Translations under genes and position numbers: made by a program
Shown: positions 1 to 45,209 of the stretch, piece by piece
Layout: each line of letters begins with the position of its first letter
Position numbering within the stretch: position 1 is the stretch's first letter
Notes under the pieces: model-generated
Databases searched by the model: none
What the model was told of the DNA's origin: nothing
Seen by the model: only the letters and a program-made list of their open reading frames with translations
Assembly (NCBI GenBank): GCA_964417765.1
Contig: CAYQIX010000002.1
Span: forward strand, 1-45,209
Source of the DNA: an uncultured Desulfurococcaceae archaeon
Lineage (GTDB): Archaea > Thermoproteota > Thermoprotei_A > Sulfolobales > NBVN01
DNA: 45,209 bases
Direction of reading: 5' to 3'

Positions 1-1496
1 CTATCGAGAAGCAGCACGCTAGGGGGAAGCTAACCGCTAGGGAGAGGATAGATCTCCTTGTCGACCCCAACTCCTTCATAGAGGTTGACATGTTCGTCAG
101 GCACAGGGCTACTGAGTTCGGCATGGAGAAGAGGTTTGCATATGGTGATGGAGTAGTTACTGGGCTAGCTACAGTAGCTGGTAGAAGGGTTGTTGTTATA
201 GCTCAGGACTTCACTTTCATGGGTGGCTCACTCGGTGAGATGCACGCAGCTAAGATAGTTAAGGCAATGAGCTACGCACTAAGCGCTGGAGTACCTGTTA
301 TATTCCTAAATGACTCAGGAGGTGCTAGAATTCAGGAAGGTGTTGACTCACTTAAGGGGTACGGAGACATATTCTACATGAATGTAATGGCTTCAGGCGT
401 CATACCTCAGATAGCAGCTATCATGGGTCCATGCGCTGGAGGAGCTGTCTACTCCCCCGCCTTAATGGACTTCATAATCATGGTTAAAGGCACATCATTC
501 ATGTTTATTACAGGCCCTAGAGTCGTTAAGGCAGCTATAGGAGAGGTAGTTAATGAACAGCAGCTAGGCGGTGCTGAGGTCCACGCTACTAAGTCAGGTA
601 TGGCTCACTTCATAGCTAATAACGATGAGGAGGCTGTAAGAATAATTAAGAAGCTCCTGTCGTACCTACCCAGCAACAATGCTGAGGACCCGCCAGCAGT
701 TAAGACAGGCGACCCGCCAGATAGGGCTGACCCTGAGCTGAACGCCATAGTGCCTGAAGACCCTAACCAGGCTTACGACATGAAGGAGGTAATTAAGAGA
801 GTGCTAGATAAGGACACATTCTTCGAGATCCACGAACTCTGGGCTCGGAACGCCATAGTCGGGTTCGGCAGGCTTAATGGCAGGGTGGTAGGTGTCGTAG
901 CTAATCAGCCAGCCTACCTCGCTGGAGTACTCGACATCGACTCATCAGATAAGATTGCCTCATTCGTTAGGTTCTGCGACGCCTTCAACATACCAATAAT
1001 AACCTTCGTTGACGTGCCGGGCTACCTCCCCGGCACCAGGCAGGAGCACGGTGGCATAATAAGGCATGGAGCTAAGGTTCTCTACGCCTACTCAGAAGCT
1101 ACAGTACCTAAGCTAACAGTAATTACTAGGAAGGCGTACGGCGGCGCATACATAGCTATGGGCTCTAAGCACTTAGGTGCTGACTTCGTGATAGCTTGGC
1201 CAACAGCCGAGATAGCTGTCATGGGTCCTGAGGGTGCAGCTCAGATAATTTGGAGGAAAGAGCTAGCAGCAGCTAAGAGTGACGAGGAAAAGAAGAAGCT
1301 ACTTGAGAAGTTCGTGCAGGAGTACAGAGAGAAGGTAGCCAACCCGTACGTAGCTGCAGGCAGGGGCTACATAGACGCTGTGATAGAGCCTAAGGAGACG
1401 AGACCTACATTAATTAAGGCCTTAGAGTACCTACTAAGCAAGAGAGAAACGAGGGTGTGGGTACCGCCTAAGAAGCACGGGCTAATGCCCGTGTAA
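1..1496 (+). CDS. Acyl-CoA carboxyltransferase subunit (propionyl-CoA carboxylase beta / methylmalonyl-CoA decarboxylase alpha family); 5' end cut by window edge
   Basis: The ORF-track start at 90 is internal. The same frame is open back to nt 3 and reads IEKQHARGKLTARERIDLLVDPNSFIEVD, the conserved N-terminal block of this family. Family-typical blocks occur throughout (GGARIQEG, GPCAGGAVYSPA, ITRKAYGGAYIAMG). The TAA stop overlaps the next start (TAATG). Confidence 0.9.
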   Translation, partial: IEKQHARGKLTARERIDLLVDPNSFIEVDMFVRHRATEFGMEKRFAYGDGVVTGLATVAGRRVVVIAQDFTFMGGSLGEMHAAKIVKAMSYALSAGVPVIFLNDSGGARIQEGVDSLKGYGDIFYMNVMASGVIPQIAAIMGPCAGGAVYSPALMDFIIMVKGTSFMFITGPRVVKAAIGEVVNEQQLGGAEVHATKSGMAHFIANNDEEAVRIIKKLLSYLPSNNAEDPPAVKTGDPPDRADPELNAIVPEDPNQAYDMKEVIKRVLDKDTFFEIHELWARNAIVGFGRLNGRVVGVVANQPAYLAGVLDIDSSDKIASFVRFCDAFNIPIITFVDVPGYLPGTRQEHGGIIRHGAKVLYAYSEATVPKLTVITRKAYGGAYIAMGSKHLGADFVIAWPTAEIAVMGPEGAAQIIWRKELAAAKSDEEKKKLLEKFVQEYREKVANPYVAAGRGYIDAVIEPKETRPTLIKALEYLLSKRETRVWVPPKKHGLMPV

Positions 1497-1795
1497 TGGG
1501 GGTGGTTGAGACGCCCCTACTCAAGAGGAGGATACGGTTCAAGAAGATAGAAAAGAAGAAAGTGGAGGTAGATACGAGTAAAGTAGCTGCAGCTGCTGCA
1601 GCTGTAAGCATCCACGAGACCCTGCAAGAGTACGCTGCGGCTGCAGTGGCAGCTATAGAGATACACGAAACCCTCAAGGCAGTTCCTGCGCAACAGGCGG
1701 CTGCCCCACTAACAGCTATCTCCTCATGGGTTGCTTCCTGGAGGCTTGAAGCTTCCACACACCTGTGTAAGAGGGGGAGGATTAAGTCATGGTAA
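1496..1795 (+). CDS. Small Ala-rich protein between carboxyltransferase and BCCP; possible small accessory subunit of the biotin enzyme
   Basis: The start overlaps the upstream stop (TAATG) and its stop overlaps the BCCP start (ATGGTAA), so three genes are translationally coupled. It carries an internal peptide repeat, AAAAAAVSIHETLQEY / AAAAVAAIEIHETLKAV. I recognise no family. Confidence 0.5.
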   Translation: MGVVETPLLKRRIRFKKIEKKKVEVDTSKVAAAAAAVSIHETLQEYAAAAVAAIEIHETLKAVPAQQAAAPLTAISSWVASWRLEASTHLCKRGRIKSW

Positions 1796-2235
1796 AGTAC
1801 AAGGTTAGGATAAAGGATAAAGAGTACACAGTTGAAATAAAGGAGAAGAGAGGCAACACCTACATAGTCAGCGTTGACGGTGAGGTTTTCGAGGTAATCG
1901 CAGAGGAAGCACCAGCTGAGGCTGCCGCACCAGCTGCAGCCCCGCAGGCAGCTCCAGCAGCCGCTCCTGCACCAGCGGCTGCGCCGACCCCAGCACCTAA
2001 GCCAGCGCCTGCACCAGTTACCGGCAAGACAGTTACTGCACCTGCGCCAGGCAAGATACTTGAGGTTAAGGTAAAGCCCGGAGATAGGGTTACAGAGAAC
2101 ACCGTTATCGCTGTCATGGAGTCCATGAAGATGACCATGGAGATCTACGCAGGGTACTCAGGCATAGTTAGGGAAGTTAGGGTAAATCCGGGTGACTTCG
2201 TAGAGTTAGGTCAGGTGATTGCCGTCATCGAGTAA
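1789..2235 (+). CDS. Biotin carboxyl carrier protein (biotinyl/lipoyl domain)
   Basis: Biotinylation motif VMESMKM, a long Ala/Pro linker (APAEAAAPAAAPQAAPAAAPAPAAAPTPAPKPAPAP), and a C-terminal biotinyl-domain pattern GDxV..GQ.IAVIE. Confidence 0.92.
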   Translation: MVKYKVRIKDKEYTVEIKEKRGNTYIVSVDGEVFEVIAEEAPAEAAAPAAAPQAAPAAAPAPAAAPTPAPKPAPAPVTGKTVTAPAPGKILEVKVKPGDRVTENTVIAVMESMKMTMEIYAGYSGIVREVRVNPGDFVELGQVIAVIE

Positions 2236-2249
2236 GGAGAGCGCCCTCA

Positions 2250-3116
2250 ATGATGTCCTTAACCAAAGATTTTTTTCTGTACTTAGCCCCTAATTATCCA
2301 CAGGAAGGTATTATGCGTACTGAACTGCCCTTCAGGTATAAGCCGTTCATAATAGGTATGGTTCACGTAGGACCGCTACCTGGGTCCCCAATATTTGAGG
2401 GTGACCTCGAGGTAGCTATTGATGAGGCGGTGAGAAATGCTCTAGCTCTTGAGGAGGGCGGTGTTGACGGCGTCTTAGTTGAGAACTTCTATGATGTGCC
2501 ATATCCCAGCGAGCGCGCTGACCCAGCAACAGTTGCTTCACTGTCACTGATTGTTAGGGAGATCAAGAAGGCTGTCAGCGTCCCCGTAGGTGTTAATGTT
2601 CTGAGGAACTGCTGCCTTGAAGCGCTAGCTATCGCGTACGTTAATAGGGCATCCTACATTAGAGTTAATGCATTCGCTGAAGTAGTTGTTAGTGACCAGG
2701 GAATTCTAGCGCCTAAGGCGTACGACCTGATCAGGTATAAGCGCTACTTAGGGGCTGCCGGCGTAGCTGTACTGGCTGATGTACACGTAAAGCACGCTGC
2801 CCCACTAGCTCCTAGACCTATAGATGTAGTTGCTAGGGAGGCTGTTGAGCGGGGGGTAGCTGACGCGGTAATAGTTAGTGGTGAGGTGACAGGCTCTGAG
2901 ACAAGCATTGAGGAGGTGGCTAAGGTCAAGAAAGCAGTTCCTGACACACCTGTGATTGTAGGTAGCGGAGTGACGGCTGAAAATGCAGTTAAGTATCTCA
3001 GCATAGCTGATGGAGCTATAGTAGGCACGTACTTTAAGGTAGGTAGGCGCGTGGATAGAAGTAGAGTTAGGAGGCTAGCTGACGCTATTAAATCTCTCAG
3101 GAGGGTAGTAAGCTAA
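2250..3116 (+). CDS. BtpA/SgcQ-family TIM-barrel protein
   Basis: N-terminal GMVHVGPLPGSP block and overall BtpA-like pattern (VENFYDVPY, VNVLRN, ADVHVKHA, SG..TG). The true start may be the internal ATG giving MRTELPF. Confidence 0.7.
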   Translation: MMSLTKDFFLYLAPNYPQEGIMRTELPFRYKPFIIGMVHVGPLPGSPIFEGDLEVAIDEAVRNALALEEGGVDGVLVENFYDVPYPSERADPATVASLSLIVREIKKAVSVPVGVNVLRNCCLEALAIAYVNRASYIRVNAFAEVVVSDQGILAPKAYDLIRYKRYLGAAGVAVLADVHVKHAAPLAPRPIDVVAREAVERGVADAVIVSGEVTGSETSIEEVAKVKKAVPDTPVIVGSGVTAENAVKYLSIADGAIVGTYFKVGRRVDRSRVRRLADAIKSLRRVVS

Positions 3117-3180
3117 CATCTCACTCTGCGTAAGTAAAGCAATAATAGCTCATATCTAAACATGTCTATGGGTTGTCAAG

Positions 3181-4452
3181 TTGGGCAAGACCTCTCGAAT
3201 ACCTGGCTTTCACAAGCTACCTCTAGAGGAGAGAATTCGAATACTTAAGGAGTTTGCTGGCTTAAGTGATGAAGATATTGAGGTACTTAAGAAGACTGGT
3301 GCTCTAGGCTTAGATGTTGCTGAGAGAATGATTGAGAATGTAGTAGGCACTTTAGAGTTGCCTCTAGGCATAGCAGCTAATTTCCTCATAAACAGTAAGG
3401 ACTACTTCATACCCATGGCTATTGAGGAGCCCTCAGTAGTTGCAGCAGCATCTAACGCAGCTAAGATGTGCCGTGCTGGCGGCGGATTATTTGCTAGAGC
3501 TACTGACTCACTAATGATTTCCCAGATACAGCTAGTTAAGGTACCTTCACCGCACACAGCAGTGTACAGGATTATTGAGAGGAAGCAGGAGATTATTGAG
3601 CTAGCTAATTCGACTGACCCAGTACTGATTAAACTAGGCGGCGGAGTCAGGGACGTTGAAGTAAGAATTATTGACTCGCCGCTCGGCCCTATGGTGATTA
3701 CTCACCTAATAGTTGATGTTAAGGATGCTATGGGCGCTAACACGGTGAACACTATGGCTGAAGCTGTAGCACCACTTCTTGAGAAGTGGACTGGAGGTAA
3801 AGTGTACTTGAGGATTGTGTCGAACCTCGCTGACAGGAGGTTAGTTCGCGTTTGGACTAGAGTACCTAAGGACGCGGTGGGTGGTGAGGACGTAGTTGAC
3901 GGTATCGTCTACGCATGGGCATTTGCTGCTGCAGATCCCTACCGGGCAGCAACACACAATAAGGGGATAATGAATGGAGTAATAGCTGTAGCACTAGCTA
4001 CGGGGCAGGACACTAGGGCGCTTGAGGCTGGAGCTCACGCCTACGCAGCGAGGAGAGGGAGGTACGAACCGCTGAGTGTGTGGGAGAAAGACGAAAACGG
4101 AGACTTAATAGGCTACCTAGAAATGCCTATGGCTGTAGGGATAGTTGGTGGCGCTACAAGAGTTAACCCAGTAGCTAAGGTCTCACTCAAGATACTGGGT
4201 GTTAAGACAGCTAGAGAGCTAGCTGAGATAATGGGTGCTGTAGGACTTGCCCAGAATTTAGCCGCGCTGAGAGCTCTAGCTACTGAGGGGATCCAGAAGG
4301 GACACATGAAGCTCCATGCTAGGCAGCTAGCCATAAGTGCTGGCGCGGTGGGTGACGAGGTAGATAAGGTAGTTGAGGAGATGATTAAGGAGGGCGTAAT
4401 AAGAATCGATAAGGCTAAGGAGATACTCGAGAAGATAAGAAGTAAGAAGTAA
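3181..4452 (+). CDS. hmgA: HMG-CoA reductase, class II type
   Basis: Class II signature blocks are present: ENVVGTLELPLGIAANFLIN, PMAIEEPSVVAAASNAAK, ATHNKGIMNG, TGQDTRA, GHMKLHARQ. These carry the catalytic Glu/Lys/Asp/His contexts. TTG start. Confidence 0.9.
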   Translation: MGKTSRIPGFHKLPLEERIRILKEFAGLSDEDIEVLKKTGALGLDVAERMIENVVGTLELPLGIAANFLINSKDYFIPMAIEEPSVVAAASNAAKMCRAGGGLFARATDSLMISQIQLVKVPSPHTAVYRIIERKQEIIELANSTDPVLIKLGGGVRDVEVRIIDSPLGPMVITHLIVDVKDAMGANTVNTMAEAVAPLLEKWTGGKVYLRIVSNLADRRLVRVWTRVPKDAVGGEDVVDGIVYAWAFAAADPYRAATHNKGIMNGVIAVALATGQDTRALEAGAHAYAARRGRYEPLSVWEKDENGDLIGYLEMPMAVGIVGGATRVNPVAKVSLKILGVKTARELAEIMGAVGLAQNLAALRALATEGIQKGHMKLHARQLAISAGAVGDEVDKVVEEMIKEGVIRIDKAKEILEKIRSKK

Positions 4453-4484
4453 GAACATAATGCAAATAATTCGTTTTACATAGC

Positions 4485-5471
4485 CTAGTCAAGCTTAAGC
4501 ACGTCCTTAAGGAACGCCTTGTACTTACTTATTGATTTCGTCACCCTCGGGTCAATACCTAGCTCGAGAGCCAGCTTAACTGAGGCGATACCAACCACCT
4601 GAGACCACTTAAGTATATCTCCTATGTAATCACTGCCCTCCACTTCAAATTCCTTAACTGGGACACCAGAGTCCCTGAGGTGCTCGGCAACGAACTTCAT
4701 CAATTCATTACCTGCCTCCCTAAACACTACAGCGGCTATTGGCTCCTTCCAACCTTCCCAGCCTACGACATCATTGTGTCCCCACTCCGGCACAACCTCT
4801 GCCTTAGCAAGTACTTTAGTGTTCTCATTGAATTCATTCTTAGCCCTCACGGCTAGTGGGTAGTACTTCGTGCTTGCAATAAAGAATGGTATCCTGCCCG
4901 CTACCGCCCTAATAACTTCCTCAGCTAATACCTCAGCACCCTTAACATCTCTTAGTACTTCAATAGAACTTCTGAGTCCCTCATAGAGCTTGAGCCCTAG
5001 CACGCTAAGCAACTTGAGCGTACTCAGGAGTAGAGCTGGAAATGCTGACCGTGGAGCGTACCCGCTCTCAACCTGAACACGAGGCAGGTCCTTGCTAACA
5101 GCTAGTTCAGTTAACTTGCCTCCAGAAGCTACAGTAGCTACTTTAACCCCCCTCTTGAGGCCTTCCTTAACAGCTAGTAGCGTCTCGAGCGTATTTCCAG
5201 AGTAGCTGACCGCGATCATCAGCCAGCCGCTCCTAATCCACTTCGGCAGCGTGAAGTCCTTGACCACAGTTACTGGAATGTCCAGCCTGTCTATAGAGAG
5301 TGTATACATTACGTCGCCTACTATGCCTGAACCCCCCATGCCAACAACTACTAACCCATCATACGGCGGCTCCCACAACCTACCCTCAACTTCACGCTCT
5401 AGCGCCTCAGCTGCTTGACTAAACCAGTTAAGGTACATGCTCAGGAACTCACTCACATATGCCACCCACAC
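4485..5471 (-). CDS. Bifunctional phosphoglucose/phosphomannose isomerase (SIS domain)
   Basis: VVGMGGSGIVGDV and VSYSGNTLETL blocks. The ~330 aa size is typical of archaeal PGI/PMI. Confidence 0.8.
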   Translation of the reverse strand: MWVAYVSEFLSMYLNWFSQAAEALEREVEGRLWEPPYDGLVVVGMGGSGIVGDVMYTLSIDRLDIPVTVVKDFTLPKWIRSGWLMIAVSYSGNTLETLLAVKEGLKRGVKVATVASGGKLTELAVSKDLPRVQVESGYAPRSAFPALLLSTLKLLSVLGLKLYEGLRSSIEVLRDVKGAEVLAEEVIRAVAGRIPFFIASTKYYPLAVRAKNEFNENTKVLAKAEVVPEWGHNDVVGWEGWKEPIAAVVFREAGNELMKFVAEHLRDSGVPVKEFEVEGSDYIGDILKWSQVVGIASVKLALELGIDPRVTKSISKYKAFLKDVLKLD

Positions 5472-5537
5472 ATATATGACTGTAGAAACTGAAATTACTT
5501 ACGGATGACCCTCAGAGACATGCCAACAGTACATTAC

Positions 5538-5918
5538 TTAACTTTTAAACCACTTCTTAGCCTTATCTCTCAGGACCTTAACCGAGTAGGTAATGAACTC
5601 TGCCTTATCACCATTAATTAATGCCTCAATAGCTCTCCTGCCGTCCTCACCACCTGCCTCTGCTAGAGGCTTAAGGAGATACCTCACGAACCTCTGCGTC
5701 GTGTCTTGATTCCTGAAATACATGTTCAGTACATCAACGAAGCCCTTAGGATTTCTCACTAGCAACTCAGTTACATAGACTCCGTACATCTTCATAGCTA
5801 GCGAATTAAGAGCTATCAGCATACCTGGAGCACCCTTTCTTAACCTGTCCTCAGCTAAGTACTTCATGTATGCTAGAACAATTTTTGTATCAATATCTTC
5901 ACTTATTTCATCATTCAT
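5538..5918 (-). CDS. Hypothetical small helical protein, partner 1 of the KaiC-like ATPase
   Basis: ATGA overlap with the stop of the upstream ATPase gene. Shares the motif block E-[LI]-L-[VI]-x-N-P-[KR]-x-F-V with ORF 7459..7950. No family recognised. Confidence 0.65.
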   Translation of the reverse strand: MNDEISEDIDTKIVLAYMKYLAEDRLRKGAPGMLIALNSLAMKMYGVYVTELLVRNPKGFVDVLNMYFRNQDTTQRFVRYLLKPLAEAGGEDGRRAIEALINGDKAEFITYSVKVLRDKAKKWFKS

Positions 5919-7300
5919 TGACTCTTTACCACCTCTATTTGGAACTTACCACCTTCACCATACTGTACGTAAATGGGCTTCACATTACTTGTGACCGTTA
6001 TGGGATGAGGTTCTAAGTACAGGTACAATCTTCCGTCCTTCCATTTAGGTCTTACTTTAATGATAAGATCATATATGTCAAGAGGTATTGGTATATCGTC
6101 ATCAGACTTAACGTTATATATGTAGAACGTTGTAATTCCTAGTTTTCTCCTGAGCAGGAGATTGTTTAGGTGCTCTCTGAAGAAGTCGTCCCAGTCGTTG
6201 TTGTGAACCATTGGAACCTGCTGTAAAGAGTCAAATACAAGAAATGTTGGATTTATCCTGGTATCTGCTTCCCTGTTATATTGAGACATTACGTACAGCG
6301 GCTTTGCTGTTGGGTTTACTGAGTCTATTATAATCTTAGACAGCTCCACACCAAACTTCTTAGCATGCGCTTTAACTATCTGCCTTATAAGTTGCGGCGG
6401 TTTTGAGTACGTCCTTATCATGAGGGTTCCGCCGTACTTAGCTATATACCCTAGTATCCACCAAATAAGCAGCGGCAGAATTGAAGCTGGCTCTCTAACT
6501 ATAAATGCTATCTGTGAGCCTTTCCTAAGGTATCCACCACATAAATATCCGATTTCTTTAGCGTGAGGTACGTAGATTTGTGCCTCACTGGGTGCAGGTA
6601 TCTCCTCCATTCTAGGAGGTAAGTACACCTTTATTCCAGCACCAGGTGAGATGTCAAAGTACAGCTCCGCGTACGGTATAGATGTGCCTCTCATTTTCCT
6701 AATTTCCATTTTTCTAACTAAGACACCATTCTCTATCGTAGACTTCAGTATTATTACACCATCAACAAGGAATTCCTCAACTCCGTAACCAACCGAGGGA
6801 GTTCCAATAGGCAGCTCAGATATTAGTATTCCTGTAATACCTAGTGGTTTGAGGCCATTCACCATAGCGTTCTTTATTAATTCTCTCGTCAATCTGAAGC
6901 CAGCTACTTGAGTTATAGCTGTGGCTGAATCCATGACCACTCTTTTTGCGTTTAACTTGACTATAGCGTCCATGAACTCCTTTAGAGCATCCTCAATGCC
7001 CTCAAAAGTTGATGTTTGTATTCCCTCTATATAATACACTAATCCTCTCCTCTCTAATTCCTCAAAGTCCATACCTAAGGCACGCATAAATCTGTAGAAA
7101 TCATTTTTTGGTTCTAAGAAGCTCAGATATACTCCAGGTTCGCCAAATCTCCTAGCTCCCTCATATATGAATTTAGCTGATAGCGTTGTTTTTCCAGCAC
7201 CTGGATGTCCTGCAACCAGTATTATATCGCCACGTGGAAATCCGCCATTCAGGAGCTCATCAAGCTCATCAATGCCTGTCGGGCACATCTCTATGCTCAT
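5915..7300 (-). CDS. KaiC-like / RecA-superfamily ATPase, two domains (second degenerate)
   Basis: N-terminus reads CPTGIDELDELLNGGFPRGDIILVAGHPGAGKTTLSAKFIYEG (Walker A), with RVVMDSATAI as Walker B. The C-terminal half has a RecA-like length but no P-loop. GGAGGAG lies 4 nt upstream of the ATG. Confidence 0.85.
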   Translation of the reverse strand: MSIEMCPTGIDELDELLNGGFPRGDIILVAGHPGAGKTTLSAKFIYEGARRFGEPGVYLSFLEPKNDFYRFMRALGMDFEELERRGLVYYIEGIQTSTFEGIEDALKEFMDAIVKLNAKRVVMDSATAITQVAGFRLTRELIKNAMVNGLKPLGITGILISELPIGTPSVGYGVEEFLVDGVIILKSTIENGVLVRKMEIRKMRGTSIPYAELYFDISPGAGIKVYLPPRMEEIPAPSEAQIYVPHAKEIGYLCGGYLRKGSQIAFIVREPASILPLLIWWILGYIAKYGGTLMIRTYSKPPQLIRQIVKAHAKKFGVELSKIIIDSVNPTAKPLYVMSQYNREADTRINPTFLVFDSLQQVPMVHNNDWDDFFREHLNNLLLRRKLGITTFYIYNVKSDDDIPIPLDIYDLIIKVRPKWKDGRLYLYLEPHPITVTSNVKPIYVQYGEGGKFQIEVVKSQ

Positions 7301-7458
7301 CCGCTCCTCCCTAAAATAAAATCAAAGCCTCCTTATTATTAATATTCTTTCACTAACGCTAAAATTATCTATAATGACATGTTAATAGCGTTCAGTGACT
7401 GATTGACTCAACTATATATCCTTTCCTCGAAACCCCCATTAAAGTATTTTTTTAAGTC

Positions 7459-7950
7459 CTACTTCTTAGTACTAACGTTATTTGTTATTCGAGTAAAGTA
7501 CTTTGCTTTAGTGCTAATTATTACGCTAATTACTTTCTTAATGAATTTTGTCAATTCATCCGAATCGATTATATCAGGGGGTTCCTCATTAATTCCAGTC
7601 ATGTATGACAAGACCTTAAATACTTCATGCAGAATCCTCTCCGTAGGTGAAGATAAAACACGCTCAAATGCTGTCACAAAGTCTCTTGGATTATTAATTA
7701 GTATTTCCGCAGGACTCATGCCTGTTAGTCTTTTGATGGCTTCAGTTATTTCGTAAGCTTTATGGACACCTAATACACGGCTCAAGCTCTCACAGATTAA
7801 GCTGTCCAGTTCAGTCATAATGACACAGCTGTCGTAATTGCTATCTATGAGTCTCATGTTATTAAGTAACTCAGTTAATGGAGACTTTTCTTCTTTGAAT
7901 ATGTTTCTCAATTTGTTCCTTAATTCATCTTTATCTCCTTGCTTAATCAC
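7459..7950 (-). CDS. Hypothetical small helical protein, partner 2 (divergent paralog of 5538..5918)
   Basis: PAEILINNPRDFVTAFERVL aligns with VTELLVRNPKGFVDVLNMYF of the 126-aa protein. Normal protein-like composition, unlike the overlapping + strand ORF. Confidence 0.6.
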   Translation of the reverse strand: MIKQGDKDELRNKLRNIFKEEKSPLTELLNNMRLIDSNYDSCVIMTELDSLICESLSRVLGVHKAYEITEAIKRLTGMSPAEILINNPRDFVTAFERVLSSPTERILHEVFKVLSYMTGINEEPPDIIDSDELTKFIKKVISVIISTKAKYFTRITNNVSTKK

Positions 7951-8365
7951 ATTGCATCCCGCGCGAGTACTTATAGGTGTTGCATTTGCAGCTCTTCATT
8001 CCGTATTAAACTACTTCTTACCCAATATTTAAAAATGACTCCGAACCATTACTAACGCGCTTGATGCTGGTGCAGGCTAATTCTTTTTATACTCATTCTA
8101 AACAGATATCAAAATCTAGATGCATGTACTGCGTGGCTGACTTCCAATCTCATCCTTGAATATTTAAGGAGGTTCTGCTGAGCTTCAGCTGTAGTCAGCT
8201 TGCAGCTAATTTCACTCCAATATTTAGCGCGTATAGACAGTTATGATTGACGTAATGCAAGACAAGTATATATTTAGTACGAGCTTGCTAAATGCCTAAG
8301 GTTAGAGGGAATATGGAGACAATTAAAAGTTTTATTGCCAGATTCTCACTTAGTGGTGATGTAAC

Positions 8366-9001
8366 TTGGGGAATATAGATCTCATTGACTTAGTTTATAA
8401 GTTCAGGAAGGAGGAGAAAGAACAGCATCAGCGGGCTGAGGGAGTCTACTGGGTGACGGATCTGACTAGGTGTCCGCTTAAGAGGGTGTATGAGCTGAAG
8501 TACCCTGAGCTGGTTGCTAAGGATGTGTTCTCGCCTTCGTTCATAATGGGCGACCTCGCTCACAGAGGTATCGAGTCACTTATTAAGGAGTTCTTTCTTG
8601 ATGCGGCATCGATTGAGGTTGAGGGTTCTAGAGAAGTCGTGCTCCCGAATAGCCAGAAAGTCACAATTAAGGGTAGGGCAGACGCCATAATAGACCTTGG
8701 GGAGGGGGTCAAGGTAGGTGTGGAGGTTAAGACAGCTAGAGCTGACGTAGGGATACCTCAGCCTCACCACATAGATCAAGTAAGGATATATAACTGGCTC
8801 TTTAACCTCAAGTACAGCATACTATTCTATGTAACCCCTGACAGAGTGACGCAGTATGAGGTTAGCGATAAAGTGAGTGAGGAGGAGATTATTGAGAGGC
8901 TAACATCAACAACGTATCCGAGGTATTCCTGGGAGTGCTCTTACTGCCCATTCTCAGTACTGTGCCCACATAAGAAGACCGCAAATGAAAAGTATAGGTA
9001 A
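8366..9001 (+). CDS. Cas4-family (DUF83) PD-(D/E)XK nuclease with 4-Cys cluster; orphan, no CRISPR nearby
   Basis: N-terminal Cys context VTDLTRCPLKRVYEL, motif II GRADAII, motif III VEVKT, QxxxY (HIDQVRIY), and C-terminal CSYCPFSVLC (CX2CX5C). TTG start. Confidence 0.8.
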   Translation: MGNIDLIDLVYKFRKEEKEQHQRAEGVYWVTDLTRCPLKRVYELKYPELVAKDVFSPSFIMGDLAHRGIESLIKEFFLDAASIEVEGSREVVLPNSQKVTIKGRADAIIDLGEGVKVGVEVKTARADVGIPQPHHIDQVRIYNWLFNLKYSILFYVTPDRVTQYEVSDKVSEEEIIERLTSTTYPRYSWECSYCPFSVLCPHKKTANEKYR

Positions 9002-9023
9002 GAGCAGCCGCCTCTAGCTACAT

Positions 9024-9881
9024 CTAGCTCTGATATAGCAGTACTCTGTACGCTACTTTAGTTAGCCAGCGCCTGACCCCTCTGCTGAGCCCGTTCTTAA
9101 TTCCGAAGCCTTTTACACCAACGTACAGGTTTAGAGGTAATCCGGCTAAGCTCTTAGCTAACCTAACAGCACTAGGACCTTCAACCCCGTACTTCCTAGC
9201 TAGGTGGGCCATTAACCTAATGTCACCCATGGCTGGTAGCAGCCACGGGTTGTAGTGTGTTACGCCTGCTTTAACTATCTTAACCTTGAATCCCCTCTTC
9301 AAAACATGATTAAGTATGTACCAATCTTCAAATACGTGTAGGTCCTGCGGTATCTGCAGGTTCTTAAGCACGTACCTTCTAATCATGGTGTCGTGGGTGC
9401 CCCCACGCCTGTAGAACTCTCTAATTAGGTAATTTACGTAGTTAACACCTAGGAGTTTAAGCCACATGATCCTCTCCTTGTAGCCGTCGTAGTTCAGCCC
9501 CCAGATGAGCCCTACGTCACTTTCCTTGACGTAGGAACTAGCTTCCTCCCACCAGCCAGGATTCACGATCACATCATCATCAACAAACATTAGCCACTCT
9601 TCACTGAAGTTACTCACGAATTTACTTATGGATAACTGCCTCGCTATTGCTCTATTTCCTGCTCCCTTATAGATCAATACCTCCTTATTATTTGCTGAGC
9701 ACCAGTTAGCTATTACTTCAGGTGTCTCATCTATGGAATCGTCAACGAGAATTAGTGACTTAAAAGGTATCTGAAGGACCGAGTTGAGTACATCAACAAG
9801 CGTGATTGGGGTATGCTTCAGCTTGCTGCATGAATTCCTCGTTATTAATGAAAGCACCACCAATATTTCAACCCCCAGCAA
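9024..9881 (-). CDS. Glycosyltransferase family 2
   Basis: GT-A pattern: LILVDDSIDETPEVI and DxD-like FVDDDV. Overlaps the upstream GT2 gene by 14 nt. Confidence 0.65.
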   Translation of the reverse strand: MLGVEILVVLSLITRNSCSKLKHTPITLVDVLNSVLQIPFKSLILVDDSIDETPEVIANWCSANNKEVLIYKGAGNRAIARQLSISKFVSNFSEEWLMFVDDDVIVNPGWWEEASSYVKESDVGLIWGLNYDGYKERIMWLKLLGVNYVNYLIREFYRRGGTHDTMIRRYVLKNLQIPQDLHVFEDWYILNHVLKRGFKVKIVKAGVTHYNPWLLPAMGDIRLMAHLARKYGVEGPSAVRLAKSLAGLPLNLYVGVKGFGIKNGLSRGVRRWLTKVAYRVLLYQS

Positions 9882-10902
9882 TTCCTCGAACGTGCTTTGC
9901 CAGCCTATGCAGAAGTGAGCAATGGTTAACTACTAACCCTAAGTCAATTACATCCCCCTCAACGACACTAACACGCTTAGTTACTGCGCGCTGACGGATA
10001 ATGTATCTTAAATTCTTAAACAAGTCACACACAGCTAGTAATTTAGCCGACCCAGTCCCTACCCTGCCAACTACTAGGTCACGCAGGAATGTTGCAAAAA
10101 GAAACACCACAAGAGGAAGGAAGTACTTAATGAGATTAGTCAACTTGTAGTTCTTAAGCATGAAGGTCAGCCTACCTCTAACCATGTAGAAGTATCTTGA
10201 ATGTTCCTGCAAACACCTCCGTCTTAATTCCCTCCTAGCGTGGACTACCTTACTCTCAGGCGCCAGCACTACAGAGTAGCCAGCCTTCCAAACTCTGAAA
10301 GCAAGGTCAGCTTCTTCGTAACCAAAGAAGTAGTATGGGTCGAACATCCCTACTTTCATGAATACCTCCCTTTTAACAGCCATACCTCCGCCTGTTGCGT
10401 AGGGTATTCTGCAGAACTTCTCGCGACAGTTAACTCCATTAAGTTCTAGCACGCCGCCGTATACGTCGATAACGTAAATAACTGCAGGCCCCTCTCCCAT
10501 TACACCGTCGTGTACAGCGCTCTGGCACATACCAACCTTACTGTCAGCTAAGGCACAGAGAATAGGGTCCAGCCACCCTTCACGTACTTCAGCGTCGGAG
10601 TCAATGAAGTAGAGTACTTCACTTGACGCCATCGCTGCTCCTAAGTTCCTTCCTAAAGCTACACCGACATTATGCGGAAGCGTAATTACTTTGGTGTCCT
10701 TATTGTAGATAAGGGCAAACCTCAGAGCTATCTTTGTAATCTTGTCTGTCGATCCTTGATCAACTATGATTAGCTCTAAGTCGTCATTACTTGCTTCAAG
10801 AATCGATTCTATGCAGTTAAATAGATTGTCACCATCGTTGCACGTTACGATTATTACTGACGCCCTAGGCTTGCTAGTTCCTACTTTACTCAATGTAGTC
10901 AA
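9868..10902 (-). CDS. Glycosyltransferase family 2
   Basis: SVIIVTCNDGDNLFNCIESI, IIVDQGSTD, YFIDSDA (DxD) and GGGMAVKREVF. Confidence 0.8.
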   Translation of the reverse strand: MTTLSKVGTSKPRASVIIVTCNDGDNLFNCIESILEASNDDLELIIVDQGSTDKITKIALRFALIYNKDTKVITLPHNVGVALGRNLGAAMASSEVLYFIDSDAEVREGWLDPILCALADSKVGMCQSAVHDGVMGEGPAVIYVIDVYGGVLELNGVNCREKFCRIPYATGGGMAVKREVFMKVGMFDPYYFFGYEEADLAFRVWKAGYSVVLAPESKVVHARRELRRRCLQEHSRYFYMVRGRLTFMLKNYKLTNLIKYFLPLVVFLFATFLRDLVVGRVGTGSAKLLAVCDLFKNLRYIIRQRAVTKRVSVVEGDVIDLGLVVNHCSLLHRLAKHVRGIAGG

Positions 10903-11770
10903 TCCTCCCTAGCGCAATTTGAGCTAACTCACTTAAAGTAACGTATAGTACTCTGAACCTACTGGTTAGTTCCTTGAGGAAAGACCTTAACCTCAGTATA
11001 TTAACTTCGTTTAGGCCGTCCTCTAAGTACTCACTGCCGTAAGAGTCCGTGATGTGGCCGTAGGCTGTGACTACCCCATACCTTCTCGCAAGCTTAATTC
11101 CTTTCTCGATACTGTCGCTGCCGATATTCCAATTTGGCGGAATGTTAATTACTTCGTGTACTACCTCAGGAACTAAGTTTAAGCTCCTGCAAGACATAAA
11201 GTAGCCCAGCTTCTTAAGAGCTTCAAGAAGCTCATAACTCACTCCCCACCCAGGAGGCCTGAATACCTTACTGAACCTTAAGCCAGCTCGCTTAAATACT
11301 GCCTCACTAGACATCAACTTACTTACGCACTCACCGTAGCTTAAGTCACTAAATTCTGAGGAGTGGTTTACTCTCACATCAATTCCTGAGTAGTGGTGAG
11401 TGAAGCCATGTACACCAACCTCGAATACCCCTCTATCAACGTATTCATTTAGCCAGTTACACCACTCCACATGCTTATCTAACCTGAATGGACTGCCGCT
11501 CCAGGTATTTCTTATTGATAACTTAAGACACTTCTTAACTAGCCTTTTAAATCCAGCATCATTAGGTCTATCTATCCAGTTTGGTGTCACAAATAGCGTG
11601 ACCTTGAGGTTGGGGTAATCGCCAAGTAAGTCCACTACATACCCGAGCTTGCCGTTCTCCTTATCACCTCCGCAGTCACCCAAGTACTTGCTTGTCTCCG
11701 GATGAACATCATCAATGCTTAAATTGAATAAAACGTAGTCACTTCCTACTCTAACATCCTCACTAATCAT
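10886..11770 (-). CDS. Polysaccharide-deacetylase-like protein (DUF2334-like)
   Basis: LSIDDVHPE and HGFTHH blocks resemble the DUF2334/NodB-like deacetylase fold. 17-nt overlap with the downstream GT2 gene. Confidence 0.5.
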   Translation of the reverse strand: MISEDVRVGSDYVLFNLSIDDVHPETSKYLGDCGGDKENGKLGYVVDLLGDYPNLKVTLFVTPNWIDRPNDAGFKRLVKKCLKLSIRNTWSGSPFRLDKHVEWCNWLNEYVDRGVFEVGVHGFTHHYSGIDVRVNHSSEFSDLSYGECVSKLMSSEAVFKRAGLRFSKVFRPPGWGVSYELLEALKKLGYFMSCRSLNLVPEVVHEVINIPPNWNIGSDSIEKGIKLARRYGVVTAYGHITDSYGSEYLEDGLNEVNILRLRSFLKELTSRFRVLYVTLSELAQIALGRIDYIE

Positions 11771-11897
11771 AAATAGCCCTTACAAACAGTGGTATAGTTG
11801 AACATACATAAACTTTATGAACTTTAGATATCTCTAATTAGTAACTTTTCAGCTCCCTCGCCTGAGCTGCGCCTAGTCTTAATATCGATGCTGCCTG

Positions 11898-12200
11898 CTA
11901 CCTTCCCTCACTAACGTCCTCCATTAACTTCCTTAGCATCTTCCTCCTTTTCCTCAGCTCCTCAACGCTGTGCTTAATTATCTCTATGAGGTACCCCTCC
12001 TCCCCTGGAACCCCATATCCTACTATCTCACCATCTACTCTCAGCATTGGGTACTCATTATCTCCAGTAGCCTCGGTTACGTAGACCTCCTCACCAATCT
12101 CGCGCTCAATTATGTCTTTAATCTCGTAGAGCCACTGCTTAACTGTGTACACCCAGTATGAATCCCTCCTACCTACGATCTCTATCGTCACCATCCCCAA
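11898..12200 (-). CDS. Small thioredoxin-fold-like protein lacking redox cysteines
   Basis: The beta-alpha-beta pattern VTIEIVG...YPMLRVDGEIVGYGVPGEEG mirrors small archaeal Trx-like proteins (cis-Pro before beta3, DG..V..G.P). SYWV sits where CxxC is expected. Confidence 0.4.
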   Translation of the reverse strand: MGMVTIEIVGRRDSYWVYTVKQWLYEIKDIIEREIGEEVYVTEATGDNEYPMLRVDGEIVGYGVPGEEGYLIEIIKHSVEELRKRRKMLRKLMEDVSEGR

Positions 12201-12245
12201 ACTCCAATCCCGTCTCTACTTCATTGTTAATAAAGTGATTTATAG

Positions 12246-13148
12246 GTGAGCGCGAAAAGTGTCTCTTGTAAGGTGTTTAATGACTTGCTTGCTGCTGCAA
12301 AGTACCTCCTAGATGGCGCTAAGTACATCAAGATATACGTAATTGCCTTTGTAGTAGTAGCTGCTGTCGCAGTAACTGTAGCTGCCCTCTACCCTACACC
12401 TCCTATCCCCCCAGGTGCTGAAGGACTTCTGAGGAATGAAACCGTGAAGGTCAGTGCTGAGGAGGTAGCTGAGTGGATTATTGAGAGTACCTTAGTCCTA
12501 GAGGTTAGGCAGCTACTCCTCATATGTGTTCAAGCCTTAGCTACAGGAGTACCGATGTACCTCGTTATCAAGAACTTAGACATAGGTGCTAGGTACCTAG
12601 GTGAATTATCACTACGTAGGATAGGTACATTGATAATTGCATCTCTTATATGTACTGCATCAATAACTGCTGGAGCTGCTGCTACTATAGGTGCTAACCT
12701 AAGTCAGGCGGCAGGAGAAGTTACTGCAGCTGTTCGTGAGGTTACTGCATATGTGACTACCTTGGATGAGCTTAGCAGAGCTGTTAATGCAGGTGTGGAA
12801 GTACTGTACTCGCTTCCTTACGTCAGACTAGCGTATGTGGTGGCTGCAGCCTCAGCTCTTCTAATAGGGTGTGTCATGGCTGTTACCTACGTAAGAATTA
12901 GAGATGCCTTGCTGCCGAGGTACTGTAGGTTGATAGCAGCCCTATTCTTGGTAGAGGCAGTCTACAGCTTCTTCAGGAGTTTAAGTGCAGTAATTCCTGA
13001 GGTAGGTCTCATTCCTCTAGGAGCTGGAGACCCTATAGTAATGGTTGTTGCTGCGTTCAGACTCCTCACTCAGTGGGTTAACGCTAAGGACATAGAGTCT
13101 ATAGCTAGAGCGTTAGTTAAAAGAAGGAGTATGAAACGTGAAAGGTAA
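12246..13148 (+). CDS. Hypothetical integral membrane protein
   Basis: Several long hydrophobic segments. GTG start. No family recognised. Confidence 0.55.
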   Translation: MSAKSVSCKVFNDLLAAAKYLLDGAKYIKIYVIAFVVVAAVAVTVAALYPTPPIPPGAEGLLRNETVKVSAEEVAEWIIESTLVLEVRQLLLICVQALATGVPMYLVIKNLDIGARYLGELSLRRIGTLIIASLICTASITAGAAATIGANLSQAAGEVTAAVREVTAYVTTLDELSRAVNAGVEVLYSLPYVRLAYVVAAASALLIGCVMAVTYVRIRDALLPRYCRLIAALFLVEAVYSFFRSLSAVIPEVGLIPLGAGDPIVMVVAAFRLLTQWVNAKDIESIARALVKRRSMKRER

Positions 13149-13199
13149 TATTCTCAGCCAGCGTACTTCATTATAGTAGGTAGTGAGGAGGTGGTGTAG

Positions 13200-14021
13200 G
13201 TGCTCCCTCCGCATTTGAGAGTTGACTTCAAGTTAGCTGAGAAGGTCATTTCAGAGTTCATTAAGGAGGTAGTCGATTTAGCTGGTGCTGATGGAGTAGT
13301 TATTGGACTGAGCGGTGGCGGCGACTCAGCAGTTGCTGCAGCCTTAGCAGCTAAAGCACTTAGTGCTTCAAAGGTTAGGGTGGTCTTCATGCCTGACGTG
13401 GAGTCTGACAAGCTGTCCGAATTAATAGCGCATAAGGTAGCTGACAGGCTGGGTTTATCCCTCAAGACCTTAGAAATCACTGACATAGTCAACTGTTATC
13501 TAGATAAGGTAGGCCTAGACTACATTAGCGCTCCTAAAATAGCTAAGGGCAATGTAAAGGTTAGAACAAGGATGACGCTGCTCTACCTTATAGCTAACCT
13601 GGAAAATAGACTCGTCCTCGGGACAAGCGACAGGTCCGAGTGGCTTATAGGGTACTTCACTAAGTGGGGTGACGGAGCAGCTGACGCATACCCAATAATT
13701 GGCTTATATAAAACTCAAGTCAGGGAATTCGCTAAGTACTTAGGACTTCCATCAGAGGTAATTAGCAGGCCTCCAACACCTGACCTGTGGCCAGGGCACA
13801 CAGCAGAAAGCGAGCTGGGAATAACCTACGACTTAATTGATGAGGTACTCTACAGAGTATTTGATGAGGGCATTTCACCAGAAAAAGTTCCTGAGGTCTC
13901 AGGAGTTCCTAAGCAAGTAGTCGAGAAGGTCCTGGAACTCCATAGGAAGTCCGAACACAAGAGGAACCCTCTTAAAGCACCATTTACTTCATTTAAGGAC
14001 CTAGAGAAGTTCGGGAAGTAA
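13200..14021 (+). CDS. nadE: NH3-dependent NAD+ synthetase
   Basis: PP-loop GLSGGGDSAV, plus GTSDRSEWLIGYFTKWGDGAAD and PTPDLWPGHTAESELG blocks. GTG start. Confidence 0.9.
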   Translation: MLPPHLRVDFKLAEKVISEFIKEVVDLAGADGVVIGLSGGGDSAVAAALAAKALSASKVRVVFMPDVESDKLSELIAHKVADRLGLSLKTLEITDIVNCYLDKVGLDYISAPKIAKGNVKVRTRMTLLYLIANLENRLVLGTSDRSEWLIGYFTKWGDGAADAYPIIGLYKTQVREFAKYLGLPSEVISRPPTPDLWPGHTAESELGITYDLIDEVLYRVFDEGISPEKVPEVSGVPKQVVEKVLELHRKSEHKRNPLKAPFTSFKDLEKFGK

Positions 14022-14025
14022 CCCA

Positions 14026-14670
14026 CTATACAGCATATTCTGAAGAGGCAGCCCACACCTCATAAAGCCTCCTCAGCTCAGCAACAGGATCTTTAGATAA
14101 GTCAACCCTCAGGTCAAGTAGTACGTCGTAGTCTAGCCCGAACTCAGGGTGTTCACCCACAATAAGTAACGCTGCACTCCTATCTCCTCTCCTATCACCA
14201 CCTACTCTATGACCTGCCTCAAGAGCTGAGATTATCCTGACAGCTAAACTGCCTGAAGCTTCTCCGAAGGCTTTGCAGAGAGCGTAAACTACTCCAGTAG
14301 TACTAAGTAAGTTGCCCGCACACGCGTACCCTTCCTTTGATATCGCTTCGTATGGCTCGGGTATTTCGCTACCGCTATAAGCTACTGCCTTACCTCTTGA
14401 GTCGACTGCTATTAGCTGCCTAAGGTGAGGTGCTGGATCTTCACTTAATGCCAGCTTAACTGCTTCACCGATATCCATCCCCTTACTCACGTACTCTATT
14501 ACTTTCTTACCTAGGACGGGGTTTGTGTATGCTTGAGTAGCTACTGCAGCTACCCCAGCCCTAGCCCATGGAACCCTAGAGCCTACTGCCAGGCTGCCGC
14601 TCACAACACCCACACCGAATAACTTCCTAGAGCTATCATAAGCCACTATAGAGTAGGTCACCGCTAACAC
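14026..14670 (-). CDS. DUF1028-family (Ntn-hydrolase-like) protein
   Basis: TYSIVAYD...FGVGVVSGSLAVGSRVPWARAGVAAVATQAYTNP is the characteristic N-terminal block. Confidence 0.7.
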   Translation of the reverse strand: MLAVTYSIVAYDSSRKLFGVGVVSGSLAVGSRVPWARAGVAAVATQAYTNPVLGKKVIEYVSKGMDIGEAVKLALSEDPAPHLRQLIAVDSRGKAVAYSGSEIPEPYEAISKEGYACAGNLLSTTGVVYALCKAFGEASGSLAVRIISALEAGHRVGGDRRGDRSAALLIVGEHPEFGLDYDVLLDLRVDLSKDPVAELRRLYEVWAASSEYAV

Positions 14671-14727
14671 CTAAAATACTTAGATACTAGCAGGAAAAAT
14701 AGCATTCATATTGCCGAAGGCGGAGCG

Positions 14728-15423
14728 CTATTCTATGGCTTCTGGCTTAATTAGCTCCCTACCGAGTAGGTAGGAACACGAGGTTATGCCGAGCACGTAT
14801 AGAACCGCACCTACATAAAGTAGGGTGTTAATGATTAGCGGAACTACGTAAGCTATTATTTCTGATGACGCAGGCACTATGCTTGAACTTAGGGCGGTTA
14901 CCTTAACTATCACTAGCGCTGAAGCAGCAATAATTAAGGTGCCTGACGCTAAAGTTAGAAGTGAGCCGTAGTCCTTTATCCAGTAGGTAGCTTCAACTTC
15001 CTTAATCAGTAGGTAAGTAAGTGTGTAAGTGCCAATCACACCTATCGCTAGCAGCGCTAACCCAGCTGGCACGGCAGTAACGTGGACTAAGCTAAGGCAT
15101 ACTGAATCATAATTTGGGCACCCTAGTGACGTAATGAAGTTTCTACCTAGGTACGCTAGCTCAGTCACTAAATTAGCACCGAATGCAAGCACCACAGACA
15201 TCAGTATAGCACCTAAGGCCAGCATATCCCGGCCGTTCCTTAGCCTTACCGCTATACCGAAGAGCGACATAAGCAACACATAAGTACCCAGCACCACGCA
15301 GCCTGTAATCCACGAACCTGTGCTTACTTCTAGCGCTGTTAACTTGTAAATGAATAACATGAATGACGACGTGAATACAGCATTAATAGCAATTACCAGG
15401 TATCCTAGCCTTCTGTTTGACAT
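14728..15423 (-). CDS. Hypothetical integral membrane protein
   Basis: About 6-7 hydrophobic helices. No family recognised. Confidence 0.55.
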   Translation of the reverse strand: MSNRRLGYLVIAINAVFTSSFMLFIYKLTALEVSTGSWITGCVVLGTYVLLMSLFGIAVRLRNGRDMLALGAILMSVVLAFGANLVTELAYLGRNFITSLGCPNYDSVCLSLVHVTAVPAGLALLAIGVIGTYTLTYLLIKEVEATYWIKDYGSLLTLASGTLIIAASALVIVKVTALSSSIVPASSEIIAYVVPLIINTLLYVGAVLYVLGITSCSYLLGRELIKPEAIE

Positions 15424-15541
15424 TACTGCCTAGCCCTACTAATCTCTGAATTAAACCTATAAAACAACACCTAATTAGAAGTATTAATCAAAAAGAAGTA
15501 TTTTAAGTATGTAGGGATTACCTCGTTAATACCTCTACCTC

Positions 15542-16186
15542 TCAGCTCCTCGACCTAGCGTACCATATGGTTGGGTTCCTTGACTGCAGGTATATCTTGC
15601 CAGCTCCACGTAGCGTGAAGACAAAGCCCTCACCGCCAAAGAGGAGTGTCTTTAAGCTCCCGAACTTCCTTATGTCGTACTCCAGTGTGTCCTCCATAGC
15701 TACTAAGTGCACGTTATCTATTGTTAGCTTCTCGCCGGGCTTCACCTCACGCTCTACTATGCTACCGTAAGCATTAACCCACACACCCCCGACACCTGTG
15801 AAATGGAGCCACATTAAGCCACCTCCACCAAAGACTCCTCTAAGCCCTCTCCACACTACCCTGTGCTGCACGTCGCCGTGGCTTGCTAGGTAGCACTTAT
15901 CATTTACTATGACGCCCTTACTCCCATCAAGCTTTATGTACATGATGTCGCCTGGGATAGGTGGTGCTAGCCATAGTGATGTGGACGAGTCCTTAGCTCT
16001 GTAGACATTGACGAACAATGACTCGCCAGTAGTGAGGGCCCTAAGAAGTCCCCTGCTCTTAGTGCGTACCTCAACATCACCTTCGATCATCATTAAAGCT
16101 CCAGCTTCAGCTTCAATCGTCTCGCCTGGATCTAGCTTCACCTTAAGTATCGAATATGCTGGCCTATACAGTATCTCGTACTCCAA
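15542..16186 (-). CDS. AIM24/DUF124-family protein
   Basis: MEYEILYRPAYSILKVKLDPGETIEAEAGALMMIEGDVEV and GEGFVFTLRGAGKIYLQS are typical of this family. Confidence 0.7.
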   Translation of the reverse strand: MEYEILYRPAYSILKVKLDPGETIEAEAGALMMIEGDVEVRTKSRGLLRALTTGESLFVNVYRAKDSSTSLWLAPPIPGDIMYIKLDGSKGVIVNDKCYLASHGDVQHRVVWRGLRGVFGGGGLMWLHFTGVGGVWVNAYGSIVEREVKPGEKLTIDNVHLVAMEDTLEYDIRKFGSLKTLLFGGEGFVFTLRGAGKIYLQSRNPTIWYARSRS

Positions 16187-16343
16187 AAGCAGCCACCGTA
16201 AATTGAAGATATTGCATACAGTTATAAAGTTTTACTTAACTAATCAACAGCTTCATCAATGATAATCCGTTACTACTATCGAAGTAATTCCTCGCCCTAT
16301 CAGGTAATGGGTAGAAACATAAAAAGGTGCGTGAAGGAAGTTC

Positions 16344-17360
16344 TTGGGTCTCACCATGGTTAAGGTTGTAGCCTCAGCACCAGGTAAGGTGACGCTGTTC
16401 GGCGAGCACGCAGTTGTGTACGGGTACCCGGCTGTTGTGGCTGCTATAGGTAGGAGAGTGTACGTTACAGCTGAAGCAAGAGAAGATGATGCAGTCAGGA
16501 TTGTTGCTTCAGACCTTAAAGTCCCTGGTGTCACAGTAACTTACACACCTGAGGAGATAATTATTGAGACAGACTACGGTGTCGCTCTATCAGCTATCTC
16601 ATACCTTAATAAGGCAGTTGAGCTCACCTCAGAGTACTTAGGGATTAAGAAAGGAGTTAACCTTGAAGTAAAGTCTGAGATGCCTGTAGGTGCTGGGCTA
16701 GGTACTTCAGCAGCTGTCTCAGTAGCTACTATAGCTGCGTACGCGTGGGCAACAGGTAAGGAGCTGAGTAAGGATGAGATAGCTAAGCTAGGGTGGGAAG
16801 TCGAGAAAGCTGTGCAGGGAATCGCCTCACCCATGGATACTGCGATAGCTACTTATGGAGGCTTCATGAAGATAAGGATTTCAGGTGATAGCGACTTCAG
16901 CAAGGAACAGCTGAGAGTTGAGAGTGACCTCCCTATAGTGATTGGGTACGTTGAGCGGGAGGCTAGCACTAAGGTACTTGTTGAGAAGGTGAGGAGGCTC
17001 CTCAACAAACACCCAGACTTAATTAAGGAAATCATGCGAACAATAGGTAGGGTAACTGAGGAAGCCATCAATGCCCTAGAGAAGGGCGACTTAATAACTC
17101 TCGGAGAGTTAATGAACGTCAATCACGGGTTGCTAGATGCTCTAGGAGTCTCAAATAGGAGGCTGAGTGAGCTAGTCTACATAGCCAGAGCTGCTGGAGC
17201 GCTCGGAGCTAAGCTCACCGGAGCTGGTGGCGGCGGCTGCGTAATAGCTCTTGCGCCAGGTAAGCAGGACGCTGTTGAGGTAGCTATGAAGATGTTTGGC
17301 TCATCAACACTTAAGACAGAGCTAGGCAGCGTCGGAGTTACCGTGAGGAAAATAGCTTAG
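16344..17360 (+). CDS. mvk: Mevalonate kinase (GHMP kinase)
   Basis: APGKVTLFGEHAVVYG, PVGAGLGTSAAVSVA and KLTGAGGGGCVIAL. The likely true start is the ATG at 16356, with the TATA-like element ACATAAAAAGG about 30 nt upstream. Confidence 0.9.
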   Translation: MGLTMVKVVASAPGKVTLFGEHAVVYGYPAVVAAIGRRVYVTAEAREDDAVRIVASDLKVPGVTVTYTPEEIIIETDYGVALSAISYLNKAVELTSEYLGIKKGVNLEVKSEMPVGAGLGTSAAVSVATIAAYAWATGKELSKDEIAKLGWEVEKAVQGIASPMDTAIATYGGFMKIRISGDSDFSKEQLRVESDLPIVIGYVEREASTKVLVEKVRRLLNKHPDLIKEIMRTIGRVTEEAINALEKGDLITLGELMNVNHGLLDALGVSNRRLSELVYIARAAGALGAKLTGAGGGGCVIALAPGKQDAVEVAMKMFGSSTLKTELGSVGVTVRKIA

Positions 17361-18688
17361 AAGTGCACCCTCAGACCCTCGCCCTCAAACATAGCCATCG
17401 CAGCAGACCTTAGTGCGTTAACGAACTCCCTATACCTCTCATGAACGTAGACTCTGAAGAAAGCTAGCTCCTTAGGCATCAAGCCAGCCACCGTGACCCT
17501 TATTGGGTGTGCATCAACAGAGCCGTCAGGCTTCAAGAGCCTCAGCTCAGCTTCCTCGAACATAGGGTTTGTAGGGAGCTTCGGCGTATCCACGAATACC
17601 GCGTCATCACCTACCCCACTACCCGCTAACTCAGCTAGCTTCTCCCTAAACATCAACTCGATAACACCCCTGCTGAACCTCATGAATGCTGACACATGGC
17701 CCTCCAGCGGCTGAAGTAGCTCATATACTACCTTGTAGGGGACAACCCTATTCAGAAGGTACTTTACCTCCTCAAGCTCCCTAACCTTCGGGTGTGAGAG
17801 TACATACTCGTCATCAAGCACTAAGTATTTATTCACATCATCTACTGCCTCACGTATGTTAAGAGCGTCCTCAGCCTTAATCATCAGCGTCCCGGCTACC
17901 TTATCAAACGCCCTCACCGTCTTGTGGAAGTACACTGTCTTAAACATGAATAGCCTAGCAATGAGGAGGTGGTCAAGAACATCCTTAGCTTTGTATTCAA
18001 GTACTAGCTTATCGTCTAGGATTACCGAGTGGTAGGCGAGCCTCTCCCAGTCAAGCCCTAGCCCGTAGTTAGCTCCAGTAAAGAGCGAGTCCCTCAGTAA
18101 GTAGTCAACTATATCTGCACTATACGGCCCTCTAATTATGTAGTATAGAGATCTCTCGCTGACACCGCTGCCCACACTAGATGTTAGTGGCCACGCCTCA
18201 GGTGTTGGGGCTTCAACAAGTTTACCCATGACATCAGCGCTAATCCCTAGCTCCTTCTCAATGCATTTCTCAAAGCACTTGCTCAGCTCTGGTGTCTCCC
18301 TGATGATCCTGCCTCCTAATATTTCGTGATTGACGCCGTACTTCGTCAGTACGTGGTCCTCGAAAGTGTGCGAGAAGGGACCGTGGCCTATATCGTGGAG
18401 TAGCCCGAGCAATCTAGCAACCAGGTAGAGCCTCTCCTTCTCTGACCTCTCAATATCTAGCTTAGAGTATAGGTGGTCGGCAAATACTCCAGCAACGTAC
18501 ATCACACCTAGTGAGTGGGAGAACCTCGTGTGCACTGCCCCAGGGTAGACGTAGTGTGCAGCAGGAAGTTGCTTAATTCTCCTCAACCTCTGGAAGGCAG
18601 GTGTGTCAACAACGCACTTTTCATGCTCAAATACCTTAATGTATCCGTGCACTGGATCCTTAATTAGTACGTAGTTCCTCAAACTCAC
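17357..18688 (-). CDS. HD-domain phosphohydrolase (SAMHD1/dNTPase-like)
   Basis: DPVHGYI...FQRLRRIKQL..VYPGAVHTRFSHSLGV and LLHDIGHGPFSH. Its stop overlaps the mvk stop by 4 nt (convergent). Confidence 0.85.
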   Translation of the reverse strand: MSLRNYVLIKDPVHGYIKVFEHEKCVVDTPAFQRLRRIKQLPAAHYVYPGAVHTRFSHSLGVMYVAGVFADHLYSKLDIERSEKERLYLVARLLGLLHDIGHGPFSHTFEDHVLTKYGVNHEILGGRIIRETPELSKCFEKCIEKELGISADVMGKLVEAPTPEAWPLTSSVGSGVSERSLYYIIRGPYSADIVDYLLRDSLFTGANYGLGLDWERLAYHSVILDDKLVLEYKAKDVLDHLLIARLFMFKTVYFHKTVRAFDKVAGTLMIKAEDALNIREAVDDVNKYLVLDDEYVLSHPKVRELEEVKYLLNRVVPYKVVYELLQPLEGHVSAFMRFSRGVIELMFREKLAELAGSGVGDDAVFVDTPKLPTNPMFEEAELRLLKPDGSVDAHPIRVTVAGLMPKELAFFRVYVHERYREFVNALRSAAMAMFEGEGLRVHF

Positions 18689-18749
18689 CGCCTAAGAATA
18701 TTACTCAAGCACTCTATAATGCTTACCTGCTACATTCTTTTCTGTGTCG

Positions 18750-20465
18750 CTACTTGAGAAGCATTATTGTCGGCGCTAAATTCATTAACACTACGAGCAC
18801 TGGAAGGACCCTCTCAGCCAGGCTGCCTAGCTTCTCGAGGCCCTTAGCCATATTGAATATGCTGTAGCCTACGTACTTAACATTCTTAACTACCGCCTCC
18901 AGCGTGCTGTAGTACGCCTTTAACTCGTTGCTGACTGCCTCCTTAACCGCTTCGAGAACTGCCTTAGTAACTCCGTTATTCTCTCTGACTATGTCGTAAG
19001 GTGTCTCAGTCAGTGATGCAGCACAGCTGTGATCATCCGGGGTCACGATTTCGACATCAACAAAACCTAACTTCCTAACCATTTCCTCCAACTTCATCCT
19101 GTACTTGCCGTCCATGTTGTTGCCGTATATGTAGACTAAAGCATACCTCTTACCGTTAAAGTTCAAGGTGAGGGCCTTAACAACATTGTGACACACTCCA
19201 GTACACACACTATCAATGAGGGTCTCGCCATACCCGACCATGAAGTCGCTGCCTTCCTCGCACCTGTAGTTCCTCACCACTTCATCAATCACTTCCTTAA
19301 GCTCCCTCAGATCCGTTACTTTATCACCCTTGTAGGAGTGTGAATCAACTACAGCAACCATAAGCAGATCGCTGAACTTCGACTCCAGGTAGTCCCATAA
19401 CTCGTGGGGGAGGTCATCACTTCCCTTCTCGACGTTAACGAGGAATACTACAACTGATGTAGGTCCCCTAAGCACATACGCGCTCCAGCCCCTCACTTTA
19501 ATCCTTAGCGGCTCACACATCTTGAGCTGAGCGAGGGTTGAGTAGTAGTTGTTAATTAGTACGTTAAGCTTCTTAGCAAGCTCCACAGAGTCTTCAGAGC
19601 TTACGAGGTTGTGCTCATGTGAGCCAGCTGTGTGGAATACGAAGCTCTTCACGTAGACTCCAAGCGCCTCTTCTAGGTGGTATATGAATCTCGAAGACCC
19701 TATATTCCTGAATGGACCGAAGTGTAGTGTCGGAAAGATAAGTACTATTGGCTCGCCTCCAACCCTGTTGAAAATTAGTATCTTAGCCCTCATGTCCTCG
19801 ACCTTGCTGTACTTACTAAATGCTTCCTCGAGCTTAACAGGGTTGCCCGTAAACCAGGTCTTAATGAATGCCCTAGCTATGGTTATTGGTGAGTAGCCTA
19901 GGTTTCTCCCTTTAAACTCAACTAACCCTAGAAAGAACGCACCTAACCCGACAGAGATCGCTGTAGTCATTAAGGCATAGATAAGTATGTGGGGCATCAC
20001 GAACTCACCTAGCAGGTCATTAACTGTCTTGAACGCAAGCAGTGGTAGGGCTACTGATGATGTGAGAGCTATTAGTGGGTGACAGAAGGCCATTAAAGCT
20101 ATGAATGTGAAGCCAGAGCTAGCTAGCAGCCCAACACCCTTAAGTGAGAGCAACCTATAGAAGACAACCTCAGCTGGGAGAGCAACAAGAAACATTGCTG
20201 TAGCTATACCTAAGGTCCTCTTAAGCGTCAGCGTCTTAGCTACAGCTAGCGGCGAGTACATCAGCGCCAGAACAACACCAAGTATTAGGTACTGAGTGAA
20301 GCTAACTAGGAACCTACTTAAGCTTAAAGGTGGCACAGAGTTAATTAAGGCTACAATAGCTAAGAGGACTATGTAGCCTAGGACAAGTACAGGAGCCCTC
20401 GGCAGCAGGAACAGCCTACTGTAGTACTTCCTAGTGATGCTCTCTACTTCCATTCCTGCCCGCAA
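18750..20465 (-). CDS. Large membrane protein with C-terminal soluble domain (DUF2070-like)
   Basis: About 7 N-terminal TM helices, then a soluble half carrying His/Asp-rich motifs HTAGSHEHN, VVDSHSY and TPDDHSC. Size and architecture resemble archaeal DUF2070, recalled from memory and not searched. Confidence 0.55.
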   Translation of the reverse strand: MRAGMEVESITRKYYSRLFLLPRAPVLVLGYIVLLAIVALINSVPPLSLSRFLVSFTQYLILGVVLALMYSPLAVAKTLTLKRTLGIATAMFLVALPAEVVFYRLLSLKGVGLLASSGFTFIALMAFCHPLIALTSSVALPLLAFKTVNDLLGEFVMPHILIYALMTTAISVGLGAFFLGLVEFKGRNLGYSPITIARAFIKTWFTGNPVKLEEAFSKYSKVEDMRAKILIFNRVGGEPIVLIFPTLHFGPFRNIGSSRFIYHLEEALGVYVKSFVFHTAGSHEHNLVSSEDSVELAKKLNVLINNYYSTLAQLKMCEPLRIKVRGWSAYVLRGPTSVVVFLVNVEKGSDDLPHELWDYLESKFSDLLMVAVVDSHSYKGDKVTDLRELKEVIDEVVRNYRCEEGSDFMVGYGETLIDSVCTGVCHNVVKALTLNFNGKRYALVYIYGNNMDGKYRMKLEEMVRKLGFVDVEIVTPDDHSCAASLTETPYDIVRENNGVTKAVLEAVKEAVSNELKAYYSTLEAVVKNVKYVGYSIFNMAKGLEKLGSLAERVLPVLVVLMNLAPTIMLLK

Positions 20466-20526
20466 ATCCTAGGAGTAAAACAGCATTAAAAACCCTTACC
20501 TGACTTCATAACTAATTAAGAGTGCA

Positions 20527-21843
20527 TTATGACATCCTGCGTTTCTGCCTGCTCCTCAGCCTATTAAGGAGTAGCTTTAGCGCATCCCTAATAACTTCAT
20601 CAACTACCCTAGCACTGCCTGCGAGCTCCAGTACTTCATTTAGTAGCTCAGCAGTCTCCCTACTAAGCTCAATGACTGTCCTCTCAGGCTGCTTAGCATA
20701 TTTGAGGAGCTCCTCAGCCAGTCTCTCAAGCTCACTTGAATTAAACCCTACACCATCTACTACATATATACCCTCACCTTCTAGGTGCTTCCTGACGTCC
20801 TCAGGCACCTTAGCACGTGAGACTAAGTACATCCTGTCTGGCTTGTAAAAGTTCTTATAGAGCGTCACTAGCTGGTACTCCTTAAGTCTCAGCCCTTTCT
20901 TCTCACTAATTACCTCAGTGACCTCGGCCTTCTTAACACCTAGTGCGTCGGCCAGCCCCACCCAGAGGCCCTCAATCCACTTAGCCCTCCACTCTTCAGC
21001 AGTCAGCGGCTTAGCTAGCGGACCCCTTATATCCCTGCTCCTCAAGTACCAGTCTTCAAGCTCCTTACACTCAATAATTACGTTAGGTCTGAGCACTGGT
21101 GGTTCTGACTCAGGCTCTAGAATGTTAAGAACCATGCCACCGTAGACCATGAAGTCAGGCCTCAGCGCTGTGTAGAGCCTCCAAGCCCTGCTTAGGTCTG
21201 ACGTGTCCTCCCACCCGATCGGTCTAGGTGCCTCAACAAAGAAGCTCAAGCACCCTCTGCCCTTCACCTCAACGACTGCGTTAGGCGGTATCGTGCCTGT
21301 CCTCTGCTTTCCCGACCTATCCAAGGGTAGGTAGCGATGCTCAGGGTAGACTAGCCTACCACCTAACTTGCCTAGCGCAGAGAGCACCTCAAGCAATACC
21401 CACGACTGATACGCTGACCTCAGGTTAGTCCTATATGAGGTCCTTATAGCTGCTGACGCAGTCCTCATGTAGTCAGCTAAGCCTAACTTACCCCTCACTA
21501 AGTCGTGGGTATAGATGAATATTTTCTTCCTTAAGTGCGCCCTCGGGTCCTCAATAAATGACCTTAACTCCTTACTGAACGTAACTCCCTTAATACCTAA
21601 GTACTTAATACAGTTACTAACAGATGCCTGCAGTACCTCAACCCACTCGTAGGCCTCAGACAGCTGCTCAGGCGTCAGCACGTAATCTATGAACACCTCC
21701 TTAAACCTGCTCAGCAGCTCATTAAACTTCGCCTTAAGGTCTGAGCTAAACCTAAACTTCCTCTCAGGGTCATACTTCTTAATGAATTCCTCAATAGAGG
21801 TGTAGAGCTCTATGACTAGGTTGCCAACCTCCTCATTAACCAT
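20527..21843 (-). CDS. Hypothetical PD-(D/E)XK nuclease-like protein with C-terminal ribbon-helix-helix tail
   Basis: Core motif RPDFMVYGG ... NVIIECKE (D...ExK), preceded by the helix WVLLEVLSAL. The C-terminus RTVIELSRETAELLNEVLELAGSARVVDEVIRDALKLLLNRL fits a beta-alpha-alpha RHH/CopG pattern. Confidence 0.6.
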   Translation of the reverse strand: MVNEEVGNLVIELYTSIEEFIKKYDPERKFRFSSDLKAKFNELLSRFKEVFIDYVLTPEQLSEAYEWVEVLQASVSNCIKYLGIKGVTFSKELRSFIEDPRAHLRKKIFIYTHDLVRGKLGLADYMRTASAAIRTSYRTNLRSAYQSWVLLEVLSALGKLGGRLVYPEHRYLPLDRSGKQRTGTIPPNAVVEVKGRGCLSFFVEAPRPIGWEDTSDLSRAWRLYTALRPDFMVYGGMVLNILEPESEPPVLRPNVIIECKELEDWYLRSRDIRGPLAKPLTAEEWRAKWIEGLWVGLADALGVKKAEVTEVISEKKGLRLKEYQLVTLYKNFYKPDRMYLVSRAKVPEDVRKHLEGEGIYVVDGVGFNSSELERLAEELLKYAKQPERTVIELSRETAELLNEVLELAGSARVVDEVIRDALKLLLNRLRSRQKRRMS

Positions 21844-21893
21844 AGAGACACCAGCCCTAAGTAATACTCAGCGTATAGGGCCTTAAGGTATTT

Positions 21894-21964
21894 TCCTTGA
21901 AACTGTTTCACAGCCTAAGAGCGATTTGCTCCATTATTTATTAGTAACTCCTTGAAACTGTTTC
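21894..21964. promoter_or_regulatory. Two identical 16-mers TCCTTGAAACTGTTTC (palindromic core GAAAC-T-GTTTC) offset by 55 nt; candidate operator pair
   Basis: Copies at 21894..21909 and 21949..21964. The second lies between the TATA-like ATTATTTATTA (21933..21943) and the bioY TTG start (21977). Confidence 0.5.
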
Positions 21965-21976
21965 GGGATCAGCAAG

Positions 21977-22621
21977 TTGAGTAAGGACATAGTTAAGTTA
22001 GTGCTCACGTCATTCATGACCGCCCTAACTGCTGTACTAGCTCAAGTTAAGTTTAACTTAGGTCCAGTACCCTACACAATGCAGAATATGGCTGTTATGC
22101 TGACTGGGCTGCTTCTCCCCCCGAAGTACGCTGCTGCCTCACTAGCCCTATACCTACTGCTGATAGCTCTGGGGCTACCGCTCGCATCAGGCTTCGCCGG
22201 CGGCTTAGCAGTACTACTCGGGTTCTGTGGGGGGTACTTAGCTGGATTCGTCATAGCTGCTCCACTAATGTCTATCTTAAGTAGAGCCTACCTGAGGCGG
22301 AGGGGGATAGACCTTAGCAGTATAAAGGGCAGGGACGTAGCTGTACTGCTGCTTCTATCCTTAATCTCAGCCCTACCTATCTACGTACTCGGCTTCCTTG
22401 TCTTCTCCTACTACGCAGCACCGAATACAGAGATTTACTCATGGTCACTGAGCGTAGGTAACTGGCTGGGGGTGAGCCCTACATCGAGGTTCCTGCTTCT
22501 CTTCACTGTGTCTGTGCTGATATTTATCCCTCAAGACTTATTCATGGATCACCTATTAGCTATTGCTGTAGCTAGAGGGATAGCTAAGGTGCTTAAGGCT
22601 AGGGGGTTAAGTATTGACTAA
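21977..22621 (+). CDS. bioY: Biotin ECF-transporter S component BioY
   Basis: Six-TM protein with BioY-like blocks (VPYTMQNMAVMLTGLLL, GLPLASGFAGGLAVLLGFCGGYLAGFVIAAPL). First gene of an operon ending in birA. TTG start. Confidence 0.8.
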   Translation: MSKDIVKLVLTSFMTALTAVLAQVKFNLGPVPYTMQNMAVMLTGLLLPPKYAAASLALYLLLIALGLPLASGFAGGLAVLLGFCGGYLAGFVIAAPLMSILSRAYLRRRGIDLSSIKGRDVAVLLLLSLISALPIYVLGFLVFSYYAAPNTEIYSWSLSVGNWLGVSPTSRFLLLFTVSVLIFIPQDLFMDHLLAIAVARGIAKVLKARGLSID

Positions 22622-23912
22622 GGCAATAGAGGTTAGGGACCTCAGCGTAGTAGTAGGTAGTAGGGAGGTACTAGCTAATGTTAGCCTAGAGGTAGGTTCG
22701 GGCGAGGTAATAGGCATCACAGGGCCTACTGGCAGCGGTAAGTCCACGCTACTCAAGGTTATTGCGGGCATCATACCCAAGCTATACTCATCATTTAAAG
22801 TTTCAGGCAGCGTGAGCGTCTGCGGGCTAAGTCCTTTAGATGCTGTGCGTAGGGGATTAGTAGCTTACGTACCTCAAGACCCCTCATCATACTTCATCGG
22901 CTCAACAGTAGCTGAGGAACTGCTTTTCGTTCGCGACTTGAGTAGCCTGCGGAGGTACGGCATCATAGATGATGTACTAAGCGATCCCTCGAGGAAGATC
23001 CACGAGCTATCTGACGGGCAGCTCTACAAGCTACTAGTTGCTGCTGCAGTAGGCTCAGGTACTAAGGTGCTCCTGCTTGATGAGCCTACGTCCCATGTAG
23101 ACCCGTGGAGCTTAGAGAACGTCCTAAAACTGCTGAGGGAGTATTGCGTGAAGTTCCGTGCCTCAGCTATTATCGTAGATCATAGGATTGAGCTAATCAA
23201 GGACTACGTGAACTTCACCTTAGAACTTAAGAGCGAGCATCAAGGTAGTGCATATATTGGAGTAGGGGGCAGAAGCACTATAGGGGATGATGTACTGATT
23301 AGTGCTAGGGGACTGCGTTTTACCTACGATGGCGGCTACTTCGTGCTTAATGGTGTAGGCCTTGAAGTTCACTCTGGTGAGTCAGTAGCTATTATTGGAA
23401 GGAATGGAGCTGGTAAGACAACACTAATTAAGCTACTGGCTAAGCTACTTAAGCCTACTGAAGGCGTTGTAACTACTGCTGGACCTGTATTTATAGTACC
23501 TCAGACACCTGCCTACTGGTTCTCTAGGGACACCGTGAGGGATGAGGTGTCATTCTACGCTAACGCATGGGGGTTTAAGGGAGATGTGGATGAAGTAATT
23601 GAGATGTTCCGCCTAGGTGATGTGAGCAACTTAAGCCCCTACTCCTTAAGTATAGGTGAGGCTAGGAGGTTGTCGCTGGCTTTAGCCTATGTATCGGGCG
23701 CTAAGGTGCTGTTACTCGACGAACCTACCTTAGGCATTGATAGCGCATCTAAGGAACTATTGATTAGGCTAATCCACAGCTTCCTCAGCCAGGGATCTGC
23801 TGTTATTGCGTCAACGCACGATATCGACTTAGTCAGGTACTTCAGCAGGGTCTACCTCCTCAAGGATGGGGTCCTGGAGGCTATACGCGGTGGCTCTGCA
23901 GTGGTGGCTTAG
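22614..23912 (+). CDS. ecfA: ECF-transporter ATPase, fused duplicated ABC domains (EcfA-EcfA')
   Basis: Two Walker A motifs (GPTGSGKST, GRNGAGKTT), two signature-like motifs (LSDGQ, LSIGE) and two Walker B motifs (LLLDEPT twice). Overlaps the bioY stop. Confidence 0.85.
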   Translation: MTKAIEVRDLSVVVGSREVLANVSLEVGSGEVIGITGPTGSGKSTLLKVIAGIIPKLYSSFKVSGSVSVCGLSPLDAVRRGLVAYVPQDPSSYFIGSTVAEELLFVRDLSSLRRYGIIDDVLSDPSRKIHELSDGQLYKLLVAAAVGSGTKVLLLDEPTSHVDPWSLENVLKLLREYCVKFRASAIIVDHRIELIKDYVNFTLELKSEHQGSAYIGVGGRSTIGDDVLISARGLRFTYDGGYFVLNGVGLEVHSGESVAIIGRNGAGKTTLIKLLAKLLKPTEGVVTTAGPVFIVPQTPAYWFSRDTVRDEVSFYANAWGFKGDVDEVIEMFRLGDVSNLSPYSLSIGEARRLSLALAYVSGAKVLLLDEPTLGIDSASKELLIRLIHSFLSQGSAVIASTHDIDLVRYFSRVYLLKDGVLEAIRGGSAVVA

Positions 23913-24543
23913 CGAGGTATTTAGGGTCCTCACGCCAGGTACCTCACGTACTCGGTTAAATCCGCTACTGGTCTTTGCTGCTGCATGCGCAGGGTCGATT
24001 ACCTTACTTCTTGCTCCTCCTGCCGCCCTAGTTGCTGCTCTAGTAGCACTGACCGCCTCTACAGCTGCTGTGAAGGGGGTGAGGGAGGTACTAAGTGCTT
24101 ATGTACTGCTCGCGCCATTTATCGGAGCTTACTCGATTGCTGCACTGATTATGCAGGTAGTCCTGGGCGTCATTGACCCATATACGATAGCTGTTAATTC
24201 CGCGCGCATCATGTCTATAGCTCTGCTAGCTGCTCTGCTCATGTCTATGCTGAGTACTGCTGATCTCGTATCCTTCGTAGGTAGGTACTCGCCGGGTGCT
24301 GCGCTGGGTATAGCACTAGCTATTAAGTCGCTACAGGTAGTAGCTCTAACACTCATGAGGCTATATGAAGTGTATAGCATTAACTTAGGAAATATAGGCA
24401 GCGGTCTTAAGCGCAAGTTAATCCTCACTACGTCCTTAGCTAGAGCTGTAACGTACTTAAGTATAGTGAATGCTTTAGAAGTGTCTGAGGCACTATATAC
24501 TCGGTACTCAGTCCTTACTGAGAGGCTGAGGTCTTGGAGGTAA
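23866..24543 (+). CDS. ecfT: ECF-transporter T component (EcfT/CbiQ family)
   Basis: Polytopic membrane protein directly after the ECF ATPase. N-terminal RTRLNPLLVFAAA resembles the EcfT DPR.K block. The true start may be the GTG at 23890 rather than the ATG at 23866. Confidence 0.65.
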   Translation: MGSWRLYAVALQWWLSEVFRVLTPGTSRTRLNPLLVFAAACAGSITLLLAPPAALVAALVALTASTAAVKGVREVLSAYVLLAPFIGAYSIAALIMQVVLGVIDPYTIAVNSARIMSIALLAALLMSMLSTADLVSFVGRYSPGAALGIALAIKSLQVVALTLMRLYEVYSINLGNIGSGLKRKLILTTSLARAVTYLSIVNALEVSEALYTRYSVLTERLRSWR

Positions 24544-25493
24544 GTGCTAAAGTACTCAAGGTACTGCTGGAGAAGGGAGGCTACGTAAGCGGTAGTGAGC
24601 TAGCTGCTGAGCTAGGTATTTCTAAGCCAACGCTTCACAGGATCATCGAGTACCTGAAGAGGCTCGGCTACGTGATTGAGTCGCACCCAAGGAAGGGCTA
24701 CAGGCTAGTACTTACTGATGACTTAGCTGAGGCAGGCACGTACCTGAGGGACTTAAGCACTAAGCTGAGGTACAGCATACACTACATTAAGTCATGCATC
24801 TCAACTCAAGACATAGCCGAGGCACTAGCTAGGGAAGGTGCTACTGAGGGAACCGTAGTCATTGCTGAGTCAATGACCTCAGGGAGGGGTAGGCTAGGTA
24901 GGAGCTGGCATGCTGGTCAAGGAGGGCTCTGGCTCACAATACTACTGAGGCCGCCAGCACTCATGAACCTCCAGCTACTAAGCTTGTGTGCTGGCGTAGC
25001 TGTTGCTAGAGCAGTTAATGATCTCTATGGTGTTGGTGCTAGGCTGAAGTGGCCTAACGATGTAGTAGTTAATGATAGGAAATTATGCGGGATCTTAATT
25101 GAAGGAAGAGCTGAGGCCGATAAAGTACACTACGTACTAGTTGGTATAGGCATTAACGTAAATAATGAGTTACCTGAGGACTTGAGGACTACCGCAGTAA
25201 CGCTCAGGGACTTAGTAGGGTACCCAATACCTAGGATCCCGCTACTTAAGGCTGTACTAAGGAATTTCGACTACAGCTACAATCTCCTTCTAGGAGGGAA
25301 GCATACTGAAGTAATCGAAATGTGGAAGAAGCTCTCTAATACATTAGGGAGGTACGTTAAGGTAATAGCACCCGATAAAATTATTGAGGGCTACGCTACT
25401 GACGTAACCAGTGATGGCGCTCTAGTGATTGAGACAGCTGAGGGCGAGAGGAAGATTGTTTATTCAGGTGACGTAATTCACTTGAGGTTCTAG
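24534..25493 (+). CDS. birA: Bifunctional biotin-protein ligase / HTH repressor BirA
   Basis: N-terminal wHTH (VSGSELAAELGISKPTLHRIIEYLKRLGYVIES), GRGRLGRSWHA, KWPNDV and a C-terminal SH3-like tail. The TTG start overlaps the ecfT stop. Confidence 0.9.
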   Translation: MEVSAKVLKVLLEKGGYVSGSELAAELGISKPTLHRIIEYLKRLGYVIESHPRKGYRLVLTDDLAEAGTYLRDLSTKLRYSIHYIKSCISTQDIAEALAREGATEGTVVIAESMTSGRGRLGRSWHAGQGGLWLTILLRPPALMNLQLLSLCAGVAVARAVNDLYGVGARLKWPNDVVVNDRKLCGILIEGRAEADKVHYVLVGIGINVNNELPEDLRTTAVTLRDLVGYPIPRIPLLKAVLRNFDYSYNLLLGGKHTEVIEMWKKLSNTLGRYVKVIAPDKIIEGYATDVTSDGALVIETAEGERKIVYSGDVIHLRF

Positions 25494-25549
25494 TGCTTGC
25501 GAAGTTTTTAGTTCTCTACACTAGACATAAACCGTAGGAGTGGTTAGGC

Positions 25550-26215
25550 TTGAATTACTCACTAAAGAAGTCGCCCAGTATTGCGATGTCTCCTGTACGT
25601 GCTCTCGTAATAGTCAATACGGTAATTTACCTAGCAATCTTCATTTCTGCCTCAGTAATCTACGCAGCAAGCACCGGGGACTTAGGTACTGCAGTACTCT
25701 CCATACTCTTTCCTGACAGGACAGGGCTGCTGGACTACATTAACAACTACTTGCCGCTCATGATGTCAGGTGCCGAGGTATTCCGTGGTGCGGTCTGGGA
25801 AGTGATCACTTCACTCTTTATTCACGCAAACATAATTCACTTAGGCTTCAACATGGTTGCCCTCCTCTACATAGGCACTGCATGCGAGAACTACTTAAGC
25901 AGCAGGAAGGTGCTAGCAGTCTACTTTAGCGGTGGGGTCGCAGGAAATCTTCTTACGTTAGCGCTCATGCCTCCAAACATTTATTCGCTCGGTGCGTCAG
26001 GAGCAATATTCTCTCTACTAGGGGTACTAGCTGTTACTGAATACAGGAGAACTCACCAATTCCTCAGCAGCTTGGGGTGGGCAGTCATTATACTAATAAT
26101 TAGCAGCTTAGGTGTTGCTGGAGCAGTAAATAACCTCGCTCACATAGGAGGACTAGCTACAGGATTAATCATAGGCGCTATCCTCCCGAAGCATAAGATA
26201 CACCATAGCGCTTAA
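25550..26215 (+). CDS. Rhomboid-family intramembrane serine protease
   Basis: HANIIHLGFNM, GASGAIFSLLG (GxSG) and the AHIGG His context. Confidence 0.85.
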   Translation: MNYSLKKSPSIAMSPVRALVIVNTVIYLAIFISASVIYAASTGDLGTAVLSILFPDRTGLLDYINNYLPLMMSGAEVFRGAVWEVITSLFIHANIIHLGFNMVALLYIGTACENYLSSRKVLAVYFSGGVAGNLLTLALMPPNIYSLGASGAIFSLLGVLAVTEYRRTHQFLSSLGWAVIILIISSLGVAGAVNNLAHIGGLATGLIIGAILPKHKIHHSA

Positions 26216-26263
26216 TCCCCAAATTAAAGAAAAATTAATTGCCATCAACAGAATTTCTCATGG

Positions 26264-27346
26264 TTGTGCACGTTGTCTTTGAGAGCACACAGTGTCGGAA
26301 TAGTCTATGATGAAATATACCTGAGACACGGAGATGTGGTTGGAATACACCCTGAGTCCCCCTTAAGGCTAATCAAGATTATGTACAGTTTAGAGGAGCT
26401 CAATATACTGAAGAAGGTCGGCATAATCAAGCCCGAGAAGGCCCCTCTAGAAGCAGTACTCAGCGTACATGAGCACGAATATGTTGAGTTAATAAGGAAT
26501 TCTAGCTCTGAGGGCTTCAAGTACATTGACAGCGACACCTACGTAAATAAGTGGACATATATTGCAGCACTACACGCAGCGGGAGGCGTCATTAAGGCCA
26601 TAGAAGCTACCCTCACAGGCAATTACCTAAGGGTGTTCGCACTCGTCAGACCACCAGGACACCACGCAGGCATTAAGGGAGCAGCACTAGGCGCTCCAAC
26701 ACTCGGATTCTGCATATTCAATAACATAGCTATCGGAGCTAAGTACTTGCTCAGCAAGGGACTTAAGAAGATAGCTATAATTGACATCGATGTTCACCAC
26801 GGTAATGGAACTCAAGAAATCTTCTGGACATCACCCAACGTCCTCCATATAGACGTTCATCAAGAAGGTATATACCCTGGGACGGGTTCGATAGATAATA
26901 TAGGCGGAGGAGATGCTGCAGGAACTAAGATAAACATTCCTTTAGGTTATGGCGCAGGAAACACTGCTTACTCAGTAGTATTTGATGAGGTTATCGAGCC
27001 CCTAATCAATGAGTTTAAGCCTGAATACATCCTCGTATCTGCTGGTTTTGACGCGCACCACTCAGATCACCTAGCAGGGCTGACACTGACTTCTAGGGGC
27101 TACTACAATATCTTCTCTAGAATCGTTAAGTTAGCTGAGAAGTTCTGCAGTGGTAAGTTGGTAGCTGTGCTTGAGGGAGGGTATCGGGACGGTCTAAGCA
27201 AAGGCGTACCTAATGCCATAGCTGCACTCATGGAGGTCGATTCTCTGGTTGTTGAAGATGATGTGCCGGACACGTTCAGCAGTAAGGTGCGTGATCTCGT
27301 TTCAAAGATAAAGGAGGTCCTCAGCACGTACTGGAAGCTCAAATAA
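26264..27346 (+). CDS. Histone-deacetylase-family Zn deacetylase (AcuC / acetylpolyamine amidohydrolase-like)
   Basis: RPPGHHA, DIDVHHGNGTQ, SAGFDAHHSD and LEGGY. TTG start; the exact start is uncertain. Confidence 0.9.
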   Translation: MCTLSLRAHSVGIVYDEIYLRHGDVVGIHPESPLRLIKIMYSLEELNILKKVGIIKPEKAPLEAVLSVHEHEYVELIRNSSSEGFKYIDSDTYVNKWTYIAALHAAGGVIKAIEATLTGNYLRVFALVRPPGHHAGIKGAALGAPTLGFCIFNNIAIGAKYLLSKGLKKIAIIDIDVHHGNGTQEIFWTSPNVLHIDVHQEGIYPGTGSIDNIGGGDAAGTKINIPLGYGAGNTAYSVVFDEVIEPLINEFKPEYILVSAGFDAHHSDHLAGLTLTSRGYYNIFSRIVKLAEKFCSGKLVAVLEGGYRDGLSKGVPNAIAALMEVDSLVVEDDVPDTFSSKVRDLVSKIKEVLSTYWKLK

Positions 27347-27467
27347 CTCGGCGCCTCCTGAGTGTAATCCAGCACGTACATAACTCTAGCTTAGCATAGA
27401 ACACCTTATTTTATAAGTATTGATTCTCCTCCCTAATCGGTGGCATTAGCTTAAGGGTTAGGTAGTA

Positions 27468-28712
27468 ATGCCCAATATAGATCCAAGGCTCTGCATACTC
27501 TGCCGTGGTGCTAAGGGCCTCTGCGGCTATGCGTATTGCCCTATCGTAGCTAAGGCTATGGCCTTAGTTAAGGTAAAGAGGGTCTCGGGAAGGAAAGATC
27601 TCTTCGGCTCCAGCCCTCCCGCAGTATTTGTGGGGAGGTACGGCTACCCTGAGGTGCTTGCGGGCCCTTCGACCCCTCCTGTATTAGGCGACACGTCCAT
27701 ATATGACCTGCCTGAGAAGTGGTTAGCACTACCGATTGAGAAGATTCTTGACTATAGGCTTAGCCTAGTTACTGCTAAGCAGAAGATTAAGGTAACTGAC
27801 GTGAGTAGGTCGAGGCTCGTGGAGTTACTGCACGAGTTAGTCCTATCTGTTAAGCCTGTTGAGGTTGAGGTCGAGCTGCTTAAGCCTCCTAGGCCAACTA
27901 TTAGGTTAAGCGAGTATGAGGCACCTCAGGGACCTACTGCTCCACTTAAGAGCTTTAGGGTTGTTGGCAGCGGGGCGTCAGCTAGAGTTATTGAGTCCGT
28001 GTATGACGACGTAGACATGAAGGCTAGTGATGCAATAATTAAGCTGTATGAGCACAGCGTCCCAGTAACTCATATTCAGAGAATGCTGAGTGTTGGAGCA
28101 CTAGGCAGAGGGCGGAGCAGGAGGCTAGTACCTACTAGATGGTCTATAACGGCTGTTGACGATACGATATCTAAGTACTTAATTAGGAAGGTAAAGGATC
28201 TGCCGGTTATTAGCGAGTACTGGGTGTACGTGAGGAGGCACGCTAAGAACCTATTCCTAGCTGTACTCATTCCGAGGCACTGGAGCTTTGAGTGGATGGA
28301 GGCATGGTACCCTAACTCGACATGGAATCCAGGAGGTAGTGAGGTAAGTATCGAGGGTGACTACGAGGGCTTTACAGGAAGGTCAACGTATGCTTCAATT
28401 GGTGGCTGCTACTATGCTGCTAGGTTAGCTACTGCTGAGCACTTACTCTCAGTAGGTAGGCAGGCAACAGCTGTAGTCCTCAGGGAGATATATCCTGGAT
28501 TCAACATACCGATAGGTGTCTGGTTTGTTAGGGAGAACCTTAGAGCTATGTATAAGGCAGGTCCTGCAGCTAAGGTGCAGACACTTAAAGAAGTTATTGA
28601 GCTAATCGACAAGCACACTAACTTAGGTTCTAGAGTCTGGCTGTCCAGCTCAAAGCTGCTCAAGTATTTAATAAGTAGCAGGTCATTGATGGATTACGTT
28701 AAGGCGTGGTGA
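27468..28712 (+). CDS. nreA: NreA-family archaeal DNA-repair protein
   Basis: N-terminal Cys block CILCRGAKGLCGYAYCP. About 410 aa, with family-like blocks (VPTRWSITAVDD, IGVWFVRE). PIP-like C-terminus SRSLMDYVKAW. Confidence 0.7.
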   Translation: MPNIDPRLCILCRGAKGLCGYAYCPIVAKAMALVKVKRVSGRKDLFGSSPPAVFVGRYGYPEVLAGPSTPPVLGDTSIYDLPEKWLALPIEKILDYRLSLVTAKQKIKVTDVSRSRLVELLHELVLSVKPVEVEVELLKPPRPTIRLSEYEAPQGPTAPLKSFRVVGSGASARVIESVYDDVDMKASDAIIKLYEHSVPVTHIQRMLSVGALGRGRSRRLVPTRWSITAVDDTISKYLIRKVKDLPVISEYWVYVRRHAKNLFLAVLIPRHWSFEWMEAWYPNSTWNPGGSEVSIEGDYEGFTGRSTYASIGGCYYAARLATAEHLLSVGRQATAVVLREIYPGFNIPIGVWFVRENLRAMYKAGPAAKVQTLKEVIELIDKHTNLGSRVWLSSSKLLKYLISSRSLMDYVKAW

Positions 28713-28715
28713 CCG

Positions 28716-29564
28716 ATGTTGAAGATTAAGGTGGTTAGGGTTAGGGAGGCATTAACGCCTAGTGGATTGCCTGACATTGACTGGGCTCTCAACCCGTATG
28801 TAGGTTGCTCACATTCATGCATTTACTGCTACGGTAGAGTCTACACTAAGGACGAAGAGGTAGCTAGTGCGTGGGGTGAAGTAGTAGCTGTTAAGGAGAA
28901 CATCATTAACTTGCTAAGATATGAGGTTAAGCGCAAGAAGTCCGGTGTAGTAGGGGTGGGAACTGTTACCGATGCCTACCAGCCGATTGAGCTACAGTAC
29001 GAACTAACTAGGAGTTCACTAAATATACTGCTGAATAGCGGATATAGTGTGAGTATTCAAACCAAGTCAGACAACATCTTGAGAGATAAGGACATTCTTA
29101 TTAATTATAGGATTAGGGTCGATGTTGGAGTAACGATAACCACCTTGAATGAGGATGCGGCGAAGTTCTTAGAGCCCGGTGCCCCAGCACCGAGAGCTAG
29201 GGTTAGAGTATTAGAGCAGCTGAGCGCCTCAGGCATAAGTACGTGGGTCTTCCTAGGACCTGTAGTACCTGGGTACACAGACGACCTAGAGAGCATTAAG
29301 GAGGTTGTTGAAGTTGCTGCAAGCACTAACTCAGCACTATATTATGACAAGCTGAGAGTTAAGGACTTTATGCTCACACCTACGCACCCCCTCTACAGTG
29401 CTGCGAGAAGAGCCCTCAAGTACAGGTGGAGAGATCTCTTCGAGCTAATCACTAAACTCTGCAAGAGGTATGGCGTTAAGTGTTCATTAGGATTCGACTA
29501 CAGCAGCTCAGGTGCTGGAGAAGTTAAGTCTATTGTAAAGCTAGATAAGTTCGCTAAAAAGTAG
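28716..29564 (+). CDS. Radical SAM protein, SplB/'DNA repair photolyase'-like (COG1533-type)
   Basis: CSHSCIYCY is a CX3CX2C motif near the N-terminus. Size and pattern are typical. It starts 3 nt after the nreA stop. Confidence 0.7.
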   Translation: MLKIKVVRVREALTPSGLPDIDWALNPYVGCSHSCIYCYGRVYTKDEEVASAWGEVVAVKENIINLLRYEVKRKKSGVVGVGTVTDAYQPIELQYELTRSSLNILLNSGYSVSIQTKSDNILRDKDILINYRIRVDVGVTITTLNEDAAKFLEPGAPAPRARVRVLEQLSASGISTWVFLGPVVPGYTDDLESIKEVVEVAASTNSALYYDKLRVKDFMLTPTHPLYSAARRALKYRWRDLFELITKLCKRYGVKCSLGFDYSSSGAGEVKSIVKLDKFAKK

Positions 29565-29574
29565 TCTGGGTTGG

Positions 29575-30165
29575 CTACCTGCCGTAGATACCTACTAGCT
29601 TAGCGTAAGCTATCACGTGCCCGTCTAGGGCCTTAAGTAGGTCATCTATAGTTGCTCCTGCCTTAAGGCTCAGCCTAGTATCTAGTGCTAGAAGTAGAAA
29701 TACGTATCGGTGTGTACTTCCCGTTGGGGGGCATGGCCCCCCGTAACCGACTATGCCGAAGTCGTTAACTCCTTGAAGCCCGTAAGGGGTCTCAGGACCC
29801 CTAGGCACGTTCTCAGGGAGTGCACTCAAATCTGCTGGTATATTGTAGAGTAGCCAGTGGTAGAATACTCCCTTAGGTGCGTCAGAGTCGTAAACTATTA
29901 GTACGTAGGACTTGGTCTCAGGAGGTGCGCCCGACCAGCTTAGAGGCGGTGAGATGTCATTTCCATCACAGGTGTACGTACGCGGAATGTATCCGTTATT
30001 CTCGAATGCGCTGCTCTTTAAGGTAAATGTCTTCTTTACGCCTGAGATTATGCCTTCTACGCTTGTTGGAGGTCTACTTAGAAGGTATAGGTATACTGCT
30101 GCTACAATTACTAAGGAGATTATGACTGCCACAGCAATCGCTACTGCTCTCCGACCCAAAAACAC
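29575..30165 (-). CDS. PEBP/YbhB-family protein with N-terminal membrane anchor
   Basis: YTCDGNDISPPLSWSG, DSDAP, HWLLYNIP and GYGGPCPPTGSTHRYVFLLLALD. An N-terminal hydrophobic helix is present. Confidence 0.88.
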   Translation of the reverse strand: MFLGRRAVAIAVAVIISLVIVAAVYLYLLSRPPTSVEGIISGVKKTFTLKSSAFENNGYIPRTYTCDGNDISPPLSWSGAPPETKSYVLIVYDSDAPKGVFYHWLLYNIPADLSALPENVPRGPETPYGLQGVNDFGIVGYGGPCPPTGSTHRYVFLLLALDTRLSLKAGATIDDLLKALDGHVIAYAKLVGIYGR

Positions 30166-30197
30166 ACCTCCAACATACGTAATACCTAATTCTAGTC

Positions 30198-30941
30198 TTA
30201 ATTCTTGCCCTCTAATCCCAAAGCTCTAGCTATCTCAGGAAGCGCTTCGCTAGCTCTCTGCTTAATAAATACATCAGCTATTGGGGTTATTGCTGATTCA
30301 CTGATATTTACCTCTATAATCTTGCCCCCTCTGTCCTTAACAATTGCAGGTATTAGTGCTGCAGGCATTACGGCACCGCTCGTGCCCACCACAATCACTA
30401 AGTCAGCCCTACCTGCCTCACTAACTGCCTTCTTCCAGGCATTATGAGGAAGCGGCTCGCCAAACCACACTACATCAGGTCTGAGCAGCGAGCTGCATTG
30501 AGGGCATCTAGGAGGCACCTCCTTAGGCGGCTCCTCAAGTTTAGACCTGAAGTTACATGCTGGATTACTGCACTTTATCCTCCATATATTGCCGTGAAGC
30601 TCAATGACATTTTTCGAGCCTGCTAGAGTGTGTAGTCCGTCAACATTTTGAGTTACTACTGCCTTAAGGATGCCAGCTGCCTCCATCCTAGCTAGCGCTA
30701 TGTGAGCTGGGTTAGGCCTCGCCTTACGTATTATCCCCATCCTCCACTTGTACCACTCCCAAACCTTCTTAGGGTCTCTAGCAAAGGCCTCAGGTGTTGC
30801 CAGCTCCTCAGCTCTGAACCTGCGCCAAAGCCCGTCAGAGCCTCTAAAGGTAGGTATCCCGCTCTCAGCTGATATCCCTGCGCCTGTAAACGCTATCACG
30901 TACTTACTGGACTTAATTAACTCAACAGCTTTGCTAATCAC
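30198..30941 (-). CDS. cobB: Sir2-family NAD-dependent protein deacylase
   Basis: [27 protein letters not shown] and Zn-ribbon cysteines (CSNPAC...CPQC). Confidence 0.93.
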
Positions 30942-31046
30942 CAGTACCTCACCAGGAACAGATTGTCTGCAGGAGTTAATTACTAAGTTCTTCTCGCCTC
31001 AAAACAGGAAGATGGAGAAGAAAGAGAAAAGTAGCGGATTGGTTGG

Positions 31047-32144
31047 CTATGTAGTTACTTTTTCTAATTTGTCGTCTTCTCTGACAATGAATGTATCCTC
31101 TAGCTTTACTTGACCTAATCCCTTAAGTAGTAGTGGCGCGTGGACAAACGCTAAAACCATGTTTGGCTTTACCTTAACTACCCTATGCTGCGGCACTATA
31201 GTCGTTATAGGCGGCTCCTCAACCTGCAGCCCAACTCCGTGAGCGTAACCTACCACTCTGTACTCTAGCAGCCCGTACTTAGCGTAAACCTTATCAAGCT
31301 CCTTCATAACGTCAATTAACCTTACGCCAGCTCTAGTCAATCTTGATGCTTGCTCATAGACCTCGCTCATACACTTGAGGGCTTTCTCAGCCATGCCGCT
31401 GGCCTTCCCTACGTAGATAGTTCTTGCCATGTTAGCGTAGTATCTGTTGTAGTCAGCAGCGATGATCATGGTGACGAAAACCCCCTCCCTAACCTTAACG
31501 TCTCTGTAGGGCTCTGAGTGAACTCTGGGTGCCGGACCTACATTTACGTGCACGTGCGGCTCCTCGCAGCCACTGCCATAGAGCTTGTGGTATGCTTCAG
31601 CAGCTATCTCGGTCTCAGACATCCCAGGCTTTACTGTGGAGAGCACGTGCTCCATTACCTTAGATGCCACCTGACCTGCCTTACGTACTGATTCGAGCTC
31701 GTACTTATCCTTGGTAGCTCTCAGCTCAAATAGCAAGTGGCTAACGTCAACTACCTCAACCTTAGGATTCAGTTTCTTGAACATCTCGTAGAAGAGAATA
31801 TACGCGTCACGCTCTAAGCCAAATTCTAGCCCAACTTTCTTACAACCCCTCTCTCTGATAGCTCCTGAAACTTTAGCCATGAGGTCTCCGCCATCAGTAA
31901 ACGTAACTACGTCCTTAATCCACGTCCTCTCTCTGAAGAAGTCGTCTTCACCACGTGCTACAAAGAGTGTAGGCACTCCCTCAGCAGGAATTAAGAGTGC
32001 AGGCCTCAGCCACTTAATTCCTGTGAAATAAATGAAGCTTGATAAAGTTCTAAGCATGACAGCGTCAATACCCTCACGCATGAGGAGTTCTTGAAATTTC
32101 TTGTACCTAGACTTGAGAACTTCTACTGGAAATCTAGGAGGCAT
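31047..32144 (-). CDS. M24-fold (prolidase/creatinase-like) protein with substituted metal ligands
   Basis: N-terminal creatinase/prolidase domain plus pita-bread domain. The expected D..D..H..E..E contexts read MIIAA, ANMART, AHGVGL, AFVHAP and KLEDT, so only the His and the last Glu are retained. Confidence 0.7.
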   Translation of the reverse strand: MPPRFPVEVLKSRYKKFQELLMREGIDAVMLRTLSSFIYFTGIKWLRPALLIPAEGVPTLFVARGEDDFFRERTWIKDVVTFTDGGDLMAKVSGAIRERGCKKVGLEFGLERDAYILFYEMFKKLNPKVEVVDVSHLLFELRATKDKYELESVRKAGQVASKVMEHVLSTVKPGMSETEIAAEAYHKLYGSGCEEPHVHVNVGPAPRVHSEPYRDVKVREGVFVTMIIAADYNRYYANMARTIYVGKASGMAEKALKCMSEVYEQASRLTRAGVRLIDVMKELDKVYAKYGLLEYRVVGYAHGVGLQVEEPPITTIVPQHRVVKVKPNMVLAFVHAPLLLKGLGQVKLEDTFIVREDDKLEKVTT

Positions 32145-32194
32145 GAGTTAAGACCCAAGTAACTTAATCAGCATGCAATATTTATTAATTTATT

Positions 32195-33286
32195 TCAGTG
32201 AGGGTACAGTCCTGCAGCTGCTAACATGAGAACTACTATTAAGAGAGCAGCAAAGTAAGGTAGTACATATTTGTGAAATTCCTTTATGGAAATCCCGGCG
32301 AGCCTAATCGTTATTATATTAGCTAGAGATCCGGTGATCAGCCCAACCCCACCCAAGTTAGTACCTACTGCCAGCGACTCCCAGCTACTTACGTGCCCTA
32401 TTAAGAATAATGTTGCAGGCACATTACTCACTACCTGACTCAGCGCGAAAGACATGAAAATCTCAGTTACTGAACTAGTTACTGCTAACCCAGACATTGC
32501 TGGAGCTAGTATGCTTGCAAGACCTCGAAAGTCCGCGAACATGAGAATGAACATAGCTATCAACACATAATCGACAGTAACTACTACCTCCTTCCGCACG
32601 AGCAGTAAGGCAGCTGCGGTAAGGATCAAGGCAACTGCAGATAACCTGTACTGAGCCAGGGCTACATCAATTACTAGCAGAATTATCGAAGCTATGAGCA
32701 GTTTCTTGCTCAATTTTACAGCAGGCGGCTTAGGCAGTGGCTTAAATCGAGCTGCCCCTTCCAACACTAAGTAGATGTACATCATAAGTATCGCCAGCGC
32801 AATAAGCGTGAATGGCGCCAGTGATGCAATAAATACGTGGAAGGCCACTCTGTAGTGCTGCCAAATTATTATGTTCTGAGGATTCCCCATCGGCGTCAGA
32901 GCAGAACCTACGTTCACAGCTATAGTTACTAGTGGAGCAAGGCACGCAAGCTCAACCCCACACATCCTCGATACGGTCATGGTCAGCGGGATGAAAATGA
33001 AGAGTGCTGTGTCATTCATAACTACTGAAGCTGTAGCAGCAGATGCTGCAGCCAGCATCATCGCTAGGTACTTCGGGGACTCCTTACTAGCCGACATTAG
33101 CTTCATTGATAGCTTAGTGAATGCTCCTGAGAGCTCCATACCTCTGGACACGAGTAGGAGCGCTGCTATTACGAATATTGTGTTGAAGTCAACGAACTTG
33201 ACTATATTTAATGTTTCGCCACGGGAGATCAGCGTGACCCCTACATAAAGTATGATTAGTAGTGTGAGTACTCTCTCCTTCTTCAA
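32195..33286 (-). CDS. ArsB/NhaD-superfamily (CitMHS-like) ion/anion permease
   Basis: Polytopic membrane protein with a GNPQNIII block, typical of this permease superfamily. Confidence 0.6.
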   Translation of the reverse strand: MKKERVLTLLIILYVGVTLISRGETLNIVKFVDFNTIFVIAALLLVSRGMELSGAFTKLSMKLMSASKESPKYLAMMLAAASAATASVVMNDTALFIFIPLTMTVSRMCGVELACLAPLVTIAVNVGSALTPMGNPQNIIIWQHYRVAFHVFIASLAPFTLIALAILMMYIYLVLEGAARFKPLPKPPAVKLSKKLLIASIILLVIDVALAQYRLSAVALILTAAALLLVRKEVVVTVDYVLIAMFILMFADFRGLASILAPAMSGLAVTSSVTEIFMSFALSQVVSNVPATLFLIGHVSSWESLAVGTNLGGVGLITGSLANIITIRLAGISIKEFHKYVLPYFAALLIVVLMLAAAGLYPH

Positions 33287-33320
33287 GAAGTTCGCAGAGC
33301 GCTTAAGAATAGTTGCAAAC

Positions 33321-33800
33321 TTAGATGACGTATCGCCTAACCTCCTCAGTTAAGCCGTAGTCAGGAATCAACTCGCTCCCGTCATGTGAGACCTTGATGT
33401 GAGCTATAATTATGTTCCTCCAAGCTAGAGGCACTACCCAAGCTGCTTCAGGCTCTCTGTACTCTGCAGCATCAATCACCCTCACCTCCCTGAGTGCAGA
33501 CTCCATCACAGACTTCACCTCATCAGCTTCCACCCTAACTCCCCAGGCACGGACTGGTCTACCCTTAGGGGATGGAGCTCTCAGGCTGGGGTCGTAGTGA
33601 ACTCTATCTAATGCCAGGTCATGGTACATTAACGGAACATCCACATGCACCTCACCTGCAGGCCCGTACCTAATGAGTGGAGGCCCTACTATTATGTAGG
33701 AAAGCGCTGCCCTCACAGTACTTATAGCGCGTGAAGCACACTCAAAATCTATAGGTGGAGCACACTCCCTGTGACCCCTGACAGGAGGTGGAGTGCCCAA
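33321..33800 (-). CDS. Hypothetical protein
   Basis: Open frame with protein-like composition. TTG start only; no family recognised. Confidence 0.4.
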   Translation of the reverse strand: MGTPPPVRGHRECAPPIDFECASRAISTVRAALSYIIVGPPLIRYGPAGEVHVDVPLMYHDLALDRVHYDPSLRAPSPKGRPVRAWGVRVEADEVKSVMESALREVRVIDAAEYREPEAAWVVPLAWRNIIIAHIKVSHDGSELIPDYGLTEEVRRYVI

Positions 33801-33994
33801 AACCTACACCGGTATCAAGTTCAAAAATATACTTTAATTTCCTTCTACTGTATGGTACCCTAGACACTGCTTCGCCGTTCTTGGATTCTCAGTATTACCT
33901 AAGTATAAGGATCTGGACCGTGTGAGATATACTGCTGAAAAGGAAGGTATTACCTACTTATTAGTCCTGAAGCTCCAGAGGAAATGGTGGTGGA

Positions 33995-34669
33995 ATGAGT
34001 AAGAGAGTCGCTGAGGTAGCGGAGTGGAGGAGCAACCTACTGAAGCTTAGGCGATACATTCTGTGGTATGCGAAAAAGTACTATGGTAAGTCCGTGGCTG
34101 ATTTCCTGAGGGATAGGTTTCAAGGTACTTCAGAGATTATCCGTAGATCCTCAGCTAGGGTGCTGTCAACCATAGTTAAGGGTTCAGGTGTAACTGTAAT
34201 TTTCGCTTCTACTAAGGTGCTTAAGGAAGGTCCTGAGAGGTTGATTAAGGTAAGGAGCTTCAATGGTGAAGTTATTGAGCTTCCTCTAGGTGTTACCGCT
34301 GAAGAGGCGTACCACATTACGCAGGTTGGGTGCTACGGGCTTAAATGTACTTGTACAGACGCGCTCATGACTGCTAGTAAGGCGGATAGGCTATTCTTAG
34401 AGGGGCTCAGGAGGTGCGGCGTAAAGCGTGTTGACGTACCGACACCCTTATTTACTAGGTTTGTGATATGCAAGCACACGCTAGCAGCTGCTGCATACGC
34501 CCTAACGCTGGGTATTATCCCTTATGACTCGAGGGTATTCAGAGAGGTCCTGAAGCTCAGCATATTAGCTGCTGCTCTGAGAGTGCATGGCTTAGAAGGT
34601 ATTAGTAAGCGTAAGCTCATGTCTTCATACATAAGAATAGTGAGGTTATCTAAGGGACTGCCTCCCTAG
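33995..34669 (+). CDS. SWIM-zinc-finger-like protein
   Basis: A CxC...CxH pattern: KCTCTD ... VICKHTLAAAAY, with a 38-residue spacer. Confidence 0.5.
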   Translation: MSKRVAEVAEWRSNLLKLRRYILWYAKKYYGKSVADFLRDRFQGTSEIIRRSSARVLSTIVKGSGVTVIFASTKVLKEGPERLIKVRSFNGEVIELPLGVTAEEAYHITQVGCYGLKCTCTDALMTASKADRLFLEGLRRCGVKRVDVPTPLFTRFVICKHTLAAAAYALTLGIIPYDSRVFREVLKLSILAAALRVHGLEGISKRKLMSSYIRIVRLSKGLPP

Positions 34670-35052
34670 CTACCTCTACGCAGTATCCCTACGTTCTTAG
34701 ACAGCCTAATAACTACCTTAATACTTGATCCCTCCAGCGACCTACGCACTCTCGCTAAGTACCTCGCGCTGCTACTGAATACTGCGTTCTCCAGCTCTAC
34801 AACAAGCTTGTATCCCTCAACAAGCTTACTTAAGTCAACCACTAACTTATTACTGCTGACAGAAGCTTCATAGAAGCCCTTCTGGAGTAGGTCAGCATAC
34901 CTGCATGCCGAAGGAACTAGTATGTCTAGGTGACTGTACTTAGCTCTGCACCTCCCTGCCCTGTGGTAGTACACCTCAGCACTTAGTTCAGTTCTCTCAC
35001 CGCTCGAATCAACCATGAAGACCTTAGCTTCAAGCAGCTCTTTACAGCGCAT
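34666..35052 (-). CDS. Hypothetical protein
   Basis: 128-aa ORF convergent with the SWIM gene, sharing a CTAG stop overlap. No family recognised. Confidence 0.4.
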   Translation of the reverse strand: MRCKELLEAKVFMVDSSGERTELSAEVYYHRAGRCRAKYSHLDILVPSACRYADLLQKGFYEASVSSNKLVVDLSKLVEGYKLVVELENAVFSSSARYLARVRRSLEGSSIKVVIRLSKNVGILRRGS

Positions 35053-35130
35053 TTACTGCAGCCACATAGTACATAGTCAAAACCTTCTTAAGTAATCTAA
35101 TGCTCAGAACTACAACAGGTCTGGTGCTCC

Positions 35131-35790
35131 ATGATAGAAGTGAATGTAGGGGATAAAGTGAGCATCGAAGAGGCTGAGGTCTCAAGAGATTCTGAGAGAG
35201 TCTACGTTAAGGACAGGTACCAGGAAGCTTCATACATAGTCAGTAGGGAGTCTAAGGTAGTTCTCAATCCTACCCCCCCGCTTAACGTTCCATTAAGAAT
35301 CACTGACTACTTACTTCTTCAGTTTCAGGAGCCGATGCTAATTAGTAAGAACGTGAACTTCTGGGTTAAGGCACCTTACGAACTTGCTGTTCTTGCTGAT
35401 GACACCTTGCTGACATACCTAACGCCATTTAAGGTGAAGCACACACTTCACGGTGAGATAATAGGTGGCACCATATGCAGGTACTTCCTAACTAGCACCT
35501 ACTTCAGGCGCCCATCGAAGGGCTCAGAAGCTCTAGTAAAGATCAGCATTATAGCACGTGCTACAGCGCTAATGGACGGTATAGTTATACCGTTAAGTAA
35601 CGTGAGGATTTACGTCAGCAGCGGAAAAGTGTTCTACAACGTAGTTAGGGTCACAGTAAATAAGGGCATCAAGGTAGAGCTCCTCAGTGAAGCTCCAGTA
35701 CCTGGTGCTACAGCAATAGATACTGGTCTAAGTAACTCAGGTAAGTACCGCAGCTACTCTGAATTATATTCCTGGCTTTGGGGGTGGTGA
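35131..35790 (+). CDS. Hypothetical beta-rich protein translationally coupled to MscS
   Basis: The TGA stop overlaps the ATG of the MscS gene (TGATG). Aromatic C-terminus YSELYSWLWGW. It possibly belongs to an archaeal DUF (DUF432-like); this is unverified. Confidence 0.55.
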   Translation: MIEVNVGDKVSIEEAEVSRDSERVYVKDRYQEASYIVSRESKVVLNPTPPLNVPLRITDYLLLQFQEPMLISKNVNFWVKAPYELAVLADDTLLTYLTPFKVKHTLHGEIIGGTICRYFLTSTYFRRPSKGSEALVKISIIARATALMDGIVIPLSNVRIYVSSGKVFYNVVRVTVNKGIKVELLSEAPVPGATAIDTGLSNSGKYRSYSELYSWLWGW

Positions 35791-36701
35791 TGGTGAGTGA
35801 GGCAAACTTAACTAGCACTAACATAACCACTACACTGAACACCATATTACACGAAGTAACAGACGCTATCTTCCCGTGGAGCTACAGTGAGGTGCTGAAG
35901 ATATTAGGGGTAGCTGCAGCTATAGCGCTTACTGTAGTAATTGCTTCAGGCATTAAGCTAATTATGAGGAAGCTAGTGAGTAATAGGCTTCCGAGGCACA
36001 TATACATACCAATAGAGAGGTTCGTGTTTTACGGCATCATAGCAATAGGCGTTACTGCAGCCTTAAGCCCACTAGGCATAGACCTCACAGGGCTCTTAGT
36101 AGCTGGCGGCGTCGCAGGCATAGTTGTAGGATTCGCCGCCCAGACCGTAGTAGCTAATGCATTAAGCGGCATCTTCCTACACATCGACAGGCCACTCAAG
36201 CTAGGTGACCCAGTACAGGTCGAGAACATCAGCGGGCACGTAATTGACATATCAATATTCTCAACTAGAATTAAGACCTGGGACGGGAACATAGTTAGAA
36301 TACCTAATGACAAGTTATTTAGCTCACTAATAACGAACTACACCGCCTCCGTAGCCAGGAGGATAGAGTTCAAGATCGGCATATCGTACTCTTCAGACAT
36401 AAGTAAGGCTAAGGAGGCCATACTGAAAGTCTTCAATGACCACCCAATAGTCCTCGTTAATCCACCACCTGAAGTATTCGTAGAAGACTTCGGCGACTCA
36501 GCAATAGTACTAGCTGCCAGGTGCTGGGTGCCAGCACAGCTGTGGTTCGCGACCAAGAAGCAGCTACTAGAGCTAATTAAGAAGGCATTTGACGAAGTAG
36601 GTGTCGAGATACCGTTCCCACAGCTAGACCTACACGTCAAGGAAGGAGTTAAGATAGTGATTAAGCGTGAGAGGCAGGAAGGCGCTCAAGCTATCTCCTA
36701 A
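35790..36701 (+). CDS. MscS-family small-conductance mechanosensitive channel
   Basis: GVAGIVVGFAAQTVVANALSGIFLHIDRPLKLGDPV...GHVIDISIFSTRIKTWDGNIVRIPN. The ORF track begins at TTG 35778. The ATG at 35790, overlapping the upstream stop, is the more likely start. Confidence 0.9.
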   Translation: MVSEANLTSTNITTTLNTILHEVTDAIFPWSYSEVLKILGVAAAIALTVVIASGIKLIMRKLVSNRLPRHIYIPIERFVFYGIIAIGVTAALSPLGIDLTGLLVAGGVAGIVVGFAAQTVVANALSGIFLHIDRPLKLGDPVQVENISGHVIDISIFSTRIKTWDGNIVRIPNDKLFSSLITNYTASVARRIEFKIGISYSSDISKAKEAILKVFNDHPIVLVNPPPEVFVEDFGDSAIVLAARCWVPAQLWFATKKQLLELIKKAFDEVGVEIPFPQLDLHVKEGVKIVIKRERQEGAQAIS

Positions 36702-36725
36702 CCCGCACTCCAGGTATAGTGTATT

Positions 36726-36783
36726 GTAAAGTATTCTTTACAAAATGTAAAGATTTATTAACTTTTTGTAAAGAATACTTTAC
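36726..36783. promoter_or_regulatory. Perfect 20-nt inverted repeat (GTAAAGTATTCTTTACAAAA / TTTTGTAAAGAATACTTTAC) with 18-nt spacer; candidate operator and/or terminator
   Basis: Arms at 36726..36745 and 36764..36783. TGTAAAG occurs three times (36725, 36746, 36767). A TATA-like TTTATTA sits in the spacer. The element lies upstream of the membrane-protein + XRE operon and just after the mscS stop. Confidence 0.6.
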
Positions 36784-36809
36784 GGTGGTTAGAGCTGGAT
36801 AAGTTAAGT

Positions 36810-37211
36810 GTGGTTGTGGGCGCGATAATTGGTGGGTTAGTAGGGTATTCACTGTCAGCTGGTAATTCGGTGACAGCCTTGCTGATTGCGTTAGCAGGCT
36901 TCTCAGCAGCCTATATCATACAGCAGGTTCGTAAATCTAGAGCTGAGAAGCTAGGGCTTGTGCTGTATGACGAGATGCATGTGAGCATTGCCGAGAAGTC
37001 AAGCCTTCAGGCATTCAGAACTTCAGTGCTAGCTATATGCGTGCTCATCATACTAACTGTGTGGCCTTCGTTCTTCAACTTCAACATAGTACCTCCTGAG
37101 CTCAGTGAGAAACTCTATCCTGGACTAGCTCTCAGTCTCGGCATCCTGGGGGTGGCTTACCTAGCTTCATATGCCTACTACGTGAAGTCAAAGAAGGTTA
37201 TTGAGGGTTGA
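36810..37211 (+). CDS. Small membrane protein (4 TM) co-transcribed with XRE regulator
   Basis: Hydrophobic helices. GTG start. Its stop overlaps the next start by 4 nt. The membrane protein + XRE pairing resembles DUF2178/YozG-type pairs (recalled from memory). Confidence 0.6.
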
Positions 37212-37420
37212 ACTTGGGCATCACTAATAGGTTGAGGGAGTTGAGGGCAAGGTACAGGATGTCTCAGGAGGAGCTAGCTAAGAAAGTAGGTGTTACTAGA
37301 CAGACAATAATAGCTATAGAAAACGGTAAGTACCTGCCCTCACTGAGGCTAGCATTCAAGATAGCTAAGGTGTTTGGCATGAAGATAGAAGATATTTTCA
37401 TTTTTGACGAGGATCCTTAG
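37208..37420 (+). CDS. XRE/Cro-C1-family HTH transcriptional regulator
   Basis: [56 protein letters not shown] is a full HTH_3 pattern. Confidence 0.9.
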
Positions 37421-37489
37421 TGTCTTCCTCCCTCCCACACATATCTAAATAGTTTATTTCTCCTCTGCTGCATAGGATCCAGCTCTACG

Positions 37490-38965
37490 TCACTTCCGCG
37501 CATGTAGTTTATCTGCTGCAATACCTACTAACACTACTGCAGTCGATACTAGTAGTACCACCGCAGGGTAAGGTATTCCAGCTATTGGTGTGACCAGCGC
37601 TTTCTTAGCTCCAACAACTAGCGCATAAGAGAGCGCTATCGCAAAACCTGCCGCCACCGAAGCTATGGCTGCGTACTTAGAGTACATGCCTAATTTATGG
37701 TGGAGTAGCCACCCAGCCAGCGTCACTGGAGCTAGCGGAAGCAGCAACACTGATGAGAGCACTGACAGCTCAACTATGAACGCTGGCCTAACAAGCGCTA
37801 CAACCACCGCTACTATAGCCAGCCCCAACACCGTTAATCTACCAACTACTATGAGAGATCTATCACTCACCTCCCTCCGGACACCACCATAGAGGTCCCT
37901 AGCTGTTGTTGATGCTAGCGTAAGTATTATGGAGTCAGCCGTAGACACCGCAGCAGCAACTATCGACACGAACACTACCGCTGACAGCCACACTGGGGCG
38001 TAAGAGAGTATAGTAGGTGTTACTGCATCCCTGTCCTTAATCAGCGGCAAGGTCCCCAAGACTGTCAGCGACCTCCCCATGAGGCCTATCATAGTAACTA
38101 TTATGGTGTACGTCAAGCCGAAGACAGCAAATAGAGTGACCATTCGGATCAGCGCCCTCTTATCTCTAGGCATGTATAGCCTCTGAACAACCTGCGGATT
38201 AGTTATAGCAAAGAACAGCCACGGTATAGTATACGATACAAAGATCAACGCAGTCCAAGGACTTCCAACACTTAGTAAGCCCTTACTACCTAGTACACTC
38301 AGAGAGCTGCTGAATTTTGCTGGGTCGCCAAAGCCCCAGCTAAAGAGCCACAAGATGAAACCTACAGCAGCTACAATCATCCATATCCCTTGGAAGGCGT
38401 CTGTCGCTGCAACACTCCATATACCTCCTAAGTACACCCACAGAGCAATGACTATGAATGCTAGAGCTATGCCGACTAGGTAGGCGCTCCAGCTGCCGCC
38501 TCCCAAACCCTGTACAGTAACTCCGATACCTATCACTTGAGCTGCTGTGTAAGGTATTAGTGCTACTAGGTACATAGCTGCTGTGAGGATGCCAAGTGCC
38601 CTGCACTTATATAGGTCAGCAAGCATTTCAGCAGGGCTTATCCACCTCCTCTCACGCACTAGTTCCCAGACCTTAGGTGCTAGTAAGGCAAGTATCGTTA
38701 TGGTTGCCAGCAGGTACATTAGCTCGAAGCCGAAGGCGCCGACTCCCGTCATGTAAGTTAGTCCGACTAGCCCGACCATCATGAATGCTGAATACGTTGT
38801 TGCAGCGTAAGTCATAGCTGCTAAGAAGCCTCCTAGCCTATAGCCAGCAACGAAGTAGTCTCTGCTAGTACCTATGCCGAACTTACGTGAGGCAAACGCC
38901 AGGAGCGAGCCGACAACGAAGTAGAGTATCAGCGTAATTATTGATGCTGTAAGAAGCTCATCCAT
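37490..38965 (-). CDS. Sodium:solute symporter family (SSS) transporter
   Basis: About 13 TM segments in 491 aa, with an SSS-like N-terminal block (DYFVAGYRLGGFLAAMTYAATTYSAFMMVG). Confidence 0.8.
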   Translation of the reverse strand: MDELLTASIITLILYFVVGSLLAFASRKFGIGTSRDYFVAGYRLGGFLAAMTYAATTYSAFMMVGLVGLTYMTGVGAFGFELMYLLATITILALLAPKVWELVRERRWISPAEMLADLYKCRALGILTAAMYLVALIPYTAAQVIGIGVTVQGLGGGSWSAYLVGIALAFIVIALWVYLGGIWSVAATDAFQGIWMIVAAVGFILWLFSWGFGDPAKFSSSLSVLGSKGLLSVGSPWTALIFVSYTIPWLFFAITNPQVVQRLYMPRDKRALIRMVTLFAVFGLTYTIIVTMIGLMGRSLTVLGTLPLIKDRDAVTPTILSYAPVWLSAVVFVSIVAAAVSTADSIILTLASTTARDLYGGVRREVSDRSLIVVGRLTVLGLAIVAVVVALVRPAFIVELSVLSSVLLLPLAPVTLAGWLLHHKLGMYSKYAAIASVAAGFAIALSYALVVGAKKALVTPIAGIPYPAVVLLVSTAVVLVGIAADKLHARK

Positions 38966-39152
38966 GACTCACACCACTATTGCTTAGCTTTATGTAGGTG
39001 TAGGAGACGATCAAGTGGATGATAGCCAGTACAGCCCAGAAGAGGTAGAGGCTTAAGTTAGTAACTTGAGCAAATACCGTGTATGGGAGCACGTAAGCCA
39101 GCAGTATGACGGCAAGAGACCACACTGTGTAGAGCACCTTACTAGTCCTCAC
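38958..39152 (-). CDS. Small 2-TM membrane protein coupled to SSS transporter (DUF3311-like)
   Basis: 64 aa with two hydrophobic helices and an 8-nt overlap with the transporter start. Confidence 0.55.
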   Translation of the reverse strand: MRTSKVLYTVWSLAVILLAYVLPYTVFAQVTNLSLYLFWAVLAIIHLIVSYTYIKLSNSGVSHG

Positions 39153-39219
39153 CAGCTACACCATTAGAGATAGGTTCCCTGAAGGCTAAAAGAGAAACTA
39201 TTTATGCAGAAATCGCATA

Positions 39220-40245
39220 TTGTCTCTGGTTAGGATGCAAAATATGCCTATTAAGCAGGTAGCTGTGGTTATCGGTAAGAGTGCTGGCGTTAGGGTTGAT
39301 CAGCTCAGTAAGTTGCTCAGCTCAGCTGGCATAAGTTCGAGGACTGTGAATATAGATGACGTCAAAGGCTTGAGAGGGGTTGACGCAGTTATAGTTGTTG
39401 GTGCTGACAGTGACGTGCTTAGGACTATTCACGCTATGGACAACAGTGTAGTACCTGTGCTACCTATCTCACCGCCAGGTTACTCAACATTCTTTGCATC
39501 ACTAGATTGGGACGAGATTAAGGAAGGTGTTAGGAAGCTAATTAGTGGGAGGTACTCTATCCACAGCTACGTCAGAATTAGAGCACTAGTTGACAGCAGT
39601 GAAACTCTGTACGCGCTCAATGAAATAGCTGTGTTCCCATCTAGAAGCGCTACGCTCGTTGAGTATGACCTGCTCGTCGACGGCGAGCTGGTGTGGAGGG
39701 ATACAGCCGACGGTGTCCTAGTAGCTACTCCAGCAGGGTCAACAGCCTACGCGTTCTCGGCTGGCGGGCCAATTGTCATGGATACATCTAAAGTACTTGA
39801 GGTAGTTCCAGTCAATTCAGTAAACCCGCTAAGGAGGGCTATCATAGTTCATGATGACGCTGTGATAACGATAACCAACATAAATAGCAGGTCAAGCGTT
39901 GAGGTGATAGCTGACGGTATCAAGAGAGTTAAGGTAAATGAAGGAGTTAAGGTGGTTAAGGCTGAGGCGCCAGCTAAGTTCATTAGATTTGAGGGAGGAT
40001 TAGGAGACGTTATTGAGCGCAAGGCGAGGGTTGTTACAGAGCCTAAAGACCTGCCGCCAAGTGCTAAGTACGTGCTTAAGATGCTGAGGATTTACGGTCA
40101 GGCCTCACCTAAGGAGTTAGTTGAGCTCACGGGCTTACCTGAGAGAACCGTAAGGTACGCACTGTCTATTTTACTAAAGAAAGGCCTCGTTAAGAGGGTG
40201 ACCGACTTAAGAGACTCGAGAAGAAGAATTTACAAAGCGACGTAG
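39220..40245 (+). CDS. NAD-kinase-fold protein with divergent GGDGT motif fused to C-terminal winged HTH
   Basis: Conserved ADGVLVATPAGSTAYAFSAGGPIVM and LNEIAV, but GADSDVL replaces GGDGT.L. The C-terminal ~70 aa reads VLKMLRIYGQASPKELVELTGLPERTVRYALSILLKKGLVKRV, a wHTH pattern. The start may be the ATG at 39235. Confidence 0.75.
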   Translation: MSLVRMQNMPIKQVAVVIGKSAGVRVDQLSKLLSSAGISSRTVNIDDVKGLRGVDAVIVVGADSDVLRTIHAMDNSVVPVLPISPPGYSTFFASLDWDEIKEGVRKLISGRYSIHSYVRIRALVDSSETLYALNEIAVFPSRSATLVEYDLLVDGELVWRDTADGVLVATPAGSTAYAFSAGGPIVMDTSKVLEVVPVNSVNPLRRAIIVHDDAVITITNINSRSSVEVIADGIKRVKVNEGVKVVKAEAPAKFIRFEGGLGDVIERKARVVTEPKDLPPSAKYVLKMLRIYGQASPKELVELTGLPERTVRYALSILLKKGLVKRVTDLRDSRRRIYKAT

Positions 40246-40297
40246 CTGGTTGCTGTGGCCACGAAATTTTATTTAATATCCTTAGATCTCCTTACTA

Positions 40298-41182
40298 TTG
40301 TTAGAGGCGTTAAAGATGAAGCTTGACCTTGAGTGCATAGTGTGCCTAGTTAGGCAGGCGCTAAAGGTTGCTAGGTTAGTGACTGCTGATGAGGCAGCTC
40401 AGGAGAAAATACTTAGACATACTCTGAGTAAGTTGCTTAATTCTTCATGGAGCGTAAGCACTCCCAGGCTAGCTCACGAAATATATAGAGTCATTCGTGA
40501 GGCTACAGGCGTTAACGACCCATACGCTGAGATCAAGAAGAAAAGTAATGATGAGGCACTGAGCATTTATCAGGACATTAAAGACATGGTCTGGAGGTGC
40601 CCGGATCCGCTAGAGGCAGCCATTAGAGTTGCTATAGCTGGAAACATAATAGATTTCGCTGTCTTTGACAGCCCTGACGTCAAGTCAGCTATAGATCACG
40701 TGCTCAAGACTAAGCCAGCAATAAATGACTACCCGAAGCTGAGGAAAGACCTCCTTACAGCCAGTACACTACTCTACTTCGTAGACAACGCTGGCGAAAT
40801 AGTCTTCGATAAGATACTTTTAGAGACCTTAATTCGCATTAGAGGGAAGCCCTTCAGCAAACTTACCGTAGTAGCTAAGGGCGGCCCTATAATCAATGAC
40901 GCAACCCTAGATGACTTAAGGTACGTAGGTTTCACCGAGTTACCTAATATATCATTCAGAACGATATCCAACGGCGACCCAGGCACAGGCCCGGAACGTG
41001 ATGACCCAGAGGTAGCTGAATGGGTTGAAGAGCACGACGTCGCCATAGCTAAGGGTCAGGGTAACTACGAGGGCTTAAGTGAAGTTAAGGGCATCTACTT
41101 CCTACTAATAGTGAAGTGCCCTGTCGTAGCTAAGCGCCTTGGTGTTAAGGTCAATGACGTAGTGATTAAATACAATTCTTAA
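40298..41182 (+). CDS. DUF89-family (ARMT1-like damage-control phosphatase) protein
   Basis: CIVCLVRQ, VDNAGEIVFD and AKGQGNYEGL. The likely start is the ATG at 40316, with the TATA-like element TTTTATTTAATAT upstream. Confidence 0.82.
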   Translation: MLEALKMKLDLECIVCLVRQALKVARLVTADEAAQEKILRHTLSKLLNSSWSVSTPRLAHEIYRVIREATGVNDPYAEIKKKSNDEALSIYQDIKDMVWRCPDPLEAAIRVAIAGNIIDFAVFDSPDVKSAIDHVLKTKPAINDYPKLRKDLLTASTLLYFVDNAGEIVFDKILLETLIRIRGKPFSKLTVVAKGGPIINDATLDDLRYVGFTELPNISFRTISNGDPGTGPERDDPEVAEWVEEHDVAIAKGQGNYEGLSEVKGIYFLLIVKCPVVAKRLGVKVNDVVIKYNS

Positions 41183-41287
41183 TATACTTCCAAAGACATT
41201 ATTACCTAAGCTTAATTTATTATAGGAGCAAGAAGTCAGGAATTTAACGTAAGTTAGTCAGCGTAGGTACTGAGAACACCTGCTGGG

Positions 41288-42289
41288 GTGAGGGGTATGG
41301 GTGATGCAATCGTTGCTGATGGCTTAGTGAAGAACTATGTAACTAAAAAGAGAAAGGGACTTCTGAAGTCCGAGAAGGAAGTTATTCATGCACTAAGGGG
41401 AGTTAGCTTTAAAGTGAGGCATGGTGAGGTTGTGGGACTGCTTGGACCTAACGGTGCTGGCAAGACCACTACTATTAAGATACTGGCAACACTGTTGATC
41501 CCGGACGGCGGCAGAGCAGCTGTAGAAGGGTACGATGTCGTTAGGAATGCGAAAGAAGTTAGAAAGAGGATTGGTGTTATGCTTACTGTAGAGAAAGGAT
41601 TTTATGGGAAGCTGACAGGTAGGGAGAATCTAGAGTACTTTGGCGCGCTTTACGGGCTAGATATGAGTGAGATCAGGAAGCGTGTTAAGGAGCTGATGGA
41701 GCTGCTGGAACTCAGTAAGTTAGGTGCTGAGGACAGGCTGTTTGAGGAGTACAGCCTAGGTATGAAGGCTAGGTTAGCTCTCGCGAGGGCGCTCCTCAAA
41801 GACCCGCCAGTACTACTCCTTGATGAACCGACCTTGGGTCTCGACCCGCCGAGTGCGAGGAAAATAAGGTCACTAGTTAGAGATTTAGCTAGGAGAGAGA
41901 GAAAGGCAGTCCTTTACACAACTCACAACATGTTTGAGGCCGAGCTAGTATGTGATAGAATACTGATGATTAATAAAGGAACTATAGTTGCTGAAGGAAG
42001 TCCAGAAGAGCTGAAAGCAAGAATACCTAAGCTTAGAGCGCTGGTAGCAGTTGTCAGAGGATCCAGGATTAAGTCTCTCACAGCTAAGCTAGAGTCTTCA
42101 CTATCCATTAAGGTGTCTAGCAAGTTTATTGAGGAGGATGTTGCTGAAGTTAAATTTAATGTAGAGAAGCCTGAGGAAGTTATTGACGAGTTAGTTAGGG
42201 CTGTCACTTCACTAGGTATGGAGCTAGTTAGGTTGAGGATTGAAGAACCCACGCTTGAGGACGTCTTCATATTCTTCACAGGTGGGTGA
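41288..42289 (+). CDS. ABC transporter ATP-binding protein (ABC-2/DrrA-like)
   Basis: GPNGAGKTT, YSLGMKARL and LLLDEPTLGLD. Confidence 0.9.
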   Translation: MRGMGDAIVADGLVKNYVTKKRKGLLKSEKEVIHALRGVSFKVRHGEVVGLLGPNGAGKTTTIKILATLLIPDGGRAAVEGYDVVRNAKEVRKRIGVMLTVEKGFYGKLTGRENLEYFGALYGLDMSEIRKRVKELMELLELSKLGAEDRLFEEYSLGMKARLALARALLKDPPVLLLDEPTLGLDPPSARKIRSLVRDLARRERKAVLYTTHNMFEAELVCDRILMINKGTIVAEGSPEELKARIPKLRALVAVVRGSRIKSLTAKLESSLSIKVSSKFIEEDVAEVKFNVEKPEEVIDELVRAVTSLGMELVRLRIEEPTLEDVFIFFTGG

Positions 42290-43101
42290 CTGTGAGCATC
42301 TTAACTATGCTTAAAGCAGAGTTCACCTTCGTGTACGCTGACGTCTTCAGGCGGAAAACCATATTAATGATGTTCATCGTGTACCCCTACATAATAACAG
42401 CGTTCATAATGCTTATAGGTACTTCACTCGGATCTCCTCAAGTCTTTACTGAGAAGGTCGGCGTAGACCCCGTACCCTTCTTTATAGTTAGCTCATTCAT
42501 ACTGATCTCAGTGCTTGGGGTGGTTGACGATATACTTTGGAGGCCTATATTTGATGAGTGGATGGGGACCCTCCCCTACGTAATATCAAGCCCAACATCA
42601 CGTGTGCTTCACTACTTCGCGATCCCCATACCTAGACTGACCTTAGTCCTCATATCTGGCTCAGCTACAGTATTTCCCGTACTGGCATACTACTACGGAT
42701 TAATGGGACTAACTAAAGCTACTAGTGTCCTTCTTCTAGCACTACTTTCTAGCGTCCTCCTCACGACACTAGCTATGCTCATTGCGGGCTTAGTATTTAC
42801 TCTAGCAGGTGAGTCGTGGAGAGTGCTCAACATAATCAGGCCTCTACTGCTAATACTTCTCGGCGCCTTCTACCCCAGGTACATGATGCCTCTAGTCGCT
42901 CAAGCAATGTCATGGCTTATTCCATCATCACATACTGTCGAGTTAATGCAGCGCCTACTCATAGGTGCTGGAGTCAGCTCTAGCTACGCGCTGATGCTCC
43001 TTGGAATAGGTATAGGGCTTGCTATAGCGTACACGCCCTTAGGAGATAGGTCTGTGAGGAGGTGGGAAAGAAAGAAGCTTCTGGAGGGAGTCAGTACTTG
43101 A
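42286..43101 (+). CDS. ABC-2-type transporter permease
   Basis: GTGA start/stop overlap with the ATPase gene. Six hydrophobic helices. Confidence 0.65.
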   Translation: MTVSILTMLKAEFTFVYADVFRRKTILMMFIVYPYIITAFIMLIGTSLGSPQVFTEKVGVDPVPFFIVSSFILISVLGVVDDILWRPIFDEWMGTLPYVISSPTSRVLHYFAIPIPRLTLVLISGSATVFPVLAYYYGLMGLTKATSVLLLALLSSVLLTTLAMLIAGLVFTLAGESWRVLNIIRPLLLILLGAFYPRYMMPLVAQAMSWLIPSSHTVELMQRLLIGAGVSSSYALMLLGIGIGLAIAYTPLGDRSVRRWERKKLLEGVST

Positions 43102-43904
43102 GTGTCGCGCAGGCTCTTAAAGCTGTGCTGAAGGCTTACGTTAAGGCTGAGTTGCTGCGTAGTAAGGGCTTCGTCATAGGGATATTCTCGCTTATGCTGT
43201 GGCTGGTGATGTTCCTAGCGCCTACAGCTCTGTTCAGGTCTCCTCAAGTCTCACCTGAAGTGATCTCTGCTTACGCCCTAGTAGCTATAGCTGTCTTCGT
43301 GTCCTACTCTACTGCTACGTGGGACTGGGCATGGGAGCTTAGGTGGCTGATGTACCAGGGCATACTTGAACATGTGTTATTAAGCGGCGAGAGCGTTTTC
43401 GTGTTATTTGCAGGTGTGCTGCCAGTATCACTGATCTGGCTAGCCCTAACAATAACTGGCAGCTACGCTTTATTGACTAGCCTGATTGCTCAGCCACTAC
43501 TCAGGATTGCTGAACCTCTACCTCTTGCTTTAGGGATAATTACACTTGGGGTAGTACTAATCGCGTATGCGCTGCTATTAGGAGGTGTAACAATATCTAC
43601 AGGGACTTCAGGTCCAGTAATTGAGTTGATTGGGTGGGTGCTACCGATAGCTACTGGAGGCCTAACACCTCTGTCAACACTGCCTGAGGCAATTCAAGTA
43701 ATAGCTCTCGCTACGCCCTTCAGCTACCCGGCAGAGCTGATAAGGTATGGACTAGGGCTATCTCCACCCATACTAGATCCTGACCTGACGTGTGCGGTAG
43801 GGGTGCTGTATGCAGCTGCTTTTCTATGCTTTGCTGTCATATTCTTCAAGCTCCAGCTTAAGAAGATATTGAAGGAAGGCGTCAAGACCGTGGCTATGTA
43901 CTAG
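43062..43904 (+). CDS. ABC-2-type transporter permease (second, paralogous)
   Basis: Polytopic. An alternative TTG start at 43098 would give a TTGA overlap with the upstream stop. Confidence 0.6.
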   Translation: MGKKEASGGSQYLSVAQALKAVLKAYVKAELLRSKGFVIGIFSLMLWLVMFLAPTALFRSPQVSPEVISAYALVAIAVFVSYSTATWDWAWELRWLMYQGILEHVLLSGESVFVLFAGVLPVSLIWLALTITGSYALLTSLIAQPLLRIAEPLPLALGIITLGVVLIAYALLLGGVTISTGTSGPVIELIGWVLPIATGGLTPLSTLPEAIQVIALATPFSYPAELIRYGLGLSPPILDPDLTCAVGVLYAAAFLCFAVIFFKLQLKKILKEGVKTVAMY

Positions 43905-44131
43905 GGGGTGGTTTACGTTCTCATAGTATTTAAGTATGTGCTTGCAAGAAGTAGCGGGGATTGAGGTTACGTCTCTACTCGCAGCTGCTGTACCCTACAC
44001 TCTGCGTGTTTACTTACTAAGAGATGTATTTAAAGAGTCACTTCACGTGAGTGCTAAGCCCTAAAGATGTTTTACTAATGCTATTAAGCAAGTGAGTGCA
44101 GCAGCTACGCCTGCTACGCCAGCAACTGAAG

Positions 44132-44674
44132 TTAGCGTTGATGTAAGCAGGAATGTGCCTGCATGCCCCTACCCCACGTAATAACTGGGATCAGGTACAG
44201 TATGAGGAATCCTACAGCTGGCACAAGCACGTAAAACGCTATGGATCTCCCTAAGTTCTTATCTAGGATTACTGGCCTAGCGAGTACTGCTAGGACGAGG
44301 CCTACAACTAAGAAGCTCGTTAATGGGATGCGTACCTCAGTAAATGCAGTGACATTACCGTAAGTGAATGTTAGGTATATAGGTGACTTAAGCGGTAACG
44401 AGACTATAAGCGCTAAGAATAGCGTGGCGCATGAAGCGACAACATAGAGGATGTAGCTCCTCACCATTAACTTCCTGAGGACACCATACCTGCTTCCTCT
44501 AGGTGAGCGGCTCTCGTAGCTAGCTACGAACGCCGCAAACGTCAGAGCAGCCAGCGCTACTAAGGTAAGTACGATGCTACTGTATTCATTTCCCCAGCGG
44601 ATAAGCTGTATGCTGCTAGGAGGAACCGTTCTCCGCCTACGGTCTGTGTAGGTTTCCGTAGGTCGGTTCATCAC
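44132..44674 (-). CDS. Hypothetical membrane protein
   Basis: Basic N-terminus followed by 4-5 hydrophobic helices. No family recognised. Confidence 0.5.
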   Translation of the reverse strand: MMNRPTETYTDRRRRTVPPSSIQLIRWGNEYSSIVLTLVALAALTFAAFVASYESRSPRGSRYGVLRKLMVRSYILYVVASCATLFLALIVSLPLKSPIYLTFTYGNVTAFTEVRIPLTSFLVVGLVLAVLARPVILDKNLGRSIAFYVLVPAVGFLILYLIPVITWGRGMQAHSCLHQR

Positions 44675-44816
44675 GGTATCTGGCCACGCCCCACCTACGG
44701 CTCCAGCTCCATAGCTTGGGAGCCAGAGCCATCGGTGAAGTGTGGTTTCATTCCAGCGGTCATTTATATCTTATACTAGTAAGGTTTATAGGATTTTCCT
44801 TCTTTAATATTTATTG

Positions 44817-44972
44817 GTGAGTGAAGTATTGCTAGTATTCGAGGGAAAAGTATCAAGATGGGGTAAGAGAGGCTATGTAATCTACGTTCCTAAGGAGTAT
44901 GAGAGGGTTATTGAAAAGTATCGTGGAGAAGAAGTAGTCGTTATTATTCTTAGAAAAGGTGCTAACCCATGA
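44817..44972 (+). CDS. AbrB/SpoVT-like mini-protein (51 aa), antitoxin-like; not in supplied ORF track
   Basis: My translation is VSEVLLVFEGKVSRWGKRGYVIYVPKEYERVIEKYRGEEVVVIILRKGANP*. The G.V...GKRG.V..VPKE....G..V.V pattern is typical of swapped-hairpin AbrB/MazE domains. The TATA-like element CTTTAATATTTATT lies just upstream. The stop overlaps the next ATG (ATGA). Confidence 0.45.
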   Translation: MSEVLLVFEGKVSRWGKRGYVIYVPKEYERVIEKYRGEEVVVIILRKGANP

Positions 44973-45209
44973 TAAGAGAACCCATAATTGACCGTGTAAC
45001 AGTAAGGAGCTTTAATAGTGTTTGTGATAATGATGTTATAGCTAAGCTACTATTTACTGCTAGGATGTATCGTCTTGGAGTCCTCATAGCACTAGAGTGC
45101 TTAGAGAATAAGATACCCATGAAGGAGTGTATGTTCAGGATTAAACGTTTTGTTCCTAACCAGAAATATGCTCATGCATGTTATGAGAGAGCTAGAGAAA
45201 TGTACAAAT
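44969..45209 (+). CDS. Open reading frame running off the window (80 codons, no stop); toxin-like or transposon-associated, unassigned
   Basis: My translation is MIREPIIDRVTVRSFNSVCDNDVIAKLLFTARMYRLGVLIALECLENKIPMKECMFRIKRFVPNQKYAHACYERAREMYK... with no in-frame stop. It has a 4-nt ATGA overlap with the AbrB-like ORF. Confidence 0.35.
   Translation, partial: MIREPIIDRVTVRSFNSVCDNDVIAKLLFTARMYRLGVLIALECLENKIPMKECMFRIKRFVPNQKYAHACYERAREMYK

Follow-up and report, generated by a model that had tools for sequence, protein, structure and literature searches.

In one proposal, KaiC-like ATPases and small helical adaptors together make up a major signalling system of archaea (PMC5847659). The closest described arrangement occurs in the clade 4B type IV pilus (T4P) loci of Thermoproteales, which contain one ATPase, two TadC genes and PilA pilins, together with a KaiC-like ATPase (arCOG01174) and an alpha-helical 'DEATH-like' protein (arCOG03758) (Makarova, Koonin & Albers, 2016; PMC4858521). 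Neither arCOG03758 nor arCOG01174 appears in the supplements of that paper. Archaeal 'Death domain-like' adaptors of KaiC hubs were also reported by Makarova et al. (2017), as cited in PMC5847659 (2018), and in Haloferax, archaellum genes are under the control of CirA, a KaiC-like protein (PMC10983859). Both ArlH (FlaH) and CirA of Haloferax volcanii belong to the KaiC-like P-loop proteins, and their genes accompany type IV filament machinery, whose assembly or expression the two proteins affect.

The locus analyzed here lies in a window of 45,209 nucleotides (the whole stretch of archaeal DNA examined) and consists of a KaiC-like ATPase gene bracketed by two genes for small proteins of 126 and 163 aa. 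An initial annotation had put the three genes forward as an undescribed module. However, the pairing of a KaiC-like ATPase with an alpha-helical DEATH-like protein in T4P loci was already on record (PMC4858521), and since genome comparisons had predicted such cassettes, the locus is a divergent new example of a predicted, uncharacterized kind of module and no new kind of system. The annotation was right to frame the locus as a signalling hub in which a KaiC-like ATPase has small partner proteins.

As in the clade 4B pair, a KaiC-family ATPase is here directly paired with a small all-helical protein, and the linkage of a small alpha-helical protein to a KaiC-like ATPase known from the 'Death domain-like' adaptors was found in ten lineages. 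Four relatives of the locus (L040/41, L042, L047, and L048) match the clade 4B layout, with a secretion ATPase, two TadC-like genes and a pilin followed by the module. While clade 4B loci have a single pair and adjacent pilus genes, the window has two paralogous helical proteins around the ATPase, and pilus genes are adjacent neither in the window nor in five other lineages. The locus shares with cyanobacterial KaiC a double RecA-like architecture and small partner proteins encoded alongside. However, the second domain of the window ATPase is without a Walker A motif, and its partners, with a predicted all-helical PH0832 fold, are unrelated to KaiA and KaiB. The ATPase also differs from ArlH, which is a single-domain protein, and we found no report of helical paralog partners in the literature on ArlH or CirA.

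A two-domain ATPase with one degenerate half

The ORF listing of the window contained all three ORFs on the minus strand where the initial annotation had placed them, and the Walker A and Walker B motifs were likewise confirmed (Table 1). The reported ATGA overlap was also present, the ATG of the 126-aa ORF sharing bases with the TGA of the ATPase gene.

Table 1. Features of the locus (positions in the window)
Feature	Position	Strand	Description
Downstream partner gene	5538..5918	-	126 aa; start overlaps ATPase stop
KaiC-like ATPase gene	5915-7300	-	461 aa; ORF listing
ATPase C-terminal domain (aa 240-461)	5918..6583	-	degenerate KaiC-like domain ('iKaiC')
ATPase N-terminal domain (aa 1-228)	6617..7300	-	intact KaiC/RecA-type P-loop domain, Pfam PF06745
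AT-rich element and GGGAGG Shine-Dalgarno-like motif	7301..7347	-	just upstream of ATPase start
Upstream partner gene	7459..7950	-	163 aa, GTG start; ORF and AF2 model
Divergent intergenic region, 163-aa gene/Cas4-like gene	7951..8365	.	holds TATAAG at 7970-7975
Cas4-like gene	8366-9001		divergent to 163-aa gene, 415 bp apart

In the N-terminal domain, aa 6-227 matched Pfam PF06745 with 210.3 bits (cut-off 26.6, E 3.4e-62), and a PDB sequence search aligned the domain to CI as well as CII of KaiC proteins of known structure, with E-values down to 1e-66. The Walker A motif GHPGAGKT is located at aa 31-38 (nt 7187-7210), and VVMDS is also present. The domain retains all catalytic motifs, namely Walker A, the catalytic Glu, the Walker B Asp, and the K/R of KxRG; accordingly, G31, G34, G36, and K37 (Walker A), E63, D124 (Walker B), and K202/R204 (KMRG) were invariant in a 31-sequence alignment of the ATPase family (A3). 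Cyanobacterial CI has two glutamates, and here a Leu (in FLE) occupies what we take to be the position of the first. The ATPase also shows RecA/DnaB-type similarities.

Only this N-terminal half scored as KaiC, and the C-terminal half gave no match to Pfam, P-loop families included, or in the PDB sequence search. Comparison of the two halves by hhalign, on the other hand, aligned the C-terminal half with the N-terminal profile over 206 columns (probability 99.3%, E 8.4e-21). The segment REPASILP of the C-terminal domain aligned with GPSGSGKT of the distant family members P0038, P0045, and P0058, so that the Walker A motif is lost in the window protein. A canonical Walker A is kept in the C-terminal domain of these three members and of P0068, and that of P0054 is near-canonical (GPTGTDKT). 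Judged from these alignments, the ATPase is a two-domain KaiC-like protein whose second domain is homologous to the first yet has no active P-loop. The two domains that had been claimed were thus recovered, but the second is an inactivated one, and its loss of Walker A suggests that it probably serves as a scaffold or docking surface.

Against the NCBIfam models of circadian KaiC, the ATPase scored far under the cut-offs (134.5 bits vs 408 for NF006799 and 103.3 vs 546 for TIGR02655), and its match to the ArlH model NF052589 was weak (55.6 bits vs a cut-off of 215). The classical phosphorylation sites of KaiC lie in CII. Because the domain corresponding to CII is degenerate here, we would not expect a phospho-cycle of the KaiC type in unaltered form.

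Upstream of the ATPase start, ATATTAATAATAAGGAG...TTTAGGGAG is common to the window and its close relatives L001 and L005, and the AT-rich element with its GGGAGG motif may represent the promoter and ribosome-binding site of a bicistron of the ATPase and 126-aa genes. The TATAAG motif, which lies 25 nt 5' of the GTG start of the 163-aa gene, may act as a TATA box for leaderless transcription, as far as can be read from the DNA itself. In relatives, the slot between the 163-aa gene and the Cas4-like gene is occupied by an Asn-synthase-like gene. This gene is absent from the window, where no remnant of it was found between the two genes, and positions 7951-8373 could not be aligned to L001 or L005.

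Paralogy and shared fold of the two small proteins

The similarity between the 126-aa and 163-aa proteins, which had been aligned by eye, proved to be real. BLASTP aligned 83 residues at an E-value of 1e-4, and the Smith-Waterman score of 53 was equalled by 2-3 of 5000 shuffles (p ~5e-4). With shallow profiles (A1 vs A2), before the families were widened, the hhalign probability was only 13%; the widened families aligned over 106 columns with a probability of 95.3% (E 2.4e-8). Among 2833 ORFs, the HMM of the 126-aa family found the 163-aa protein at E 6.5e-7, and the two family HMMs cross-matched reciprocally, with nothing outside both families below E 0.01. A jackhmmer search seeded with the 163-aa protein met the 126-aa family in round 2. 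The two proteins are therefore divergent true paralogs of one fold. Word-indexed protein searches with either of them returned close relatives only, and the distant relatives were obtained from ATPase neighbourhoods via local HMMs. The adaptor family is very small in public data, where it accounts for 11 true representative clusters in a set of 1.84 billion proteins, and none of the small-protein members seen was fused to a REC domain.

AlphaFold2 (AF2) models built from shallow input alignments (5 and 8 sequences) were all-helical and of good confidence for both proteins, with pLDDT values of 87 for the 126-aa and 81 for the 163-aa protein, and the order of helices was identical in the two models. 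In the 163-aa protein, a K/E-rich, low-confidence N-terminal tail (~aa 1-37) precedes the all-helical PH0832/NitrOD5-like core (~aa 38-161). A Foldseek search of 350,542 PDB chains gave 2p9x_A (PH0832) as the top fold match of both models. The target-normalized TM-score was 0.75 for the 126-aa model (rmsd 3.1, probability 0.99) and 0.60 for the 163-aa model (rmsd 3.7); the Foldseek E-values were weak (0.57 and 2.2), and the TM-scores and probability of the 126-aa model were good. The predicted structures thus agree with the earlier proposal that the same fold is used twice around one ATPase. Our literature search found no mention of PH0832.

Profile searches were suggestive of the same family. 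A fragment of 2p9x is assigned to NitrOD5 (PF11537) with 101 bits, and the widened profile of the 126-aa family (A5) matched 2p9x at E 0.01 as the best natural protein in the PDB, with its PGL and dP.kF motifs aligned. The 126-aa protein itself contains 'PG(L/M)' and 'ELL..NP..F' motifs. 2p9x was missed by a PDB sequence search with the narrower A1 profile, and neither small protein of the window had a Pfam match at E <= 0.1. Their relatives remained under the NitrOD5 cut-off of 27 bits (20.1, 17.1, 16.7, and 15.7 at best), but subthreshold matches occurred in register in both families, one member of the 163-aa family reaching E 0.008. Although the initial annotation could place the proteins in no named family, the models and profiles indicate that both are remote relatives of PH0832 (2p9x) and Pfam NitrOD5. 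They share the predicted fold, yet stay below the Pfam threshold, and they are longer (126 and 163 aa) than NitrOD5 (~95 aa), with an additional long C-terminal helix. No DEATH, CARD, DED, or PYD chain was among the Foldseek matches listed (the best 50 of 181 for the 126-aa model and all 34 for the 163-aa model), and the 'DEATH-like' label was thus not reproduced.

Gene neighbourhood and base composition

The downstream partner gene is located directly 3' of the ATPase gene in all nine sampled lineages with at least 36% ATPase identity, and also in L050. This pair, whose genes often overlap, was found down to 34% ATPase identity and is carried by the window group, L040/41, L042, L043, L044, L045, L047, L048, L049, and L050. 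Homologues of the 163-aa protein occupy the same position as in the window in L040, L042, L047, and L048, giving a full triad in five lineages. No partner ORF was detectable at the Caldisphaera (L046), Ignisphaera (L012), and L013 loci, at which ATPase identity is 29-36%. A narrower ATPase alignment (A4), with generic P-loop plus KMRG patterns, retrieved mostly unrelated KaiC genes of bacteria or other archaea; its full-length matches were limited to L012-L014, and among these a 126-like ORF was present only in L014. In relatives down to 44% ATPase identity, the triad sits in the same chromosomal slot beside the PGI gene. Because PGI is also a conserved neighbour, part of this synteny may simply be inherited.

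The Cas4-like gene had led the initial annotation to raise a role in DNA processing or defence, in which the module would act with this stand-alone nuclease. Its divergent position close to the 163-aa gene fits such a role, as do the RecA/DnaB-type similarities of the ATPase and a generic P-loop match to PADLOC mad8 (E 6e-9). However, the mad8 match is confined to the P-loop region (aa 20-120), the small proteins had no PADLOC or PHROG match, and the window lacks a CRISPR array. In addition, the only relatives with Cas4 near the triad are L001 and L005, both close, in which it lies beyond the Asn-synthase-like gene; it is absent from the L040-L050 loci, whereas the distant relatives keep a T4P operon and PGI. 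We therefore rejected a defence or Cas4 linkage, as well as a viral origin, and regard a joint role with the nuclease as extremely unlikely. Conservation of the neighbourhood thus held for the ATPase and its downstream partner and for the triad, but not for the Cas4 neighbour.

A composition different from the surroundings, another claim of the annotation, was borne out. The G+C content of positions 5538-7950 is 0.398, against 0.474 +/- 0.014 in equally long segments elsewhere (z = -5.5), and the three module genes are the three lowest in G+C of the 47 genes in the window. GC3 of the ATPase gene is 0.398, as compared with 0.604 and 0.578 in orthologs of 92-93% protein identity, and the AT-rich signal is specific to the window genome. 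At synonymous sites, the ATPase gene is more diverged than the flanking genes compared, although in the case of the NAD synthetase gene only by a small margin (codon identity 0.57-0.60 vs 0.50). These features, together with the missing Asn-synthase-like gene and the unalignable stretch 7951-8373, could suggest that the block arrived recently as a foreign or mobile island, whose genes would be cargo with no relation to the physiology of the host. On the other side, the same three genes occupy the same slot by PGI in relatives, and the window contains no tRNA genes, Rfam matches, or integrase, its repeats being only short and at chance level. In PHROG, the small proteins had no match and the ATPase gave generic P-loop matches only. 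An 'island' in the mobile sense, or a provirus, was thus rejected given the conserved slot and the lack of a tRNA gene, integrase, flanking repeats, and viral families, and recent foreign acquisition is very unlikely. At most, a lower-G+C allele took the place of an orthologous segment, or there was local mutational drift.

Proposed function of the module

In L040, L042, L047, and L048, a T4P operon with T2SSE, two T2SSF/TadC genes, and a pilin gene lies directly upstream of the triad on the same strand. As the triad forms the 3' end of this operon in the four lineages, that pilus, in its assembly or expression, was probably the ancestral target of the module. In the lineage of the window, pilus genes are no longer adjacent: tblastn detected no T2SSE or T2SSF in the window, and no archaellum genes were seen nearby.

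We favour the interpretation that the region is a conserved three-protein regulatory module of Thermoprotei, probably a nucleotide-driven switch. Its core is a RecA-superfamily KaiC-like ATPase with an intact N-terminal domain and a C-terminal domain devoid of Walker A (KaiC plus iKaiC), and the flanking paralogs are small all-helical proteins of the predicted PH0832/NitrOD5 fold, a family known in comparative genomics as archaeal 'Death domain-like'. In the most likely mechanism, modelled on KaiC-KaiB/KaiA and ArlH-ArlI, the ATPase would assemble into an oligomeric ring. The nucleotide state of this ring, and perhaps also its autophosphorylation state, would govern the binding and release of both adaptors. 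The adaptors would in turn pass the state of the ATPase to a target, ancestrally probably the pilus. The downstream adaptor would be the translationally coupled, obligatory partner, and the upstream one an accessory second input or output. A more specific and less probable version, which we put forward tentatively, is a self-contained three-component switch with KaiABC-like logic, in which the two paralogs bind opposite nucleotide or phospho states of the ATPase and gate the assembly of crenarchaeal T4P post-translationally.

The gene order in the four pilus-bearing lineages, where the triad follows T2SSE and two T2SSF genes on the same strand, could instead mean that the triad is a structural or assembly part of the pilus motor, with the ATPase ring docking on the secretion ATPase and the helical proteins serving as stator or scaffold like ArlX or ArlCDE. 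In the archaellum, ArlH docks on ArlI, and the window ATPase has weak similarity to ArlH. However, its score is far under the ArlH cut-off, and the window group, L043, L044, L045, and L049 keep the module although no pilus genes adjoin it. Moreover, the clade 4B core as published omits these proteins and has KaiC as a regulator (PMC4858521). A role as motor part is thus unlikely.

The same five of nine lineages lacking a pilus neighbour are in line with another alternative, namely that the module is a switch for signalling in general, or a timer-like oscillator with the helical proteins in the place of KaiB and KaiA, and that it has no specific link to a pilus here. KaiC-like hubs with a DEATH-like protein possibly replacing KaiB have been proposed in the literature (PMC4858521; PMC5847659). 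Against this stand the low scores with the circadian KaiC models and the degeneration of the domain that bears the phospho-sites in cyanobacterial KaiC. Neither kaiA nor kaiB is present, the neighbours of the ATPase gene being the two helical proteins, PGI, and Cas4, and none of the ten ORFs scanned between 4485 and 13148 had a KaiB-like or thioredoxin-like Pfam match. Furthermore, the pilus operon is the only non-housekeeping neighbour that recurs across lineages. We consider a general switch or oscillator improbable, and retain the regulatory module with a pilus as its probable ancestral target.

To our knowledge, none of the adaptor pairs of KaiC-like ATPases has been characterized experimentally. 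The locus adds a compact and clean case, in which two clearly paralogous adaptors surround one ATPase, and it gives a structural anchor for both adaptors in the predicted similarity to PH0832 (PDB 2p9x), while its sister lineages offer a plausible target in the clade 4B-type pilus operon. Taken together, these points make it a reasonable candidate for biochemical reconstitution. If the three-component switch is true, the proposed archaeal signalling by KaiC and 'Death-like' adaptors would have its first mechanistic example.

Gene organization and the two halves of the ATPase

The three genes of the module were found where the initial annotation had placed them, all on the minus strand; the ATPase carries both expected motifs, and its stop codon overlaps the start codon of the downstream partner gene. 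An AT-rich element located directly before the ATPase start codon is kept in the close relatives L001 and L005, and this conservation suggests that a putative promoter and ribosome-binding site serve the ATPase and 126-aa genes independently of the 163-aa gene.

Coordinates of the module and of other features in the window and in related loci (L numbers)
Feature	Locus	Position	Strand	Description
Acyl-CoA carboxylase operon (apparent)	window	90-2235	plus	468-aa carboxyltransferase; 99-aa Ala-rich ORF; 148-aa biotin-carrier-like protein
Tandem repeat	window	1930-1976		period 12
Downstream partner gene	window	5538-5918	minus	ORF, 126 aa; ATG overlaps ATPase TGA as ATGA
ATPase gene	window	5915-7300	minus	ORF, 461 aa; GHPGAGKT (aa 31-38) and VVMDS
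AT-rich element	window	7301-7347	minus	ATATTAATAATAAGGAG...TTTAGGGAG
Upstream partner gene	window	7459-7950	minus	ORF, 163 aa; GTG start
Intergenic DNA	window	7951-8373
Cas4-like nuclease gene	window	8366-9001	plus	PD-(D/E)XK type, stand-alone
Glycosyltransferase/deacetylase cluster	window	9024-11770	minus	two family-2 glycosyltransferases; DUF2334/polysaccharide-deacetylase gene
ATPase ortholog	L001	8619-10004
ATPase ortholog	L005	10683-12068
Asn-synthase-like (AsnS) gene	L001	6529-7431
Asn-synthase-like (AsnS) gene	L005	8798-9751
Extra KaiC paralog	L040	3128-4477		449 aa, before the triad
T2SSE-type pilus ATPase gene	L047	1222-3723		833 aa, with intein (PF14890 Intein_splicing)
Two KaiC-type genes and helical partner	L050	7001-10178		34% identity for the KaiC with two active domains

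Residues 6-227 of the ATPase matched the KaiC domain of Pfam (PF06745, 210 bits, E 3e-62) and, in a PDB sequence search, aligned with the CI and CII halves alike of solved KaiC structures. The C-terminal half had no match in Pfam or PDB sequence searches. When 31 family members were aligned, this half lined up with the second P-loop domain in distant members whose Walker A is retained; at that motif P0038, P0045, and P0058 have GPSGSGKT, and the window protein has REPASILP. Furthermore, the profile of the C-terminal half matched that of the N-terminal half in hhalign (probability 99.3%, E 8e-21). These results make the ATPase a tandem of two KaiC domains, the first active and the second inactivated. 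Its scores against the NCBIfam models of circadian KaiC, the archaeal KaiC equivalogs, and ArlH all stayed far short of the cut-offs.

Relationship and fold of the two partner proteins

The initial annotation had proposed, from an alignment by eye, that the two small proteins are paralogous, and this proposal is now strongly supported. BLASTP aligned them across 83 residues (E 1e-4), and their Smith-Waterman score was equalled in just 2-3 of 5000 shuffles. Because shallow profiles of the two families gave weak support, both families were widened. Word-indexed protein searches with either protein returned close relatives only; small ORFs beside more distant ATPase homologs were members of the small-protein families, and an exhaustive HMMER search of 1.84 billion proteins added 11 true representative clusters to the 126-aa family. 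The widened alignments (20 sequences for the 126-aa family and 10 for the 163-aa family) matched each other in hhalign with a probability of 95.3% and an E value of 2.4e-8 over 106 columns; in the 163-aa protein these span residues 48-155, and they take in nearly the whole 126-aa protein. An HMM built from the 126-aa family only matched the 163-aa protein of the window (E 6.5e-7 among 2833 ORFs), and the reciprocal search from the 163-aa family to the 126-aa family also succeeded; among these ORFs, none outside both families scored below E 0.01. A jackhmmer search seeded with the 163-aa protein arrived at the 126-aa family in round 2.

Confident AF2 models of the 126-aa and 163-aa proteins (pLDDT 87 and 81, respectively) were all-helical with an identical order of helices. 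Among 350,542 PDB chains, the top match for both was 2p9x_A, PH0832 of Pyrococcus horikoshii, with a target-normalised TM of 0.75 and an rmsd of 3.1 for the 126-aa model and a TM of 0.60 and an rmsd of 3.7 for the 163-aa model. The 2p9x sequence was also the best natural protein when the widened 126-aa profile was compared with the PDB (E 0.01); the PGL and dP.kF motifs coincide in this alignment. The aligned fragment of PH0832 is a clear member of NitrOD5 (PF11537, 101 bits), and members of both small-protein families matched NitrOD5 in register at 15.7-20.1 bits, under the cut-off of 27. In comparative genomics, this family has been termed archaeal 'Death domain-like' (Galperin et al., PMC5847659, citing Makarova et al., 2017, on KaiC hubs). 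Since no DEATH-fold structure was among the matches listed in the PDB fold searches, the placement is given without the DEATH label: judged by modeled fold and sub-threshold profile matches, the two proteins, which the initial annotation could not assign to a named family, appear to be PH0832/NitrOD5-like.

Base composition and the variable surroundings of the module

The G+C dip first noticed by hand counting is real. The G+C content of 5538-7950 was 0.398 vs 0.474 +/- 0.014 in equal-size windows elsewhere in the window (z = -5.5), and the three triad genes were the lowest in G+C among 47 genes. GC3 of the ATPase gene was 0.398, as compared with 0.604 and 0.578 in its L001 and L005 orthologs, which share 92-93% protein identity with it, and its codon identity at identical residues was 0.50 vs 0.57-0.82 for flanking genes. 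The flanking PGI, HMGR, and BtpA genes were close in G+C to their orthologs. The AT shift is specific to the genome of the window, and its strength at synonymous sites of the ATPase gene suggests allele replacement or local mutational bias. The 163-aa gene was the most divergent (59-62% protein identity). In L001 and L005, the upstream partner gene and Cas4 are separated by the AsnS gene. This gene was absent from the intergenic DNA of the window, where no remnant was detected, and this DNA could not be aligned to either locus. Insertion of a mobile island was rejected, because neither tRNA genes nor meaningful flanking repeats nor viral family matches were found; the search for Rfam matches was likewise negative. 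The simplest reading is that a lower-G+C allele took the place of the orthologous segment, or that this segment drifted locally, in a variable chromosomal neighborhood.

The glycosyltransferase/deacetylase cluster was present in L005 and missing from L001 and L002, whose slot holds other small genes; thus, the stretch from NAD synthetase to the triad is variable among close relatives. The Cas4-like protein scored 58.7 bits against TIGR00372, just below the cut-off of 65, and was 91-92% identical to its counterparts in L001 and L005. There was no CRISPR array within the 45-kb window and no further cas gene among the ORFs scanned between 4485 and 13148. In the apparent acyl-CoA carboxylase operon, the biotin-carrier-like protein has an MKM motif and an Ala/Pro-rich linker, which gives rise to the tandem repeat and to long spurious antisense ORFs.

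Conservation of the module and its link to a pilus operon

In the close relatives L001-L008, the ATPase is about 92% identical and the triad is kept in the same slot, flanked by PGI/HMG-CoA reductase on one side and by the AsnS and Cas4 genes on the other. More distant loci, L040/41 (51% ATPase identity), L042 (47%), L047 (44%), and L048 (48%), hold the full triad together with a pilus operon in the order T2SSE ATPase, two T2SSF/TadC, upstream partner, ATPase, downstream partner, and PGI. A pilin-like ORF lies ahead of T2SSE in L042, L047, and L048, and the L040 flank starts within its T2SSE gene. The orthologs in L042 and L048 of the intein-containing T2SSE-type ATPase of L047 are 515-531 aa long. 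The ATPase and downstream partner occur without the upstream partner in L043 (53% ATPase identity), L044 (43%), L049 (43%), and L045 (36%), while in L050 a KaiC with two active domains is followed by a 108-aa helical partner (a 126-like ORF) and then by a second KaiC/iKaiC gene. The tandem KaiC paralogs, which share one operon in L040 and in L050, suggest hetero-oligomeric or cascade arrangements. From this survey, the invariant core is the ATPase plus the downstream partner, whose reading frames usually overlap or nearly abut. Thus, of the neighborhood pointed out in the initial annotation, this pair is conserved, the upstream paralog is an accessory that co-occurs with the pilus operon, and the Cas4 adjacency is lineage-specific. 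No T2SSE or TadC gene was found in the window.

The layout in these relatives is that of the clade 4B pilus system, with one secretion ATPase, two TadC, and PilA pilins (Makarova et al., 2016). For that system, the authors also reported a pair made up of a KaiC-like ATPase (arCOG01174) and a DEATH-like protein of alpha-helical type (arCOG03758), which was suggested to be a KaiB substitute (PMC4858521). As such a pair has already been reported, the module, initially regarded as undescribed, can be placed: it belongs, as a divergent and sub-threshold member, to a class that is predicted computationally and experimentally unexplored. If KaiC-KaiB/KaiA and ArlH-ArlI are taken as models, the ATPase is probably ring-forming, and whether the two helical adaptors bind would depend on its nucleotide state, possibly also on its autophosphorylation, with the dead C-domain as the likely docking surface. 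Ancestrally, the module probably acted on the adjacent type IV pilus.
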